Below, one piece after another: positions 1 to 62,065 of a stretch of 62,065 nucleotides of DNA. Both the position numbers and the translations under genes were made by a program. Below the pieces are notes generated by a model. The model was not told the origin of the DNA. It ran no database searches and worked only from the letters and a program-made list of their open reading frames with translations. How positions within the stretch are numbered: position 1 is the first letter of the stretch; every line of letters starts with the position of its first letter. Location of the stretch: assembly GCA_964500775.1 (NCBI GenBank), contig CAZCQG010000005.1, positions 12,853-74,917 on the forward strand. Direction: 5' to 3'. This DNA is from an uncultured Campylobacterales bacterium. GTDB lineage: Bacteria; Campylobacterota; Campylobacteria; Campylobacterales; CAZCQG01.

Positions 1-105
1 TCATCTTTATTTCACTCCTTTTTGAACAAGTCCAAAAAGGACTCCTCGGCGGAGTGCCCACGCGCAGTGAGCCGCGCTTGAAAATTTTCCATTCTCAATT
101 CTCCA

Positions 106-1047
106 TTATTCATCAACAAACGCCATCTCCTCGGCTCTTTGTAGCAGTTCGCGTGCCCCTTTGCCTAGTGCCTCTTCGGCGAGTTTTTTGCCGATAGTTT
201 TGTAGTCGCTTCTTTGTCCTACGGTTGCTAGCTCTAGCGATTCGCTCCCATCAGGCAAACCGATAATGGCATCTACTTTGACGCTTTCCCCCTCTACCTT
301 GGCAAAAACACCGATAGGGACTTGGCATCCACCCTCTAACGCCTTGACGAATTCTCTCTCGATCGTCGTCTCTATCACCGTCGTTTCGTCGTTGAGTTTT
401 TGGGTGAGCGCATAGGCGTAGCTCCCCTCTTTGACTTCGATTCCAAGGGCGGCTTGCCCCATAGCGGGGGTCATTATTTTTGTATCTACGGGGACGCAGA
501 CTTTGAGGTCGGATTCGATACCAAGTCGCCTGATGCCTGCGTACGCAAGGATGATGGCATCAAACTCTCCGTCCTCTAATTTTTTGAGCCGTGTTTGGAC
601 GTTGCCTCGGAGCGATTTAGTGCGGAGGTCTTTTCTGTACCGCTTGAGTTGCATTTGTCGGCGTAAAGAGGTCGTCCCGATGAGGGCGTTTTGCGGGAGG
701 TCGTCGATGCTCGCATACTTGATAGAGACAAACGCATCGCGCGGATCTTCCCGCTTGGTGATGGCGCTAAGTACTAATGTTTCGGGGAGCTCGACGGGAA
801 CGTCTTTGAGCGAATGAACGGCAATATCTACGCTACCGCTTAGCATCTCCTCTTCGATCTCTTTGGTAAAAAGCCCCTTACCGCCGATCTTGGCTAGCGG
901 CGTATCGAGTATCTTGTCTCCCGTGGTCTTTATGATATTTATCTCCACGCTTAGCCCTTCTTCCATCGCTTCTAGCCTAGCCTTGATATGCTCCGCTTGC
1001 CAAAGGGCAAGCTTGCTTCCCCGTGTACCGATTACCAATTTATTCAT
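106..1047 (-). CDS. hemC: Hydroxymethylbilane synthase (porphobilinogen deaminase)
   Basis: N-terminal [48 protein letters not shown] and cofactor-binding [10 protein letters not shown] motifs. Confidence 0.97.
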
Positions 1048-1468
1048 TCATATCCTTATTGCTCTTTTTCTCTATCACTTCGACGTCGATTATCGTCTCG
1101 TCTTTTTTATACGAATCGTGCGCCCTTTTTACAAATCTCTCTCTTAACAAAAAATGTCCTAGCGGCGCGGCTAAGAATCCTACTTGAAATACTATCCCCA
1201 AAATGTCGGTGAAGAATCCGGGGACTATCAATAAAAAGGCTCCGAGAGCAGAGAAGAGATTGAGTGCGCTAAACTCCTCCTCGCTAATTTTTCGCTCCCG
1301 TAAAAGCTGCATCGTTTGCATCGCTCCGTACCTGAAGTTTGCCAAGATAAAAAACCCGACCAATGCGCTCAAGATAATCTCCAAAAATGTTAAGAATCCG
1401 CCAAGCGCGCTCGCAAACGCGGTACTTATCATCACCTCTAAAAATAGGTAAATGATGAAATATATCAA
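1040..1468 (-). CDS. fxsA: FxsA family membrane protein
   Basis: Hydrophobic 142 aa with [16 protein letters not shown] signature; overlaps proS stop and hemC start. Confidence 0.85.
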
Positions 1469-3180
1469 TAGAGCCTCTTTAGTATCTCTTCAAATGCAAC
1501 ATCGCTTTTGATTTTTATTTTTTCGAGATTCTCACGCTCTACCAATTCCACCTCTCCCTCGGCTAGTCCTTTACCGACCACTACGCCAAGAGGAATCCCG
1601 ACAAGCTCGAAATCCGCCATCTTCGCGCCGTATCTATCATCTCTATCATCAAGCAAAACCTCTACGCCGCGCGCTTTAAGATCGGCGTAAAGTCGCTCGG
1701 CAAATGCACTTTGTGATTCGTCTTTGATATTTGAGACGATGATGCTCACGGCAAACGGGGAAGATTCTTTGCTCCAAATGCAGCCGCGTGCATCGTGTCG
1801 TTGCTCGATGATAGCGCTTATTAGTCGGCTCACGCCGATGCCGTATGTCCCCATTACGAAGTCTTTGGCTTTCCCGTCGCGATCTAAAAATCGCGCCTCA
1901 AGCGGTTCGCTATAGCGTGTCCCGAGTTGGAAGATGTGTCCTACTTCGATTCCTTTTTTGTATTCTAACTCATGCCCGCACACCACGCACGAATCTCCCG
2001 CTTTCACTTCGCAAAGGTCATCATACACAAGCCCTTCAAATTGGCTCAAATCCGCACCCACAAAATGGTAGTCTTTTTCGTTTGCGCCGCATACGAGATT
2101 CTTCGCATCGCGTAGCGACTCATCAAAGACGAATAATCCATCTTCTACGAAAGTTTTGAGCGCATACGGTCCAATAAATCCCGCAGCTAGTCCAAAACCG
2201 GACAACTCCTCTTCTGTTATATCGCCTAACTCGTTGGCATTTACGCTATTTGTCGCTTTGACCTCTTGGAGATCATCGCTCCCGCGCAAGAAAAAGAAGG
2301 CGGGTTTTCTCTCCGCATCAAAATACGCCCATTTGGCGACGCACTTGATGATGTAATAAGGATCGACCTTCAAGAAATCACTCACCTCTTCGATACTTTT
2401 TACATTCGGGGTCGTAAATTTTGCGAAATCGGCGATCGGCGCTTCGCACGGAGGATGCGGCTCCATCCTTTTTGCAGCCTCGATATTTGCGGCATAATCG
2501 CAATGTTTACATACCGCCAACGTATCTTCGCCGCTCTCGCTTAGCACCATAAATTCCTTACTCCCGCTCCCGCCTATCGCACCGCTATCGGCTTCTACTA
2601 CTCTAAAATCGAGTCCGAGGCGCATAAATATCTTCCGATAGGTTTCCTCCATCAATGCAAACTCGCGTTGCATATCTTCGACGCTTTCATGGAAACTATA
2701 CCCATCTTTCATCACAAATTCTCGCGCACGCATAAGTCCAAATCTCGGGCGCATCTCATCACGGAATTTCGTATTTATTTGGTAGAGATTGAGCGGCAGG
2801 TCTTTGTAGCTTTTAGCACGCTCTTTGACGAGCTCCACCATCATCTCTTCATGCGTAGGGCCGAGGACGAAAAGATTCTCTTTTCTATCTTTAAATCTAA
2901 GTAGCTCCTTGCCGTATTTCTCAAACCTTTTGGACTGCATCCACAGCTCCGCAGGGGTGACAAAACCGAGTATCGCCTCTTGCGCTCCGGCATTGTTAAG
3001 CTCTTCTTTGACCACTTTTTTTATGTTTTCAAGTACGCGCAATCCTAGCGGCATAAAGTTATATATCCCGCTTCCCACTTGTGCTATAAACCCGCCGCGA
3101 ACCAAATATTCGTGGCTTTTGAGCGTAGCGTCTTTCGGTGCTTCTTTGAGTGTGGGGGCAAATAGTTTTTTATATCTCAT
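1465..3180 (-). CDS. proS: Proline--tRNA ligase
   Basis: [52 protein letters not shown]; 571 aa with editing insertion. Confidence 0.97.
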
Positions 3181-3186
3181 AAAATC

Positions 3187-4491
3187 TTATTCCTCTTTGT
3201 GTTTTAAGTGTTCTTCGCATTTGTATTTATTGAGCATCAGAATCTCTTTATCGATTCCAAACAAAAGTTTGACCGCTTCGACCACCATATCGGCTTTTGG
3301 GTCATCCGCCATCTCTTTAAGTTTTTTGGTCGGATCGTGGAGAAAAGAGTTGAAAGCGTTGTGTATCACTTTTTTTACCGCATCTTCCATCTCTGAAGGG
3401 ATATGCCCTTTGGCGAGTGCTTTTTGTAACTCTTTGATGCTTGATTCCTTGGCAAGGTCTCGCATCGCTTTGATGATAGGGTCTACCGACATGGACTGCA
3501 TCCATTTGTAAAACTCCATCGTGTAGCGTCCCACGATACCGTATGCCGCTTTTGCCTGCTCTTCGCGGAGACTCATATTTTTACTGACGATGTCTTTGAG
3601 GTCATCGACGTAGAAGATATTTATATTTGCATCTTTGATCGTATCGATGTCTCTCGGGACTGCCATATCAAACCAAAATCTGTTGAAACTTTTTTGCTCC
3701 ACCATATCACTAGTGATGATGGTATGCGGAGCACCCGTGGCGGTGAAGAGAATCTTGTATCTATTGATAAGCTCTTTTATCTTATCAAGCGGCTCGACGG
3801 AAATAATGTTTTTATATTCGCTTGAAAGCTCTTTTGCTTTCTCCACGTCTCTATTAACGACGACGACGTTACACCCGAGATTTGCGAGATGCTTGATAGC
3901 GAGCAGTCCCATCTCCCCTATCCCTATGACTATCGCCACATCGCCGCCTAGCTCACCCATAAGCGCTTTGGCTTTCGCTACCGCCGCGCTCGCTACCGAG
4001 ACGGGGTTTTTCGAGATGTCGGTCGTGTTGCGTACCTCGGCGGCACATTTGAAAGCAAAATGCATCGCACGGGAGAGTTTTTGGGAGCAGAAACCGTTCT
4101 CAAACGCGAATTTAAACGCATCCTTCAGCTGTCCTGCGATTTGCGTCTCACCGACGACCAACGAATCTAGACTGCTTGCAACGCTAAAGAGATGGTGCAA
4201 CGCGCCGTTATCCTCAAACACATCACCTCGCCCCTCTAGCTCCTCTATACTTATGTCCGAATTTTTATGGAGGAGTTTAAATATCGTCTTGGAAGCTTTA
4301 ATAGGATTTTTTACGCTTGCGATGATCTCTACTCTGTTGCACGTAGAGAGGATGATAGCTTCGTTGATATTTTCGCAGTCATTGAGCTTATTCAGTCCTG
4401 CTTTGAGCTTTTCTTCGTTATTGAATGCGAGTTTTTCACGTATGGAGAGATCGCTGTTTTTGTGTGAGTAGCTAATCACTAAATAATGCAT
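3187..4491 (-). CDS. hemA: Glutamyl-tRNA reductase
   Basis: LSTCNRVE catalytic Cys, SLDSLVVGETQIAGQ, GIGEMG, DMAVPRDID. Confidence 0.97.
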   Translation of the reverse strand: MHYLVISYSHKNSDLSIREKLAFNNEEKLKAGLNKLNDCENINEAIILSTCNRVEIIASVKNPIKASKTIFKLLHKNSDISIEELEGRGDVFEDNGALHHLFSVASSLDSLVVGETQIAGQLKDAFKFAFENGFCSQKLSRAMHFAFKCAAEVRNTTDISKNPVSVASAAVAKAKALMGELGGDVAIVIGIGEMGLLAIKHLANLGCNVVVVNRDVEKAKELSSEYKNIISVEPLDKIKELINRYKILFTATGAPHTIITSDMVEQKSFNRFWFDMAVPRDIDTIKDANINIFYVDDLKDIVSKNMSLREEQAKAAYGIVGRYTMEFYKWMQSMSVDPIIKAMRDLAKESSIKELQKALAKGHIPSEMEDAVKKVIHNAFNSFLHDPTKKLKEMADDPKADMVVEAVKLLFGIDKEILMLNKYKCEEHLKHKEE

Positions 4492-5387
4492 TAAAATTCC
4501 CTCTCTATCATATCTCGCACCACCCCTTGGAGTTTTTCTACGTTTTCGCCCGCTACTGCTTCGATCGCCTCATATCCGAGTTTTTTTGCGTATTCTATGC
4601 TTTTTTGTATTGCTTTTGTATTATAAAGGGTCTCTTTGAGCCACTTTTCTTCTTCTTTATCGCATTTTTTACGGAATAGACTTTCTAAGTGTTTTTTCTC
4701 TTCAGTCCCGAGCGCTTCATAGGCGTAGATATACGGAAGGGTGGTTTTCCCCTCTACAAAGTCGTTCATACTCGGTTTTCCTAGCTTTTGGGAATCTTGG
4801 GTCACGTCAAGTATGTCATCAACTATCTGAAACGCCAAGCCGAGATTCTTGCCGTAGATTCCAAACTTCTTTACGTCCCTATTGCTTAGGAGTGCTGCGC
4901 TTATTGCGCTTGATTCGATGAGTGAGGCGGTTTTTTTATAGATCATCTCCATATACATTGCGGTGTCGGTATTGAAACCCTCTCCCATCTTCACATCCAT
5001 CAACTCTCCCACCGAGAGCTTGATGACCGCGCTGGAGATCTCTTGCGCTATCGCCGTATCTATTTTAGTAAGTTCAAAAAATGCTTTTGAGTAGAGGACA
5101 TCGCCGAACATTATGGCGTTTTTATTGCCGTAGAGTGCATTGAGCGATTCCTCACCCCTGCGGGTAGTCGCGTCGTCTATTACGTCATCGTGCAGTAGCG
5201 ATGCGGCGTGTATCATCTCCACTATAGCACAAAGATTTACGCTCGCTTCATTCGCACCTGCTATGCCGAGGATAAGCTTACTGCGCAACATTTTGCCTTT
5301 GGGAAGTTTTTTGAGAAGTTCTTGGTTGTAGGGGTAGCCTAGCTCTTGAATGTATAAAGATATTTTATTTTGAATAGTCTCTAGCAT
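4491..5387 (-). CDS. ispB: Polyprenyl (octaprenyl-like) diphosphate synthase
   Basis: EMIHAASLLHDDVID..RRG (first Asp-rich motif) and FQIVDDILD (second), GKPSMNDFVEGK. Confidence 0.9.
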   Translation of the reverse strand: MLETIQNKISLYIQELGYPYNQELLKKLPKGKMLRSKLILGIAGANEASVNLCAIVEMIHAASLLHDDVIDDATTRRGEESLNALYGNKNAIMFGDVLYSKAFFELTKIDTAIAQEISSAVIKLSVGELMDVKMGEGFNTDTAMYMEMIYKKTASLIESSAISAALLSNRDVKKFGIYGKNLGLAFQIVDDILDVTQDSQKLGKPSMNDFVEGKTTLPYIYAYEALGTEEKKHLESLFRKKCDKEEEKWLKETLYNTKAIQKSIEYAKKLGYEAIEAVAGENVEKLQGVVRDMIEREF

Positions 5388-5394
5388 GGCACTC

Positions 5395-5808
5395 CTAGTA
5401 AATAATATCGAGCTTGTCGCTCGGCGCGCGGAATCGAAACTCTAGCGTCGCGGTCTTATTTTTCCTCTCATACTCTTTAAAGCTTAACAACATAAAGGGC
5501 GCTTCTTCATACGCACCGTTTGCGCGCAAGAGTTTGAGTTTGTAGCTCTCCCTTTGATGATCTTTATAAAGGACAAACTGTTTTACAAAACCATCGTATT
5601 TCAGGACAACGACCAGTCCGCTATTTTTGTATAATGTCCAATGAAATACGATATTTTTGCTTTCGGTATTGAGATTGAGCTTGATGGTAAACTCTTGATC
5701 TTTTTTGAGGGTGATCTCACCGCTCTTTTGCCAATATCCGGCAACTTCGGCACTGCTTTGCAAACAAAGCGTACCGAGCAAAAACAGAAAAAAGAAAAAC
5801 CTATTCAT
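5395..5808 (-). CDS. Exported hypothetical protein
   Basis: Signal-peptide-like N-terminus; overlaps the upstream gene stop; in operon with ispB/hemA. Confidence 0.7.
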   Translation of the reverse strand: MNRFFFFLFLLGTLCLQSSAEVAGYWQKSGEITLKKDQEFTIKLNLNTESKNIVFHWTLYKNSGLVVVLKYDGFVKQFVLYKDHQRESYKLKLLRANGAYEEAPFMLLSFKEYERKNKTATLEFRFRAPSDKLDIIY

Positions 5809-6061
5809 TTTGGCTAAGAATCGAAGCCATCATATCCATATAATAGTTTTTCACGCCCGAATCAAGTGTGTTTTCTTCGTCAAATATGAGCGCCAACACC
5901 TCTTTATCGAGATCTTGAAACTTATCTTGCGCGAGCATCTCAAGCGCTACGCATCTTTTTACGAGCTTATCTATCTCGGAGATACAAAGTTCTCTATTGG
6001 CGTTATAAAGGATGTCAAAAAATTTGTCCTTGGGCGTACCCTCGAAAATATCGTCAAACAT
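5801..6061 (-). CDS. DUF2018 family protein
   Basis: MFDDIFEGTPKDKFFDILYNAN start and ILSQNE end recalled as typical of this Campylobacterota family; usual position upstream of ispB-hemA. Confidence 0.75.
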   Translation of the reverse strand: MFDDIFEGTPKDKFFDILYNANRELCISEIDKLVKRCVALEMLAQDKFQDLDKEVLALIFDEENTLDSGVKNYYMDMMASILSQNE

Positions 6062-6090
6062 ATCTCACCTTCTGTAAAAAAAGTAACTTA

Positions 6091-6411
6091 CCGATGTTAC
6101 GCACACATAGGGGCAAAGCTCCTATGTGTGGCAGGGACACCCTCGGCTATGCTTTCGCATATAGCCATCGGTTTCAAAGCTAAAAAAGCCAAGCAGTTGG
6201 CTTTTTGTATACGCTTTTCACCCTTGCAACCCCCTAAAGCTACCCGCTGAAGCGGGAGATTCAAGCAGTTTCGCACTTAACCCCTGAAGTCAAGTCAAGC
6301 GATACCCTTTATCCCGTGCGGTCAAAGCTTTAGCTTTGGGTACTGCTCGTGGATAACCGGGACTAAAGCTTGACTTGACTTCAGGGGTTAACAACAAGTG
6401 CGTAACATCAG
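6091..6411. mobile_element. MITE-like non-coding element with terminal inverted repeats and multiple internal hairpins
   Basis: GATGTTACGCAC (6093-6104) is the exact reverse complement of 6398-6409. Flanking direct repeat AGTAACTTA at 6082-6090 and 6410-6418. Perfect 24 bp internal inverted repeat 6277-6300 / 6368-6391. 10 bp stems at 6102-6130 and 6183-6206. Confidence 0.7.
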
Positions 6412-6434
6412 TAACTTAGTGTAGCAAAATGTAG

Positions 6435-7733
6435 CTATTTTAATCGAAATCGCACCGACTTTTCGTGTGCTTCAAGCCCCTCTGCGCTTGCAAATGCAGC
6501 GCAATCCTCACCGAGTTCGTTAATAGCTTCATCGGAGAAATAGATGACCGAGCTTTTTTTCATAAAATGCTCTGTCCCGAGCGGCGAATAAAATCGTGCC
6601 GTACCGCCGGTGGGCAAGGTGTGATTGGGTCCTGCCATATAGTCGCCGATAGGTTCGGGGGTGTTTTTACCGATGAATATGGCTCCTGCATTTTTGATCC
6701 TCGGAAGGACATCGAGGTGATTTTCTACCATCAACTCCAAGTGTTCGGGGGCGATTTTATTCATAAGGGCGATGGATTCTTGCAAATCCTCGGTAATGAG
6801 AATCGCACCGCGGTTGTAGATCGATTTTTCGGCGATCTCTTTGCGGTTTAGCTCTACGACGAGGGTATCGATCCAGTCGGAAACTTTTTGTGCCAATTCC
6901 ACGGAATCGGTCGCAAGAATCGAGCTTGCCATCTCGTCGTGTTCTGCTTGCGAGAGGAGATCGATGGCGATGAGGCGCGGGTCGGCTTTGGAATCGGCAA
7001 TGATTCCTATCTCGCTAGGTCCCGCGATCATATCGATATTCACTTCGCCATAGACGAGTTTTTTCGCCGTCGCGACGTAGATATTACCCGGACCCGTGAT
7101 GACATCGACCTTCGGGATAGATGCCGTCCCGTATGCCAGCGCCCCCACTGCGCTTGCGCCGCCGACTTTAAATACGGTATCTATCTTGCAGATGTGGCAC
7201 GCGGCTAGGAGAAGCTCATTCACCTCCCCTTCCATCGCAGGCGTGGTGACTACTATCTCCTCCACTCCCGCTACGAGCGCCGGAATAGCGTTCATCAGAA
7301 GCGAGCTAGGATATGCCGCTTTGCCGCCGGGGATATAGAGACCCGCTTTTTCCACAGGGGTTACTTTTTGTCCGAGAATCGAGCCGTTCTCTTCGTAGTG
7401 CATAAAACTGCGCGGTTTTTGGAGTTCGTGGAATCTCCATATCCGCTCATACGCCGTGTGGATCGCTTTTTTGAGCTTTTCGTCGGTGTTTTTATAGGCT
7501 TTGAGTATGTCGGCTTTATCGACTTTGAGCGCATTTGCGTCGGAAGGATTCCATCTATCAAACCTCGCGATTTGCGCTATGAGCGCGCTATCGCCTTGAG
7601 TTTTGACTTCGTCGAGTATCGTTTTGACGCGCCCCTCGACTTCGCTCATATCCACGCCGCCGCGACCCAAAAGCTCTTCAAATTCGGCTTTGAAGTTTTC
7701 GTTGTTCGTGTAGATAAATTTTATTTTTTCCAT
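6435..7733 (-). CDS. hisD: Histidinol dehydrogenase
   Basis: GLYIPGGKAAYPSS, IDMIAGPSE, LLSQAEHD, APEHLEL, GDYMAGPNHTLPTGG. Confidence 0.97.
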   Translation of the reverse strand: MEKIKFIYTNNENFKAEFEELLGRGGVDMSEVEGRVKTILDEVKTQGDSALIAQIARFDRWNPSDANALKVDKADILKAYKNTDEKLKKAIHTAYERIWRFHELQKPRSFMHYEENGSILGQKVTPVEKAGLYIPGGKAAYPSSLLMNAIPALVAGVEEIVVTTPAMEGEVNELLLAACHICKIDTVFKVGGASAVGALAYGTASIPKVDVITGPGNIYVATAKKLVYGEVNIDMIAGPSEIGIIADSKADPRLIAIDLLSQAEHDEMASSILATDSVELAQKVSDWIDTLVVELNRKEIAEKSIYNRGAILITEDLQESIALMNKIAPEHLELMVENHLDVLPRIKNAGAIFIGKNTPEPIGDYMAGPNHTLPTGGTARFYSPLGTEHFMKKSSVIYFSDEAINELGEDCAAFASAEGLEAHEKSVRFRLK

Positions 7734-7734
7734 A

Positions 7735-8802
7735 TCACTTCTGTGCCTCTTTTTCTTTTTTCTTATTCTCTTTGTCGATTCTAGCTCTGATAATCTTCCC
7801 TTTGTCTTTGGCGTGTTGCTGCATATCGACTACTTTATCCATCTCGTCGACTATCTCCACACCGAGCAATGTCTCAATAGCATCCTCTAATGTTACGATG
7901 CCCGATGTCTGCCCATAGCTATCGTGCACCAAAAAGAGGTGTTCTTTCCTCTTGACAAAAAGATCTATGAGGTTCAAAACAGGGATATTTTCACTCACCA
8001 TAAACACGGGTACGGCGATTTCGCGGAGAGTTTTCTGCTCAAAGCCGTCCACGCTCTCTTCAAGTATGCTTTGGTTAAAGACCATCCCTACGACGTTATC
8101 GAGATTCCCTTCATAGATAGGAATCCGAGAGTGCATATACATTTGGTCTTCCTCGATAGCATCGACGATTTTTACATCTGCTTCAAACGCAAATACGACG
8201 CTTCGAGGGGTCAAAATATCTTTCGCTTTGAAATTTTTCAACTCCAAAAGGTTTTCTATGAGATCCGATTCTTTGCTATGTAAACTCCCTTGCTTCTCCC
8301 CCATCTCAGCAAATGCCAATATCTCCTCGCGGGATATGCCGTCTTTTGAATCTTTTTTTATAAAATGGGTGATAAACCCCGAAAGATACACTAGCGGATA
8401 GGTGAGCTTTCGCAAGAAAAATATCATATGAAACGCAGGAATCACAAGGCTTTTCCAATATGTCGCCCCTATAGTCTTAGGGATGATTTCGGAGAAATAG
8501 AGGATGGCTAGCGTAAGCCCTACGGCTATGAAAGTCTGCCACTCTAGACCGAAAAGCTTCACGCTCTGTGCCCCTACTCCAGCTGCGCCGAGGGTATTTG
8601 CAAAGGTGTTTACCACGAGTATCGAAGAGATGGAGCGATCCAGATTTCCTTTGACCTCTTTGGAGGTTTTGCTAAAAGATTCGTTATCTTTTGTGAGTGT
8701 TTCTAGGTATGACTGGGTGGAGCTAAGCAGTATCGCTTCTAACAATGAACATATAAACGAAATGCCTATAGTAAGACTTAAATATATAATAAAAAGGGTC
8801 AT
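7735..8802 (-). CDS. CNNM (DUF21)-CBS domain membrane protein, CorC/hemolysin-like
   Basis: SFICSLLEAILLS, LYFSEIIPKTIG, ILTPR, HSRIPIY, GIVTLEDAIETLLGVEIVDE. Confidence 0.88.
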   Translation of the reverse strand: MTLFIIYLSLTIGISFICSLLEAILLSSTQSYLETLTKDNESFSKTSKEVKGNLDRSISSILVVNTFANTLGAAGVGAQSVKLFGLEWQTFIAVGLTLAILYFSEIIPKTIGATYWKSLVIPAFHMIFFLRKLTYPLVYLSGFITHFIKKDSKDGISREEILAFAEMGEKQGSLHSKESDLIENLLELKNFKAKDILTPRSVVFAFEADVKIVDAIEEDQMYMHSRIPIYEGNLDNVVGMVFNQSILEESVDGFEQKTLREIAVPVFMVSENIPVLNLIDLFVKRKEHLFLVHDSYGQTSGIVTLEDAIETLLGVEIVDEMDKVVDMQQHAKDKGKIIRARIDKENKKKEKEAQK

Positions 8803-9004
8803 CTTAAAGGCTCATCGTAAAAGTATCGGATAAAAATGAATAGTGCGGTAATGCGGTTTGTGTTGAAGATGCGGCATAGCCGCTACGACTGTAAGGTTCC
8901 AAGAAAAAAGTTTACTCCCGTTTGTGAATATAAAATGTGCAAGATTATACTTGTATTCATTTGAATTTGAAATTAAATAAAATTTTGTCGTAATCGAACG
9001 CTGC

Positions 9005-10279
9005 TCAAATTACCAATAGTGCGATGTTTCTTTTGTTTTGTTTATCAAAATCCTCAATGCACGCGCCTATCTCCCCCGTAACTTTTGCGGTATGCTCTAA
9101 AAGTGTTTTTAGGTTTAAAAAAAGGTGTGCGATGTCCTCGCCCCTCTGCCCCAAGAGAGCTGCCTCTATCTGCCCGTAAACCTCTATATAGTCAAGGTAA
9201 ACAAACGAGCGCTCAAATTCGTGTAAAATAAACCCGATGTCACGCGCAATCCCGTTAAAACTAGCGAGGATTCCCTTGCTTATACTTGAATACTTTTCAA
9301 TCGCCTCCTCTAGTACCGCCAAAAGAGGTTGGTCTGCCGTCTCATTTAATGTCTCATCTTCTTGTAGCGTATTGAGGTGTTTGTTGCCCATAGTGCTTTG
9401 GAGTATTACCGCGACGATAGAGAGTATCAGCTTATCAATATCCGAAGTGGCGTTTTCAAACTTCAAATCCAATTTTTTTACCAAGTCGGCATTTGAAGCC
9501 GAAACCTCGCCTATCTCCCCTGCTAATACCGAAAATACATCCCTCGAATTCTCTATTTTTTGCGATTTTACCGAAGTATTTAAGGCAAGAAACAATATCT
9601 CTTTCGATATTGAAACGATAGAGCGAGAACTTTTGCCGAGTGTCTCTTTGTAAAGCAAATAATTTTTCAGCGTTTCAAATGAGGAAAAGAAATTTTCTTC
9701 CGTGACACGCATTTTATGAAATAGTTTTTCCGTATCATTTTTTCCGCTCCCGCTTCGTACGGATGAGCGATGTACCGACTGAAACTCCTCCAATAAAACA
9801 TTGGTCATAAACTCATCATAATCCTTAATCCCGAAGCCTCGCAGGCTATCGACTATAAAATCTAACGATGCCTCCACCCCTTGCTCTTTTTCAATCTCCA
9901 AAGCGGATTTATATAAATCTTCGGCGATTTTTTGGAAGTGTGTTTGAGGTTTTATACGTATCGACAAATAGCACTCTTGCAAAGGAAACACGAATGCTAG
10001 TACCCAATAGTACCTGCCGCTTTTGGAGCGATTTTTTACGTATGCGGCTATGGGCTTATCGTTTTGGATATAGTCCCATAAAAGTTTGAAAACCGCTTTA
10101 GGCATATCTCTGTGCCTGATAATGTTGTGGGGGGCACCGACTAATTCCTCTTTATCATACCCGCTGATGCGCACAAATACGTCATTGCCGTCTATGATCG
10201 TACCTGCTTTATCCGTATACGAAAAAAATAGCTCATCTTCCCCGAAAAGTTCCTCTTCTTCCAAATAAATATCTTCCAA
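9005..10279 (-). CDS. Soluble Aer-like PAS-domain chemoreceptor with divergent signalling domain
   Basis: N-terminal SYTDKAGTII..NDVFVRISGY..EELVGAPHNIIRHRDMPK.VF..LW (Aer-type FAD PAS); C-terminal helical region with FLALNT..FSVLAGEI, only loosely like an MCP tip; TTG start. Confidence 0.75.
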   Translation of the reverse strand: MEDIYLEEEELFGEDELFFSYTDKAGTIIDGNDVFVRISGYDKEELVGAPHNIIRHRDMPKAVFKLLWDYIQNDKPIAAYVKNRSKSGRYYWVLAFVFPLQECYLSIRIKPQTHFQKIAEDLYKSALEIEKEQGVEASLDFIVDSLRGFGIKDYDEFMTNVLLEEFQSVHRSSVRSGSGKNDTEKLFHKMRVTEENFFSSFETLKNYLLYKETLGKSSRSIVSISKEILFLALNTSVKSQKIENSRDVFSVLAGEIGEVSASNADLVKKLDLKFENATSDIDKLILSIVAVILQSTMGNKHLNTLQEDETLNETADQPLLAVLEEAIEKYSSISKGILASFNGIARDIGFILHEFERSFVYLDYIEVYGQIEAALLGQRGEDIAHLFLNLKTLLEHTAKVTGEIGACIEDFDKQNKRNIALLVI

Positions 10280-10310
10280 ACTTTTCCGTCGCCTTGTTTT
10301 GTTAATTTTA

Positions 10311-11210
10311 TTATGACATTTTATAACATTTTAGTAATTTCTCCAAGACAAAAACACTGATACTGTTTCCTGATAGTTTCCATTTTTGTTTGAGCGGAAT
10401 CTCATCAGGAAAAGAGAATGCTTTATTAAATCCCAACATACGCACTATCTCTTCGGGCGAAAAGCGGCGCACTCGCCCTTCGTCTTGCAGGAAAGCCCCT
10501 GAATGCATATATGACTTGTAGTATCCCGAACAAAAGCACGTCGTATATGTCTCTCGCTCTGCGGCATCCAAGATTCGCATCCCGCTTCGGTATTTTCGTA
10601 ACACCGATTCATCGACATAGAGCGCTTCTCCATAACGATCCAAAGCATCCTTATCGATGAAATCTTCTAAAACGCGACTATAAGATTCTAACCGCGGGGG
10701 TTGCAAAGGGTATTTAGAGGCGAGTAAATAGTAGCGCTCCCGTCTGCTCGGAATCCCAAACGTAGTGGGACACAAGAGATGCTCTTGAAAAACATATCTC
10801 CGTTTTTCAAGCATTTTCAAAAATACTTCCCGAGCGTTAGAATCTGCAAATCCTTTGACGTTTTCTAATCCGATATGGTCGGGGAAATCGTCTGAATCTA
10901 AAGATTCCAAAACGGTGATGATTTGAAGCAAAGAGTTTGCCCTTTGATCTCCCAAATCTTTGCGATTTCCTTTTTCGCTATAAGGCTGACACGGCGGGGA
11001 GAGCCACAGGAAATCCACGTGTTTGCCGCTAAAAAAACTTGTGTTAAATTTTTCGAGGTTATATCTGATGCAGTTGTGATTCGGGAAGTTGTGCTTATAT
11101 GTCGCGATTGCATTTGGGTTTTGTTCAAGTGCGGTGATGCGGCACTCTGCGATATTTGCAAGAGCGTGTGCGAATCCACCTATGCCGCTGTATAGCTCTA
11201 GTGCGTACAT
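10311..11210 (-). CDS. C5 cytosine methyltransferase, Dnmt2/TRDMT1-like
   Basis: LELYSGIGG (motif I), SPPCQP (IV), ENVKGF (VI), GIPSRRERYY (VIII), CFCSGY resembling the Dnmt2 CFTxxY motif, RRFSPEEIVRMLGF and LSGNS (IX/X). Confidence 0.85.
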   Translation of the reverse strand: MYALELYSGIGGFAHALANIAECRITALEQNPNAIATYKHNFPNHNCIRYNLEKFNTSFFSGKHVDFLWLSPPCQPYSEKGNRKDLGDQRANSLLQIITVLESLDSDDFPDHIGLENVKGFADSNAREVFLKMLEKRRYVFQEHLLCPTTFGIPSRRERYYLLASKYPLQPPRLESYSRVLEDFIDKDALDRYGEALYVDESVLRKYRSGMRILDAAERETYTTCFCSGYYKSYMHSGAFLQDEGRVRRFSPEEIVRMLGFNKAFSFPDEIPLKQKWKLSGNSISVFVLEKLLKCYKMS

Positions 11211-11274
11211 AAAAAGAATTTAATCAGAAGGAACTTTCGTATAAAATTTTAAGGAAAGAGGGGGAGGAGAGGGC

Positions 11275-11613
<339 letters not shown>

Positions 11614-11623
11614 CTATAATCTC

Positions 11624-12889
11624 CTACTTCTTATTTGAAAATTCAGGATAAGCTTCAAGACCCGTTTCGTGTAGATCAAGACCGTCGTATTCTTCTTGCT
11701 CGCTTACTCTGATACCCATTGTGACTTTAAGAATATACCATACAATGAATGAAGAAACAAAGACAAAAACACCGACGGCGATAATTCCTTTGATTTGCGA
11801 AAGCAAACTTACGTCAGGATTAAAGATACCTACAGCTAGCGTACCCCAAATACCTGCAACCAAGTGAACCGACAATGCACCGACAGGATCATCGATTTTG
11901 AGTTTGTCAAAGAACGGAACGGCGAGCACGATAAGAATACCTGCAACTACCGCATCTATAGCAGCTACGCCCATACCGAGATCAGGACCCGCAGTTACCG
12001 CTACTAGACCTGCCAGAGCACCGTTTAGCACCATTGTGAGGTCGACTTTTTTGTATATGAGCTGCGTAAGCACCGCTGCGGTTATCGCACCGACTGCCGC
12101 TGCCATATTTGTAGCCGCAACAACCGCCGAAAACGCCGTCGCATCGTCTCTGCTTCCAAGTGCAAGCTGTGAACCGCCATTGAATCCAAACCATCCGAGC
12201 CATAGTATAAACGTCCCTAGTGTAGCTAAAGGTAAGTTTGATCCGGGGATTGGTTTTACTTTACCATCAGGTCCGTATTTTCCTTTTCTAGCACCCAAAA
12301 GAAGCACGCCGGCTAATGCCGCCCATCCGCCTACGGAGTGAACTATAGTAGATCCTGCAAAATCGCTAAAACCTTCCATAAAACCGCCTAGCTCGCTACC
12401 GCCCCAGCTCCAGTGACCTTGGATAGGATAAATGATACCCGAAAGTACAACGGTAAAAATCAAGAACGGCCACATTTTCATTCTCTCTGCCACCGTACCC
12501 GAAATAATCGAAGCCGCAGTCGCTACGAAAACCACTTGAAAGAAAAAGTCGGACATTTTACTATAAGACGCGCCATCATCTGTAGCCTGCGCTAAGATGC
12601 CGATACTTCCCATAAAAGAGCCGCCTTCACCATACATAAGGTTATAGCCCACTACAAAATACATTACGCATGAAATAGCGTATAGCAAAATGTTTTTGCT
12701 AAGAATTACTGCGTTGTTTTTCGTCCTAGTGAGACCCGATTCTAGCATCGCAAAGCCTGCCGCCATCCACATAACCAGTGCACCCATCATCACGAATAAA
12801 AACGTGTCAAGGATGTACTTCACATCGGTAAAATTACCGAGTATAACACTTCCGTCCTCTGCTAAAAGCTGGATTGATGAAACATCCAT
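11624..12889 (-). CDS. amtB: Ammonium transporter
   Basis: DFAGSTIVHSVGG and DDPVGALSVH twin-His motifs, WFGFNGGS; RBS AAGGAG upstream. Confidence 0.96.
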   Translation of the reverse strand: MDVSSIQLLAEDGSVILGNFTDVKYILDTFLFVMMGALVMWMAAGFAMLESGLTRTKNNAVILSKNILLYAISCVMYFVVGYNLMYGEGGSFMGSIGILAQATDDGASYSKMSDFFFQVVFVATAASIISGTVAERMKMWPFLIFTVVLSGIIYPIQGHWSWGGSELGGFMEGFSDFAGSTIVHSVGGWAALAGVLLLGARKGKYGPDGKVKPIPGSNLPLATLGTFILWLGWFGFNGGSQLALGSRDDATAFSAVVAATNMAAAVGAITAAVLTQLIYKKVDLTMVLNGALAGLVAVTAGPDLGMGVAAIDAVVAGILIVLAVPFFDKLKIDDPVGALSVHLVAGIWGTLAVGIFNPDVSLLSQIKGIIAVGVFVFVSSFIVWYILKVTMGIRVSEQEEYDGLDLHETGLEAYPEFSNKK

Positions 12890-12929
12890 CTATTGCTCCT
12901 TGTGTAGTAATAAGTTTTTGAACAGGAAA

Positions 12930-12938
12930 AGTATAGCA
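12930..12938 (-). promoter_or_regulatory. Extended -10 element for amtB
   Basis: TGCTATACT (TGnTATAcT) on the minus strand about 40 nt upstream of the amtB start. Confidence 0.5.
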
Positions 12939-13016
12939 ATGAAAAAGATTATAAATATTCAGTTTTATGGTTATTTTTTATACACAATTGTAATCTATGA
13001 AGTTTTTGTATATTTC

Positions 13017-13045
13017 TTGACAAGTAGAGGGAGATTATGTATAAT
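13017..13045 (+). promoter_or_regulatory. Consensus sigma70 promoter of tRNA-Ser
   Basis: TTGACA (13017-13022), 17 nt spacer, TATAAT (13040-13045), 16 nt before the tRNA. Confidence 0.85.
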
Positions 13046-13061
13046 TCCACCTCTTTTTAAT

Positions 13062-13149
13062 CGGGAGATGGCTGAGCGGTCGAAAGCGGCGGTCTTGAAA
13101 ACCGTTGATGGGCAACTATCCTGGGGTTCGAATCCCTATCTCCCGGCCA
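13062..13149 (+). tRNA. tRNA-Ser (anticodon TGA)
   Basis: Acceptor stem CGGGAGA/TCTCCCG, anticodon loop CT-TGA-AA, long variable arm, GGTTCGAATCC T-arm, encoded CCA. Confidence 0.97.
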
Positions 13150-13307
13150 CCTAGTAATCCTCGAAAATTTTAAATTCTACCTACACATATTTCATTTACT
13201 ACGATTTGGTACTGCCTTTGCAATATAAACATTAAAAAGTAGTGCATATTTATTTCTTTAAGTTTTATAGATATAAAATATTCGATATTTTACTTAAGGA
13301 GTTTTCT

Positions 13308-13562
13308 ATGAAAAAGATTTTTTTAGTAGTTTTATTGTTGTGCGGTAGTCTCTTTGCACTCGTAGACATCAATAGTGCCTCCAAAGATGAGCTAATGAGC
13401 ATAAAAGGGATAGGTGACAAAACAGCCGATCTCATCATAAAACAGAGAGATCAAAAATGTTTTGATAGTGTGGATGAGCTGACAAACATCAAAGGAATCG
13501 GCGCTAAAAAAGTGGAAGGTTTCAAAGAAGTTTTAGAAGCAAAGCCTTGCGATAAAAAATAG
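13308..13562 (+). CDS. comEA: ComEA-like helix-hairpin-helix DNA-binding protein
   Basis: Signal peptide followed by VDINSASKDELMSIKGIG..A..II...F.SVDEL..IKGIG; RBS AAGGAG; start moved from 13242 to 13308. Confidence 0.88.
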   Translation: MKKIFLVVLLLCGSLFALVDINSASKDELMSIKGIGDKTADLIIKQRDQKCFDSVDELTNIKGIGAKKVEGFKEVLEAKPCDKK

Positions 13563-13565
13563 TAC

Positions 13566-13588
13566 TTGCTAGCCTTTTTGGCTAGCAA
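13566..13588. terminator. Hairpin terminator after comEA
   Basis: TTGCTAGCC-TTTTT-GGCTAGCAA perfect 9 bp stem. Confidence 0.65.
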
Positions 13589-13652
13589 TGAAAATCTTAT
13601 TCACTAAAGTATCCCTGCTATATATCCTTTAATTCTGCAACAAACGGTGCCC

Positions 13653-13787
13653 CTATCGAGGCTCCAAATATGACATATAGTATATTTGCATAAATCTTGT
13701 TACTTGTTCAAATCGTTTATCCATTTGCTCTAGGATGATTTTAATATCATCTTTTGTGGCAGGTTTGTTTGCATAGGGATCAAAATA
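13653..13787 (-). pseudogene. Fragment of a coiled-coil DKRFEQV-type (DUF1640-like) protein
   Basis: Start-less frame YFDPYANKPATKDDIKIILEQMDKRFEQVTRFMQ..., bounded by TAA upstream. Confidence 0.45.
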
Positions 13788-13861
13788 TTATCTTTGCGTA
13801 AAATATATCACAATAAAGAAGGATTATATCGAAGAAATGAGGGAAAAATCAAGAAAAAGTA

Positions 13862-13890
13862 TTTCACAAGAGGAGAAGCCTCTTGTGAAA
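13862..13890 (-). terminator. Rho-independent terminator of the porin gene
   Basis: 12 bp stem TTTCACAAGAGG/CCTCTTGTGAAA followed by a T-rich tract on the minus strand, 11 nt after the stop. Confidence 0.85.
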
Positions 13891-13901
13891 AGAAGAAGAG
13901 A

Positions 13902-15338
13902 TTAGAAGCTATATTTAACTTCTACTCTGAATTCGCTTACATCGTAGTCAAGGTTTGAATTAGCACCTACTGCAGAGTTAGCGTTTGTATCTACATCTAC
14001 TGAACAATCAGCATAGTAAGAAGAGAATGTCCAGTTTTTGTTGTGCTTATATGTAGCTCTCAATGTCCATTCGTTAGCTTCTACATTTCTAACTACGTTT
14101 GTAGTGTTGTTACCGTCAAGGTCGTTTTCCATTTTTGTATACTCAAGACCAAGTGAAAGACCAGCTACTGCAGGTACTTCTGTGTCAAATTTTGCATACA
14201 TTGTCGTTACTTCATCAACAAAAACGTCTGTGTATGAAGTATGTCCGTAGTTGATTACACCGTAGTTGTTAAGAACTGCAACAGCCATGTTAGCTTTAGC
14301 AAGTTCACCGGCACCGAAATACGCACCGTTATCTTCAAGAGCAAGGAAAGATACTGGGATAGAATCTTGTACTTTTCCAGATGAAGCTTCTGTTACGCTT
14401 CCACCGATTTGGTTAAGATAATCAGCAACACCTTTGTCTGCTTCAGCTTTTGTATAACCGAGTGTCAAAGAGAATATGTCATAACCAACTGTTCCTTGAA
14501 CACCCCAGAAATCTGAATCAACACCGAATACAGGAACTTGACCTGTAGCAGTTACACCGTCGTTTGTAACGTTGTCATCAACTGAAGTTGAAGCATATTG
14601 TACGCCAAGACCTAATTTGATGCCATCTACTGTGTGACCCAAATCAACTTGAGCAAATACGTTGCTAGCTGAGTTAGCTATGTCATGATACCAAACTTGT
14701 GCAGTTACAGGCTCATAGTTTACGATAGCAGCAAGTGCCAATACGTCGTTTGCACCAACGGCTTGACCGCTTGAAAGGTTTGTATCATCGTATTGTAGTG
14801 AAGCAGCAGGTGTAAGATCACCGTCTGTTACTAGCTCTGTAAGATAAACAGCAACAAGTGTTGTGTTAGGTAGATCAGCATTGATTGCCCATAGACCGTT
14901 AGCTTTCATATCGTCAGTAAGAACTGAACCGATTGTTTTTTTACCGAGTATAGCTGTAGTTTTTGTGCTCTCAGGCGCATAAACCATATACATTTCTTGT
15001 ACGTTGAACGCTGTTGCGTTTGTAGCTGTAGTACCGTCCGCAGCTTGGTTAGCTTCGTTAGCGTTATCATCAGTATCTTTGTATGTTACATTCAATACGC
15101 CTTGTAGGTTATCGGCCATAGGTGTTTTAAGTGTAAGACCTGATTTGAACTCTTGTGCTCTGCTATCTGTGCTAGATGTACTTGAGTTAAGCTCTGTGCT
15201 TGTATCTGTCCATCTATATCTCATATAACCAGATGCGTCAACACCCTTGATAGCCTCTTCTAGGGGTTGTGCAAAAGACGCTGTAGAAAGCGAACCAAGA
15301 GCGATAACCGCTGCTAGACTGATTTTTCCTAATTTCAT
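13902..15338 (-). CDS. porA: Major outer membrane porin (Campylobacter MOMP-like)
   Basis: MKLGKISLAA...PLEEAIKGVDASGYMRYR resembles the MOMP N-terminus; C-terminal FRVEVKYSF; strong codon bias. Confidence 0.85.
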   Translation of the reverse strand: MKLGKISLAAVIALGSLSTASFAQPLEEAIKGVDASGYMRYRWTDTSTELNSSTSSTDSRAQEFKSGLTLKTPMADNLQGVLNVTYKDTDDNANEANQAADGTTATNATAFNVQEMYMVYAPESTKTTAILGKKTIGSVLTDDMKANGLWAINADLPNTTLVAVYLTELVTDGDLTPAASLQYDDTNLSSGQAVGANDVLALAAIVNYEPVTAQVWYHDIANSASNVFAQVDLGHTVDGIKLGLGVQYASTSVDDNVTNDGVTATGQVPVFGVDSDFWGVQGTVGYDIFSLTLGYTKAEADKGVADYLNQIGGSVTEASSGKVQDSIPVSFLALEDNGAYFGAGELAKANMAVAVLNNYGVINYGHTSYTDVFVDEVTTMYAKFDTEVPAVAGLSLGLEYTKMENDLDGNNTTNVVRNVEANEWTLRATYKHNKNWTFSSYYADCSVDVDTNANSAVGANSNLDYDVSEFRVEVKYSF

Positions 15339-15552
15339 CCATTCTCCTTTTGTGTTTTTGAAATTAATTCAACGCAAAAATTCTACACAAAAAAAATATA
15401 AAATACAATACTAAAATGGGTGATTTAGGGGAAAAAGCGTAATTATTTCGTGATAATCACGTATTTGGGTGCGAAAGTTCTAAGAGTATTATCGGCAAAA
15501 ATCGTAAATGGGTAGTAAATATCTTTTAAGTATCTTTGTTATCATTGCTTTT

Positions 15553-16518
15553 ATGAAAAACATACTTAGTAAACTCTTCTATCTCTTTTTTATGCTTATG
15601 CTTATCTCGGCGATCTCGTTTTTAGCTATAAAACTAGCACCGAGTAGTTTTTTCGCCAGCGGGGAGCTCAATCCAAATATCACCGTAGAGGCAATAGAGC
15701 AACAAAGAGCCGTATATGGCTTGAACAAACCATTGAGTGCGCAATATGTCGCTTGGCTAGAGGCTTTTACTCGGTTTGATTTTGGGATTAGTTTCACTAG
15801 CGGTAGAAAAGTGAGCGAAGAGATAGCCGAACGCCTCCCTATTACATTGATGCTCAATCTTGTCAGCATGGCGTTTATTTTCCTTTTTTCCTTATATATG
15901 GGAATCAAAGCGGCGCTCTCTTACGGCGGAGGGTTTGATGGCTTTGCGAAAAAATTCTCCCTCCTCTCGTTTGCACTGCCTAGCTTTTATCTCGCGATAC
16001 TTTTGGTACAGCTCCTCTCTTTACAGCTTGGACTTTTTCCCATCAGCGGTGTAGAAAGCGTGGAAAAAAAGGAGGGGTTTTCACATATTTTGGATGTAGC
16101 GTGGCATCTCTCTTTACCCATATTTGTTATGGTATTCGGTGGAATAGGGAGTTTGGCGATGTATATCCGTTCGCTCACGCTAGAGATACTCAAAAGTGAC
16201 TACGTTTTCTATGCGAAAAGTCGCGGAATCGGCGGTTTTAAACTACTTAGAAGATATATTTTGCCAAATCTCTATCCGCCTATCATAACGATGCTCGGAC
16301 TTTCACTACCCGGGATACTCGGCGGGAGTGTGATACTCGAATCATTATTCGGGATAGAAGGGATGGGACTACTCTTTTATCAGAGTGCCCTCTCAAGAGA
16401 CTATCCCGTGATAATGGGGATACTCATCATCGGGGCATTTTTGACGTTATTGGGAAATATGCTTGCGGATTTGGCGCTACTCAAGATAAATCCGTTTTTC
16501 AAAAAGGGGAGAGGTTAA
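15553..16518 (+). CDS. Peptide/nickel ABC transporter permease (DppB/OppB family)
   Basis: YGLNKPL..QY..W, DFGISF, RLPITL, EAA-like loop KSDYVFYAKSRG, GSVILESLFGIEGMG..SRDYPVIMG; start uncertain (15508 or 15553). Confidence 0.9.
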   Translation: MKNILSKLFYLFFMLMLISAISFLAIKLAPSSFFASGELNPNITVEAIEQQRAVYGLNKPLSAQYVAWLEAFTRFDFGISFTSGRKVSEEIAERLPITLMLNLVSMAFIFLFSLYMGIKAALSYGGGFDGFAKKFSLLSFALPSFYLAILLVQLLSLQLGLFPISGVESVEKKEGFSHILDVAWHLSLPIFVMVFGGIGSLAMYIRSLTLEILKSDYVFYAKSRGIGGFKLLRRYILPNLYPPIITMLGLSLPGILGGSVILESLFGIEGMGLLFYQSALSRDYPVIMGILIIGAFLTLLGNMLADLALLKINPFFKKGRG

Positions 16519-17636
16519 TCCTTAAATAACTTCATCAGCGAACTCAAGTCTTTTTTCTCTTCGCCGCTCTCTTTTGTGCTATCACCCTCTTTTGTGATTC
16601 CTTCTACTTCTATGAGCTCTATCTCAAACCCCGTGAGCATTGAAGCGAGACGGATATTGATGCCGTTCTTGCCGATGGCTTTTGGCTTTTGATCGCTAGA
16701 AATAGTCACGATTGCTTTTTCATCTTCTATTTTGACGCTTTTTATGAGTGCGGGAGAGAGCGCTCTATGGACAAACATCTCCGGAATCGGTGAATACTCG
16801 ATACAATCGATGCTCTCGTTTTTGAGTTCTTTGCTTACGGCGTTGATTCTCACCCCTTTGACACCGACGGTCGCACCGACGGGATCGATTTTTGGGCTTT
16901 GGCTAGTCACGGCGACTTTTGCCCGCTCACCGGGGATCCTCGCGCATCGCTCGATGATGACGTCACCGTCTTTGATCTCGGGAGATTCGAGATGCAAAAG
17001 CTCTTCGAGATATTTTGGGGTAGTTCGGCTTAGCTCTATGAATATCCCGTGTTTTTTGTCGATGCGTACGCTTTTGAGCACCGCGCGCACCACTTCGCCG
17101 ACTTTGAATTTCTCCCCTTTGATTCTATTCTTTTTAGGCATTATCGCGCGCACTTCGTCTATCTCGACATATGTATTTTCTTCGTTATCCACGCGGACGA
17201 CGCTTCCGTTGATGATCTTGCCGATGCGCGCTTTAAATTTGTCAAAGAGTTGGTCTTCGATGACCCTTTGGATATGAAATTCTAGCTCTTTATGGAGCAT
17301 ATTTGCGGCAGTTCGGCTCATATTATCGAGGCTTAGTTCGTATTTGAGCTCGTCGCCTATCTCCGCTTCCGCGCCTACTTCTTGGGCTTCTTTGATCGAT
17401 ATATAGTTTTCGGGGTCGCTTTGTAAACGCTCGTCATCTTCGCTTACTACGCGTATAGTTTGAAAGAGTTTGAGCGATTTTGCTTTTTCGTCAAATTCGA
17501 CTTCGTAGTTGAGATTGCTATCAAGTGTTTTCTTTGCGGTTTTTATGACCGCATTTTTGATCGCCTCTTTGACTTTGTCTATCTTCAAATCTTTTTCATA
17601 CGCCAATAAATCTACGATGTCGAGTATCTTTTCCAA
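16515..17636 (-). CDS. nusA: Transcription termination/antitermination factor NusA
   Basis: S1 and KH domains: ELSRTTP, ARIPGERAKVAV, DPVGATVGVKGVRI, AIGKNGINIRLAS. Confidence 0.97.
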   Translation of the reverse strand: MEKILDIVDLLAYEKDLKIDKVKEAIKNAVIKTAKKTLDSNLNYEVEFDEKAKSLKLFQTIRVVSEDDERLQSDPENYISIKEAQEVGAEAEIGDELKYELSLDNMSRTAANMLHKELEFHIQRVIEDQLFDKFKARIGKIINGSVVRVDNEENTYVEIDEVRAIMPKKNRIKGEKFKVGEVVRAVLKSVRIDKKHGIFIELSRTTPKYLEELLHLESPEIKDGDVIIERCARIPGERAKVAVTSQSPKIDPVGATVGVKGVRINAVSKELKNESIDCIEYSPIPEMFVHRALSPALIKSVKIEDEKAIVTISSDQKPKAIGKNGINIRLASMLTGFEIELIEVEGITKEGDSTKESGEEKKDLSSLMKLFKD

Positions 17637-17689
17637 TGATTTTCCTTAAAAATTTTCGGGGATTTTCGGCTATTTTACCGCAAAGGGAC

Positions 17690-18436
17690 TTAAAGGATAT
17701 TGTGCCACTGGGCAATGCTGACCCGCAAGCCGCTCGTGACGCTTTTGACGCTATGAGAAAAATAGGGATTGCTAAAAAATGAAACAAGCTCGCCGCTTTG
17801 CGGTCGTAATTTTATCGGGTGCATCTCTGCATCAAACAGAAAATCAAAGCTCAAATCGCCGCCGTTAAATTCAAACTCCCCTTTTGGATTCCTCATATAG
17901 CTACTCAAAAAAAGTACGGTCGTGAGCTTTCTATGCAACGCAACGGGTTTGAATCCTACGAGACGTTTTTGCTTGTCGATGATCTCGCTGCAGTTATCGG
18001 AGTGGCGAATATAAAAGCACCCTTTATAATACAACAGAATCTGCGGCGTACCCGAACCTATGATACTGACGTTGAAGTAGCGCTCAATCGCACTTTTTTG
18101 AGGCTGCATCAAGGTATTATACGAATCTAAAAACGAATCATCGGGGAGGATATTATAAGTATTTCGTATCGCCGTATCTTTTTTTGGGATAATAAGCCCC
18201 TCATCACTTGAGATAATCCCTATCTTATTACCGTCCTCTTTATGAGAATCAACATACTCTTGCAACACCGAGACGTTTTCGATCTTTCCCCGATAAAACG
18301 GATACTCCAAATACGGACTAGGTAATAGTTTCATCTCCGTAGGGACGAGAGATTCTAGCCATGTGAGCGGCATATAGGTTTTTTCGCTCACTTGGGTGAG
18401 GAGCCTGTTTTTGGAGGGTTTGAAAGGTTTGCTCAT
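17690..18436 (-). CDS. 2OG-Fe(II) dioxygenase (prolyl-4-hydroxylase-like)
   Basis: HSD (HxD), RKLTTVLFLS, FNGGDL, distal H in FSHSVKSV, R in GLRVSIAQW. Confidence 0.8.
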   Translation of the reverse strand: MSKPFKPSKNRLLTQVSEKTYMPLTWLESLVPTEMKLLPSPYLEYPFYRGKIENVSVLQEYVDSHKEDGNKIGIISSDEGLIIPKKDTAIRNTYNILPDDSFLDSYNTLMQPQKSAIERYFNVSIIGSGTPQILLYYKGCFYIRHSDNCSEIIDKQKRLVGFKPVALHRKLTTVLFLSSYMRNPKGEFEFNGGDLSFDFLFDAEMHPIKLRPQSGELVSFFSNPYFSHSVKSVTSGLRVSIAQWHNIL

Positions 18437-18501
18437 AGGGCGCCTTTAAAAATAGTGCGCCATTTTACACTATTCACGGGCAAAAATGTTATACTTTAGG
18501 G

Positions 18502-18747
18502 ATGAACGATTATATTTTTTCAAAACACGCACAAGATGTAATGCAACACAGAGGACTTAGTGAAACCTTACTCCTTCAGTGCGTGCGTGCTCCCGATAGT
18601 ATGGTTGCCGTAAGTGAAACGGAGGTGCATTATTTTAAGTTTATCGGCGGTGAGAAAAAATGTTTAAAAGTCGTAATTAATCAACAAACAAAAGTGATTG
18701 TTACGGCGTATTTTGATAGAAATGCCAATAAAAGAGGGTGCAAATGA
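18502..18747 (+). CDS. DUF4258 family putative toxin
   Basis: FSKHAQDVMQHRGL...LKVV....VIVTAYF; coupled to a DUF2283 gene; TGTTATACT extended -10 upstream. Confidence 0.75.
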   Translation: MNDYIFSKHAQDVMQHRGLSETLLLQCVRAPDSMVAVSETEVHYFKFIGGEKKCLKVVINQQTKVIVTAYFDRNANKRGCK

Positions 18748-18941
18748 AAATAAAATACGATGACACGACCGATGGGATTTTTTTCATAATCAAAGAGGGC
18801 GAATACTTTGAAAGCGAAGAGATAGAGCAAGGGGTCATCATCGATTATGACAAAGATGAAAATATCCTTGCAGTAGAGATACTCGACTTTAAAAACAGAA
18901 AAAACGAGGTGGAGCTGCCGCTAAAGATAATAGCGGCTTAA
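18738..18941 (+). CDS. DUF2283 family putative antitoxin
   Basis: MKIKYD..TDGIFF...GVIIDYDKDENILAVEILD pattern. Confidence 0.8.
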   Translation: MQMKIKYDDTTDGIFFIIKEGEYFESEEIEQGVIIDYDKDENILAVEILDFKNRKNEVELPLKIIAA

Positions 18942-21900
18942 ATCAACTCCCGCTCATATAATCTCCGCAATCTCGCATCTAACGGATAGAGAATTCTATA
19001 AAACACCGGAACGGCAAGGAGCGTGAGTAACGTAGAGCTAATAAGCCCGCCGATGATAGCCAAAGCCATCGGGCTATTTCCCTCCGCTCCCGCACCGCCG
19101 CCGAACGCCAAAGGAATCATCGCAAAAATCATCGCGCTTGAAGTCATAAGAATCGGACGCAAACGTTTTTCGCCTGCTTCTAGGAGGGCGGATTCTACGT
19201 CTTTACCCTCTTTTATCGCTTTATTCGCAAAGTCCACGACGAGAATCGCGTTTTTCCCTACCATCCCCAAAAGCAATATCACCCCTATCATCACAAAAAG
19301 CGAAAAGGGTTTACCGCTCAAAAATAGTGCCGTGACTACGCCTACGAAACTAAGCGGCATCGAGATCATTATGATAAAAGGCTGGAGAAGCGATTCGTAT
19401 AGTGCGGCGAGTATGAGATAGATAAGCACCGTCGCTAGTCCGACCGCCGCGGCAAAAGCCGCATTTGTCTCTGCCATACGCTCGATGTCGCCGACAAAAC
19501 GATACGTATACCCCTCTTGCAATAACGAATCGCCCTGCTCTTCTACGACCCGTACCACCTCATCGAGTGTTTGGGCGTAGAGATTTGCGGTGACCATGAT
19601 TTTTCTCTCGCGATTAAAGCGGCGTATCGAAGCCACCCCTTCACTCTCTTCTATCTCTACAAGCCCTTCTAGCGAGATACTTTCGCCGTTTGCCCCTTGT
19701 ATTTGCAGCCGTTTGAGATCATCGATATTTTCTCGAAATGCATCTTTTAAGCGGAGGGTGATGTCAAACTGTTTTCCCTCGTCTTCAAAGTTGCTTATCC
19801 CCCGCTCGCTCGAAAAAGCGGCATTGAGCAGCGAGGCGATTTCGCTACTGCTTACTCCAAGACGCTTGGCATTTTCCCTTTTGAGCGTCACGACGATCTC
19901 GGGTTTGCCTAGCTCGTAATCCGTATCGATATTTACCGCTCCTTGGATGCTTGAGAGGAGCGTCACGAATTTTTGGGAGATCGCTTCGATCTCTTTAAAA
20001 TCTCCGCCGGTTATGACTATCTGTACGGGTGCGTTACTCTCGCCTGTCTCAAACGGAGGTACTTCTTCGATAGAAATAGTAAGCATATCAAGTCCGAGTT
20101 TCGCGACCGCGTCTCTGTATCTTTGGACGATCTCCTCTTGTTTCTCTTCCCTTTGGGCTACGGGGACGAGTTTGCAATAGATCTTGACTTTATTCACCTC
20201 TTTTGCCGCGTCGTATCCGATAGAGACCACTTTCGTGAGGATATTTGTATCCTCGTTGAGCAGCCCGATTATGGGTGCGACATACTCTCTGCTTTTCTCC
20301 AAACTTGTCCCTAGCGGCGCTTTTACATATATTTGAAATTCACTATTGTCTTCCATCGGCACAAAATCGCCGCCGACGTATTTGACTATGACGCTAGTGC
20401 CGTACAATAGAGCGATGATTCCGAGAATCGTGATGACTTTATTTTTGAGGAGCGTGCGCAAAACCCGTACGTAAAAAGTATCAAAGGCTACGAAAAAGGG
20501 TTCGGTAGCGCGGTAAAAACGGCTCTCTTTTGCACTAAGCACCCGCGCTGCCACGCTTGGGACGAGCATGACCGCGACAAAATACGAGATAACTACGCCG
20601 CTTGCGACCGTCATCGCAAAGGAGTTAAAGAATTTCCCGACGATTCCGTCCATAAACGCCACGGGGACGAAAACCGCCAAAAGCACCGCTGAGATAGCGA
20701 GTATCGAAAACGCGATCTCTTTGATACCTTCAAACGAAGCTTGAAACGATTCCATTCCGTGTTCGAGTTTTTTGGTGATATTCTCTATCACCACTATCGC
20801 ATCGTCTATAAATATCCCGATAGCAAGCGTCAGTCCGATAAGAGTCAATCTATTGAGATCATATCCGAGCCAATCAATAATGGCAAACGTCCCGATGATA
20901 CTCGTAGGAATCGCCAAAGCCGAGACGATGGTAGCGGTGAGATTCCGCAAGAAAGCAAAAACGATAAGCACCGCCAAAATCGCACCATAAATGAGATCAA
21001 ACGTGACGTTGTCGATATTGACCATAATCTTTTCGGATTTATCCTGCACAAGGGTGAGTGTATACTCCTCTCCTGCGAGCTTCACGAGATCGGGATAGAC
21101 TTTCTTCACCCCCTCTATCACCTCAAGCGAATTTTTTCCCGAGATCTTTTTGACTTCGATATTTACCCCTTGCACTCCATCGAGTGAAGCGTATGAATCT
21201 GCATCTTGCAAGGAATCTTCGATAGTCGCTATCTCCTTTAAAAGCACCCCGGGAAGTATCGAGATGTTTTTGAGCGCCTCTATGCTTTTGGCATCTCCCT
21301 CGGATTTGATGATGTATTCAAAATCGCTGTTTTTGACCTTGCCGCCGCCGGCTTTGAGATTCTCGCTACTGATGATATTTTGTAGTTGGCTTGCGCTTAT
21401 GCGGTATTTATTGAGCATAAAAGGATCAAACGTGATTTTTATCTCTCGATCACGATAGCCGACGATATTGACCTCGCCGACGTTTAAGATTCTTTGGAGT
21501 TTGGGCTTTATCTTTTCATCGGCTAAGCGCATCAGCGAAGCCATATCGCCGCTTTTTGAAGCGATGAAAAGATTGATCACCGCGCCGCTGGTGCCGAGTT
21601 TTTTTACGATAGGTTTCTCGACGTCGCTAGGGAGCGAAGCACTCCCTATTTTATCGCGTACGTCGTTTACGGCTTCGTTTATATCTTTGGTGAGTTTAAA
21701 CTGTACGACGACGCTGCTTAGTCCCGCATAGCTCGTAGAGGTGAGCTTGTCTATGCCGTCGATGCCGCTTAGGGCTTCTTCTATTTTATCGGTCACTTTT
21801 GATTCTACGCTTTCAGGATCTGCGCCGTAAAAGCTTGTCTGTACCGTCACGACGGGAAAATCGATATTCGGATAGAGATCCACGGGCATCGTTTTAAACG

Positions 21901-21976
21901 AAATCAAGCCGAAAACGATAAAGCTCATAACCCCCATCAATGTGGTGATAGGGCGATTGATGGCAAATCTATACAT
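18938..21976 (-). CDS. RND efflux permease (AcrB/HefC family)
   Basis: 1012 aa; PVDLYPNIDFPVV, GIFIDDAIVVIENI, GKNAILVVDF, RLRPILMTS. Confidence 0.95.
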   Translation of the reverse strand: MYRFAINRPITTLMGVMSFIVFGLISFKTMPVDLYPNIDFPVVTVQTSFYGADPESVESKVTDKIEEALSGIDGIDKLTSTSYAGLSSVVVQFKLTKDINEAVNDVRDKIGSASLPSDVEKPIVKKLGTSGAVINLFIASKSGDMASLMRLADEKIKPKLQRILNVGEVNIVGYRDREIKITFDPFMLNKYRISASQLQNIISSENLKAGGGKVKNSDFEYIIKSEGDAKSIEALKNISILPGVLLKEIATIEDSLQDADSYASLDGVQGVNIEVKKISGKNSLEVIEGVKKVYPDLVKLAGEEYTLTLVQDKSEKIMVNIDNVTFDLIYGAILAVLIVFAFLRNLTATIVSALAIPTSIIGTFAIIDWLGYDLNRLTLIGLTLAIGIFIDDAIVVIENITKKLEHGMESFQASFEGIKEIAFSILAISAVLLAVFVPVAFMDGIVGKFFNSFAMTVASGVVISYFVAVMLVPSVAARVLSAKESRFYRATEPFFVAFDTFYVRVLRTLLKNKVITILGIIALLYGTSVIVKYVGGDFVPMEDNSEFQIYVKAPLGTSLEKSREYVAPIIGLLNEDTNILTKVVSIGYDAAKEVNKVKIYCKLVPVAQREEKQEEIVQRYRDAVAKLGLDMLTISIEEVPPFETGESNAPVQIVITGGDFKEIEAISQKFVTLLSSIQGAVNIDTDYELGKPEIVVTLKRENAKRLGVSSSEIASLLNAAFSSERGISNFEDEGKQFDITLRLKDAFRENIDDLKRLQIQGANGESISLEGLVEIEESEGVASIRRFNRERKIMVTANLYAQTLDEVVRVVEEQGDSLLQEGYTYRFVGDIERMAETNAAFAAAVGLATVLIYLILAALYESLLQPFIIMISMPLSFVGVVTALFLSGKPFSLFVMIGVILLLGMVGKNAILVVDFANKAIKEGKDVESALLEAGEKRLRPILMTSSAMIFAMIPLAFGGGAGAEGNSPMALAIIGGLISSTLLTLLAVPVFYRILYPLDARLRRLYERELI

Positions 21977-22716
21977 TACTTAGCACCCTCGATACTTCCC
22001 TCGCCGAAGAGTCCGGGCAATATCCCCTCTGCATACACTTCGGCGCTCATTTTGCGATTCTTCGGATTGACGCTTGGATAGACTTTTGCTATAACCCCTT
22101 CTCTTTGGGTCAAATCCCCGTCGACTCTATAAAGGAATCTATCCCCTTTTTTGACGCTATTCCAGTATTTTTCATCAAAACTCAATACGAGCTTGACCCT
22201 CTCTTTGGAAAAAATATCAAACAGAGTATCCCCTCCTCCGTTTATCCCTTCGCCTAGCTCTACGTATTTAGCGGCGATGATTCCTTCATAGGGGGCGGCG
22301 AGTATCGTTTTATCAAGGATCGCTTGTTTTTGTGCGACGAGATTCTCCCCTTTTTCTAGCTCGATAGCCTTGATGTCGCGCTCTAGTTTTATTTGCTCTA
22401 GTCGCTCCTCTTCTATCACCTCTTTTGCTTTGAGATAGCGCTCATAAGTGTCGTTTGCTTTTTTATAAGATAATTCTGCTGCTTTGAGGCTATTTTTGGC
22501 GAGTAGTAGATCACTTCTCTCGCTTTGATTTTTTAGCTCCAAAAGAATCTCCCCTTTTTTCACCCTATCCCCAACCTCTACGTTTATCTTTCCGACGATA
22601 CCGCTATATGCTAAAGCGAGTGAAGATTCCTTCTCCCCGACTACGTCAAACGTCGCATATACCCCCTCACCGAAAACAAATGTCGCCAAAATCGATAGAA
22701 TCGCCAAAAACCTCAT
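21976..22716 (-). CDS. RND periplasmic adaptor (membrane fusion protein)
   Basis: GIVGKINVEVGDRVKKGEILL lipoyl half, coiled coil, ILAAPYEGII; start placed at the ATGA overlap with the TetR stop. Confidence 0.88.
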   Translation of the reverse strand: MRFLAILSILATFVFGEGVYATFDVVGEKESSLALAYSGIVGKINVEVGDRVKKGEILLELKNQSERSDLLLAKNSLKAAELSYKKANDTYERYLKAKEVIEEERLEQIKLERDIKAIELEKGENLVAQKQAILDKTILAAPYEGIIAAKYVELGEGINGGGDTLFDIFSKERVKLVLSFDEKYWNSVKKGDRFLYRVDGDLTQREGVIAKVYPSVNPKNRKMSAEVYAEGILPGLFGEGSIEGAK

Positions 22717-23327
22717 CGCTTTTCCTTTGTGATTGATTGTAAAACCATACGAATACTTTTGATATTTTCCTCGCTCGCCCTCTCGCAATCTAGCGCAAAC
22801 CCTTTTGAAACCACGACTGCTCCCAAGGTCTGCTCTATGAGTTGCAAAGCAAGCTTCTCGCTCTCTACTTCGTAAAACTCCTCACGCTCTATCCCCTCTT
22901 TTAACAGTCCGCTTAGAATCTGAATATCTATCTCGATTTTTTCGCGAAACTTATGGAGAAAAATCTCGCAATGGTTGAGCAATAGCGCTCCTAAAAACTC
23001 TTGGTACAAGCGCAATAATTTATCCTTGGAATCTTGGGGTAAAAATTTCTCGTACGAGAAAAAATCGATTATCTTCTCTTGGGCGCTTTTATTCTTCGAT
23101 GCCGCTTCTTCTAAATAGTGCGCCCTTTGTTCGAGCACCATCTCCCAAATTTCTAATACTATCTCTTCTTTATTCGCAAAATAAAGATAAAGCGTCCCTT
23201 TTCCTATAGAAGCGCTCTGCGCTATCTCGGCGACGCTACTTTTTTGCAGCCCTTTTTGGGCAAATACGTCTATGGAAGCGAGGGCAATATCTCTTTTCTT
23301 TTTCTCTTTATCGATGATTTTGGGCAT
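22713..23327 (-). CDS. TetR/AcrR family regulator
   Basis: N-terminal HTH FAQKGLQKSSVAEIAQSASIGKGTLYLYFANKEE; first gene of the efflux operon. Confidence 0.92.
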   Translation of the reverse strand: MPKIIDKEKKKRDIALASIDVFAQKGLQKSSVAEIAQSASIGKGTLYLYFANKEEIVLEIWEMVLEQRAHYLEEAASKNKSAQEKIIDFFSYEKFLPQDSKDKLLRLYQEFLGALLLNHCEIFLHKFREKIEIDIQILSGLLKEGIEREEFYEVESEKLALQLIEQTLGAVVVSKGFALDCERASEENIKSIRMVLQSITKEKR

Positions 23328-23339
23328 AGCGCTCCTTTT

Positions 23340-23358
23340 ATGACTGACTGTCGGTCAT
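23340..23358. promoter_or_regulatory. Putative TetR operator
   Basis: Imperfect palindrome ATGACTGACTGTCGGTCAT 12 nt upstream of the tetR start. Confidence 0.65.
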
Positions 23359-23450
23359 TATAAAACGTGTTTACTTAGGATTCATATTTATTCACGATAA
23401 GTTCACGAAAATATCGGAAAATTGACAAAATACAACGTAAGGAGTTTACG

Positions 23451-23963
23451 ATGAAAAAATTTCTCTCTTTAGCAAGTCTTTTGCCGATGCTACTTTTAGC
23501 TGACGGGGGTGCGAGCTTTAGCATCCCCGTAACCCACAGCGAACCTATTTATAGAGATATAGTCACGAAAGTACCTCATACCGAGTGCAAAGACGAAAGT
23601 GTGCGAGTAGAGGTCGATTGCGGCGGCGAAAGAGTCGATAGAAATGCTTTAGGATTTGATACGCTTCTAGGGGTAGCCGCGGGGGTAGCTTTGGGAAATC
23701 AAATAGGGAAAGACCGTACTAAAGACGTCGCGAGAGTCATCGGAGGAATCGGCGGGGGAATCTTGGCAAACCAAATACGCAAAGATAACTCCCAAACCTG
23801 TTACACCACGAGGACGCAAGAGCGCTGCACTACGGTATACGACGAACGTATAGAGCGAGAGGTCGTGGCGTATCGACTCTGCGGCGAGATAAACGGACAT
23901 AAGATTTGCACCGAATCTCCGAGAAAAAAAGAGTATATTGAGGTATATGCGAGTGCAAATTAA
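23451..23963 (+). CDS. Glycine-zipper 2TM exported protein (YcfJ-like)
   Basis: Signal peptide; LLGVAAGVALGNQIGKDR..VARVIGGIGGGILANQI glycine zipper; Cys-containing flanks; RBS AAGGAG. Confidence 0.75.
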   Translation: MKKFLSLASLLPMLLLADGGASFSIPVTHSEPIYRDIVTKVPHTECKDESVRVEVDCGGERVDRNALGFDTLLGVAAGVALGNQIGKDRTKDVARVIGGIGGGILANQIRKDNSQTCYTTRTQERCTTVYDERIEREVVAYRLCGEINGHKICTESPRKKEYIEVYASAN

Positions 23964-24082
23964 AATCTCTTTGTAATCAGCTTGGAGTATAATTTGTCTT
24001 AAACAACGAAACCTCCGTGCAAGCTTTGCTCTTCGCGGTTGCCGCACGACAGGGTTCGTATTTTGAATATTCCGAGGGAAAA

Positions 24083-25450
24083 ATGAAGTACATCACCGAA
24101 GAGACGAGCAAGCTGATAAAAGAGAGTAAGTTGCAAATAAAGAGTTTGGGCGAGCAAAAATACGAATCGCCCTTTAGTTTCAGCATATGTCAAGAGGAGA
24201 GAAATATTGGATTCTTCGAGGACGACGACAGAGTCATAGCCATCATCGACACCAAAACACTCAACGGTGATTTTAAAAAAATAAGCGATTTACCCGCGTT
24301 TGAAAAAGCGGGTCCGAGAGAAAAACTCTATTTCAAGCCCGGCTCGACATACAGCGCGATAGTGACGTGCGGCGGACTTTGCCCGGGATTAAACGCCGTT
24401 ATCAGATCACTGGTGATGATGAGCTGGTATCGGTATGGCAACCATAAAATCTACGGGATAAAATTCGGATACAACGGACTTTCGTCAAAAAATAAGGTCG
24501 ATCCTTTAGAGCTCACCCCCGATCTCGTGCGCGACATAGGACTGCACGGCGGGACGTTTTTGGGTTCTAGCCGCGGCGCACCTCCGGTGGAAGAGATGGT
24601 GGATAGACTAGAAGAGCTCAAAATCGACGTACTGTATGTAATCGGCGGAGACGGCACGCAAAAAGGGGCATTGCGAATCATAGAAGAGATCGAAAAACGC
24701 GGTCTTGCCATCTCGGTAGTGGGAATCCCAAAGACTATTGACAACGACATCGAAGTTATCGATAGATCGTTTGGCTTTGAATCTGCGTTTTCAAAAGCGT
24801 GCGAAGCTATCTACTCGGGCTCTATCGAAGCCAAAGGGGCGCCTAATTGTATCTCTATCGTTAAGGTGATGGGGCGTGATAGCGGGTTTATCGCCGCGCG
24901 CTCTACGGTCGCTACCAATCTCGTAAATTTTTGCCTCGTGCCCGAAATAGAGTTTGACATAGAAGGGGAAAACGGCTTGCTTGAGCATATGGAGCAGAGA
25001 ATCCGTACCCGCGGAAATTGCGTCATCGTCGTCGCCGAAGGTGCGGGGCAAAAATTCTTTGAAGGGGAAAGTGGACTAGATGCTTCGGGCAATAAAATAC
25101 TCCAAGACATCGGTCTGTATCTCAAAGATAAGATAAAACACTACTTTGATAGTAAAAAAATAGAGACCACCATAAAATACATCGATCCAAGCTACATCAT
25201 ACGAAGTTGCCCGCCTACCCCTAGCGATATGTATTTTTGTTCACAACTCGCTCAAATGGCAGTACACGCCGCTATGGCTGGAAAAACGGGAATGGTCGTA
25301 GGGCTAGTGCATAATAAATACGTTCATATTCCGATGGAGCTTGCCACGCTCCAAAGAAAGCGCATCCATCCTCATTCACAGCTTTGGCACTCCGTCATTG
25401 AGGCTACGGGGCAACCCAATTTTATGAAAAGTAGTTGCGAACTTAAATAG
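24083..25450 (+). CDS. pfkA: ATP-dependent 6-phosphofructokinase (group X, plant/spirochaete-like)
   Basis: IVTCGGLCPGLN, GTFLGSSRG, IGGDGT (Gly = ATP type), GIPKTIDND, VMGRDSGF, VVAEGAGQ, KYIDPSYIIRS. Confidence 0.92.
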   Translation: MKYITEETSKLIKESKLQIKSLGEQKYESPFSFSICQEERNIGFFEDDDRVIAIIDTKTLNGDFKKISDLPAFEKAGPREKLYFKPGSTYSAIVTCGGLCPGLNAVIRSLVMMSWYRYGNHKIYGIKFGYNGLSSKNKVDPLELTPDLVRDIGLHGGTFLGSSRGAPPVEEMVDRLEELKIDVLYVIGGDGTQKGALRIIEEIEKRGLAISVVGIPKTIDNDIEVIDRSFGFESAFSKACEAIYSGSIEAKGAPNCISIVKVMGRDSGFIAARSTVATNLVNFCLVPEIEFDIEGENGLLEHMEQRIRTRGNCVIVVAEGAGQKFFEGESGLDASGNKILQDIGLYLKDKIKHYFDSKKIETTIKYIDPSYIIRSCPPTPSDMYFCSQLAQMAVHAAMAGKTGMVVGLVHNKYVHIPMELATLQRKRIHPHSQLWHSVIEATGQPNFMKSSCELK

Positions 25451-25473
25451 CACTTTTAGATAGGGGAATCTCC

Positions 25474-27453
25474 CTATCGCTTCCCATCCACGTTAGCAGA
25501 GGGTTGACCGAAGTAATACCCTTGGGCATAATCAACCCCTATCTCTTTTATGATGTCGTATATCTCTTTTGAATAGACGTACTCGGCGATAGTGCGTATC
25601 CCCATCTTGCTTGCAAAATCAACGATAGTCTGCGTCACCATCCGCGCATTTTTGTCGGTGGTGATGTTTTTAATCATAGAGCCGTCTATTTTGATAAAAT
25701 CGACTTGCAGTTTTAAGAGATACTCAAAGTTTGAATACCCCGTACCGAAGTCATCGATAGAGATTTTCGCACCGAGTTTTTTGAGCTTGTGGACAAAATA
25801 TATCACCCCTTCAAACGTCTCGATTCCTTCTGATTCTATGATCTCTACCACCATCCTATCTTTGAATTCGCCGCTTGAGAGCTCCTGCTCGATATACGAA
25901 GCGACCTCTTTGTTTAAAATATCTTCTATCGAGAGATTGACCGAGAATTGGAACTTGCTATGCCTAAACGTCTCAAACGTATGGCGCAAAACCGCGATGG
26001 TGAGTTTATGGTATATCTTGTTCTTTTTGGCTAATTCTAAAAAGTGTATCGGGGAGATAAACTCTCCCGTATCATCTTCCATACGCATCAATGTTTCGTA
26101 TTTGACTATCTTTCCGCTTTGGCATTCGGCTATAGGCTGATAGAGTGCGACGATTTTATCGTTTTGCAGCGCTTTATTGAGACGTTTCGTCCAGTTGATA
26201 TTTAGCTCGTAGCGCTGTTTTGCCTGCATGCTCTCATCATAGGTCAATTGGTGTTTTTTCTCTTTTTTCGCCACTTTTAACGCAATATCGGCATTAGGCA
26301 AAAGCATCAATGAGCCATACGAGATTCCCGCCGTGACCCGTATACAAATACATTCATTCCCATCCACGATAAATTGTTTTTTGGATATGGCATTGATGAT
26401 GTACGTCGCTAGCGCCTCAAACTCTCTTAAATCCATCTCGCCGGTACTCAAATAGGCAAATTCATCGGCGTGCAACCTATATATTTTTCTAGGATTGGGG
26501 AGGAGTTTTTTGAGGAATTCAGCAAGCTCAACAAGCACCCTATCCCCGATCTCAGGACCGTAGAGATTGGTAAGCTCTTGGAATCTATCGATATTTATGA
26601 TCATCAAAAGAGATTCTATGCTCGCGTCTATATCTTCTAATATGCTATGGCGATTTCGCACTCCCGTGAGAGCATCGTTATAAAATTGGTATTCGATAGA
26701 ATCCAACATTCCGTTAAAAACGGTCTGCATCGAACGAATCTCTTCTATATTATCATCGATACTCACCCGTTTTTTTATATCTTTGCTATTTTTGATGAGA
26801 TTGACGGTTTTGACGAAATTGCGCATAGGGGTTAAGAGATATTTGTGGAAATTTAAAAAGAGTGCGACAAAGGTCGCCATCGAGAAAATCACCATAAAAA
26901 TCATAAAAAAGTTTATGACCTGCCCCAAAGAGACCTTAAGCTCTCCCACGGGATAGGAGATATGTATCACCCCGAGTATGTCGTTAGTTTGTACGTTCGT
27001 ATGACATTTTCGACACTCATTTTGAGCTTTGACGGGAAAATAGTAATCGATGATGTCGTTTTTTCTAATATCTAGAATCTCTTTGCCTTCAAGTGCGTTT
27101 TTGAGATTGTGATTCTTCTCTCTTTGCTCCGCATCGGATTCTATATCCCCGAATAACGCGGCAACCAAAGTACTTCTATACGCTTTTATCGCTAGTTTTT
27201 CATCTACGCCGTTGAGACGACCTACGATGGTATTGAGGTCATCTTTATTCCAGCCTCGCGCCATAGCGGCATAGAGGGTCTCGAATACAAGGGTACTTGT
27301 TTTTCTCGCGTCTACTTGGGCGAGATTCTCTATGGCTTCACGTTTGATATATTCTCCGTAGAAGAGCGAAGCGACAAGAGTGACAAAGAGCATCGTGGCG
27401 ATGATTTTTGCGGTGATTCTCGTGTATGTGGTATTCTTTACATCTTGTTTCAT
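25474..27453 (-). CDS. Membrane GGDEF-EAL protein with periplasmic CxxCH heme-type sensor and HAMP
   Basis: Two TM segments, CRKCH motif, degenerate HADEF, YETLMR, IDDFGTGYSNF, KIDGS, IAEYV, QGYYF. Confidence 0.85.
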   Translation of the reverse strand: MKQDVKNTTYTRITAKIIATMLFVTLVASLFYGEYIKREAIENLAQVDARKTSTLVFETLYAAMARGWNKDDLNTIVGRLNGVDEKLAIKAYRSTLVAALFGDIESDAEQREKNHNLKNALEGKEILDIRKNDIIDYYFPVKAQNECRKCHTNVQTNDILGVIHISYPVGELKVSLGQVINFFMIFMVIFSMATFVALFLNFHKYLLTPMRNFVKTVNLIKNSKDIKKRVSIDDNIEEIRSMQTVFNGMLDSIEYQFYNDALTGVRNRHSILEDIDASIESLLMIINIDRFQELTNLYGPEIGDRVLVELAEFLKKLLPNPRKIYRLHADEFAYLSTGEMDLREFEALATYIINAISKKQFIVDGNECICIRVTAGISYGSLMLLPNADIALKVAKKEKKHQLTYDESMQAKQRYELNINWTKRLNKALQNDKIVALYQPIAECQSGKIVKYETLMRMEDDTGEFISPIHFLELAKKNKIYHKLTIAVLRHTFETFRHSKFQFSVNLSIEDILNKEVASYIEQELSSGEFKDRMVVEIIESEGIETFEGVIYFVHKLKKLGAKISIDDFGTGYSNFEYLLKLQVDFIKIDGSMIKNITTDKNARMVTQTIVDFASKMGIRTIAEYVYSKEIYDIIKEIGVDYAQGYYFGQPSANVDGKR

Positions 27454-27602
27454 ATGTGCACCCGCAGTTTTAATAATGACGCAATGTAGCATATTTTGCT
27501 TAATGCCCCGCTTTCGGCAGATAGCCTAATTTTTATACAAATATATCGAATAATCTATAATCAATAAAATTATAATTCCAATAAAAACACGTAAGGTTGC
27601 CT

Positions 27603-27911
27603 ATGGATTCACCGCGAATTGATGAGAGATACGTCAGTTTTGAGAATATCGATTGTTTTTTAAATGCCTGCCTCGTTGTAGACTGCGTACTGGAAGTACT
27701 CAAAGAGGAAAAAAACAGGAACAAATACTGGGAAAAAGTCCTCCCCTCTATCCCGCAAGCATACTACGACAGAGACGCAAAAGAGGATAAAAGCGAGGCG
27801 CTGCTCTATTTTGTTTGCTCAAACGTTTTTTACATCGAAGAGTTATTTGAAAAAGCCGAGTACGAACCGGGGATACTCGCACTTAGAAGGTGTGAGCTAG
27901 AGTGTTGCTAA
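27603..27911 (+). CDS. cowN: CowN-like nitrogenase CO-protection protein
   Basis: About 100 aa; RYVSFENIDC at the N-terminus, YWE, CSNVFYIEELFE and C-terminal ECC match the recalled CowN pattern. Confidence 0.7.
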   Translation: MDSPRIDERYVSFENIDCFLNACLVVDCVLEVLKEEKNRNKYWEKVLPSIPQAYYDRDAKEDKSEALLYFVCSNVFYIEELFEKAEYEPGILALRRCELECC

Positions 27912-28397
27912 AAGATATGAGAGGCGCATAGATGCTTCGCTATTTCCTTTCAGCCAAGCAAGAAGACTCTCCCCGCCCTCTTTCACGTTTGAAAAACCTC
28001 TCTCCGTAGCGTTGAGCTCAAAACCTCTGTGCACTAGAGCCGCACTCTCCTCCTCGCTCACTCCGAATAGCTTGGAAAAAATATCGCTCGCCACGGCACT
28101 AAATATCTCGTGGTATTGTTGTGCGTATTGGAGGTCGTATTGTTGGCACAAAAAATCTATCGCTCCCAATACGAAGGGGACGATAACGTCTCTATTCTCT
28201 TCTTTTTGCAAAAGCTTGCGCCTCGCCTCTAGCATCAGCTTCTCTTTGGTCGTATCACCGCTATTTTCTTCGGAAAACTCCCCCATATCTATAAGCTCTA
28301 GCGTACTCATAATCAGCGAAGCGCTCATAAAATTATCCATCACCTCGTGTATGACGGCATAGGGCACTTCTACTCTTTTTTGATTCTTACTTTTCAT
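27897..28397 (-). CDS. Hypothetical protein
   Basis: 166 aa ORF with RBS AAAGGA; no motif recognised. Confidence 0.6.
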   Translation of the reverse strand: MKSKNQKRVEVPYAVIHEVMDNFMSASLIMSTLELIDMGEFSEENSGDTTKEKLMLEARRKLLQKEENRDVIVPFVLGAIDFLCQQYDLQYAQQYHEIFSAVASDIFSKLFGVSEEESAALVHRGFELNATERGFSNVKEGGESLLAWLKGNSEASMRLSYLLATL

Positions 28398-28489
28398 CCG
28401 TTTCCTTTTTATTATCATTATTCTAACATTTTTAGACAAAAGTAAAAAACACTCGTTATAATGGATGTAAATTTTCGACAAGAAGCCTG

Positions 28490-29662
28490 ATGAGAAGTAC
28501 CCTACTGATTGTGGACGATGAGCCTGCCAATATAAAAATTCTTACCGAGATACTCCATCGCGATTATGAGTTATTGATCGCCACCGACGGAGAGAGGGCG
28601 ATAGAGATTGCCAAGAGCGAATTACCCGAGTGCATCTTACTTGACGTGGAAATGCCGATTATGGACGGATACGCGGTTTGCAAAAAAATCAAAGAAATAG
28701 AGGCTTGCGAAAATATCCCCATCATTTTCGTCACCGCTAAATCAGACGATGAAGACGAAGAGTACGGATTTAGTCTCGGCGCGGTCGACTATATCAAAAA
28801 ACCTTATAGAATCTCTTCAATCACGGCTCGAATCAATACCCACCTGAAACTCTACGAGCAAGAGAAGTTATTGCGAAACTTTAACGATGCGCTCGTAGAG
28901 CAAGTGGAGCTTGAGGTCGCCAATAGAATGAAAGCCGAAGCAGAAAAAAAAGCGCAAGACATTATCTTGATGCAACAAACAAAACTCGCCGAAACCGGAG
29001 AGATGCTAAGTGCCATAGCCCACCAATGGAAGCAGCCGCTTAATACCATCTCTTTACTCACCGGACTCATTTACGAAGGGGTACGCTACGAGGATATTCC
29101 CGCCGAAGAGTTGTACGACTACTGCGATTCTATCAACGAACAAGTGCAGTTTATGGCGCAAACCGTAAACGATTTTAGAAATTTCCTCTCGCCAAATAAA
29201 GAAAAAGCGGTATTTAACCCCAAAGAGGCGATGAACGTGATGCTACGGATGATAGGGCACCAACTAAAAAAAGAGTGTATCGCGACCGAAATATCCCGAA
29301 GCGAGGCGTATCTTGTCTACGGTATGGAGAATGAACTCAAGCAGGTGTTTTTAAACCTACTCAAAAATTCCAAGGACGCATTTGGAGAAGAGGTAAAAGA
29401 GAAGCGAATCGCCATCGACTTTTTTACAGAAGAAGATGTGGGACGCATAGTGTTTTGCGATAATGCCGGCGGCATACCCGCACATCTTTTGCCCGATAGA
29501 CTCTTTGAATCCTACGTCACCACCAAGGGAGAGGAAGGTACGGGCATCGGACTACAAATATCTAAAAGAATCATTGAGCAGAATTTCGGCGGGAAAATAG
29601 TCGCCTACAATACGCACGAGGGGGCTTGTTTTGAGATCTCGCTCCCTTTAGCCAAAAGATAG
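28490..29662 (+). CDS. Receiver-histidine kinase hybrid
   Basis: LLIVDD...ILLDVEMP receiver; IAHQWKQPL H-box; NLLKN, DNAGG, GTGIGL. Confidence 0.92.
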   Translation: MRSTLLIVDDEPANIKILTEILHRDYELLIATDGERAIEIAKSELPECILLDVEMPIMDGYAVCKKIKEIEACENIPIIFVTAKSDDEDEEYGFSLGAVDYIKKPYRISSITARINTHLKLYEQEKLLRNFNDALVEQVELEVANRMKAEAEKKAQDIILMQQTKLAETGEMLSAIAHQWKQPLNTISLLTGLIYEGVRYEDIPAEELYDYCDSINEQVQFMAQTVNDFRNFLSPNKEKAVFNPKEAMNVMLRMIGHQLKKECIATEISRSEAYLVYGMENELKQVFLNLLKNSKDAFGEEVKEKRIAIDFFTEEDVGRIVFCDNAGGIPAHLLPDRLFESYVTTKGEEGTGIGLQISKRIIEQNFGGKIVAYNTHEGACFEISLPLAKR

Positions 29663-32600
29663 TCGCTCTTTTACACCCTCCAAAAAGTGCTCTAAGGCTT
29701 TATAATCATACGAATCTAGAAGCTTTTTTGCCTCATTGCTTGTTTGGGCGTCGCCCATCTCCTCTAGCAAAGATAAAAAGCTCTCGCTATACTCCTTATC
29801 GATGAATTTCGCTTTTTTCACATCCTCCAAAAACTTTTCGAAAAACGCGGCGCTCGCTTTTTTGTTTTTTCTCTTTTTTTGCTTTGCATGTACCAATTTA
29901 GGAGAGATTTTCTCCTCTATCTCCCTACAAACCTCACCTAACAACCGCCGCAATTCCTCAATCTTTGTCGCCGAATTTGGAGCTATTTCTATCTCTTTTA
30001 CGAGGGCAAATAGAGTATACATAGCGAGATTCCCGCTTGTCCCTTTGAGCTTATGAAGAAAACTTTTTAGCATTTTTTCATCTCCAAGAAGTGCATCCCA
30101 ATCACAATCCTTGTAGCTCTCCTTGAATTGTTCGTAAATCTCGTACGCTGCTTTTTCGCCTATAGAGAGATTTTGTCGCAAACCCCTTATGTCGCAGTTT
30201 TGCAATACCGTCTCTTCTTCGCTACCTTTTTTCTCTATCTCGTCGCTTGCGTCTTTCACTCCGAAATAATGTTCTATGACCTTTTTTAGTTCACTTTTAT
30301 CTATCGGTTTGGCTATGTGCGCATCCATCCCCGCGGCTTTGGTGAGCTCTCTGTCTCTCTGCATCACCGCCGCGCTCAATGCTATTATCGGAGTCTTTTT
30401 GTCAAACTCGCGTATTTTTTTACTCGCTTCAAACCCATCCATCCCCGGCATTTGCAAATCCATAAAGATAATGTCAAATCGCTCTTGCTTTGAGATTCTT
30501 GCCGCCTCTTCACCCGAATCCACGGTAGTCACCGCAAAACCTATTTTTGAGAGAATACTCACCGCTACGAGACGATTTATCTCGTTGTCTTCGACGAGAA
30601 GAGCGCTTTTTTGAGCAGTGAGTATGTAGGGTCTAAACTCGCTTTGCCGTTTTTCAAAAGCCAAGTGATGCTCCAAATCGTTCGCATCGACTACTCCTAC
30701 GCGTATCGTGAAATAAAACGTGCTCCCTTTCCCCTCTTTGGACTCTACCCAAATCTCTCCACCCATAAGCTCCACAAGCCTTTTGCATATCATCAGCCCA
30801 AGCCCCGAGCCGCCGTACTTTCTCGTCGTAGAGCTATCTCCTTGTTCAAATGCTTGAAAAAGCTTCTCTTGTTTTTCTTTATCTATCCCTATCCCGCTAT
30901 CTTGTACCGAAAAGCGTAGCAATGCCTCATTTTCAACCTTTTGCTCCAAAGAGACCGAAACACTGACATCTCCGCTTTCGGTGAATTTGACTGCATTTCC
31001 TACGAGATTATTCAGTATCTGTGCGATGCGGAGCGGATCACCCATAAGGACTTCGGGGAGATTTGGATCAAGAGTGACGGAGAAGTCGAGATTTTTTTCG
31101 TAGATTTTGTAGCCAAACAAGTCGGAAATATTTTGCAAAAGTGTTTTGAGCGCAAACTCTTCATTGACAATTTCTAGTTTACCCGCTTCGATTTTTGAAT
31201 AATCCAAGATGTCATTAAGTACATTCAACAAGGCTTTCGAGGAGGATTGCGATTTTAGAAGATACTCTCTTTGCAAAGGTGTCGTATCCGTATCCAAGAC
31301 GATCTCCGTGAGCCCTATGATTCCGTTTAGAGGTGTACGAATCTCATGACTCATATTTGCCAAAAAGTCCGATTTCGCTTGATTCGCACTCTCGGCAGAT
31401 TCTTTGGCGAGCATCAATGCCTCTTCGTAAGCCTTTTTCTCGGTAACGTCTTTGGTAGTGATAAGGAGCCTTTTTCTATCGGGCAAAAGGGCGATACTCA
31501 TATTTATCGTGACGATTTTTCCGTCTTTGATAATGCACGATTTTTCAAAATTCTCTATATGTCCGCGCTCTAGAACCTCATTTATGGCGGCTTTTGCTCT
31601 AGCTACGTCTTTTGGTACGGTCATTCCGATGCATGACTTTTGCAAAAGCTCTTCCCTGCTAAAACCGGTTAGCTCCATATACGCACCGTTAAATTCTAAG
31701 AATCTCGATTCCAAATCCAAGATAGCGATGCCGTCTTTCGAGGCGTGAAATATCGTCTCAAACTCCTCTTTTTGCTCGGCGATTCTTCTTTGAGCCTCAA
31801 TCTTTTCGGTGATGTCGATACCGATAGTAAAGATGTAATCGGTGCTCCCGTCCTCTTTTTTGACTAGGGTATTCGACCATTCGAACATCCTCTCTTCCCC
31901 CTCTTTGGAGATCCACGTATTTTGGTAGGATTTGACTATCTCGCCCTTATTTGCCCTCGCGATGATTTCCGTCACCTTGTCGCGGATATTGGGGTTTAAG
32001 AATCTCGCCCAAAAATAGGGTTCTTTTGCTATCTCTTCTTGCGTGTATCCGGTAAACTCTTCTCCGTATTTATTGATTCTGCTCATCACGCCGTCGCTTC
32101 GTATCACGGCGATTACGGCGTTTGCATTATCGACTATCGTAGAGACGAAGTTTTTTTCTTTGAGAATCTCCTCTTTGAGCCGCTTTTCGCTACTTATATC
32201 CCGCGCGGAAGCATAGACGGTCTCCTTGCCGCCGAGCTTCATCCGCACGGCGGCGATTCCCGCATCATAGGTACTTCCGTCTTTTCTTACGTGTATCCGC
32301 TCAATATAGACGGGGGTATGCCCTATGTGTTTCATGATCTCTTTATACGCAGAGAGATTGCCTATCCCCTTATCCCAATCCACGACGCTTAATCGCCCCA
32401 TCTCCTCTTCATCGTATCCGAGCAATCTACTCGCCTCTTTGTTCCACTCTATGAGTTTCCCCGTATCGAGCGTCATAATAAATATCCCGTCAGACGCGAG
32501 ATTCATTATGTTTTTATAGCGTTGCTTCTCTAGCTTTAACGTTTGCGCGAGGTGCTTAGAATCGGTAATATCGTTAAACGTCTTGTATAGAAAATGCTCC

Positions 32601-34015
32601 CCTTCGATCTCGACGACGGAGACATTGGCGGCTATATCGAGAATCTCTCCGCTCTTTGTTTTGTGTCTCGTCTCAAACCTATCCCATCCCTTGTGGAGGA
32701 TGTTTTTTTGCCTCCGCACTATCTCCTCTTCGTTTTCGACTATATCTATGTCTTTGATGTGGAGCGAGAGGAGTTCTTTCATGTCATACCCATACATTAT
32801 GCTCGCCCTTGGATTCGCATCGACTATTTTGCCGCTACTCGGCTCGACTAGCAATATAGCGTCGAGCGAAGCGTTAAAGAGGGTAGAGAATTTCGCTTCG
32901 GTCTTTTTTGCCTCGTAACGCAAATTCTCATACGCCCGCTCTTTGTTGCCTATTTTATTACGCGCATATAGCACTAGCGCAAAAAACAAAACCGAAGCTA
33001 CAAGTGCGAAAGTGATGAGTTCAATCCCATACTCTTTCCACGCATCAAACTCTTGATTGCGTATCACGGCATCTTTATAATAACTCGCGTCTATTCCAAA
33101 TCGCTTTGCGATCGCAGCGTCAAAATAGAGTTGCATCGTGGGAATCACGGCGGGAAATCTACCGTGTTTGTGATAATACGTTGCGGCATTAAGGACGTTT
33201 TTGCCTATCGTCAAACCATCCGACATATATCCGCCGACTATCCCTGCATCCGCGAAGGTAGAGTAAAACGCATAGATGGGAGCATTTGAGACGCTTGCTA
33301 TCTCTTTGAGTATCGCTTTTGGGGAGGCTTTGTATCCCTCTTTGTCTTGAAAAAGCAAGGTATAAAATACAATATCATTTTTTCCCGATTCGGAGACTTT
33401 TTGTTTGTATTCCGCCATAGAAAGCCCCGTGAGATTCTTGGGAGTGATGCCGTATTTCTGCACCAAAATTCTCCCGATGATCTCTCTTTGCTCCATAGGG
33501 AGCGCCCGTTTGTCGTGGATGACATAGACGTTTCTAGGCGAGGGGGTTTGCTCTAGGGCAATGGCTATGGTTTTTTCTATCGCCACGCTATCGTTATGGG
33601 TGATGATGTAGCGATTGTCCCTATCTGCGCTTTTTGGGATCATATCGTAGTAAGAGATCGTGGGGTGCGATGAGCCTAGGAGGGTTTCGTATCTACGAAT
33701 AAAATCGGAGGCGAAATCGCCGTGCGTAATAATCCCCGCAAACTCCAAATCGTGGTATTTTTTTTGAATATACTCGACAATCTCGCTATCTTCTAGCGGA
33801 TGCCCTACTCTATGGATGTCGAAAAATTCATAAAAAAGCTCAATATCTCCGCGACTTTTCGCGCTCTGCTCTAGCCCGTCTATAAAGATTTTCGTCCAAG
33901 GGAGGTCGCTATTATAGGAGAGTAGCACCAAATAACGCTCTTTTTCGAGTGCTTGAAGGAGTGTGGGCACGAACAATGCTATCAAGAGCAAGCACATCGA
34001 GAAAAGGCGTTTCAT
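29648..34015 (-). CDS. Multi-PAS hybrid sensor kinase (periplasmic sensor, 4 PAS, HisKA, HATPase, REC, Hpt)
   Basis: Four PAS repeats, [44 protein letters not shown]. Confidence 0.93.
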
Positions 34016-34127
34016 TGACAATTCCTTAAAAATATGGCAAAAAAATGTCGACAATTGTGACATAGCAATATTTGCAGGGAGTTGACGGGTAATTTACGGA
34101 AGCTTTTATCAGCTTACTTTAAGCTAA

Positions 34128-35714
34128 TCACCTCGCAAGCATCTCCCGCAAAAGTGCGTCTAGATCGACATTTAGCCCGAGAATCCTAGAGTAGATGATG
34201 TAGTTGCCCAGTACTTTTTTGCCATAGAGTTTTGATTCGTCGTAGTGGACTAGCTCTAGGCTTAGCCACGGTTGGAATCTCCCTTTTTCAAACATCCCCT
34301 TTTGCTCTAACATACGCCGCGTAAAACCGCCGCCGCCGTTGTACGCATATGCGATAAAGAGGGGGTGCTTAAATTCATTCTCCAAGCGATCGATGAGGAA
34401 ATTGGCATATTCGACATTTTTTGCAGGCTCAAACATACTATCAAGATTCGCCTCCTCTTTTTTTTCACCCGCTATCCATTCGACGTTAAAAGGCATAATC
34501 TGCATCATCCCCAGCGCATACGAGGTTGAGACGGAGGCGGGGATAAATATCGATTCTTGTTTAGCGAGCGCATACAAAAGTGCTGCTCTCTGCTTGGGGT
34601 AGCTCTCTATGACATCTTTATACGCACGGATAAAATAGTGTTTCGCGAATCCCTCTTTTCTTTGGAGCGCGAGTGCGAGATACGGGAGATTGCGCGTGCC
34701 CGAAAAGAGCTGCAAGAGCTCTTGGGTCTTCATATCTTTTATTTTGGATTCGTATTGCGCCCATACGAGCGGATCGTACGTAGGATACTCAGAATCTACG
34801 CCGCTAGATGCCACGTCGCTGATGATATTAAAACGGGGTTCTTTTTTGAGGAAGTGGTAGGCGTAGATAGTGTAGAGATTCGGGTCATTTTGGGCGATGA
34901 GCTTTTTGAGATGCGCGTTGTTTTTTGTGATGAGGTATTTCCAAAAAAGTGCCCTTGAGATAAAAAACGGGTGCTCTGTAGATTCTAACGTCCTATCGAG
35001 ATATTTGAGCGCCACCCATTTTTTATCGTGCATAAGGGCATTTATCGCGAGGAGAAATTTGCTCTTATGGTCGGCTTTTTTTATATCCACGGGTATGAGT
35101 GAGCGCTGCAAGGCTTGGAGATTTGGATTGGTGACTATGAGCTTGATAAATTGGTACAGCGCACCTGAATCACTATCGAGATTCTCTATCACTTTTTTGG
35201 GAATGACCCTATTGAGATAGGTATTTCGATACTCCTCCCCACACCCGTTAAAAACGCTCAAAAAGACCTCTTTCTCCGATCGCTGCCACTCGACATGAGG
35301 TTTTTTTGCTTCCAAGATTTTGAGGATTTTGTACTCTTTATCTTGGATGGCAAACTGCTTTTCAAGCGTCCTTAGCTCTTTAGATTCCAAGGTAGCGATA
35401 TTTTGGATGTTAAATCCCTCTTTGATACACCCTTTGTCTTTGTCGAGGAGTGCTTTGGCGGGGAGTTTTGAGCACTCAAATTTTTTGCGCACTTCGGGGT
35501 CATCGCTTTTTTGGGCGTAGGCGCTAAAGAGTTTGTAGTTGTCTCTATTTACGAGCGAGTACGCCTCTTTGGCTTGCGAAGCGTTGCTTTCGCTGTTTAA
35601 ATATCTCCAAATGTAAAAATCGCGCTCAATGCTCTTTGGCGCGTCGCTCAACATCTCTAACGTAATCTCTCTGCCGAAAGCTAAAATCGGGAGTAAAAAA
35701 AGGAGAAAGCGCAA
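34128..35714 (-). CDS. slt: Soluble lytic transglycosylase
   Basis: ALAKQESIF, ALGMMQIMPFN, AYAYNGGGGF, ESKLYGKKVL catalytic-domain motifs. Confidence 0.9.
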   Translation of the reverse strand: MRFLLFLLPILAFGREITLEMLSDAPKSIERDFYIWRYLNSESNASQAKEAYSLVNRDNYKLFSAYAQKSDDPEVRKKFECSKLPAKALLDKDKGCIKEGFNIQNIATLESKELRTLEKQFAIQDKEYKILKILEAKKPHVEWQRSEKEVFLSVFNGCGEEYRNTYLNRVIPKKVIENLDSDSGALYQFIKLIVTNPNLQALQRSLIPVDIKKADHKSKFLLAINALMHDKKWVALKYLDRTLESTEHPFFISRALFWKYLITKNNAHLKKLIAQNDPNLYTIYAYHFLKKEPRFNIISDVASSGVDSEYPTYDPLVWAQYESKIKDMKTQELLQLFSGTRNLPYLALALQRKEGFAKHYFIRAYKDVIESYPKQRAALLYALAKQESIFIPASVSTSYALGMMQIMPFNVEWIAGEKKEEANLDSMFEPAKNVEYANFLIDRLENEFKHPLFIAYAYNGGGGFTRRMLEQKGMFEKGRFQPWLSLELVHYDESKLYGKKVLGNYIIYSRILGLNVDLDALLREMLAR

Positions 35715-35716
35715 GC

Positions 35717-36010
35717 TTACATTGCTCCTGATATTTGAAACAGGAGTTTTACGAAAAAGAGATTGATAAACTGCAACGCGAGAATCACGATAATAGGGGC
35801 GATGTCTATACCTCCTATCATCGTAGGGACGTAGCGTCGGAGCTTCTCATACACCGGCTCGGTGAGGCGTCGCAAGATTTGGACTATCGGATTATACGGA
35901 TCCGGATTTACCCAAGTGATGAGGGCGGCAATGATGACGACCCAAATGTAGATGTTTATCACCATCCCCAAGATTTGCGCGATGGCTTGCAAAAGTGTTT
36001 CAAATACCAT
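35717..36010 (-). CDS. yggT: YggT family membrane protein
   Basis: ALITWVNPDPYNPIVQ...LTEP...GIDIAPI. Confidence 0.92.
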   Translation of the reverse strand: MVFETLLQAIAQILGMVINIYIWVVIIAALITWVNPDPYNPIVQILRRLTEPVYEKLRRYVPTMIGGIDIAPIIVILALQFINLFFVKLLFQISGAM

Positions 36011-36018
36011 TTCGACTC

Positions 36019-37317
36019 CTAATATATTATGTTTTTGAGGTGCGTTTTTATCACCGGATAGAGCTCGCTTAGCTCCGCGCCGTGTTCGCTATTAGTGAGG
36101 AGATAGCGGAGCGGTTTGAAGAGATTCTTCCCTTTGAGACCGCTTTTTTCCACGAGGGCGTTTTTGAGCGTATCGTAACTCTCTAGGTTTTTATCGTTGG
36201 AATCTATCATATCCAAAAAGAGCGACTTTAAGGTTGCAAACCCTTCCGCGTACTCTTCTGGAGCGCTTTTTTGGGCAAAAATGGGCAAGACGTTTTGTTT
36301 AAGCTCTTCTAGCGTGGAGCTTTGGTCTTTGTAGAAATCTACTACGTTTTCTAACTCCGATTCTAATCCCATCTCTTGCGCAAGGAGCTTAGAATCTAAC
36401 ATCTTGATGTGTCCGCGATTGATAAATCGGAGCTTGTCGATTGAGAACTTCGCGGGGGCTTTGGAGATATTGGCAATCTCGTAGAATCCCGCCGCTTCGT
36501 CCAACGTAAAAACCTCGCGCTCCATACTGTTGCCTAACAGCAAAAGGTAATTGGCAATCGCATCAGGTAAGAATCCCGATTCTAAAAGCCACTTCACGCT
36601 TGAGGCGTTATCGCGCTTGCTCATCTTTTTCCCTTCGTCGTTCAAGATGATAGGAAGGTGGGCGTAGCGCATCACGGATTCACTTCCGAGGCATCTTTGG
36701 ATGTGTATCTGACGCGGGGTGTTACTCAAATGATCTTCGCCGCGGACTATGTAGGTGATGCCGTAGTGCAGGTCATCCACCGCACACGCCATATTGTAGG
36801 TAGGCGTACCGTCGGCACGAAGAATCACGAAGGGGTCGAGCTCCTCTTTGTCGATGCAAAATTCGCCGCGGATTTCGTCTTTGAAACTAATAGATTCTTT
36901 GGGTTGGCAGATGCGCACCACAAACTCGGGATTCTCCCCTTTTTGCAGCTCTGCCCAAGCTATGTCGTAGCGGAAGGGCTGCTTATTATTTGCCGCCTCC
37001 TCCCGTTTTGCGTCCAAAAACTCTTTGGTGCAGTGGCATTTAAACGCCAAACCTTTCTCCAAAAGCTCCTGCGCTTTTTGTCTGTGGAGTTCTAGATTGC
37101 CGCTTTGGTAGACCACTTCGTTGTATGCGATTCCAAACAAATCGAGAATCTCCAATATCTCCTTATCCTTACCGGGGATATTGCGCTCTTTGTCGGTGTC
37201 TTCGATACGGATAAGTATGTCGATCCCTAGCTGCTTGGACAATAGGGCGTTCATCACCGCCGCACGGAGGTTTCCTATGTGCATATCTCCCGTAGGACTG
37301 GGGGCAAATCGTAGCAT
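36019..37317 (-). CDS. gltX: Glutamate--tRNA ligase 2 (Campylobacterota second GluRS)
   Basis: MLRFAPSPTGDMHIGNLR, LIRIEDTD, RGEDHLSNT, KKMSKR; start matches the recalled Helicobacter GluRS2. Confidence 0.93.
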   Translation of the reverse strand: MLRFAPSPTGDMHIGNLRAAVMNALLSKQLGIDILIRIEDTDKERNIPGKDKEILEILDLFGIAYNEVVYQSGNLELHRQKAQELLEKGLAFKCHCTKEFLDAKREEAANNKQPFRYDIAWAELQKGENPEFVVRICQPKESISFKDEIRGEFCIDKEELDPFVILRADGTPTYNMACAVDDLHYGITYIVRGEDHLSNTPRQIHIQRCLGSESVMRYAHLPIILNDEGKKMSKRDNASSVKWLLESGFLPDAIANYLLLLGNSMEREVFTLDEAAGFYEIANISKAPAKFSIDKLRFINRGHIKMLDSKLLAQEMGLESELENVVDFYKDQSSTLEELKQNVLPIFAQKSAPEEYAEGFATLKSLFLDMIDSNDKNLESYDTLKNALVEKSGLKGKNLFKPLRYLLTNSEHGAELSELYPVIKTHLKNIIY

Positions 37318-37446
37318 TTTGGCATCTCCCTTGAAGTAAAATCGCGATTGTACCAAAATAGACTAAAGGGGATTTGAGCTGCCTTTTTGTGCGGCATATT
37401 TTTCATACGGGAAAACTACGGGCGAAAAGAGATAGCTCAAATCGCA

Positions 37447-38787
37447 CTAGAGTATGACTTCGACTTTTGTACCTTCATTGAGTTTAGAATCGATGCGCAG
37501 AGTTCCGTTATGGATTTCGACGATCTGTTTTACAAGGCTTAATCCAAGCCCAAATCCATCAAAACGCCTGCTTCTGGCTTTATCGACGCGATAAAATCTA
37601 TGGGTTATTTTCAAAAGATCTTCTTCAGCGATTCCGATACCGTTATCTTCGACGATAAAATGGATGCCTTCATCTTTATAAAGTCGTATGTCAATATGCG
37701 CGGATTGGGGTTTTGAATACTTGATGGCATTATCGATAATGTTGTGAAATAGCGAATAGACGAGCGATTCGTCACTTTGAACGGCTATCGGTTCTATCGC
37801 CGAAAGGGTCAGTTTGATATTTTTATCAATCGCCTTGCTATTGAGTTTTTCTATACAATTGAGCAATATTACGTCAATATCGACACTCTTTTTTAATTCG
37901 TCTAGCTTATTTTTATCATAATAATTGAGCATCAAAAGAGAGTGTACGATTTTTGTGAGCAATCCACTCTCTTGCTTGATAGTTTTTAAAGTTTGGATAT
38001 ATTCTTCACTTGTTCTCTCTTTCTTTAATATAACGTCAACTTCGCCGTTTATCACGGTTAAAGGCGTTTGGAATTCATGAGAAACGTCGCTATTAAATCT
38101 CTCTATTCTTAGTATCCCCTCTTTTAATCTCTCTATCATCGAGTTGAATGTTTTTGCCAATTTATCCATCTCTTTGTATTCATTTCGTATCGGTATCGAG
38201 GTGTCTAAATTATTTACGGTGATTTGATTTGCCGTATTTGTCATCGTATGGATGGGAATTAGTACCTTATCTACCAATTTTGACGTAAAGAAGAGTATGC
38301 TCAATAACACGATAACGGTTAGTACGATTATGATTCCGATGATTGATTCTGCTCCTTGATCGACATCCTCTTGGTATACGATGAGCATCAAAGGAGTATT
38401 GTCTTGGCGGATACAGTAGAGTGCGCTTTTATACTCTATTTCATCGATAATAAAAAAGGCTACGTCTTGATTCTCGCACGCTAGGAAGTGTTTTTTTGAC
38501 GATTTGCTATCGCTAGCCAAAATCGTATTTGTTTGTATATTTACGATTTGAAATCCGGTGCTATCGGCATACTCGTTAAAAATCCTAGTTTGCAAACTTT
38601 CAGAATCTAGCATCGGTAATACGGTGCTTTCTAATAATTCCGCACTATTAGAGAGTTTGAGTTCGATTTGGGATTGTAAGTTTTGGGTTAGGAGTACATA
38701 AAAAAATACGTTAAAGAAAAATAGAATAAAAAAGAGAACGCTTCCAAACCAAACAAGTATACTCGTCTTTAAGCTTTTATGCTTCAA
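37447..38787 (-). CDS. HAMP sensor histidine kinase
   Basis: Two TM segments, HAMP, DVSHEFQTPL, NIIDNAIKY, DNGIG, GFGLGL. Confidence 0.93.
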   Translation of the reverse strand: MKHKSLKTSILVWFGSVLFFILFFFNVFFYVLLTQNLQSQIELKLSNSAELLESTVLPMLDSESLQTRIFNEYADSTGFQIVNIQTNTILASDSKSSKKHFLACENQDVAFFIIDEIEYKSALYCIRQDNTPLMLIVYQEDVDQGAESIIGIIIVLTVIVLLSILFFTSKLVDKVLIPIHTMTNTANQITVNNLDTSIPIRNEYKEMDKLAKTFNSMIERLKEGILRIERFNSDVSHEFQTPLTVINGEVDVILKKERTSEEYIQTLKTIKQESGLLTKIVHSLLMLNYYDKNKLDELKKSVDIDVILLNCIEKLNSKAIDKNIKLTLSAIEPIAVQSDESLVYSLFHNIIDNAIKYSKPQSAHIDIRLYKDEGIHFIVEDNGIGIAEEDLLKITHRFYRVDKARSRRFDGFGLGLSLVKQIVEIHNGTLRIDSKLNEGTKVEVIL

Positions 38788-39433
38788 TTTTATACCCTAC
38801 TCCGCGCATAGATTTAATCATCTCTTTTCCGATTTTCTTCCTCAAATGGTATATCGTAACATTAATAACATTGGAGTTGATATACTCCTCGTTTGACCAA
38901 AGCTCATTTTCTATCATAGAGACCGAAACATAGCTCTTTTTGTGCTTTATCAAAAAAAGCAATAAAGAGTACTCTTTATTGCTAAGTTCAAGAAGCTTCT
39001 CCCCTTTTTCTACCTTTTTTTTATCCGTATCGATTGCCAAGTCACCGATTTTTATGGTATTTACGCCTTTGGATAGGTTTCTTCTGTACAGCGCCTCTAT
39101 CCTTGCTAGAAGTTCGTCATACTCAAAAGGTTTTTTTAAAAAATCATCCGCCCCTCCGTTGAGACTACTCACGATACTGCGCGTATCGGTTTTTGCGGTA
39201 AGCATCAATACGGGTGTCTGAATATTTTTTTCACGGATTCTGCTTAAAACTTCCAATCCCTCAATCTCCGGCAACATCCAATCCAAAATCGCGACATCGT
39301 AGCTATTTTGCTCCAACATATACACCCCTTCGCTCCCGTCTAAAGCGACATCAAGAGTGTGTCCATCTTCAATAAAACCCCTTTTTAAAAAAGATATTAT
39401 GTGTTCGTCATCCTCTATTAAAAGCAGCTTCAC
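38777..39433 (-). CDS. OmpR family response regulator
   Basis: LLIEDD, ILDWMLP, KPF, VTIYHLRKKI..MRGVGY. Confidence 0.95.
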   Translation of the reverse strand: MKLLLIEDDEHIISFLKRGFIEDGHTLDVALDGSEGVYMLEQNSYDVAILDWMLPEIEGLEVLSRIREKNIQTPVLMLTAKTDTRSIVSSLNGGADDFLKKPFEYDELLARIEALYRRNLSKGVNTIKIGDLAIDTDKKKVEKGEKLLELSNKEYSLLLFLIKHKKSYVSVSMIENELWSNEEYINSNVINVTIYHLRKKIGKEMIKSMRGVGYKIEA

Positions 39434-39483
39434 CCGTGCCCCCTAGTTTATCGTCTCTGTGTGATTGTATTGTAAAAATCCTA

Positions 39484-39530
39484 GATGAAACAGGGATGAA
39501 ATCTCATAAACTTTTCATCCTCAATTCATT
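39484..39530. promoter_or_regulatory. Putative OmpR-type binding sites in the divergent promoter
   Basis: GATGAAA at 39484 and 39495 (11 bp period); opposite-strand TTTCATC/ATTCATT at 39513 and 39524 (11 bp period). Confidence 0.55.
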
Positions 39531-39593
39531 TTCAAATTTTACAATCCCGCTTCGATCGAAAATCAAGAACAAAGAGGAGAGAAAAGCTCGGTA

Positions 39594-41532
39594 ATGGAAA
39601 AAATCAGCACTCAAATATTTCTAGGTCGTTTTCGTGGAGTGGGGCTATTTTTCTCTCTCTTCATTATCCTCTCATTTATCATTAGAACGACTCTTTTACT
39701 CTATTCTTTCGATGCACTCTCTGTCTCTATTTTTGCGATTTTGAAAATATATGCGGTCGGTCTATTTTTCGATATACAAGCCGCTAGTTTTTTTGCCCTC
39801 CCCTTTGTAGCGTATCTCATACTCATCCCCGACAAGATTTTCAATCATCCCATCCACAGATACATAAACTATTTTTTCTATTTTTGCGTCATCACCTCTC
39901 TTGTATTCAGCGACTTTTCGGAGTGGTTTTTTTGGGAAGAATTTGGAGTAAGGTTTAATTTTATCGCCGTTGATTATCTCATCTACACGCACGAAGTGAT
40001 CGGAAATATTCGAGAATCTTATCCGCTCCCAAGCTTATTGTCGGCAGTCGGGATTCTCTCGGGCATTATATTTTGGATTATCCTAAAAACGGGGGGGGTT
40101 GAAAATAGCGTTTGCGTCTCGTAGCGATATTGTATGGAGAGCAAAAAAAGGCGCTATTTTTATAGCATTACCTCTAACTTTTTTCTTTTTGTTTGACCAA
40201 GATATGATAAATGTTTCCGATAATCGTTTCAACAACGAGCTTAGCAAAAATGGAATCTACTCCCTTTTTTCCGCTTTTAGAAATAATAAATTGGATTACG
40301 ATGCTTTTTACCTCTCCAATCCGATAGAAGAATCCATCGGAATCGTAAGAAGCGAAGTCGCTACGAAAAACAGTAGATTTTTGGATAACAAAACTACACT
40401 TAGGGAAATCAAGGATTCTGCTTCGGAAACACCTCGAAATATCTTACTTATCACCGTAGAGAGCTTAAGCGCAGAGTATCTAGGGGTTTTTGGAAATAAA
40501 GAGCATCTTACACCGAATTTAGACGCGCTAGCTTCCAAAAGTTTACTTTTCGACAATTTCTACGCGACGGGGACTAGGACGGTCAGAGGGATGGAGGCGT
40601 TGATGCTAAGCATCCCTCCTACGCCGGGTAGAAGCATAGTGAAAAGACCCGATAACGAGGGTTTATTTACTATCGGAAGCGTGTTGCAAAAACGGGGATA
40701 TGATAATAAGTTTATTTATGGAGGGCACGGCTATTTTGACAATATGAATGCATTTTTTGAAGGCAACGGCTTTAAAGCGATAGATAGACTTGACTTTGAA
40801 GCAGACGAGGTTGCGTTTGAAAATATTTGGGGGGTTTGCGACGAAGACCTTTTTGCCAAAACTATTAAAGAGGCGGATAAAAGTTTCAAAGAAAACAAAC
40901 CGTTTTTTAGCTTTGTAATGACCACCTCCAACCACCGCCCCTACACCTATCCCGAAGGAAAAATAGACATCCCTTCCCATAGCGGGAGAAACGGCGCGGT
41001 CAAATACACGGATTACGCCATAGGGAAGTTTATAGAGAGCGCCAAGACGAAACCTTGGTTTGACAATACCCTTATCGTCATAGTAGCGGACCATTGTGCA
41101 GGAAGTGCGGGAAAGACGGAACTGCCCGTACAAAAATACCATATCCCCCTCATCGTCTTCAACCCAAAACTCATTTCCCCTCAAAAAATAGAGACGTTAA
41201 GCAGCCAAATAGACGTAGCTCCGACCCTTTTTGGATTGATGCACTTGAGTTATGTTAGCAGATTTTTCGGTCATGATATTTTGGATAGATCCGACACAAA
41301 AGAGCGCGCTTTTATAAGTAACTACCAAAAACTCGGGCTTTTAAACAAAGATAAGCTAGCAATCTTAAGCCCTGAATTCAAAAGTAGTTTTTACGATATA
41401 AATCTCACGAATGGCTCTATGAAAAGCGCTCAAACGGAAAATAGGTTGCTCTCTAGAGCCATAGCCGACTATCAGACGGCAGACTACTTGTATCAAAACA
41501 AACAATACGATGCGCAGATAAAAAGCCTCTAA
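39594..41532 (+). pseudogene. LTA synthase / phosphoglycerol transferase (sulfatase family), split by a frameshift at a G8 tract
   Basis: ORF1 (39594-40124) carries TM helices and EEFGVRFNFIAVDYL. ORF2 (40099-41532) carries ITVESLS, TRTVRG, TTSNH and VADH. G8 at 40091-40098; removing one G gives a single 645 aa frame. Confidence 0.85.
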
Positions 41533-41545
41533 GGGTACACGACTA

Positions 41546-41645
41546 CACGTTATAACACTTTTGTAATACTCAAAGATTAGATTCCCACCCTCGCTTTTCA
41601 TCGGTGCGGCATTTATCACGATCACTTCGATGCGGGCATTGCAAA
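41546..41645 (+). repeat. Decayed direct copy of the MCP promoter/5' region (42855-43048)
   Basis: 34/36 identity 41546-41581 vs 42855-42890; 15 bp identity 41590-41604 vs 42978-42992; 40 bp identity 41606-41645 vs 43009-43048. Confidence 0.9.
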
Positions 41646-41653
41646 AAAGGTGT

Positions 41654-41731
41654 AGTATCTAAAATAAAATACTTTTGGTATTGACTAATTAAAATATTTC
41701 TGACATACTAGGAGTATCTAAAATAAAATAC
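41654..41731 (+). repeat. 19 bp direct repeat upstream of the ATPase
   Basis: AGTATCTAAAATAAAATAC at 41654-41672 and 41713-41731. Confidence 0.85.
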
Positions 41732-41743
41732 CAAAGGGATTCT

Positions 41744-42814
41744 ATGAACTCACCGTTTCCTTATGATAGACTACCTACCAAAGAGGAGTTTTTCGGGCGA
41801 ACAGAGGAGCTAACGAAGCTCTCGCGATTTACCGACCACTCCAACAATCTCCTCGTCCACTCCAAAAGGCGTATGGGCAAAAGCGCACTTATCCGCACAT
41901 TTTTCGCCCAAATATCTAGCCCCGCCCTTTGTATCTATGCCGATATTTTCGACATCGCTTCCAAAGAGGATTTTGCGCGTACGCTCCTCAAAGCCCTCTC
42001 CAATGCGCAAAAAGGGGATTTGAAATCGAATATCAAAAAACTCGCATCGCTTTTTAAACGCGTGCGCCTTGAACCCTCTATCGACGCAAATACACTTGAA
42101 TATTCTATCAAGCCCATCGTGACGACGCTCTCGTTTGAGCAGATGATGGAGGATTTTTTCGGCACCCTTAGCGAACTATCAAAAAGTCAAAAAATCATCC
42201 TAGCCATCGATGAATTTCAGCAAATAGATACCCTAACCGACATCAAACTCGATGCGTTTTTACGCCCCCATATCCAAAACCGCGTCAATATCTCTTATAT
42301 TTTTCTAGGCTCCAAACGCCATCTCCTTACCTCGCTTTTTGAATACAAATCCCCGCTATATGAGCTTGCCACCCATTTTGAGTTGGGCGCATTGAAAATA
42401 GATGATATTTACGCCTACGCGAAAAAGCACATCGACATCACTTATGAACAGTGCGAGTACATCTATACTCGAAGCGATGGGGAGACACGGATGATACAAA
42501 ACATCTTGCACCTACTCTACCTCGACAAAACGACCCGTATCGACGATGCGATAGAGGAGACCATCGCCTCTAAAGATGCGAGCTATCGGATGCTCTTTGA
42601 CACATTAGCCAACAACCAAAAAATCGCCCTTAAGATCGTCGGCAAAAATAAAAGTGGATTCTTTGCCCAAGAGGTGCTAAACGACTACAACATCAAAAAA
42701 CAGACGCTCCAATCTGCCCTTGACACCCTTTTTAAAAAAGAGCTTATCGACAAAGACGGCGAGGGGTATTTTATCCCCGATAGAACGCTAGAGCTATGGG
42801 TAGCGAGGCTTTAG
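41744..42814 (+). CDS. Archaeal-type AAA/STAND-like ATPase with C-terminal winged helix
   Basis: FFGRTEEL, Walker A variant SKRRMGKS, Walker B ILAIDEFQ, IFLGS; HTH-like tail ALDTLFKKELI....YFI.D. Confidence 0.8.
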   Translation: MNSPFPYDRLPTKEEFFGRTEELTKLSRFTDHSNNLLVHSKRRMGKSALIRTFFAQISSPALCIYADIFDIASKEDFARTLLKALSNAQKGDLKSNIKKLASLFKRVRLEPSIDANTLEYSIKPIVTTLSFEQMMEDFFGTLSELSKSQKIILAIDEFQQIDTLTDIKLDAFLRPHIQNRVNISYIFLGSKRHLLTSLFEYKSPLYELATHFELGALKIDDIYAYAKKHIDITYEQCEYIYTRSDGETRMIQNILHLLYLDKTTRIDDAIEETIASKDASYRMLFDTLANNQKIALKIVGKNKSGFFAQEVLNDYNIKKQTLQSALDTLFKKELIDKDGEGYFIPDRTLELWVARL

Positions 42815-42939
42815 AGGCGCTACCTCGCTAAGACCCGTACTTTGTGACCAAAATCACGTTATAACACTTTTGTAATACTTCAAGATTAGAATCACCGATA
42901 TTTTCCCACTTTTCGCATATCAAATCTCGGGAGTATCTA

Positions 42940-44583
42940 TTGAAGAATCTAACGATCAAACTACGGCTTATCCTCCTCTCGCTTTTCATCGGCGCAGGCG
43001 TCATCGGGGCGGCATTTATCACGATCACTTCGATGCGGGCATTGCAAAGCGAGTACGACGCTACGCTAGAGCTTAGCAGGAGTATAGAGAGTATCTCGCT
43101 CCTCATAGAGAGCGGAGAGCTCGTCAATAACTCAGTACAAGTCTATGTAAACAACTCCATCGAAATGGAAGCTGTAAAGCGCATCAAAGAGGGGCTGGAC
43201 GGATTTATAAAAAGTTCGTCAGATTTGGAAAAGCGGGATGCGGATTTGGTGAAAAAACTCGAATCCGACGCAAAAGCGTTTTTGACAAAAGGGGAAGAGC
43301 TATACAAAAAAGCGAACGATATAGGCTTTTTGCCTCAAAGCGACGGGGGAAGTATGGCGGAGGCGTGGAGCAAGGTAAAAACGGTCTTGGGTGAAATAAA
43401 AAAGGAGAAAGAGAACAAGATAAAAGAGGATGAGGTCTTATACGGCGAGCACCTCACGAAAACCGCCCTCATCATCCTCGCAGGACTGTTCGCGATTTTG
43501 GTCATCACTGTTTTGACGAGCTTTACGATAGTTAGAAGGATTATAAAAGAGATACGAAAATTTCAAAACGGTCTTATCGGATTCTTCGGATTCCTCAATC
43601 ACACCTCAAAAGAAGCCGCCCTTTTGGATGATAGCGCAAGAGATGAACTCGGCGCTATGGCAAAAGTGGTCAATGAGAATCTCCGTCACGTCCAAGAAGG
43701 GGTGAAGGTAGATGAGAGTTTTATACGCGATGTCGATAGATTTGCCAAAGAACTCGGAAACGGGAATTTTCAAACAAAAATAGAGCTAAGCGCGAGCAAT
43801 CCCTCTTTGCAAAGTCTCAAAGAGACGCTCATCACGGTACAAAAAGACCTCGAAAAAAATATCGCGCAAGACCTCAACAAACTCCTCTCCGTACTTGCGG
43901 AATTTACCGACAACAACTATAAGCCAAAGATAGCAAACGACGCGGGGAAGGTCGCAGAATCTATCAACCATCTCGGAGACGCTCTTGGTGCGATGCTGCG
44001 ACTCAACGCTCAAAACGCCGAGACCCTCTCTTCAAAATCGAATTTTCTCAAAGTAAAGATGGATGACCTAAGCGATGCGACCATAAAACAATCCGCCTCT
44101 ATCGAGCAGACAAGCACCACTATGGATAAAATGCGCGAAAGCATCCAAGATACCAACCAAAAATCAAGTCATCTTTTAGAGCAAACTACTAGCATCAAAG
44201 AGGTAGTAAGCATCATAAACGACATCGCCGATCAGACCAATCTCCTCGCGCTCAACGCCGCGATAGAGGCTGCGCGCGCGGGTGAGCACGGCAGAGGATT
44301 TGCCGTAGTCGCCGACGAGGTACGTAAACTCGCCGAAAAAACCCAACGAAGCCTCTCTGACATCTACGCCAACGTCAATCTCCTCACGCAATCCATCGAA
44401 GAGATAGTGGGGGAGATAAACGAACAAAGTACCTCCATCACCGAAGTAAACGACGCAATAGTCGAAATCGATAGCGCGATACAAGACAATGCCAAAATCG
44501 TAGAAGAGCTAAACAGCACCGCAAAAGAGGTGGATGACATATCTCAAACGATGTCAAACGAGGTGAAAAAAAGTAAGTTTTAA
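42940..44583 (+). CDS. Methyl-accepting chemotaxis protein
   Basis: Two TM segments, [45 protein letters not shown] start with GGAG. Confidence 0.96.
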
Positions 44584-44651
44584 AACCTCGACTCTGCTTG
44601 CGATAATTTAATCAAGATGGTATACACTTTTGAAAAAATATCGGAGCGAGC

Positions 44652-45212
44652 GTGAAAGAGGGAAAAGACACGAGAGAAAAGATACTCGATGTAGCTTTTG
44701 AGGAGTTTTATACCAACGGCTACAACGGGACGGGGCTCAATACGATTCTCGAAAAGGCGGGGATACAAAAAGGGTCGCTCTACCATTTTTTCGCCTCAAA
44801 AAAAGAACTCGGACTCGCGGTGATAAACGAACGAATCACGAATAGATTTAAATCTCGCTACGGAAACTTCCCCGCGTCTGCAAAGCCCTTGGAATCGCTT
44901 CTCGTCTTTCTATCCGATCCAAATAATTTCGATATGCAACGCGGCTGCCCGTTGGGGAAGCTCATAAACGAGCTCTCCAACACCGACAAAGATTTTGAAA
45001 AAGCCCTTTTGGAAGTATATGAGGGCTACGAAGCGCTCATACAAGAATCTTTGGAATCCGCAATAATCAAAGGCGAACTCAAACCCTGCGATACCAAAAC
45101 CCTCGCTACCTTCATAGGCTGCGTCATAGCGGGCACTATCCAACGCGCGAAACTCGGCAACGACGAGGCGATATTCAAAGAAAACGTACAAATCCTCAAA
45201 AACCTCCTCTAA
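44652..45212 (+). CDS. TetR/AcrR family regulator
   Basis: FYTNGYNGTGLNTIL..AGIQKGSLYHFFASKKEL, RGCPLG (NemR-like). Confidence 0.92.
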   Translation: MKEGKDTREKILDVAFEEFYTNGYNGTGLNTILEKAGIQKGSLYHFFASKKELGLAVINERITNRFKSRYGNFPASAKPLESLLVFLSDPNNFDMQRGCPLGKLINELSNTDKDFEKALLEVYEGYEALIQESLESAIIKGELKPCDTKTLATFIGCVIAGTIQRAKLGNDEAIFKENVQILKNLL

Positions 45213-45216
45213 CTAC

Positions 45217-45267
45217 TTGACTAATCGGTCAAATTAACGCTACAATGCTTCTTGACCAATCAGTCAA
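45217..45267 (+). promoter_or_regulatory. Two palindromic operators overlapping a sigma70 promoter
   Basis: TTGACTAATCGGTCAA (45217-45232) and TTGACCAATCAGTCAA (45252-45267); TTGACT-N18-TACAAT; RBS AGGAG at 45269. Confidence 0.75.
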
Positions 45268-45280
45268 AAGGAGAAAAACG

Positions 45281-45808
45281 ATGCCATTGATAGAAACTAT
45301 ACAGCCCGAAAATGCGACGGGCAAGGTCAAAGAGCAGTACGACAGAATAAAGGAAGTAAGAGGCGCGGTAGCCAACTCGCAGATACTCTTTAGCGCAAGC
45401 CCCGAACTGCTCAAACAGCAAGTAGACTACATCGAGTACTATATGAATCACAAATCCCTCTCCCAAGAGCTACTAGCCTGTACGAGGATGCTAGTCTCGG
45501 AGCGAAATCATTGCGCATTTTGCATAGGATTTAACAGCGGAATGCTCATCAATAAATTTGGCTGGAGCGAAGCGCAAATCGCCGCGGCAAAGGAAAATCC
45601 AAGCAACGCAAACCTAAGCGAAAAAGAGAAAACAATGCTCCTCTTCACCCTCAAAGGAGTAAGCGCCCCCCACACCGTAGACCAAAACGACATAGACGCT
45701 CTCTACGCAGTAGGATACAACGACAAAGATATACTCGACGCCCTCAATCACGGGGCGCGGATGAGCGCGATTGATGCGATATTTGATGCGCTGAAGGTGG
45801 AGATGTAG
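45281..45808 (+). CDS. AhpD/CMD-like peroxidase-related protein
   Basis: VSERNHCAFCIGFN (CxxC), LSEKEKTMLLFTLK, DIDALYAVGYNDKDIL; start moved to 45281 by RBS. Confidence 0.78.
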   Translation: MPLIETIQPENATGKVKEQYDRIKEVRGAVANSQILFSASPELLKQQVDYIEYYMNHKSLSQELLACTRMLVSERNHCAFCIGFNSGMLINKFGWSEAQIAAAKENPSNANLSEKEKTMLLFTLKGVSAPHTVDQNDIDALYAVGYNDKDILDALNHGARMSAIDAIFDALKVEM

Positions 45809-45851
45809 TTTGAATCTGTTACAATAAATCATTTTGTATACAGGACAAACA

Positions 45852-46271
45852 ATGACCCAAGATATTCGCTGGATTCAAAGATTTGCAAACTACAAAAAAG
45901 CCTTTGCGCAGCTCAAAGAAGCAGTGGAATTGTCCGAAGAGAGGGAGCTTTCCAATCTTGAAAAGCAGGGGTTGATACAGGCTTTTGAGTATACGCATGA
46001 GTTGGCTTGGAAGAGTCTCAAAGATTTTTTGGAGAGCAAGGGAGCGGGGAAGCTTTATGGCTCAAAAGATACGACGAGAGAGGCTTTCAAGCTTGGAATC
46101 ATAGAGGACGGCGAGACGTGGATGGCTATGATCGTGAGCCGCAACGAGACTTCGCACGTCTATGACGAAGAGCGAGTGGAAGCGATAGCCGAGGTGATTT
46201 GCGGGAGCTATTTTTTTGCTTTTGGAGCGCTTTTGGCGAGGCTTGAAACATTGGAGAGTGAAGAAGCGTGA
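45852..46271 (+). CDS. HEPN-domain protein (HI0074 nucleotidyltransferase substrate-binding family)
   Basis: RWIQRFANYKKA, GLIQAFEYTHELAWK, RNETSH (Rx4H). Confidence 0.9.
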   Translation: MTQDIRWIQRFANYKKAFAQLKEAVELSEERELSNLEKQGLIQAFEYTHELAWKSLKDFLESKGAGKLYGSKDTTREAFKLGIIEDGETWMAMIVSRNETSHVYDEERVEAIAEVICGSYFFAFGALLARLETLESEEA

Positions 46272-46570
46272 GATTCGGACTTGAAGAATCGGCGATTGCA
46301 AAGATATGCGAAGTCTTCGCAAAGTACGCAAATATCAAAGAGGTCAGAATCTACGGCTCCCGCGTCAAAGGCAACTACAAAAACGGCTCTGATATAGACT
46401 TGACGATCTACAGCACAAAGCCCGATACAAACGAACTCACAAAGATAAAAATCGAAATAGACGAACTTATGCTCCCTTACGGCGTGGATTTGAATGCTTA
46501 CGATTCTATAAAGAACGAGGCGCTGCGCGAACACATCGACAGGGTCGGAAAAATATTTTACCAAGGATAG
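46268..46570 (+). CDS. Minimal nucleotidyltransferase (MNT)
   Basis: IYGSRVKGNYKNGSDIDL, LPYGVDL, LREHIDRVG; GTGA overlap with the HEPN gene. Confidence 0.92.
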   Translation: MRFGLEESAIAKICEVFAKYANIKEVRIYGSRVKGNYKNGSDIDLTIYSTKPDTNELTKIKIEIDELMLPYGVDLNAYDSIKNEALREHIDRVGKIFYQG

Positions 46571-46573
46571 CAA

Positions 46574-46897
46574 ATGGGCAAGGTATATCTTGTTTTAGCA
46601 GTTGTCGGATTCATCGCCCCTTATGCGATCTTTTTTATGTGGCTGGCGGAATACGGGTTTGATTTTGCTTTGTTTGTACAAGAGATATTTGGAAGCAAGT
46701 TAGCTCTTTTTGCGTGGGTAGATGTCGTTATTTCGGCGCTTGGACTTGTCGCTTTTATCCTGTATGAAGGGCGAGCGCGAGGGATGGGGCGGCTTTGGAT
46801 TCCTATAGTCGGGACGTTGTGCGTGGGGGTGTCGTTTGGGTTGCCGCTGTTTTTATATATGCGGGAGTGCAAAAAGAGTACAGACAAGTTTTCTTAG
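46574..46897 (+). CDS. DUF2834-like small membrane protein
   Basis: YLVLAVVGFIAPY, FAWVDVVISA, VGVSFGLPLFLYMRE. Confidence 0.75.
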   Translation: MGKVYLVLAVVGFIAPYAIFFMWLAEYGFDFALFVQEIFGSKLALFAWVDVVISALGLVAFILYEGRARGMGRLWIPIVGTLCVGVSFGLPLFLYMRECKKSTDKFS

Positions 46898-46957
46898 TCA
46901 AAAATAGCCTCTAAGTTTTTGGTATAATGCACGAAGTTTCACTACAAGGATTTTATA

Positions 46958-47203
46958 ATGCAAACATTGACCGTTAATATCCAAGATAATTTTGTTGAAG
47001 ATTTTTTAACCATCATTGAACACTATAAAGATAAAATTCAAATTCAAAAAGATAAAAATTTAGAGTATGATCCATATTTTTATGAAAGACAAAAACAACT
47101 TCAGCAAGATATAGAAGAGATTGATAGCGGAAAAACCACTATGATAAACAATGAAGATTTTTGGAAGGATATTGATACTTTTACAAAGTCGTTACAAAAA
47201 TAG
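46958..47203 (+). CDS. Putative antitoxin
   Basis: Acidic 81 aa, AT-rich, directly upstream of a ParE-like toxin; TGGTATAAT extended -10 at 46920-46928. Confidence 0.7.
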   Translation: MQTLTVNIQDNFVEDFLTIIEHYKDKIQIQKDKNLEYDPYFYERQKQLQQDIEEIDSGKTTMINNEDFWKDIDTFTKSLQK

Positions 47204-47484
47204 TGACAATTATACATAAGCCGACTTTTTCAAGGCAATTAAAGCAGATTCTTGAATATATAGCGCAGGATAAACCTAGCGCAAGTATGAAATTTAAAAA
47301 TGAACTAAAAGAGAGTATAGAGTTAATTCTCGATAATCCAACAATGTATGCAGAATCACGATACTTCAATGATAAAAATATAAGAGATATGGTTTACAAA
47401 GGTTACACTATAGTTTATCGAATAAGACCGACTAAAAATGAGATAGAAATTTTGAGAATATTTAATAAAAATAAACCCTCATAG
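47203..47484 (+). CDS. RelE/ParE family toxin
   Basis: ILEYIAQDKPSAS..F, LILDNP, IRDMVYKGYTIVYRI, EILRIF. Confidence 0.85.
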   Translation: MTIIHKPTFSRQLKQILEYIAQDKPSASMKFKNELKESIELILDNPTMYAESRYFNDKNIRDMVYKGYTIVYRIRPTKNEIEILRIFNKNKPS

Positions 47485-47541
47485 TAAGGCGGATACAACA
47501 AATCGGCGGTACATTAAGATGTCTGCAAAAAGAGAACAGAA

Positions 47542-47958
47542 ATGAAAGCTTCGGAATATCTCATCTCACCCGACAAATCAAAACTCGATATACAAACGAT
47601 ACACGACTATCTAGCAAATCGCTCCTACTGGGCGAAGGGAAGGAGCTTGGAGCAGGTGGAGCGGAGCATCAAAAATTCGTTTTGCTTCGGCGTATATGAC
47701 AGTGAGGAGAAGCAGTGCGGATTCGCGCGGGTCGTGAGCGATTTGTCGGTGTTTGCGTATATCATGGATGTCTTTATCCTCGAATCATACAGGGGGCAAG
47801 GGCTGGGGAAGATGCTAGTGGCGCACATATTGAATGACGAGACGTTTAAACACGTGATGCGTTGGAATCTCGATACGTTGGATGCGCATGCACTCTATAG
47901 ACAATTCGGCTTTGACAAACCGCGATTTCCCGATAGGGCGATGCAGAAGTTTAAATAA
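47542..47958 (+). CDS. GNAT family acetyltransferase
   Basis: SYWAKGRS, GFARVVSD, DVFILESYRGQGLGK, DAHALYRQFGF. Confidence 0.92.
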   Translation: MKASEYLISPDKSKLDIQTIHDYLANRSYWAKGRSLEQVERSIKNSFCFGVYDSEEKQCGFARVVSDLSVFAYIMDVFILESYRGQGLGKMLVAHILNDETFKHVMRWNLDTLDAHALYRQFGFDKPRFPDRAMQKFK

Positions 47959-47984
47959 TATACTCCGATACACTTGTTTTAGAC

Positions 47985-48010
47985 AAAGAAGTGCTGTGCT
48001 CAATCGAACC
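47985..48010 (-). repeat. Degenerate copy of the ssrA 3' end (distal att site)
   Basis: AAAGAA-GT-GCTGTGC-TC-AATCGAACC versus AAAGAA-TGGTGGA-GCTGTGC-GG-AATCGAACC at 52420-52450. Confidence 0.7.
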
Positions 48011-48776
48011 AATTTTATCTAACTTCCATAAATAGGCTATTTGAAGCTATTTATTAACAAGGAAGAAATCGAAAAAGTACATTATAAAGTACATTAGTGA
48101 AATTGCTTAAACTCACTTAAGCATCTAAAGAGGCGTTGTTTATATACTAACATATTTCGGCAAAAAATGGAGCGTTTTTGTTAAAAGGCATTTTTCTATA
48201 CATAGTCCCGCTTTTTGGGCTTTTCATTTGCATTTTGTCTAGTAAAGATAACGGAATAAGAATGGCGATTATTTTTTATCAACGAGACTTATTTATCGAT
48301 AATATCGTACTTCAATAAAATATTTCCTCTATAATGTAACTTGAAATGTAACTATAATTTAGTAGCAACTTTTGAAAAGAGTTTTGTAAAAATGTTACTT
48401 CGCTAAGGTTTGCAAGATACCCCGATTTGATTCTAGACTCGGGGGTGGTACCCGTTTAAGTTTTCTCCTTGAGCGATTCTTTGGTATGTTTTGAAAACCA
48501 TTGTTTCATAACTTTTCTATCCTCTTTTTGATGCTTTTCAAATACTTTTTTGCCATTTAAGGTTATTTATCCTTAAAGTGGTGATTTCTAGCTAAATCTC
48601 TTAAGCTTAGAGTGTAAAAGTGCTATTTCATAGAGTAAACTTAAGTTATTGAATTAGTTAGATTATATTATTAAAATCTTCATTTAGGTTTTGGAGGGTA
48701 TCGGCTACCCCCCCCCTCATTTCACGGTCGAAATTATGGCTTTGGGTTAAATACCCCCAAAAATCCGTACCCAATA

Positions 48777-49490
48777 TTAAGCCGTAATTGCCTCTAAAAT
48801 CGATTTTATCTCATTTGTAGGTATTTGTATGCCCTCGCTCGCTTTTACTCGTTTTAGCACCCTACAAGTGATTTCTAAGCGATATACGGGATAGCTTAAC
48901 TCTGATTGTCTAGCTTTATCGTAGTATTTTACTCTCTCTATGTGCTCTAAACCTATGGGGCGGTTGAGGTAGTAGGTACTTTGAAACCAACTCCCACGCC
49001 CATATTTATTAAGGCACTTAATGTCTAGCGGTTTCTCAAAGTCTATCGCTAAATCAAAGCCACTTAATCCAAACTTGTAAAAGAGGCATTGGATAAAGTC
49101 GTAATCTCGCTTGGGCTTCTTGTATTGAGCTAAGCCGTAAGCCTCTATCTCATAAGTGCGCCCATTTTTTTCTTGGGATGGTTTGATTATCACTCCGTTA
49201 TCTGCTAGGTATCGCTTACCGCCACTTTTTTTATTTTTAGCATTGATAGAAACTTTTGTGTGTGGTCTCACTCGCTCAAATTTTTTATTATGCGACGATA
49301 GGAATCTATGAAATGTATCTCTGTACACTTGAGCTCGTAGAGTATCTATCCCTATAATATAATTACTAATATTACTTATATTATTACTTATACTAGGAAA
49401 ACCACTCGCTAAGCCACTCAATAACTCTTTAGCTATAACACCGCCAAAGCCTAAAGGCTCGGGGTGCGTGTGTGATTCTAAGCTGCTCAT
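48777..49490 (-). CDS. Putative Rep_trans-like replication initiator/relaxase
   Basis: Motif order IGIDTL ... FDLAIDF ... YYDKARQ ... YRLEIT resembles Rep_trans DxL / (R)xDxAxD / YxK / RxE. Confidence 0.55.
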   Translation of the reverse strand: MSSLESHTHPEPLGFGGVIAKELLSGLASGFPSISNNISNISNYIIGIDTLRAQVYRDTFHRFLSSHNKKFERVRPHTKVSINAKNKKSGGKRYLADNGVIIKPSQEKNGRTYEIEAYGLAQYKKPKRDYDFIQCLFYKFGLSGFDLAIDFEKPLDIKCLNKYGRGSWFQSTYYLNRPIGLEHIERVKYYDKARQSELSYPVYRLEITCRVLKRVKASEGIQIPTNEIKSILEAITA

Positions 49491-49531
49491 TTTTAGTGCC
49501 TTGAAGCATCAAAAACTTGTAGTTTTGGAAT

Positions 49532-49807
49532 CTAATATGCATTACAAGCTTTTGAGGCTTGTTTTGCTATACTTTTGGCTGTTGCTTTCGGCTCGATTAT
49601 TTCCAAAATCTCATTTAGTTTTTTTGGATTTAATCGGGCTATCTTGCATCGCTTCCCCTCTTTACTCCATTTTCTGATTATTAGCCCATCTTCCTCAAGT
49701 GGTATAAGGTATTGATTACCATTGGAGTAGGGGATTTGAGAGGCTGTAAGCTCTCCCATCTCTTTTATCATTCTCAATACTGTGAGCTTTATGGTGTGCT
49801 TAGTCAT
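49532..49807 (-). CDS. Small basic protein, probable winged helix
   Basis: VLRMIKEMGELTASQI...LIPLEEDGLIIRKW pattern; element-borne. Confidence 0.55.
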   Translation of the reverse strand: MTKHTIKLTVLRMIKEMGELTASQIPYSNGNQYLIPLEEDGLIIRKWSKEGKRCKIARLNPKKLNEILEIIEPKATAKSIAKQASKACNAY

Positions 49808-50097
49808 TCAGCACCCCCTAGAAGCTCTTGATAGAGCTCTTCTACCTCGTTTATCATCTTGATATTTGAGCTTAGAAGCTTTTTTATCCCATCATCTGTG
49901 AAGTATATGCTTAGCGTGGGCTCTACCCCGTTTACAGTAGTAAAAGCTCCAAATCCTACATTAAAGTCTTTTGTAAACTCAAGCTCTGAAAAATCAACAT
50001 TGTAAAGCTTAGTAGCATACTCGGGGGAGAATATCGCTCCCATACACTCATTAATACTTGCTTCTTGTATGGCTTTGAATTTATCGTAGATAGTCAT
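49804..50097 (-). CDS. Hypothetical element protein
   Basis: 97 aa ORF with ATGA overlaps on both sides. Confidence 0.65.
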   Translation of the reverse strand: MTIYDKFKAIQEASINECMGAIFSPEYATKLYNVDFSELEFTKDFNVGFGAFTTVNGVEPTLSIYFTDDGIKKLLSSNIKMINEVEELYQELLGGAE

Positions 50098-50261
50098 TCT
50101 CCACCCCCTAGAAGCTTTTGCACCTCTGATTCGGGTATAACTGTGACTCTGTCACTAATTTTGATAGATTTGAGTTTGCCTTGTTTAATCCAAAGCCAAA
50201 TAGTGGATTCTCCCACACCTAATTTTTCTTTGAGAGTTTTAACTCTATAATTTTTCTCCAT
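50094..50261 (-). CDS. AlpA/excisionase-like HTH protein (absent from the ORF track)
   Basis: 55 aa MEKNYRVKTLKEKLGVGESTIWLWIKQGKLKSIKISDRVTVIPESEVQKLLGGGE; its stop overlaps the next start. Confidence 0.8.
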   Translation of the reverse strand: MEKNYRVKTLKEKLGVGESTIWLWIKQGKLKSIKISDRVTVIPESEVQKLLGGGE

Positions 50262-50428
50262 CTGGAGTCCTTTCCTAGCTTCCTGCTAGTAGGACTTAAA
50301 GCTTTAAGATTTTAGCCTCAAGCATTAATTGGATTTACTTGTAGCTCTCTAATCGTCATTAGATTGTGCAAGTTTGGCATAACAGAAAGTAGTAGTTTTT
50401 GTGGTTTCCCCCATTTTGGGGAAAGTGC

Positions 50429-50968
50429 TTATTTTAGGGCTGTGAAGTAGTCTAAATATTCTTTTTTTGCTTCTTCTATTACTCCTTGTTTGTTTAGAAA
50501 AGCTCCTAATTCTTTATTTGTGGCTGTTATTTTTGTAGATTCTGTTGTATAGAAGTAGTGCTTTGGATTCTCCAAAAAGTCATTGATTATATTTATTAGC
50601 TCACTCCCTTTTTGTGTCTTTACCATATAATCCAAATCCTCTTTGACTTTTGATAGTCGCTCTTTGTTTCTAGCTATTAACTCTTTTTGGGTTTTCTTTT
50701 TTGTCTTTTTGCCGTTTTTTAATTTTCCAGCATCATCAAATTTTCGTGCTGCTTCCTTTGTGCCGATACTCATTAAATAATTTGAAGTGTGTATTAGTAA
50801 ATCCTCTATCTCTCCACTATCCCAATACTTCAAATATCGATTGTTTATAAGCCACGATTCTATGAAACTTTCGTGTCCTAACAAAGAGATGCAACCTACA
50901 TATTTTTTTATACTATTATTGTGTTTTTCAAATAGCTCTTTTAGCTTTTTTATATCATCTCGTTCCAT
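50429..50968 (-). CDS. Hypothetical element protein
   Basis: 179 aa Lys-rich ORF overlapping the integrase end by 14 nt. Confidence 0.65.
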   Translation of the reverse strand: MERDDIKKLKELFEKHNNSIKKYVGCISLLGHESFIESWLINNRYLKYWDSGEIEDLLIHTSNYLMSIGTKEAARKFDDAGKLKNGKKTKKKTQKELIARNKERLSKVKEDLDYMVKTQKGSELINIINDFLENPKHYFYTTESTKITATNKELGAFLNKQGVIEEAKKEYLDYFTALK

Positions 50969-52235
50969 TTTTTACCTCATCTAAAAAATCAGCGTACCAT
51001 TGCAATAACTCTCTCATTTGCTCGGTGTAATCCGCTCGGTGCGTATACGCTCTTACAACCCCGCTTTTTTCGTGGTGGTCTAAAACCCTCTCTTTTGCTT
51101 CAAACGTGGCGTTATGTTGGTTTTGATATGTGTCTACTAAGCTCCGATATGTGCCCCTAAAGCTATGTAAGGTTTGCTTCTTATTATTTGCCTTATCCCC
51201 ATACCCCATAATCCTTAACGCCTTATTTCCCGTCTCTTTGTTTATAGGGGCGTTGATGTCTTTTTTTCCGTGAAATACCCATCTACCCCACCCCGTGAGT
51301 TTCTTTATATCTTCTAGTATCTTTATGGCTTGATGCGATAATGGCAACACGAAGTCCGGCAGATTCTTATCTTTTAGTTTCATTTCGGAGCGTGGGATTC
51401 TTAGTACCTTTTTATCAAAATCTATTTGCTCCCATTGTAGATTACATAAGTTATCGGCTCTTAGGGGGACAATGCTTACAAACTTCAATAAAGCTCTCGT
51501 TATAGGTTCGCCGTGATAGTTGTCTATCTTTTGGAATAACTCTTGTAATGTTTCAATGTCGGTTATTTTCGAGTAACTACTTTTTTCGACCTTTTTAAGT
51601 GCGTTTTTTGAAATCTTTAGCGTTGCAAGCTCTTCCGTATATCCCCGCTCATACGCATATACCCATAAAGCCCTACAATCCGCTAAAAGCCTGTTCGCCG
51701 ATTCTATTGCCGTTTTCTCTTTTTGTTGTAAAACTTCTAATAGCTTGTAGTGCGTAATGTCGGAGATATTGAGAGATGAGGTTATATTATGGTCTTTGTC
51801 GTAGGTACAAAAGTGGGGGAATAAATCTCTTTCAAAATTTCGATATTTTCTATCTTTGTGTGTTTGGCTGCAAGTCAATCTATCGTAAATCCACTCTCTC
51901 ACTATCAAATGAAATTGATTACTTGATTGTTTTTTCTCTAGCTCTTTTTTTTCCCTATGGAAATTTATCGGGTCTACCCCCTCGGAAACTAAAGAGAGAT
52001 ATTCATCCCTTTTATCTCTTGCATCTTTTAATTTTACGGTAGGATAGTTTCCTAGTGTGGTTTTTTTGGCTTTTCCCTTTATCGTAAATCTAATCTCCCA
52101 AAGCTTGCTTCCGTTTGGTTTGATTAGCAACTGCAACCCGCCTCCATCTCTTAGCGTGTAATCTTTATCTTTAGGTTTTGCACTTCTTATCGTCTTATCG
52201 AGTAATAAGTTGCTTCCACGTTGCATATTAGCCAT
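50955..52235 (-). CDS. int: Tyrosine integrase (P4-like, with arm-binding domain)
   Basis: KPKDKDYTLRDGGGLQL..KPNGSKLW...LGNYPTVKLKDAR arm domain; catalytic R (PLRADN), HSFR, LDH, Y (VRAYTH). Confidence 0.95.
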   Translation of the reverse strand: MANMQRGSNLLLDKTIRSAKPKDKDYTLRDGGGLQLLIKPNGSKLWEIRFTIKGKAKKTTLGNYPTVKLKDARDKRDEYLSLVSEGVDPINFHREKKELEKKQSSNQFHLIVREWIYDRLTCSQTHKDRKYRNFERDLFPHFCTYDKDHNITSSLNISDITHYKLLEVLQQKEKTAIESANRLLADCRALWVYAYERGYTEELATLKISKNALKKVEKSSYSKITDIETLQELFQKIDNYHGEPITRALLKFVSIVPLRADNLCNLQWEQIDFDKKVLRIPRSEMKLKDKNLPDFVLPLSHQAIKILEDIKKLTGWGRWVFHGKKDINAPINKETGNKALRIMGYGDKANNKKQTLHSFRGTYRSLVDTYQNQHNATFEAKERVLDHHEKSGVVRAYTHRADYTEQMRELLQWYADFLDEVKNGTR

Positions 52236-52250
52236 AATGTACCTCTTGTT

Positions 52251-52312
52251 AATGTACTTTGAAAAGCATATTTTTTGAAGTACATTAGTTAAAGTACATT
52301 TAAAAGTACATT
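52251..52312. repeat. Arm-type repeat cluster AAAGTACATT
   Basis: Inverted copy at 52251-52260, near copy at 52277-52286, exact copies at 52291-52300 and 52303-52312; two more exact copies at 48074-48083 and 48086-48095. Confidence 0.85.
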
Positions 52313-52425
52313 AAATACTTGGTTTCTATTGATTTTTGTTAGATTGTATTGGAGGGAAAATATTGGGTAAAGTCCCTATTTATCGTGCTTTGTAAGGGAC
52401 TGTTAGATTTGGTTAGATTAAAGAA

Positions 52426-52790
52426 TGGTGGAGCTGTGCGGAATCGAACCGCAGTCCGATGATACAGCCCACAAGGGTCTCTACATGCTTAGATAGGGTT
52501 AGAGTAATTTAAGCAGGCTTCGCACCACCCCCAAAACTGTGCCTGCCGATCCCATTCGTCATACCGGAGGCGGGAGATTCCGATACCAAGCCATCTAGTG
52601 GTTAAGCCGCGATCTCTTTAGATAGCATCAAGAGAGGCGACTGCTCCTAAAAAGGATTAGGCTGCTTTTACAGCAGCTGGAGCGTAATTTGTATTGTTTG
52701 CGTTTATTGTTCGCTGGCAGTTTTACGGTGTACCAAGACCGACATGCAACCCAAGCTACCGTACCAGCGTCGAAATCCCTGGTCAGCCCC
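52426..52790 (-). ncRNA. ssrA: tmRNA
   Basis: 5' GGGGCTGACCAGGGATTTCGAC; 3' GGTTCGATTCCGCACAGCTCCACCA with G3.U pair; tag frame (A)ANNTNYAPAAVKAA* at 52657-52701. Confidence 0.97.
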
Positions 52791-52808
52791 TTAGAATCCT
52801 AGCGCGAG

Positions 52809-53549
52809 TTAAGAATTGATTTTCTCTTTGATCTCTTTTGCGAGGGCGGTGATTTTAGTCATTTTTTCACTGTTTGTCAAGCGCTCGTCGGTGAGCAGCC
52901 TCACAAATGCGCTCCCTACGATGACTCCATCGACATCTCTGCTTTTTTCTTTAGCATTCTCCGCATTTACGCCAAACCCCAAAAACACCTCGCGATTTGT
53001 GGCGTTTCTGATACTTGCCGTGAGCGCACTTAGATCTTCGCTCTTGCCCGCACCCGTGATGCCGGCATACGCGACGAGATAGATAAACCCTTTACCGTTA
53101 TTGGCGATCATCTTCACTCTATCTTCGGTGTCGGTCGGAGCGATGAAATCGACAAGCTCCACGCCGCTATTTTCAAATAGCGCTTTATAAGCGAGCGATT
53201 CTTCATAAGGCATATCGGGGATGATAAATCCGCTGACGTTCCCCTTTTTCGCCTCTTCTATGAAAAAATCCATCCCTCGGTGGTAAAAAGGGTTGAGATA
53301 CCCCATCCAGTAGAGCTTAGATTCTCGCTTGGCTTTTTGCGATATTTCAAAGATGTCTTTTATCTTAAAGCCGCTTTTGAGCGCAAGCATATTTGCCTGC
53401 TCGATTACGGGACCATCTGCCACAGGATCGGAAAAAGGGATACCCAGCTCGATATAGTCGGCTCCCGCCAAAGAGAGCGATTCTAAAAGCTCTATCGTGA
53501 AATTTTTATCGGGATAACTCGCCGTCACGTACGCAACTAATTTTTTCAT
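52809..53549 (-). CDS. trpA: Tryptophan synthase alpha chain
   Basis: IELGIPFSDPVADGPVI, GFIIPDMP, FIYLVAYAGITG, DGVIVGSAFV. Confidence 0.97.
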   Translation of the reverse strand: MKKLVAYVTASYPDKNFTIELLESLSLAGADYIELGIPFSDPVADGPVIEQANMLALKSGFKIKDIFEISQKAKRESKLYWMGYLNPFYHRGMDFFIEEAKKGNVSGFIIPDMPYEESLAYKALFENSGVELVDFIAPTDTEDRVKMIANNGKGFIYLVAYAGITGAGKSEDLSALTASIRNATNREVFLGFGVNAENAKEKSRDVDGVIVGSAFVRLLTDERLTNSEKMTKITALAKEIKEKINS

Positions 53550-53953
53550 ATTTTTATCAATTCCTTAGGAGGTGTCTCTATTTTTTCATTGACGGGTGCG
53601 AGTTCTTCGTCGTTATTAAAGTTTTTGAGCCAAAGATTCATCTGGTCGCTCACAAGCAATAACCAGTCGATAAAACTCTCGCTCGCCGCCCCTTCCAAAG
53701 CTCGGGCGCGCTCCAGTACGTCTTCGACTTTCATAAAAAACGTATTCATCGTTTGTATCTTTAAAAAACCGGTCGCGGATTTGATATTGTGCGCTACTCG
53801 AAAAAGGCTGTTGATGCCTACGCTATAGTTTTCTTGATGCGCTAAAGATATGATTGTCGGCTCTAGAGTCTCGGTCATTATCGTATAGTGTGAGATAAAC
53901 TCATCGACTATATCAAAATCGAACTCTTCCTGCAGCCTTGTCGTAATCCCCAA
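53546..53953 (-). CDS. Stand-alone Hpt phosphotransfer protein
   Basis: LFRVAHNIKSATGFL His-box; probable TTG start at 53953. Confidence 0.8.
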   Translation of the reverse strand: MGITTRLQEEFDFDIVDEFISHYTIMTETLEPTIISLAHQENYSVGINSLFRVAHNIKSATGFLKIQTMNTFFMKVEDVLERARALEGAASESFIDWLLLVSDQMNLWLKNFNNDEELAPVNEKIETPPKELIKI

Positions 53954-54034
53954 ACTTGCTCCGCCCCTTAATGAAAAGTATAATGTTATCAATTTTGTAA
54001 TAAAATCCCTTACAAGTTAGTAAAGGTCTTAAAG

Positions 54035-54823
54035 ATGAAAAAAACCACCGTAGGAAGCATACGAAATTCCAAAGGAAAAGAGCCACTAGTCGTCATCACG
54101 GCGTATGATGCCCTTTTCGCGAGACTTTTTTGCCAAGAAGCGGACATCTTGCTTGTCGGCGATTCGCTCAATATGAGCTTTCTAGGCAAAAAGGACACTC
54201 TAAGCGCCACGCTAGAGCAGATGATCTACCACACCCAAGCAGTCTGTGCGGGAGCGTCCGAATCTTTCGTGGTGCTTGATATGCCTTTTGGGACTTATAA
54301 CGACAAAACTCTCGCTCTCGCAAACTGTATCAAAGTCTACAAAGAGACAAATGCAAGCGCGGTAAAAATCGAAGGGGGTATCGACAAAGCAGAGATCATC
54401 TCCCATTTGGTGCACAACGGAATCGCGGTGATGGGACATATAGGACTTATGCCCCAATTCGTCCGCGCCGAGGGTGGATACAAGATAAAAGGGAAAGATG
54501 AAGTGAGCACCGAATCGCTCATCAAAGACGCAAAAGCGGTAGAATCCGCAGGTGCGTTTGCCATCGTCATCGAAGGGGTCAAAAGCGAAAGTGCGGCAAA
54601 AGTCGCCGCAAGCGTGGACATCCCCCTCATAGGTATCGGCTCGGGCAACGGCGTGGACGGACAGGTGCTGGTGTGGAGCGATATGTTTGGATTCTTCACC
54701 GAGTTTTGCCCAAAATTCGTCCGCAAATATATGGATGGCGCAACACTCATCAAAGAGGGGATGCAGCGATATGCCAAGGATGTAAAAAGTAGGGATTTCC
54801 CAAATAGCGAAGAAAGTTACTGA
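54035..54823 (+). CDS. panB: 3-methyl-2-oxobutanoate hydroxymethyltransferase
   Basis: [48 protein letters not shown]. Confidence 0.97.
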
Positions 54824-55833
54824 TGGAACGAATCATCGAGATAGAAAAGATAAGCTTCGACAAAGAGGAGGAGTTTAGCCTCCGTCCCAAAGAGTGGGAT
54901 GATTATGTCGGACAAGAGAAGATAAAAGACAACTTGCGGGTCTTTATCGACGCAAGTAAAAAGCGCAAAGAGCCGCTCGATCACGCCCTCTTTTTCGGAC
55001 CTCCGGGGCTAGGAAAGACGACGCTCGCACACATCATCGCCCACCAAATGGATGCCAATATCAAAGTCACCGCCGCACCGATGATAGAAAAGAGCGGCGA
55101 CTTGGCGGCGATTTTGACAAATCTAGAATCTAACGACATCCTCTTTATCGATGAGATTCATAGGCTCTCGCCCGCGATAGAGGAGATACTCTACCCCGCG
55201 ATGGAGGACTTCCGCATCGACATCATCATAGGTTCAGGACCTGCGGCGCAGACGGTGAAGCTTGATTTGCAAAAATTTACCCTCATCGGCGCGACTACAC
55301 GGGCGGGGATGATCAGCAACCCGCTTCGCGATAGATTCGGGATGAACTTTAGACTGGAGTTTTACAATCGCGACGAACTCGCCCAAATCGTCCAAAAAGC
55401 CTCGCGCAAGCTCAATAAATACTGTAACGACGACGCGGCGTTAGAGATCGCCAAACGCTCTCGCGGTACACCGAGAATCGCTTTGCGACTATTGCGGCGT
55501 GTACGAGATTTCGCCGAAGTAGAGAATGAAGACGCCATCTCCTTGGAGCGGTGCCGATTTGCCCTCGATAGGCTCGGGGTCAATGATCTAGGGTTTGATG
55601 ATATGGACTTGCGCCTCCTCCAGCTACTTGCCGAATCACGCGGCAAACCACTAGGGCTAAGCACTATCTCTGCGGCTTTGAGCGAGGATGAAGGGACGAT
55701 AGAGGACGTGGTAGAACCCTACCTGCTTGCCAACGGATTCTTGGAGCGCACCGCTCGAGGACGGGTCGCTACCTACAAGACCTACGAGATTCTGAAGTTT
55801 GAAGGGCTTACGCCGCAGGGGAGCTTGTTTTAG
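54823..55833 (+). CDS. ruvB: Holliday junction branch migration helicase RuvB
   Basis: [44 protein letters not shown]. Confidence 0.98.
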
Positions 55834-56957
55834 AGATTTATCTCAAAACACGCCCAACCGTCGAGATTGTAAGCGCTTATTGCACCCTCAAAGTTATTTT
55901 CGATAATCGATTTGCACATATATAAACCAATCCCCGTACCGCTTTGTTCTTTTGTGGTGACGTAGGATTCAAAGAGTTTCTCGGGCAATAAATCGGCATC
56001 GATTCCCCCGCCGTTGTCGCATATTTTTATATTTATCCGCTCTTCTTTGGAGACGTATATCTCTATTTTTCCGTCTCTTCGAGCGCTTTTTTTGATAGCA
56101 TCTTTGGCATTGGAGACAATATTGAGCGCGACTTGTTTAAACTCATTCTCATACCCTTTGACAAACAGACTCTTGTCAGCCTCGAATTTCACCTCGATAC
56201 CCGCATCGACGAGGGCTGGAAACACCATATCCAAAACCGATTGCAGGGCATTGGCGATATTAAACATCATTTTCTCTTTCGAGGGCTTGAAGAAATCGCC
56301 GAAGTTGCTTATCGTATCGGACATAAACTGTACGTTATCGTCTATTTTTTCAAGCATTTCATAAATATCAGTAAACTCTGCGGCACGCTCCGATTTTTTG
56401 AGCGCTTGTTTGACGTTGGCACTCAAAAGCGATGTGACCGTAAGGGGCTGCTTGAATTGGTGGGAGATATTTCCGATAGCATCCCCTACCGAAGACATTT
56501 TGGATTGTTGTATCAAAAGCTCTTCGCTTTTTCTCCGTTTGTCCGCCTCGGCACGCACCATCTCTTCGAGCATCGCTTGATAGCTTCGCAACTCCAAATG
56601 TACCTTAACCCTAGAGACTAGCTCTTGTTCGTTAAAAGGCTTCGTGACGTAATCGACGCATCCGCATTCAAAACCTAGCGAAACACTCTCATGATCCCCC
56701 CTAGCGCTCACGAAAATAATAGGAATCATAGCCGTTCTTTCGTTCAGCTTTATCTGTTTGCACACTTCAAACCCATCCATATCGGGCATCATAATATCTA
56801 ATAAAACGAGATCGTATCTGCTTTGCGCCAGTCGCTCCAACGCCTCGATACCGCTAGTAGCAAAAGCGGAGTTTATATCGTGCTCTTTGAGCATACTCGC
56901 GGCAAGTTGAATATTTTTCGGGTTGTCGTCTACTATGAGCACCTCGCTACTAAACAT
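55830..56957 (-). CDS. Receiver-histidine kinase hybrid
   Basis: [38 protein letters not shown]. Confidence 0.92.
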
Positions 56958-58635
56958 CACTCTCCTTTTTCGGCAATATCGTTTGAAATAATCCCATAAG
57001 TTTTTTTATCACCGAGATGTCGAACTTATCGACCGCGCTAATAATCTCCTCGGCATATTTTTCCAATGATTCCTCGTTTTTCTCCGACGCAAACGCCTTA
57101 AGCTCTTTGGCAAAAGCGGTTATCTCCTCAAATTTTGCGTTTTTACGCGCCTCATTCCATTTGGTAAAAAAGCGTTCATACACCTCTTGCGCCGTGATTT
57201 TTTGAAGTGCGATTTCCTCTATACTCCCCCGCCTATGAGCGCTCTTTGGTTCTTGAACACTCGTATGGGGCAGATACCTTGCAAGCAGCGACTTCAATTC
57301 ATACGCGCTAAAAGGCTTAGAGAGATAATCATCGAAAAGGGTACTAAAATTTTTCTTGTCTTTGGGCATAGCCGAAAAGGCAATGAGAGGAATTTTTTCA
57401 AATCCTTTTATCGCCCGAAGCTCTTTAGCGCACTCATACCCATCCATATCGGGCATCGCAATATCGAGCAATACGAGGTCTATTTTTTTATAACTCGCTA
57501 CTTTGAGTGCCTCTTCCCCACTACTGGCTTCTACGATTCTGATGGCAGTGGATTCGAGTATCCCTTTGACCAATTCACGATTTCTTGCGACGTCATCGAC
57601 TACCAATAAAATAGATTCCGTGAAATTTATATCAACATTTTCTAACGCATTTGAGTGCAGCACCTCTTCGGTGCATATTGCCACACTATCGATGACCACC
57701 GAAAACCTCGATCCGCTCCCAAGCTCGCTTTTTAAGAGTATCTCTCCGCCGAGCTTTTCCACGAGTCTTTTTGAGATAGAGAGTCCCAGTCCCGTCCCCT
57801 CCAAGCCTTGGGTTTTTAGAGTCGACTGCTCAAACGCCTCAAAAATGAGCTGCTGTTCAAAAGGCGATATGCCGATACCGGTATCCACGACGCTTATCTC
57901 TATCTTTGCCCTATTGTTTTTTTTCTCGACGCAATTTGCCAAAACGGTGATTTTTCCGACGTTTGTGAATTTTATGGCGTTACCCAAAAGATTAAAGAGC
58001 ACCTGTGCTAATCTCGCCTTATCGGATAAAAAGCACACGGGGAAATTGGAATCGATAAAAAACTCCAACTCCAAGGCCTTTTCCTTGCTTTTCTCTTTAA
58101 ATACGAGTTCCAACTCATAAAACATCTCTTTGATAGAGAGGGGAGAGTGGTTTATCTCTATTTTCCCCGCCTCTATTTTTGAAATATCCAAAATGTCGTT
58201 TATAAGTTTTAAGAGCATCTTGCCGCTGCTTTTTATGGAGCTAAGATAGTACTTTTGTTTCTCGTCGGTATTTGTTTTCTCTAAAAGCTCGGCAAAACCT
58301 AGTACGGCATTGAGCGGCGTGCGTATCTCATGGCTGATATTTGCGACGAACGCGGACTTGGCGATGCTCGCTTTCTCGGCTTTGCTTAGGGCTAACTCTA
58401 GCTCTTTTTTCGTATTTGCGAGTTTTTGATTGAGTATTTTGAGCTTGGTATTCCAGTAGATAAAAATAAAGATGACAAACGCCGCCCCTAAAAACATCGC
58501 CCACATTGCTTTATGGTCGTATTCGTTTTCGGTATAAATTTTTTGGATTTCGATCTCTACGGCATCCGTTTGCAATACTCCGACTATGCCGATTAAGAAA
58601 AACGATAGGAGCAATAAAGTAAAATATTTTTTCAC
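56950..58635 (-). CDS. Hybrid histidine kinase with very short periplasmic loop
   Basis: Two TM segments about 22 aa apart, [34 protein letters not shown]; probable GTG start at 58635. Confidence 0.9.
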   Translation of the reverse strand: MKKYFTLLLLSFFLIGIVGVLQTDAVEIEIQKIYTENEYDHKAMWAMFLGAAFVIFIFIYWNTKLKILNQKLANTKKELELALSKAEKASIAKSAFVANISHEIRTPLNAVLGFAELLEKTNTDEKQKYYLSSIKSSGKMLLKLINDILDISKIEAGKIEINHSPLSIKEMFYELELVFKEKSKEKALELEFFIDSNFPVCFLSDKARLAQVLFNLLGNAIKFTNVGKITVLANCVEKKNNRAKIEISVVDTGIGISPFEQQLIFEAFEQSTLKTQGLEGTGLGLSISKRLVEKLGGEILLKSELGSGSRFSVVIDSVAICTEEVLHSNALENVDINFTESILLVVDDVARNRELVKGILESTAIRIVEASSGEEALKVASYKKIDLVLLDIAMPDMDGYECAKELRAIKGFEKIPLIAFSAMPKDKKNFSTLFDDYLSKPFSAYELKSLLARYLPHTSVQEPKSAHRRGSIEEIALQKITAQEVYERFFTKWNEARKNAKFEEITAFAKELKAFASEKNEESLEKYAEEIISAVDKFDISVIKKLMGLFQTILPKKESDV

Positions 58636-58661
58636 TAAAAGTTTCCTTGATGAAATAAAGC

Positions 58662-58689
58662 ACAACATTTTATTAAAATAAAGTGTTGT
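58662..58689. promoter_or_regulatory. Inverted repeat in a divergent promoter region
   Basis: ACAACATTTTAT-N4-ATAAAGTGTTGT, 11/12 arm match. Confidence 0.45.
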
Positions 58690-58816
58690 TTTGATGTTAA
58701 AATAGTGATTGGTGATAAAAAATTATACAATTACCATCTTTTTGACACTTCAATGAGATATGATTGTACTATAAATCTAAAAAAATATTATGCCGCATTC
58801 GACTGGGGGAATATCT

Positions 58817-60046
58817 ATGGAAGTGGGACTAATAGGCAGGCAGCCGATACTCAATAACGACGGCAGCACGTTTGGCTACGAGCTCCTCTACAGAAGCGAC
58901 AACAATAACCGCGCAGAGGTACTAGACGACAATATGGCGACAAGCAGCGTCCTCATAAGCGCTATGAATACGTTCGGACTAGATAAACTTATCGGGAATA
59001 AAAGAGCGTTTATAAACGTGGGGGTCGATCTACTACTCGATCCTATTTTAGAGGCGTTGCCTAAAGAGCGCTTCGTACTAGAGATACTCGAAGACGTGAA
59101 GATAGAGGAGAAAACCCTCAATAGAATCAAAGAGCTCAAAGAACACGGCTATACGATAGCCGTCGATGACCTGAACTTTGAAGAAGAGCTTGTGGAAAAT
59201 TTCAAACCGGTCTTTGAATTTGCCGAGGTATTGAAGTTTGACATTATGCAAACCGGCATCGAGAATCTCACACAAAAAATCAAGCCCTTCAAACAATATA
59301 ATCTCAAATTTTTAGCAGAGAAGGTGGAAAATATCAATGAGTTTGAAGCGTGTAAAAGTGCCGGTTTTAGTTATTATCAAGGATATTTCTTCTCCAAGCC
59401 CGATGTAATAAGCGGAAAAAAACTTGACCCCTCCAAACTCTCGGTAGTAAATATCGTCTCTCTGCTAAATAGCGATTGCGATATAGCGAAGATCGAGCGG
59501 GAGTTTTTACGAGCACCCGAACTGGCGTTTAACCTCCTCAAATACCTTAATAGCGCCTCCATAGGGGCAAGATCGAAAATCACCTCCATCTCGCATGCCA
59601 TCTCGCTTTTAGGCAGATCACAGCTCGCCCAATGGCTCACCCTCTACCTCTATGCGGATACGAAGGAGAATAAATTTTCCACGCCGCTTATGGAGAGTGC
59701 GATATTTCGGGCGAAGTTTATGAGTGAGCTCGGACACACCCTCAATATGGATAAAAAGATGCAAGAAAAGGCGTATTTGACGGGGATGGTTTCACTCATC
59801 GACGCACTTATGGGAACTACGTTTGATGACGTTTTTAATGAAATAAGCTTTGATGACGACATCAAAGAGGCGATCACCAAAAAAAGCGGAAAGCTCGGAA
59901 AGTTATTCTTAGCTTCCTTGATAGCGGAGAAGAGCAATCCGAAGATGATAGAGGTATTTAAAAAAATAGGATTAGATGAGGCAAAGTTGGGGAATATGAT
60001 GCATAATTGCTATAATTGGCTAAGTGAAAATAAAATCCATTCATAA
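58817..60046 (+). CDS. EAL-HDOD domain protein (YuxH-like)
   Basis: IGRQPI..GYELLYR, AFINV, LEILE, IAVDD, LAEKVE, YQGYFF, then HDOD (LLKYLNSA..ITSISHAISLLG). Confidence 0.88.
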   Translation: MEVGLIGRQPILNNDGSTFGYELLYRSDNNNRAEVLDDNMATSSVLISAMNTFGLDKLIGNKRAFINVGVDLLLDPILEALPKERFVLEILEDVKIEEKTLNRIKELKEHGYTIAVDDLNFEEELVENFKPVFEFAEVLKFDIMQTGIENLTQKIKPFKQYNLKFLAEKVENINEFEACKSAGFSYYQGYFFSKPDVISGKKLDPSKLSVVNIVSLLNSDCDIAKIEREFLRAPELAFNLLKYLNSASIGARSKITSISHAISLLGRSQLAQWLTLYLYADTKENKFSTPLMESAIFRAKFMSELGHTLNMDKKMQEKAYLTGMVSLIDALMGTTFDDVFNEISFDDDIKEAITKKSGKLGKLFLASLIAEKSNPKMIEVFKKIGLDEAKLGNMMHNCYNWLSENKIHS

Positions 60047-60055
60047 AAAAGAGCG

Positions 60056-60730
60056 ATGCAGATTCTAAAAAATATCAAACTCTTACTAGTCGAAGACGAT
60101 GCAGAGATACGCGGTCTGCTCAAAGGGTATTTCAAAAATTACTTTGGAAGCGTCATTGAGGGGTGTGACGGGGATGAGGGGTGGGAGCTTTTTCAAAAGC
60201 ACCTCCCCGATGTCGTAATAACCGATGTGATGATGCCAAAAAGTACGGGGGTGGCATTGGCGCAAAAGATCGCAAAATGTAGCGATGCACTCATATATTT
60301 CATATCGGGCTGCAAAGATTCCGACGTTTTACTTGATGTGATTCATACCCACCCTAGAGGATACCTCCTCAAGCCCATATCGTCGAAAAAAATGAATGAG
60401 ATTCTCGAAGAGATCGCAGCTATTTTAAACAAAACTTCAAAAAATACTTATCGACTCGCGTGCGGAGCGGAAGTCGATTTTGAACAATCTGTCATCCTCC
60501 GCAACGGCACAAAAACGATACTTACAAAAAAAGAGTTGGAACTTTTTAAACTTTTAAGCACGGCGGAAAAAAAGGTGATTCCTTATTCCGTTATCGAAAA
60601 AGAGCTATGGGGAGAGAGTAGCAAGGGAATGACGGATGATTCGATACGCTCTTTGCTCTATAGAATCAGAAAAAAAAGCTCAAAAGAGTGTATCAGGATA
60701 CTCTCGAATATCGGGATGCAAGAAGGATAA
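60056..60730 (+). CDS. OmpR-like response regulator
   Basis: LLLVEDD, ITDVMMP, YLLKP, LTKKE..L, IRSLLYRIRKK. Confidence 0.88.
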   Translation: MQILKNIKLLLVEDDAEIRGLLKGYFKNYFGSVIEGCDGDEGWELFQKHLPDVVITDVMMPKSTGVALAQKIAKCSDALIYFISGCKDSDVLLDVIHTHPRGYLLKPISSKKMNEILEEIAAILNKTSKNTYRLACGAEVDFEQSVILRNGTKTILTKKELELFKLLSTAEKKVIPYSVIEKELWGESSKGMTDDSIRSLLYRIRKKSSKECIRILSNIGMQEG

Positions 60731-60747
60731 AAGCGGGGAGGGATAAC

Positions 60748-61722
60748 CTACCCTCTTTTGAGTAGCTCGCACACCTCTTTAGCATGATAGCTAATGATAA
60801 TATCCGCTCCCGCCCTTTTAAATCCAAGCATAGTCTCTAACATAACGCGCTCATAGTCGATCACTCCGGCTTTTGCGGCAGCTTTGAGCATCGCGTATTC
60901 GCCGCTGACGTTATAGACCGCCAACGGAAGTAATGTGCGCTCTCTAATGTCGCGTATGATGTCTAGGTACGCAAGAGCGGGCTTTACCATCAATATATCC
61001 GCCCCTTGTGCCTCGTCCTCCAAGCTCTCTAATATTGCTTCGCGTCTGTTGGCGGGGTTTTGTTGGTAGGTTTTTCTATCGCCGAAACTCGGCGTTGATT
61101 CTGCTACATCTCTGAAAGGACCGTAATACGCGCTGGCAAATTTCGTTGAATAGCTCATAATCGGGAGATTGTAGTGACCGTCTTCATCAAGCGCAGCGCG
61201 GATGGATTCTATCATCCCGTCCATCATCCCGCTAGGGGCGACCATATCCACGCCGCTTGCGGCTAAGACTTTAGTTTGTTTTTTGAGAATCTCTAGGGTC
61301 AAATCGTTATCGACCGTGCCGTGCTTTACATCAAGAATCCCGCAGTGTCCGTGGTCGGTATATTCGCAAAAACAGAGATCGGCTACGACGTAGAGATCGG
61401 GGAAATTTTTTTTGACCTCTCGTATCGCTTTAGCGATGATACCTTCGCTATGGAGCGCTTCGGAACCGACGGAATCTTTATTGGAAGGAATCCCAAAGAG
61501 TATGATGCTCTTTATTCCAAGCGCAATAACATCTGCACACTCTTTTATTATGACATCCAAGCTCATTTGGTACACGCCCGGCATCGAAGCGACCTCTTTT
61601 TTTATTCCGCTTCCCTCGACGACGAATAGAGGGTAAATAAAATCATTTTCGCTTAATCGGTACTCTTGTACAAGATCACGTATAGCCGAATTGACCCGTA
61701 CTCTCCTAAATCTTTTAAACAT
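60748..61722 (-). CDS. hemB: Porphobilinogen synthase
   Basis: [14 protein letters not shown] (Zn-type), [31 protein letters not shown]. Confidence 0.98.
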
Positions 61723-61727
61723 CGAGG

Positions 61728-62039
61728 TTACGCGTGTAGCTTTTTAAAGTGTAGTACGCTGTTGAGCTGTAGTTCGCCTAGCGTGCTCAAAAGGTCGTCG
61801 TCTTTGATATTGAGCGTGAGGTTTACCTTGTCTTGCGTAGAAAGCTTGATAAGATAGCCGATAAGACTTGAGCCGAGTGAATAGGATTCATGAATATTTA
61901 CGACGACTTCTTCACCGCTCCTGCAACCCCCAAGCGCTCGCATAAACGCCTCCGCGTCGGTCATCGGCTTGATTATGCCGTATATATGAAACTCTTTTTT
62001 TTTATCGTTTGTGTTGCTTACGATTTTCATCGCCTCCAT
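61728..62039 (-). CDS. Hypothetical protein, weak STAS-like resemblance
   Basis: 103 aa; [16 protein letters not shown] recalls the STAS DSS motif; 5 nt upstream of hemB. Confidence 0.5.
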
Positions 62040-62065
62040 ACAATCTCCTAATAAAACTATTAATT

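Follow-up and report, generated by a model that had tools for sequence, protein, structure and literature searches.

The Element between hisD and the DUF2018 Gene

The window, i.e., the whole stretch of 62,065 nucleotides analyzed here, belongs to the genome of an uncultured Campylobacterales bacterium (85 contigs; referred to below as the source genome) and contains a run of genes that includes hisD, a DUF2018 gene and ispB. The first two, both on the minus strand, are separated by an intergenic gap of 373 bp (6062–6434), and a 321-bp element lies at positions 6091–6411 of this gap (Table 1). Perfect 12-bp inverted repeats (6093–6104 and 6398–6409), which become 14 bp long if one mismatch is allowed (6091–6104 and 6398–6411), mark its ends. 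A direct repeat, AGTAACTTA, is present at positions 6082–6090 and 6410–6418; the part of it that follows the family rule described below is the 7-bp TAACTTA. A preliminary description of this DNA had listed the inverted and direct repeats, the 10-bp stems, the CCCGC hairpin, the 24-bp stem and a competing pairing at the right end, and all of them are indeed present where it had placed them.

Table 1. Features of the element and of its flanks (window coordinates; hp, hairpin; TIR, terminal inverted repeat).
Feature	Position	Strand	Sequence or remark
DUF2018 gene, downstream flank, outside the element	5801–6061	−	Pfam DUF2018, E = 9e-21
Left target-site duplication	6084–6090	.	TAACTTA; identical 7-mer at 6412–6418, both abut the termini
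Left TIR	6091–6104	+	CCGATGTTACGCAC; complementary to 6398–6411 with one mismatch; family consensus CTGATGTTACGCAC
hp1	6102–6130	+	CACACATAGGGGC-AAA-GCTCCTATGTGTG; inverted repeat, conserved GCAAAGC tip, perfect 10-bp outer stem
hp2, 5′ arm	6131–6138	+	GCAGGGAC; base pairs with 6222–6227; family hp2 GGCAGGGAC..GTCCCTNC
Module X, in the hp2 loop	6139–6220	+	~80 nt; hairpins Xa and Xb
Hairpin Xa	6145–6166	+	inside module X
Hairpin Xb	6183–6206	+	A-run/T-run; perfect 10-bp stem AAAAAGCCAA / TTGGCTTTTT, enclosed by AAAGC/GCTTT
hp2, 3′ arm	6221–6227	+	CCCTTGC; pairs with 6131–6136 (read from the sequence); counterpart of the family hp2 3′ arm
Single-stranded conserved core	6231–6242	+	CCCCTAAAGCTA; 17-mer CCCCTAAAGCTACCCGC, six exact copies in the source genome
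hp3	6243–6256	+	CCCGC-TGAA-GCGGG, then AGATTCAA; family hp3 93–98% paired
hp4, 5′ arm	6268–6278	+	GTTTCGCACTT; mimics the left terminus; pairs with 6396–6406
Module B, in the hp4 loop	6277–6391	+	long hairpin, ~115 nt; perfect 24-bp basal stem 6277–6300 / 6368–6391
hp4, 3′ arm, overlapping the right TIR	6396–6411	+	right TIR GTGCGTAACATCAG (6398–6411); family right end GTGCGTAA(GG/CA)TCAG
Right target-site duplication	6412–6418	.	TAACTTA; matches 6084–6090; 7 bp is the family rule
hisD, upstream flank, outside the element	6435–7733	−	Pfam Histidinol_dh, E = 1.3e-170

On either strand, the 373-nt gap folds far better than shuffled sequences (z = −11.7 and −10.9), and the open reading frames that overlap the element have no Pfam match. 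Known RNA families, which the preliminary description had proposed to look for, were searched for in permissive scans with Rfam 15 of the window copy, six other loci of the source genome and the canonical Sulfuricurvum copy (L064:604–745), and no family was assigned to the element. The top scores were at chance level, both for the window copy (MIR2670, 22.7 bits vs. a gathering score of 117) and for the canonical copy (Clostridiales-2, 15 bits vs. 58.6). Downstream of the latter, a sub-threshold match to the Rfam family FtrB (L064:742–843, minus strand, 40.7 bits vs. a gathering score of 66, E = 2e-5) adjoins, and barely overlaps, the right end of the element.

Copies in the Source Genome and in Other Campylobacterales

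A BLAST search with the region retrieved partial copies on six other contigs of the source genome. Indels prevented RNAalifold from recovering the hairpins when a plain MAFFT alignment was supplied; the structure was therefore drawn by hand, and copies were aligned with a covariance model built from 14 of them. The model finds exactly six copies in the source genome (on C23, C19, C5, C74, C9 and C54), just two or three of which have intact ends; the one on C23 is flanked by a perfect 7-bp duplication, CTTTTCA. With six copies, two or three intact-ended, and no transposase, the family looks old and inactive in this genome, and the window copy is probably an old composite.

Many relatives carry the family as well, and the copy-number check set by the preliminary description, carried out with BLAST and the covariance model, thus returned a multi-copy element. 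Matches to the model were obtained in 75 out of 401 sampled Campylobacterales genomes, representing 21 of 96 genera. The 17-mer occurs at a minimum of more than 100 loci of species-representative Campylobacterota genomes; among the matches listed, almost all are from Sulfuricurvum, Sulfurimonas, Sulfurovum and other Campylobacterales metagenome-assembled genomes (MAGs). The few matches in unrelated phyla were set aside as chance hits in which the surrounding features are missing. While there are six copies in the source genome, some others contain about 70–200: the covariance model recognizes 71 in the 2.0 Mb of the complete genome G003, and ~200 termini are found in the Sulfuricurvum MAG G041, those of tandem arrays included. 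The tandem loci of Sulfuricurvum consist of 2–4 units spaced ~108 nt apart. A predicted viral contig from IMG/VR (L415) carries, at positions 1826–1919, a 94-bp mini element with the family ends and a perfect TTAATAA duplication.

No description of the family was found in the searchable full-text literature. The family is ordinary in kind, a set of miniature inverted-repeat transposable elements (MITEs) widespread in sulfur-oxidizing Campylobacterales. For an order in which small mobile elements have been little studied, it amounts to an additional MITE superfamily, wide in distribution and apparently undescribed. Such repeats can be mistaken for structured RNAs, and they break draft assemblies: contig C54 begins inside a copy, and the ends of many G041 contigs lie in copies as well.

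The source genome contains other repeats, all of them outside the window. A second family of ~270 bp, unrelated to the MITE, has four copies (C4:69377–69650, C27:17314–17585, C35:12650–12923 and C55:1–244, the last at a contig start), of which three are 98–99% identical and one is ~78% identical. A periodic repeat with ~70–75% identity is located at the start of a contig (C46:41–1391), and tandem units of ~320 bp, 91–99% identical, are found at C1:73029–75076.

The number of copies bears on whether the sequence between hisD and the DUF2018 gene might instead be a single-locus structured noncoding RNA gene, or a leader of the his/isp operon, and no repeat at all. A very stable fold on both strands and an intergenic location within a run of co-directional genes speak for such an RNA. 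However, the element occurs in several copies whose flanks differ, no Rfam family matches it, and its copy number together with the flanking duplications described below already refutes this reading, to which we assign practically no probability. In addition, among 98 orthologues of the DUF2018 gene in the order, only one has hisD beside it, with an extra gene between them; the two genes are thus not regularly neighbors in the order, and a conserved leader does not exist. An insertion, and not a regulatory leader, accounts for the 373 bp that interrupt the hisD-DUF2018-ispB run.

Internal Plan and Exchangeable Modules

When the source-genome copies are read side by side, a basic unit of ~130 bp is seen at C23:26791–26922 and C19:7405–7536. 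The left terminus, CNGATGTTACGC, is followed by hp1 with a tip of the GCAAAGC type, by hp2 (GGCAAGGACAC..GTGTCCTTTGC) and by hp3 (CCCGC..GCGGG); a short linker then leads to hp4, and the right terminus is overlapped by the 3′ arm of this last hairpin. The plan of the family is thus, in order, TIR, hp1, hp2, CCCCTAAAGCTA, hp3, hp4 and TIR. Family members are usually 120–145 bp long, and the window copy is the largest seen. Two additional modules are fitted into its hairpin loops: module X, which takes the place of the distal stem of hp2, and module B, within the loop of hp4. The preliminary description had suggested either a composite of two units or alternative folds, as AAGTGCG at the right end can pair with an internal CGCACTT. 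This was right in substance, for the two strings belong to the conserved hp4, which overlaps the right terminus and has the module with the 24-bp stem in its loop.

Module X is present at the same insert position in complete, duplication-flanked Sulfuricurvum copies (L062, L092, L101 and L113; the duplication of L101 is TTTATAT). Since the subfamily that contains it is complete and duplication-flanked there, module X is not a one-off insertion at the window locus. Unrelated repeats in other genera also contain the motif of hairpin Xb, with covariation in the outer stem. A different repeat of more than 200 nt, at L010 and L014 (genome G019) and L011 (genome G017), has only this motif in common with the element; there, a hairpin is followed by AAGC-TAAAAAAGCNAAGCAGTTNGCTTTTT-CTTTAC-GCTT. 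Because the outer stem covaries between genera, the motif is a small cassette that travels among unrelated repeat families. A module-X-like hairpin, GGGGC-TAAAAACGCCAAGCAGTTGGCGTTTT-CTTTAC-GCCCC, is also located in genome G003 beside a tRNA-Asp/Val/Glu/Lys array (L013, G003:C1, ~42100–42290), where it directly borders on an incomplete second copy of a tRNA 3′ end that comprises the T-arm and the acceptor (...GGTTCGAGTCCCGTCCACCGCGCCA). The tRNA fragment may be the attachment-site scar of an integrated element. That module X itself is a tmRNA or tRNA-like was considered and rejected: ARAGORN and Rfam returned nothing but ordinary tRNAs, located nearby in one other genome.

Relatives of module B with ~80–92% identity are found in the source genome at C54:82–202, C13:9314–9440 and C19:35769–35901. 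At the last two loci, the module stands alone between terminus-like sequences. No other Campylobacterota have its conserved 18-mer, and module B is therefore lineage-specific. A second composite, 92% identical to that of the window, starts contig C54, and since its right flank is different, the composite is present at at least two loci.

Termini, Target-Site Duplications and Assignment to MITEs

Termini with the consensus CTGATGTTACGCAC are common to copies in many genomes. Perfect direct repeats of 7 bp or more flank 24 of the 42 complete copies; the most frequent form has 7 bp and directly abuts CTGATG.../...TCAG. When the source genome, the loci of its relatives and G003 were pooled, 49 independent perfect 7-bp duplications were obtained, all of them different. 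The number of duplications that have the preferred base at each position (T39 T43 A32 N T29 A35 A40, n = 49) defines a palindromic target, TTANTAA, with 89% A+T. In some duplications the first base is C or A, or the last base is T, from which it follows that 7 bp is the correct boundary. Such palindromic, AT-rich duplications of 7 bp fit staggered-cut transposition.

The termini are not tied to one interior. A GC-rich, nearly palindromic 267-bp element of G003 (L150–L155) shares the termini and the 7-bp duplications of the family, whereas its interior is unrelated; the identity of its ends extends over 20 bp, ACTGATGTTACGCAGTATAT, without a mismatch, and it is present in ~10 near-identical copies in both orientations. 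The combination of identical ends and duplication length with an unrelated interior leads us to infer that one transposition machinery serves several cargoes.

Dozens of independent copies have in common the ends, the internal order and a flanking duplication of 7 bp, and these features are therefore beyond chance. Of the features that characterize a MITE, those found here are small size (321 bp, where MITEs have less than about 500 bp), no coding capacity, conserved TIRs, copy-specific duplications of fixed length and dispersed copies. We conclude that positions 6091–6411 of the window very probably represent a non-autonomous MITE of the cut-and-paste type inserted in the spacer between hisD and the DUF2018 gene, with duplication of the 7-bp target TAACTTA. 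The preliminary description had arrived at a non-autonomous element of this type from the one copy, and its proposal is borne out by the multiple copies, conserved TIRs, copy-specific 7-bp duplications, lack of coding sequence and lack of an Rfam match.

Searches for an Empty Site and for a Transposase

An unoccupied counterpart of the locus, anticipated in the preliminary description, was not found through the flanking proteins, synteny or a scan of two collections. The exact records of the two flanking proteins included none identical, and the DUF2018 protein had no close relative in the species collection. The junction predicted for the empty site joins ...AAAAAAAGTAACTTA directly to GTGTAGCAAAATG; the corresponding 28-mer, scanned for exact matches, was absent from the metagenome and genome collections. 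The mobility of the window copy is what we infer from the sequences of its family.

The other search that had been suggested, for a transposase gene with the same termini, was likewise negative in the source genome, the carrier loci examined, the complete genome G003 and viral contigs; an autonomous partner of this kind is usual for MITEs but not obligatory. In the source genome, neither repeats of the size of insertion sequences nor genes with a DDE_Tnp_1 domain were found; the latter are also lacking in three complete copy-rich genomes (G003, G047 and G106). DDE_Tnp_1 enzymes (IS4/IS5) were thus rejected as the mobilizer: they are missing from the source genome and the three complete carriers, and in two carriers that have them the ends are unmatched. 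Pairs of termini 0.8–1.6 kb apart (the longest ~2.1 kb) in carrier genomes were rejected as autonomous elements, for the genes between them are ordinary ones (e.g., those for thioredoxin reductase, SoxY-like proteins and a chemoreceptor), with no transposase gene among them. The IS481-like, IS110, IS3 and IS256 elements of G003 have ends unrelated to those of the family, and their duplications are 6 bp (IS481-like), 3 bp (IS3) and 8 bp (IS256), with none for the IS110-type. In the same genome, a search with degenerate termini and a generic search for inverted ends 0.6–4 kb apart with a perfect 7-bp duplication yielded chance matches only. No autonomous element with family ends was found in viral contigs; the 94-bp mini copy was the only one there.

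The hairpins raise the question of whether an HUH/Y1 enzyme might move the element in the form of folded single-stranded DNA; the element would then be a palindrome-associated derivative of IS200/IS605 or a REP/REPIN-like sequence with a RAYT. The interior is rich in hairpins, and a single-copy RAYT-like gene is present in six copy-rich genomes. In G003, this gene (C1:1780790–1781563, minus strand) encodes a protein of 257 aa and lies between flagellin and methyltransferase genes; G047, G041, G043, G044 and G381 also have one each. The product contains a Y1_Tnp domain and a C-terminal HTH, its best NCBIfam match being REP_Tyr_transpos (69.8 bits vs. a cut-off of 80), and relatives are found in 175 of the 401 Campylobacterales genomes. 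Order-wide, the gene is weakly enriched among carriers of the element (44 of 75 element-positive vs. 131 of 326 element-negative genomes), an enrichment that is, however, confounded by phylogeny. Moreover, neither the source genome nor several of the copy-rich ones (G106, G108 and G119) have the gene, and in G003 the element does not flank it. Y1 transposition, as known for IS608 and ISDra2, inserts 3′ of a fixed short target and makes no duplication, so copy-specific 7-bp duplications and true TIRs are not its products. The TCAA that follows hp3 in the window, in which the preliminary description had seen a loose likeness to IS200/IS605 right ends, is not conserved either: the linker varies (AGATTAAC, AGATTACT, AGAGTAAG...). 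The likeness was therefore abandoned, given also the true duplications and inverted termini. Transposition by an HUH/Y1 enzyme is very improbable, and the RAYT-like gene was rejected as the mobilizer because its association is weak and its mechanism does not fit; it is either unrelated to the element or, at most, a weak lead.

Conservation of the Hairpins

In 81 model-aligned copies from many genomes, 89% of the cells are paired, compared to 72% in shuffles and ~40% when the partners were slid. Changes on both sides were found in 44 of the 45 pairs, and in hp1 there are 247 double-change vs. 6 single-change cells, though these counts do not stand for independent events, since the copies descend from few masters. 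Across the family, the 12 pairs of hp1 are ~92% paired, with many double compensatory changes, and double changes occur at all nine pairs of hp4. The 71 copies of G003, which were found without the 17-mer, have similar pairing (about 89–91% across both sets). In this genome, the stem of hp3 is wholly exchanged for CGAAATC..GATTTCG, while CCCCTAAAGCT is retained, and the 12-mer CCCCTAAAGCTA is conserved in the 71 copies despite the different hp3 sequence. The hairpins are thus kept as near-perfect Watson–Crick palindromes. They are better preserved than passive filler needs to be, and a further function is therefore conceivable. Perfect stems could also be maintained in the absence of selection, by templated repair inside quasi-palindromes.

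The asymmetry between A·C and G·T mismatches was tried as an indicator of the strand that folds, and this was rejected because the genomes disagree. In most of them, a conserved A·C beside the hp1 loop dominates the wobble mismatches; in hp2 of G003, it is G·T, and the hp1 arrangement in the source-genome copies is the opposite of that in most genomes.

One function to consider is that an element that is a MITE by origin acts, through its hairpin cassette (with module X), on the host transcript, i.e., as a mobile terminator or an RNA-stability or processing element that, in the window, would lie between hisD and the genes DUF2018 and ispB. Consistent with this are the strong conservation of structure with compensatory changes, the hairpin of module X, which is bounded by A and T runs and whose outer stem covaries between genera, and the fact that each of the six source-genome copies has co-directional genes on its two sides and that their relative orientation is uniform. 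By eye, the A- and T-run hairpin of module X resembles a bidirectional terminator; however, a consensus scan called neither a terminator nor a promoter in the region 5950–6550, module X included. The wobble mismatches show no consistent strand preference, which also speaks against action as RNA. As to orientation, the 83 classified copies of other genomes have no bias with respect to genes (same/same 27, anti/anti 25, mixed 31), and because of this, the uniform orientation of the six copies in the source genome (p about 0.03) is probably due to chance. We consider action on the host transcript distinctly unlikely.

A broader suggestion, which we regard as rather doubtful, is that the hairpin cassette (hp1–hp3 around CCCCTAAAGCTA, plus the exchangeable loop modules) is no filler but functional as a folded nucleic acid, serving either as the recognition structure of an unrecognized transposition system or as a mobile RNA module by which the ends or the stability of transcripts are set in operons. 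If the former were true, it would explain G003, with more than 70 recent-looking copies and no insertion sequence with matching ends.

Proposed Mode of Transposition

For the MITE reading, we propose the following sequence of events. A transposase supplied in trans would bind the termini as a dimer and cut TTANTAA-like sites with a stagger of 7 bp, and repair of the resulting gaps would give rise to the duplication. One enzyme would serve several types of cargo. The 5′ arm of hp4, which imitates the left terminus, could act as an internal pseudo-end; if so, the stand-alone copies of the source genome that consist of a terminus, the long hairpin and a terminus would be explained. The composite of the window would have moved as one unit after gaining its modules.

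Of potential interest to mobile-element specialists are the clear palindromic 7-bp target TTANTAA, the exchangeable hairpin modules, with new ones fitted into hairpin loops, and the presence of unrelated cargoes under one pair of ends, yet with no matching transposase even in a complete genome.

Comparison with Known Systems

Elements derived from IS200/IS605 and REPINs are, like the family described here, hairpin-rich, gene-less and present in many copies, and many carriers of the family have a RAYT-like gene. Unlike them, the family has real TIRs and copy-specific 7-bp duplications, lacks a fixed flanking tetranucleotide and is not strictly associated with the RAYT-like gene.

Pneumococcal BOX elements and enterobacterial BIMEs and ERIC sequences are mosaics of a few hairpin modules that vary in combination and number and form tandem arrays. 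The family resembles them in being a mosaic of hairpin modules and in its tandem arrays (2–4 units in Sulfuricurvum). The spread of REP/BIME sequences is ascribed to RAYT enzymes and involves no duplication, and we know of no BOX, BIME or ERIC elements that combine regular 7-bp duplications with fixed inverted termini; both are present in the family, which sets it apart.

In ISfinder descriptions, the IS4-family elements IS10 and IS50 and the ISPepr1 subgroup have ends that start with CTGA and duplications of 7–9 bp. The termini of the family also begin with CTGA, its target is symmetric and its duplication, of the staggered-cut type, is of similar length. Membership in the IS4 family is unsupported, as no DDE_Tnp_1 gene was found in the source genome or in the three complete carriers, and the DDE_Tnp_1 genes of two other carriers lack matching ends; by analogy, the transposase of the family would nevertheless be expected to work like IS4-family enzymes.

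Correia/NEMIS elements of Neisseria are gene-less, intergenic, multi-copy sequences of ~100–150 bp with ends of ~26 bp and a TA duplication. Compared with these, to which no sequence similarity would be expected, the family differs in its 14-bp ends (CTGATGTTACGCAC), of unrelated sequence, its 7-bp TTANTAA duplication and its Campylobacterales hosts. Both are small, gene-less and intergenic, occur in many copies without a resident cognate transposase, and have TIRs, a target duplication and an interior that folds strongly.

Follow-up and report, generated by a model that had tools for sequence, protein, structure and literature searches.

Among the eukaryotic 'DNA methyltransferases', Dnmt2 is the most conserved, although its actual substrate is tRNA; its origin is debated. 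The eukaryotic enzymes prefer tRNA-Asp, and in some species they are stimulated by queuosine at position 34. Bacterial homologues have been described in the literature as 'very few' (Geobacter, Holophaga), and the Geobacter sulfurreducens enzyme, GsDnmt2 (GSU0227), prefers tRNA-Glu, with a GG in the variable loop acting as an anti-determinant (PMC4041430). This GG rule has been established for GsDnmt2 and human DNMT2 only, and Geobacter tRNA-Asp is still preferred by eukaryotic Dnmt2 despite its GG (PMC4041430). Our literature search found no paper connecting Dnmt2 with Campylobacterota.

We analysed a cytosine-5 methylase gene of an uncultured Campylobacterales bacterium (Table 1), located in a window of 62,065 nucleotides (the whole stretch of DNA that was examined), and found that it is a Dnmt2 family member in a previously unreported Campylobacterota subclade. 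The open reading frame begins with ATG and contains no internal stop codon, and all of the motifs quoted in the initial annotation were recovered in its translation (ALELYSGIGG, YKHNFP, SPPCQP, ENVKGF, LLCPTTFGIPSRRERYY, CFCSGYYKSY, FSPEEI, LGF, FSFP and KQKWKLSGNS). This set of motifs goes far beyond chance, because the protein matches Pfam DNA_methylase (PF00145) over residues 3-294 with an E-value of 2e-38 and Dnmt2 chains in the PDB at 2e-45; it also scored 113 bits against the NCBIfam dcm superfamily model TIGR00675, slightly over the cut-off of 100.65. The junction on the glnB side was spanned by independent per-run contigs X1 (10460-11661), X2 (10750-12793) and X3 (10334-11247), and that on the PAS side by X1 (10190-10431) and X2 (10043-10754). 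As these contigs, from four DNA sludge-metagenome runs, covered both gene junctions with zero differences, the placement of the gene is not an assembly artefact or chimera. Strain variants within the gene amounted to two synonymous changes and the conservative substitution K276R.

Table 1. Coordinates of the Dnmt2-family gene, its motifs and its same-strand neighbours in the window.
Feature	Position	Strand	Evidence or remark
Dnmt2/TRDMT1-family C5-methyltransferase gene	10311..11210	-	Intact ORF, 299 aa; PF00145, tree, model
Motif I, SAM-binding loop LELYSGIGG, residues 4-12	11175..11201	-	Tyr at the Phe position of DNA methylases
Motif IV SPPCQP, residues 71-76, catalytic nucleophile Cys74	10983..11000	-	Columns invariant in alignments A1 and A2
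Motif VI ENVKGF, residues 116-121, catalytic Glu116	10848..10865	-	E116, N117 and V118 invariant
Motif VIII GIPSRRERYY, residues 152-161	10728..10757	-	Arg157 and Arg159 invariant; Ser155 at the Gln position of DNA methylases
TRD core CFCSGYYKSY, residues 225-234	10509..10538	-	CFT with Thr227 to Cys; consensus Gly231 to Tyr
Motif X GNS, residues 281-283	10362..10370	-	G281 and N282 invariant; S283 nearly so
P-II (glnB-like) gene	11275..11613	-	PF00543, E 1e-33; 64 nt upstream of the Dnmt2 gene
Ammonium transporter gene amtB	11624..12889	-	PF00909, E 7e-101
PAS-domain protein gene	9005..10279	-	PAS_3, E 1.4e-11; 31 nt downstream of the Dnmt2 gene

The initial annotation had assigned the protein to the Dnmt2 family rather than to the restriction-modification (R-M) or Dcm methylases, and this assignment was borne out by sequence, structure and phylogeny. 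In a phmmer search of the PDB, the five best matches were five distinct Dnmt2 sequences (4h0n, 1g55, 9hgm, 6fdf and 3qv2), led by the Spodoptera frugiperda (4H0N, 2.3e-45) and human (1G55, 3.9e-45) enzymes, with Dnmt2 chains down to 3e-23 and M.HhaI at ~1e-13. When the protein was ranked against 5.8 billion proteins, ~60 prokaryotic proteins of ~300 aa came first (at 55% identity, then at 47% or less), followed at ~1e-43 by animal tRNA (cytosine38-C5)-methyltransferases, and no R-M methylases were found near the top of this ranking. An AlphaFold2 model built with 59 homologues reached a pLDDT of 96.3 and a pTM of 0.93, the recognition domain also being very confident. Foldseek placed Dnmt2 chains at all of ranks 1-9 (E-values from 1.5e-28 to 3.6e-25; best TM score 0.90, to 3QV2), and M.HhaI appeared from rank 10 onward (5e-21, TM 0.79).

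Phylogenetic analysis, one of the checks proposed for this assignment, was performed with quick or FastTree searches, in which the named eukaryotes were all animals and eight ordinary C5-methylases from the query genome, its relatives and other bacteria served as the outgroup. A scan of named genomes had recovered only ordinary C5-methylases of this kind (Hyunsoonleella and Staphylococcus, 24-29% identity), which were used as outgroups. The Dnmt2 clade split from the ordinary C5-methylases with a support of 100, and the query fell in its prokaryote-type part. In the outgroup-rooted tree, the animal enzymes formed one clade (support 99) with the prokaryote-type proteins on the other side; a 35-row clade (support 92) held the query together with the Geobacter pickeringii orthologue (P0174), and the prokaryote-type clade also included Lujinxingia and Myxococcota proteins. 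In a second tree, built from evenly sampled representatives at 50% identity, a 131-row short-TRD clade (support 97) contained the query, Geobacter, Lujinxingia and Myxococcota, and its sister was a 32-row clade (support 81) that contained all of the named animal Dnmt2 proteins. Taken together, three independent lines of evidence (sequence comparisons, structural model and trees) make it well supported that the protein is a genuine bacterial Dnmt2/TRDMT1 relative of the prokaryote type. The initial annotation had also regarded the gene as a candidate for an uncharacterised system; it is instead a single enzyme of a known kind.

The C5-methylase motifs I, IV, VI, VIII and X were all present in canonical order. 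Invariance was scored in alignments of 22 and 59 sequences, and the family-invariant residues (36 columns in A1 and 29 in A2) were all kept in the query. The Dnmt2 markers found comprise the motif I Tyr (ELYSGIGG), PPCQP, a motif VIII that starts without Gln (S155-R-R-E-R) and a CFT-type core. The replacement of Phe by Tyr in motif I is typical of DNMT2, and the motif VIII Gln is Asn in most DNMT2 proteins and Ser in that of G. sulfurreducens (PMC10653749). The nucleophile carries the same residue number as the cysteine replaced in C74A, the inactive control mutant of GsDnmt2 (PMC4041430).

For direct comparison, the G. pickeringii orthologue, which was recovered by profile search and aligns with the query over its full length (39% identity, E 7e-81), stands in for GsDnmt2. 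The two are alike in being bacterial proteins of ~300 aa with a short TRD free of the eukaryotic insertions, in Cys74, in motif order, in the Ser at the motif VIII Gln position and in their place within the prokaryote-type clade. However, they belong to different subclades, the query to a Campylobacterota group and Geobacter to a Desulfobacterota-like group, and they differ in the recognition core (CFCSGYYKS in the query and CFTSGYGRS in Geobacter). The eukaryotic enzymes (human 1G55 and 9HGM, S. frugiperda 4H0N, Schizosaccharomyces pombe Pmt1 6FDF and Entamoeba histolytica Ehmeth 3QV2) are the best PDB matches (25-32% identity, TM 0.82-0.90) and share the motif I Tyr, PPCQP, ENV, the R.R of motif VIII, the CFT-type core and GNS, but they form the sister clade and carry variable-region insertions, such that the median distance from PPCQP to GNS is 276 residues compared with 207 in the prokaryote type. 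With the Type II R-M and orphan DNA C5-methylases (M.HhaI, M.HaeIII and Dcm), the query shares a Rossmann-type catalytic domain and an architecture of ten motifs, and its predicted fold matches M.HhaI with the TM score given above; however, identities were only 20-28%, these enzymes form the separate clade with a support of 100, their recognition domain contains TL where the query has a CFT-like motif, and a nuclease or Vsr gene usually accompanies them but not the query.

The CFC reported in place of CFT in the initial annotation is real: the sequence reads C225-F226-C227 followed by SGYYKSY, so that Cys225 and Phe226 are kept, Thr227 is replaced by Cys and the strict CFT tripeptide is absent. 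The family consensus at the TRD core is CFTS.YG(K/R)S. In P0002, the nearest relative, this segment is CFGSGYYKSY, and the remaining nine members of the 11-row subclade keep CFT and, together with Geobacter, read CFTS.Y(G/S)(K/R)S; thus, within this subclade, only the query and P0002 lack CFT and the following Gly/Ser. Among 78 aligned prokaryote-type sequences, the query included, 57 had CFT, eight CFA, seven TFT, three TVT, one CFG and two CFC, so about one-quarter of the sampled members also vary at this site. All 13 animal sequences in the aligned set had CFT, and two outgroup methylases had TLT in the aligned column. Recognized Dnmt2 proteins include the variants CFI (Holophaga) and CVT (Dictyostelium) (PMC4041430, PMC10653749), and mutating the Cys of CFT in human DNMT2 reduces activity (PMC5699548). 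The aligned sequences indicate that the CFC variant is lineage specific, is not confined to the query and is compatible with Dnmt2 membership. Two usually conserved residues of the TRD core are changed (Thr227 to Cys and Gly231 to Tyr), so specificity or activity may differ from those of other members.

The assignment of the host to Campylobacterota also holds, since the named relatives of its HisD, from Nitratiruptor, Sulfurovum, Arcobacter or Campylobacterales genomes, were all Campylobacterota (with identities of 67% or less) and a Campylo_MOMP porin gene lies 3 kb away. The host is a deep-branching, uncultured sludge member of the phylum, and its 2.18-Mb genome, 99% complete, was the sole representative of its family among the genomes compared. 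The query fell in the 11-row subclade with a support of 99, and hosts could be assigned for five members, all five of them Campylobacterota: the query itself, G240 (by taxonomy) and P0002, P0009 and P0015 (by contig genes). The P0002 contig encodes RecA, enolase and CysS proteins that are 94%, 83% and 81% identical to those of the query genome, and the P0009 and P0015 contigs encode Rho proteins with 82-83% identity. The horizontal acquisition suggested in the initial annotation has no support as a recent event: the GC content of the gene (0.434) and that of the genome (0.433) agree, the GC3 of 0.447 is like that of the neighbouring genes, and the subclade is a Campylobacterota one.

Counted per genome, the family is rare in this phylum. 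A search for orthologues in 60 genomes of the same order found none, and in the phylum sample Dnmt2 was carried by 2 of 401 genomes, that is, by one besides the query's. The earlier statement that bacterial members are rare therefore stands for the frequency per genome, but the family, although rare overall, extends well beyond Geobacter and a handful of others: 292 of 1.84 billion cluster representatives (50% identity) matched at an E-value of 1e-30 or lower, most of the top 150 were of the prokaryote type, and prokaryote-type Dnmt2 comprises more than 100 clusters at 50% identity. The query shares 55.6% identity with the P0002 protein, the lowest value among 15 proteins compared on the related contig (range 56-94%), and being the least conserved of the 15 fits weak constraint. 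The two genes also occupy different chromosomal sites, and the query genome has an aroK-like gene at the site following AMIN, where P0002 carries its Dnmt2 gene. Judged from these sequences, the pattern fits either a long-standing presence in Campylobacterota, accompanied by relocation, gene loss and rather weak constraint, or a transfer between members of the phylum.

The gene had been described as solitary, with no adjacent endonuclease or Vsr gene, and this description holds within ~5 kb on each side, where the genes are hisD, CNNM/CBS, the PAS protein, P-II, AmtB, tRNA-Ser, a ComEA-like HhH gene, Campylo_MOMP and an ABC permease. Searches of this interval and of the surroundings of the gene in five relatives found no nuclease or Vsr domain. 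The contrast with the same genome's ordinary C5-methylase is clear, as that gene, on contig C49, comes immediately after one that encodes a Shedu SduA_C nuclease domain. PADLOC defence models gave zero matches among the neighbours tested and only generic methylase matches for the gene itself, the best being to a full-length Type II methylase model (8.6e-36); these results give no evidence of a defence island. Unannotated ORFs of exactly 128 aa near the Dnmt2 genes at four relatives' loci were considered as a conserved partner and rejected, since BLAST found them to be unrelated except for one orthologue pair (L014/L017). For the PAS protein, the MCPsignal match was below threshold (24.6 bits; cut-off 34.6). 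No terminator-like sites were found between the Dnmt2 gene and its same-strand neighbours, and a sigma-70 consensus scan returned 14 promoter-like sites compared with 10.7 ± 3.2 in shuffled sequence, which is no excess. In the relatives, the gene lies after recA-eno-AMIN and before a Na/Ca exchanger gene (P0002), between rho and dnaX (P0009 and P0015), after a GGDEF gene (P0022) or between a GGDEF gene and pstBAC (G240). As the neighbourhood differs in every relative examined, no functional link to amtB and P-II is indicated.

By analogy with the characterized enzymes, we consider m5C38 methylation of tRNA by a stand-alone, chromosomal, prokaryote-type Dnmt2 to be the most likely function. With SAM as methyl donor, the enzyme would methylate cytosine 38 of the tRNA anticodon loop at carbon 5, using the chemistry common to Dnmt2 and DNA methylases, in which Cys74 (PPCQP) would attack C6 of the flipped cytosine while Glu116 (ENV) and Arg157/Arg159 (motif VIII) would activate the base and keep it in place; instead of the DNA-reading TL motif, the recognition domain would be short and carry a CFT-like motif. 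From this analogy we infer that RNA rather than DNA serves as the substrate, that position 38 is the target and that tRNA-Glu is the tRNA chosen, together with whatever effect on translation may follow.

We found 34 tRNA genes in the genome, only three of which have C38: tRNA-Glu(UUC), with the loop CUUUCAC; tRNA-Asp(GUC), with CUGUCAC; and tRNA-Ser(GGA), with CUGGAAC. These genes lie on contig C4 at 32930-33005 (tRNA-Glu) and 32748-32824 (tRNA-Asp) and on contig C61 at 8033-8120 (tRNA-Ser). Bacteria without Dnmt2 also commonly have C38 in tRNA-Glu and tRNA-Asp, so the presence of such tRNAs is necessary and not discriminating. Classical Dnmt2 substrates have the loop CUxxCAC (PMC10653749), from which the tRNA-Ser loop deviates, and this tRNA was ruled out. 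The variable loop of tRNA-Glu (CUAC, with A46) lacks GG and that of tRNA-Asp (AGGUC) contains it, as in the Geobacter host, and by the anti-determinant rule tRNA-Glu is favoured over tRNA-Asp. Within the tRNA C38 reading, the comparison with GsDnmt2 thus makes tRNA-Glu the somewhat more probable main target. The genome also encodes Tgt, and position 34 of tRNA-Asp is therefore probably queuosine; since queuosine stimulates some eukaryotic Dnmt2 enzymes, tRNA-Asp stays a candidate.

Several other readings of the gene were weighed against tRNA C38 methylation. An orphan DNA cytosine-5 methyltransferase that modifies a genomic motif, has an epigenetic or anti-restriction role and does not act on tRNA would account for the Pfam DNA_methylase membership, the TIGR00675 score, the best PADLOC match and the presence of all motifs needed for DNA methylase chemistry. 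According to one paper, bacterial DNMT2 functions as a DNA methyltransferase (PMC5456315), and DNA placed inside a tRNA scaffold can be methylated by Dnmt2 (PMC5699543). However, Dnmt2 proteins matched the query better than DNA methylases by ~30 orders of magnitude in sequence and ~7 in structure, a CFT-like motif occupies the TL position of DNA methylases, and an R-M partner or Vsr was found at none of the six loci examined, and we consider an orphan DNA methylase improbable.

The same family assignment leaves room for a Dnmt2 with a shifted or weakened function, either because the CFC and GYY core redirects the enzyme to another RNA or position or because the gene is on its way to being lost. 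The loss of CFT and the following Gly/Ser in the query and P0002 alone among the 11 subclade members, the lowest conservation among the 15 proteins compared with the close relative, the different chromosomal sites of the two sister genes and the lowered activity of the human DNMT2 CFT-Cys mutant (PMC5699548) are all in line with such a change. Nevertheless, the frame is intact with every family-invariant residue kept (29 columns in A2, 36 in A1), the model is very confident across the recognition domain, the population variants are two synonymous and one conservative, and variation at CFT is tolerated in Holophaga (CFI) and Dictyostelium (CVT) and occurs in about one-quarter of prokaryote-type members, making a shifted or weakened function rather improbable. 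We also considered a tie to nitrogen sensing, with co-transcription of the gene with amtB and P-II and methylation responding to ammonium supply; the genes are encoded on one strand and are separated by 64 and 31 nt without an intervening terminator-like site, but these neighbours are not conserved, being replaced by the recA-eno-AMIN, rho/dnaX, GGDEF and GGDEF/pstBAC contexts in the relatives, and such a tie appears highly improbable. Methylation of tRNA at C38 is therefore the reading that we prefer.

A broader and more speculative proposal, which we regard as unlikely, is that the query and P0002 represent a small Campylobacterales lineage with a remodelled CF[C/G]SGYYKSY core that has been retargeted to another tRNA, another position, another RNA or DNA, and that, more generally, prokaryote-type Dnmt2 is a bacterial family of tRNA-modifying enzymes that is both old and diversified, and is either the sister or the ancestor of eukaryotic Dnmt2. 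If true, a bacterial sister or ancestral family would be at odds with the view in the literature that the Geobacter gene came from eukaryotes.

These results indicate that a Campylobacterota lineage has its own Dnmt2 subclade and that the prokaryote-type Dnmt2 proteins group in a well-supported clade of their own, adjacent to the eukaryotic enzymes rather than nested among them. They raise the questions of whether the preference for tRNA-Glu is general among bacterial Dnmt2 proteins and how much of CFT is needed for substrate choice. For annotation, the name putative tRNA (cytosine38-C5)-methyltransferase suits the gene better than one that implies a DNA methylase or an R-M component. Its main value is that it provides a handle on an under-appreciated bacterial branch of Dnmt2 and on the role of the CFT motif.

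The surroundings of the Dnmt2-like gene were considered together with strain-level variation, the remaining C5-methylase of the genome and the relatives of the protein in family trees. The open reading frame downstream of the gene starts with TTG, and the match of its product to the MCP-signalling domain is below threshold (24.6 versus 34.6 bits). This product, labelled Aer-like in the first reading, is possibly a soluble sensor of a divergent PAS-MCP-like type. On the other side, beyond amtB, the per-run contigs from two of the sludge-metagenome DNA runs, X2 and X4, depart from the window directly past position 13149, the 3′ end of the tRNA-Ser(UGA) gene; this divergence suggests that strain-variable sequence lies just past that end, which is possibly an integration hotspot. 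Within the Dnmt2-like gene itself, run X2 holds a strain variant that differs by three substitutions close to the 3′ end of the gene.

Features in and outside the window
Feature	Position	Strand	Remark
'Aer-like' gene downstream of Dnmt2-like gene	9005-10279	-	clear N-terminal PAS domain
X2 substitutions in Dnmt2-like gene	10371, 10384, 10407		S280S, K276R, P268P
tRNA-Ser(UGA) gene	13062-13149	+	upstream of amtB, opposite strand
Other C5-methylase (locus L001)	contig C49:52-1619, outside window		PF00145, 319 bits

The methylase on contig C49, the other C5-methylase of this genome, is of the ordinary type. It shares 4 nt with the end of an open reading frame whose product has a nuclease domain of the Shedu SduA_C family (PF14082, E 1.4e-31), and a chorismate synthase gene comes next. 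The two look like a methylase-plus-nuclease pair close to the contig end.

Among the Dnmt2 relatives examined, the only fusion was P0010, a 491-aa protein from a Syntrophales MAG in which a prokaryote-type Dnmt2 carries an additional domain of ~180 aa at its C-terminus; PF12694 is given for the whole protein in the precomputed database annotation. In the family-wide tree, the prokaryote-type sequences formed one large clade (131 of the 163 rows, support 97), which was the sister of the clade holding all named animal Dnmt2 and was not nested within it. This placement, from trees in which the named eukaryote sequences are animals only, is hard to square with the proposal in the literature that the Geobacter Dnmt2 was acquired from eukaryotes.

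Follow-up and report, generated by a model that had tools for sequence, protein, structure and literature searches.

The closest described systems to the locus reported here are the poly-G genes of Campylobacter and the LTA synthases. In the passages of PMC6321876 on which we draw, the PhasomeIt cut-off is a G/C run of 7. The core phasome of C. coli, as listed there, includes a phosphoglycerol transferase whose tract is G8-9. The G/C tracts of C. jejuni peak at G9-G10, according to the portion of the source available (PMC3401435). For the LTA synthases, the roles of the LtaS-type catalytic residues are taken from an excerpt of PMC4192460. The halves of S. aureus LtaS, cut after the membrane domain and expressed separately, are reported not to restore activity (PMC10865820). 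An H. pylori LTA synthase family gene, likened to the gene below by family name, is described as CrdR-dependent in the quoted sections of PMC9927306. In the literature searched, we found nothing on point on phase variation in environmental Campylobacterota, and no direct precedent for split LTA synthases or for the fixed two-gene form found in the Cyclobacteriaceae (see below).

Here we describe an envelope enzyme gene that is broken at a G-run in a contig of an uncultured Campylobacterales bacterium. The assignment to this order is based on best hits, which fall in Sulfurovum and Sulfurimonas. The whole stretch of DNA analyzed, 62,065 nucleotides, is called the window, and its features are listed in Table 1. 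The frameshift site is a run of exactly eight G with A5-C just 5' of it. ORF1 contains predicted helices 1-4 and the conserved periplasmic loop, and ORF2 the rest of the enzyme. The first-pass annotation had the two ORFs one base out of frame at this run, with seven or ten G restoring one 645 aa protein, and both statements were borne out. The ORFs are offset by one base at the G8 and overlap by 26 nt, and among the tract lengths computed (5-12) only 7 and 10 give a single ORF (645 or 646 aa). The tract is an in-gene G/C run of at least 7 that sets the reading frame, and it lies at nt 498 of the gene.

Table 1. Coordinates of the features discussed (window positions unless a locus is named).
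Feature	Position	Strand	Description
G8 run	40091-40098	+	frameshift site
ORF1	39594-40124	+	N-terminal membrane half, 176 aa, including an 8-residue out-of-frame tail
ORF2	40099-41532	+	TTG start, 477 aa; predicted helix 5 and alkaline-phosphatase-fold catalytic domain
Sensor histidine kinase	37447-38787	-	HAMP-HisKA-HATPase, 446 aa; TTG start overlaps the regulator gene
OmpR-family response regulator	38777-39433	-	218 aa, divergent from the enzyme gene
Likely promoter of the two-component operon	39469-39500	-	TTCATY-N5-TTCATY (39484-39500), 9 nt, TACAAT; putative function
Likely regulator-activated promoter of the enzyme gene	39514-39545	+	TTCATY-N5-TTCATY (39514-39530), 9 nt, TACAAT; putative function
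Natural two-gene loci	L296:2923-4827, L302:2968-4884, L305:65-1963	n/a	N-half of 166-169 aa and C-half of 464 aa

Both halves are intact and keep their catalytic motifs (TVESL, GTRTVRGME, TTSNHRP, and VADH), as annotated earlier. The read-through protein, with X at the break, matches 132 of the 135 columns that are conserved in at least 95% of the aligned full-length homologs. It departs from the near-invariant residue at three columns, twice by Y>F and once by Y>D. Against the homologs the loop at the break is of normal length and without indel, and there is one 2-residue gap elsewhere. The 120 homologs listed are mostly single proteins of ~630-660 aa at 52-59% identity. The gene has no second lesion, which suggests that the frameshift is probably recent. 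The adjacent A5 run is an equally possible place for the lost frame, and the homologs leave this choice undecided.

A homology census gave the window locus as the only clear frameshift against 876 intact conserved loci; its references, 2.0 of the 2.25 Mb of genome G003 plus loci L002-L099, bias it to core genes, so that accessory genes are under-sampled. The census also listed four other frame-change candidates, one spanning an N gap and three from short queries (131-172 aa) that resemble shadows, and 19 single-stop rows besides; taken as a group, these additional rows appear to be gaps or shadows. The coincidence of the G8 with the only clear frameshift among these loci indicates slippage as its cause. 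A search of the 99% complete genome recovered 11 of 14 controls but no MutS1 or MutL domain. Slippage, which the first-pass annotation had assumed, is the likely cause of the frameshift. Programmed -1 ribosomal frameshifting at the G8 was ruled out, since joining the frames needs +1. A codon-model frameshift screen missed the window locus, its positive control, and its 85 candidates were discarded.

Homopolymers are error-prone in sequencing, and this general property favors a reading in which the one-piece gene is the true allele and the additional G arose by error in sequencing or assembly. Logan contigs of four runs (X1-X4), none of them RNA, cover this stretch; that all four come from one sludge study, which may be the source of the assembly itself, also counts for an error. 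Against it, the separate assemblies of two runs, from different samples, bridge the tract as G8 with 0 gaps and 0 other letters: X2 record 13 (39938-40496, depth 5.9) and X3 record 21 (39935-40213, depth 6.8). The contigs of all four runs list no insertions or deletions over 36000-43000, and the rest of the genome is nearly frameshift-free. No bridging contig was present in X1 or X4 among 32 of 69 pieces, which we do not take as a sign of a mixed population. Contigs lose rare alleles, so these data show G8 as the majority allele and not as a uniform one. These contigs give no support to G7 as the true allele, an error is very improbable, and we confirm that the frameshift at the G8 is real. 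Elsewhere in these contigs, those of three runs join 43000 back to 41598, with a loose end at 41645 in all four. At this place an AAA ATPase gene (41744-42814) lies between direct repeats at 41546-41645 and 42854-43048, one of 48 nt with 98% identity and one of 39 nt with 92%, and the join is either a repeat effect or a recent insertion/excision.

ORF2 has a PF00884 domain (E 1.1e-50), the only match to this family in the genome, and homologs carry the names LTA synthase family or MdoB-like. The catalytic positions, aligned to S. aureus LtaS, are E121, T161, H279, D331, and H332 (metal ligands Glu, Asp, and His; Thr nucleophile; catalytic His), with the Thr register shifting by one between two alignments. 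With the predicted multi-helix N-terminal membrane domain, these features support membership in the broad LTA-synthase/MdoB-like group of membrane phospho-transferases, and at this broad level the earlier family assignment stands. The best curated models of ORF2 are OpgB and LtaS, both far below their NCBIfam cut-offs. The LtaS polymerase equivalog NF053595 scored 68 bits with ORF2 alone (cut-off 970), and OpgB/MdoB 90 bits (cut-off 572). Of the second glycerol-phosphate site of LtaS (Ser/Asn/His), the ORF2 sequence DHCAGSAGK retains Ser alone, and the phosphate-pocket His/Trp/Arg of LtaS are absent from YGGHGYFDNM. OpgG (PF04349), of the periplasmic glucan pathway, was not found in the genome.

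The modification had first been described as of phosphoglycerol or phosphoethanolamine type. Of the two, phosphoglycerol is at most a candidate. Phosphoethanolamine is unlikely because ORF1 has no Pfam match to the EptA/EptB N-domain PF08019, which a neighboring EptA in one homolog locus (L065) does match; no EptA/EptC-type phosphoethanolamine transferase was found genome-wide. By analogy with its family, the enzyme probably takes a phospho-headgroup from a membrane lipid and passes it to an acceptor in the envelope. The neighbors of the homologs, which include PAP2 (11/80 loci), diacylglycerol kinase (8/80), and EptA (4/80), are consistent with lipid-headgroup transfer.

The best model of the divergently encoded kinase is the CusS/CzcS-like TIGR01386, below cut-off. 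The two promoter arms are mirror images in the 160-nt intergenic gap, with matches at 24 of 34 positions. The exact tandem box has four matches genome-wide, two of them in this gap; a box-like match at C36:12220 is inside an ORF and was set aside. When one mismatch is allowed, the box lies upstream of 16/35 homologs with a regulator in the locus vs. 8/112 without (147 of the 160 loci had sufficient upstream DNA), and the Fisher p of 9e-7 for this association is overstated because kin are not independent. A regulator or kinase is within 4 kb in 25 of 80 genome homolog loci. That the divergent pair controls the enzyme gene, as had been proposed, is well supported by the mirror-image arrangement, with binding presumably at the putative boxes. 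The boxes and both two-component genes are intact. The G+C content of the kinase, regulator, and enzyme genes (37447-41532) is 36-41%, against 43% for the genome and 48% for gltX. The block is possibly an acquired cassette.

An alignment of 88 sequences has five hydrophobic segments, and the tract lies in the loop of ~20-23 residues between segments 4 and 5. The membrane topology was derived from hydropathy and charge. The loop is Lys/Arg-rich (mean 5.5 Lys/Arg vs. 1.3 acidic residues) and is hence predicted to be cytoplasmic. It takes up 23 of the 645 codons (3.6%). It is slip-prone in other lineages too, as seen in A7 runs and in the pair P0134 and P0245: P0134 ends at a Lys run in this loop, and the near-identical P0245 reads through.

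The homologs include a natural two-gene form that is split in the same loop. Of the 80 genome homolog loci, 78 have a single ORF; of the other two, one runs into the end of its contig and one is interrupted by stop codons. In the 80 metagenome loci, 73 have one ORF across the loop, three end at a contig edge, and four are split. The two-gene loci of Table 1 make up three of the four splits; in them the C-half begins just before helix 5 and the stop codons differ, with two consecutive stops in L302. Between these loci the halves are 65-88% and 78-83% identical, synonymous sites are saturated, and dN/dS is 0.046 in the single measurable pair, which indicates that both halves are under purifying selection. 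The pattern for the Glu-Ser motif has no match in any of the three, and the other three catalytic motifs are kept. Eight N-only sequences form one clade (100/99) with a full-length sister, and the three that are named are all Cyclobacteriaceae. Evidently, this enzyme family can work in two parts, one a module of four helices and the other a catalytic module with a single helix. In window numbering, the natural N-halves stop at residues 168-170, and the window tract is at 166-168; the natural C-half start is 8 codons behind the window TTG. The window gene is outside the split clade in the tree, so its split would be an independent event. Among 19 close homologs from 300 Campylobacterales genomes we did not find the split form: 18 have a single ORF, and the remaining one runs off its contig. 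Four candidates were not counted as natural splits. L039 has its stops near a contig end, L260 has a late frameshift, and G201 is at a contig end; in L295, which lies on a contig of only 2.5 kb, the frame changes in helix 5.

The first-pass annotation had inferred from the tract a candidate ON/OFF switch. Fast reversible slippage would give a mixed population, with the envelope modification ON (7 or 10 G) or OFF (8 or 9 G), on top of two-component control. The tract reaches the PhasomeIt cut-off of 7, the missing MutS1 and MutL domains would suit fast slippage, and this is an envelope gene that is intact apart from the frame break. The C. coli phosphoglycerol transferase would be a precedent, likened by description only from the passages of PMC6321876. 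The counts of G/C runs across the genome speak against such a switch. They fall smoothly with length (7: 23, 8: 5, 9: 1), as opposed to the G9-G10 peak given for C. jejuni in the excerpt above. Runs of at least 7 number 29 vs. ~56 expected from an order-4 Markov model, and runs of at least 8 number 6 vs. ~10 expected; the G8 run alone is not above chance in this genome. We did not find a genome-wide excess of long G/C tracts in surface genes (a phasome). There are G7/C7 runs in frame inside ispG and murJ and a G8 inside an intact dapF (G000 C29:8114; L102:1001-1735).

The allele itself also fits poorly. At C. jejuni rates, as far as the available portions of the published sources give them, we computed that a neutral tract settles at 49% G9, 28% G10, and 15% G8, and that a G8 clone has lost its majority in ~1000 divisions. 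Contrary to this expectation of G9, the majority allele here is G8, in the assembly and in both informative runs. In homologs, all of them distant (at most 58% identical), the loop was free of G/C runs of 6 or longer at the 79 genome loci and 80 metagenome loci examined. No same-family genome was found, and an exact-flank search of metagenome contigs for the tract gave no match. No tract-length variants were seen in the contigs, a weak point, since contigs at depth 6-7 are unable to reveal minority alleles. The evolved switch was thus not upheld, and we consider true phase variation unlikely. The OFF state is unproven as well, because the break mirrors the natural two-gene form of the family. 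The evidence shows neither an evolved switch nor that the allele is off. Among the remaining runs of the genome, the only C9 is not in an ORF; it is found where a small element with an integrase gene has its border (window 48708-52235). Intergenic G7-G8 runs stand, Shine-Dalgarno-like, just ahead of possible starts at G000 C17:4392, C22:16701, C11:56798, and C7:36792. Elsewhere in the genome, the minus strand of G000 C1:71683-98793 stays open for 9037 codons.

We tentatively prefer a reading in which the split allele makes a leaky two-piece enzyme; the locus would then be a gene fission at its beginning, and not an evolved switch. In a genome seemingly without MutS1/MutL, replication would recently have slipped by one base at a G-run present by chance and so have cut the two-component-regulated gene of a five-helix envelope phospho-transferase in its cytoplasmic helix 4/5 loop. 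Ribosomes ending ORF1 would restart at the TTG, for which the G-run would serve as a ribosome-binding site at short spacing, and would go on to translate ORF2. The halves may then re-pair in the membrane and keep some activity, and we propose that the split allele is tolerated because of it. Both halves are intact, the break is in a fission-tolerant loop, and a start lies near the upstream stop. Re-initiation with a weak binding site is a recognized class of frame transition in the text available from PMC3711429.

TTG opens 37 of 221 reliable starts in the genome. The anti-SD pairing at the ORF2 TTG is -8.0 kcal/mol, a value equalled by 1.3% of 3369 internal TTG codons. This value needs a spacing of 3 nt (the pairing is -4.5 at 4 nt), and a spacing of 3 nt or less is found in only 10/109 starts. 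A 26-nt overlap occurs at 2/221 reliable starts. The site is more structured than 87% of starts, and we infer that its predicted hairpin would be opened by ribosomes reading ORF1. It is possible that the G8 run is the ribosome-binding site for this TTG. A restart at the ATG at 40204 would not be useful, as this codon is behind helix 5 and lacks anti-SD pairing.

Nearly tied with the two-piece enzyme is a plain recent null, which we regard as comparably possible. The same slip would have inactivated a dispensable accessory gene, with negligible restart; the allele would have drifted or swept in the sludge population and be becoming a pseudogene, with the tract as a mild hot spot. Close homologs are rare in the order (19 of 300 other genomes), and the gene is accessory, so that its loss is cheap. 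The lack of any excess of long G/C runs, the in-frame runs in ispG, murJ, and dapF, and the absence of another lesion, hence a recent event, all agree with a null, as do the short spacing and predicted hairpin at the start of ORF2. There are also further homologs with breaks (L039, L260, and L295). The junction in the window shows no remodeling, which counts against a two-piece enzyme, as do the lack of a split form among the Campylobacterales homologs, the place of the window gene outside the split clade, the slips in this loop in other lineages, and the reported failure of the separated LtaS halves, though those were cut elsewhere. A null leaves to chance, however, that the break falls in the small loop of natural fission with an in-frame start before helix 5. 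The break is also the only clear frameshift of the census, although the census is biased to core genes. Our ranking of these readings is a judgement that rests on this match of location (3.6%), discounted as it was noticed after the fact.

A further reading joins slippage and fission. The G-run would be both slippery tract and ribosome-binding site, a phase-variable dial between a one-piece (7, 10) and a two-piece (8, 9) enzyme that tunes enzyme level and is not an ON/OFF switch. Length 8 gives the 26-nt overlap, and length 9 gives a 169-aa N-half whose stop overlaps the start by 4 nt (TTGA), the coupling geometry seen most often at the reliable starts of the genome. We hold this dial to be improbable. 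If it were true, the window would be a snapshot of a possible origin of the fixed Cyclobacteriaceae form. A working split allele would mean that phasome pipelines call OFF some frameshifts that are not. If phase variation or a null is correct, the locus is a minor annotation point; the poly-G phosphoglycerol transferase of C. coli is known, and a free-living case from sludge would merely widen the range. The four-helix and one-helix modules are a natural way to dissect an uncharacterized, widespread Gram-negative envelope enzyme.

The closest solved structure is VP1736 (PDB 3LXQ, uncharacterized), with E 1.7e-84 over ORF2 residues 36-472, and we found no literature on it. The protein is presumably from Vibrio parahaemolyticus, judging from the locus prefix, and has Ser where ORF2 has the Thr nucleophile. 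The next structures are LtaP and LtaS (PDB 4UOO, 4UOP, and 2W5Q). LtaS/LtaP and E. coli OpgB/MdoB share with the window enzyme the membrane domain, the alkaline-phosphatase-fold domain, the metal ligands, the Thr nucleophile, and the catalytic His, but the pocket His/Trp/Arg and second-site Asn/His of LtaS are absent from it.

C. coli N149_0993 and the Campylobacter poly-G genes are like the window gene in having an in-gene G-run of at least 7 in an envelope-modifying gene of a host without MutS1/MutL, as far as the excerpted sources go (PMC6321876, PMC4687069, PMC3401435). The N149_0993 gene, of 1969 bp in those excerpts, is similar in size and is likened by description only. There the G8-9 tract sits 1728 nt into the gene, the genome shows a G9-G10 peak, and strains differ, whereas the window gene has one G8 at nt 498, no such peak, and no variation seen. 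The two-gene form of the Cyclobacteriaceae (L296, L302, and L305; P0148, P0153, P0162, P0168, and P0194) is split in the same helix 4/5 loop, into halves of 166-172 and 464 aa compared to 176 and 477 aa in the window. The Cyclobacteriaceae split is old and remodeled, with in-frame stops and an ATG start, whereas that of the window is a new frameshift, and its downstream half starts at TTG and overlaps the upstream one by 26 nt.
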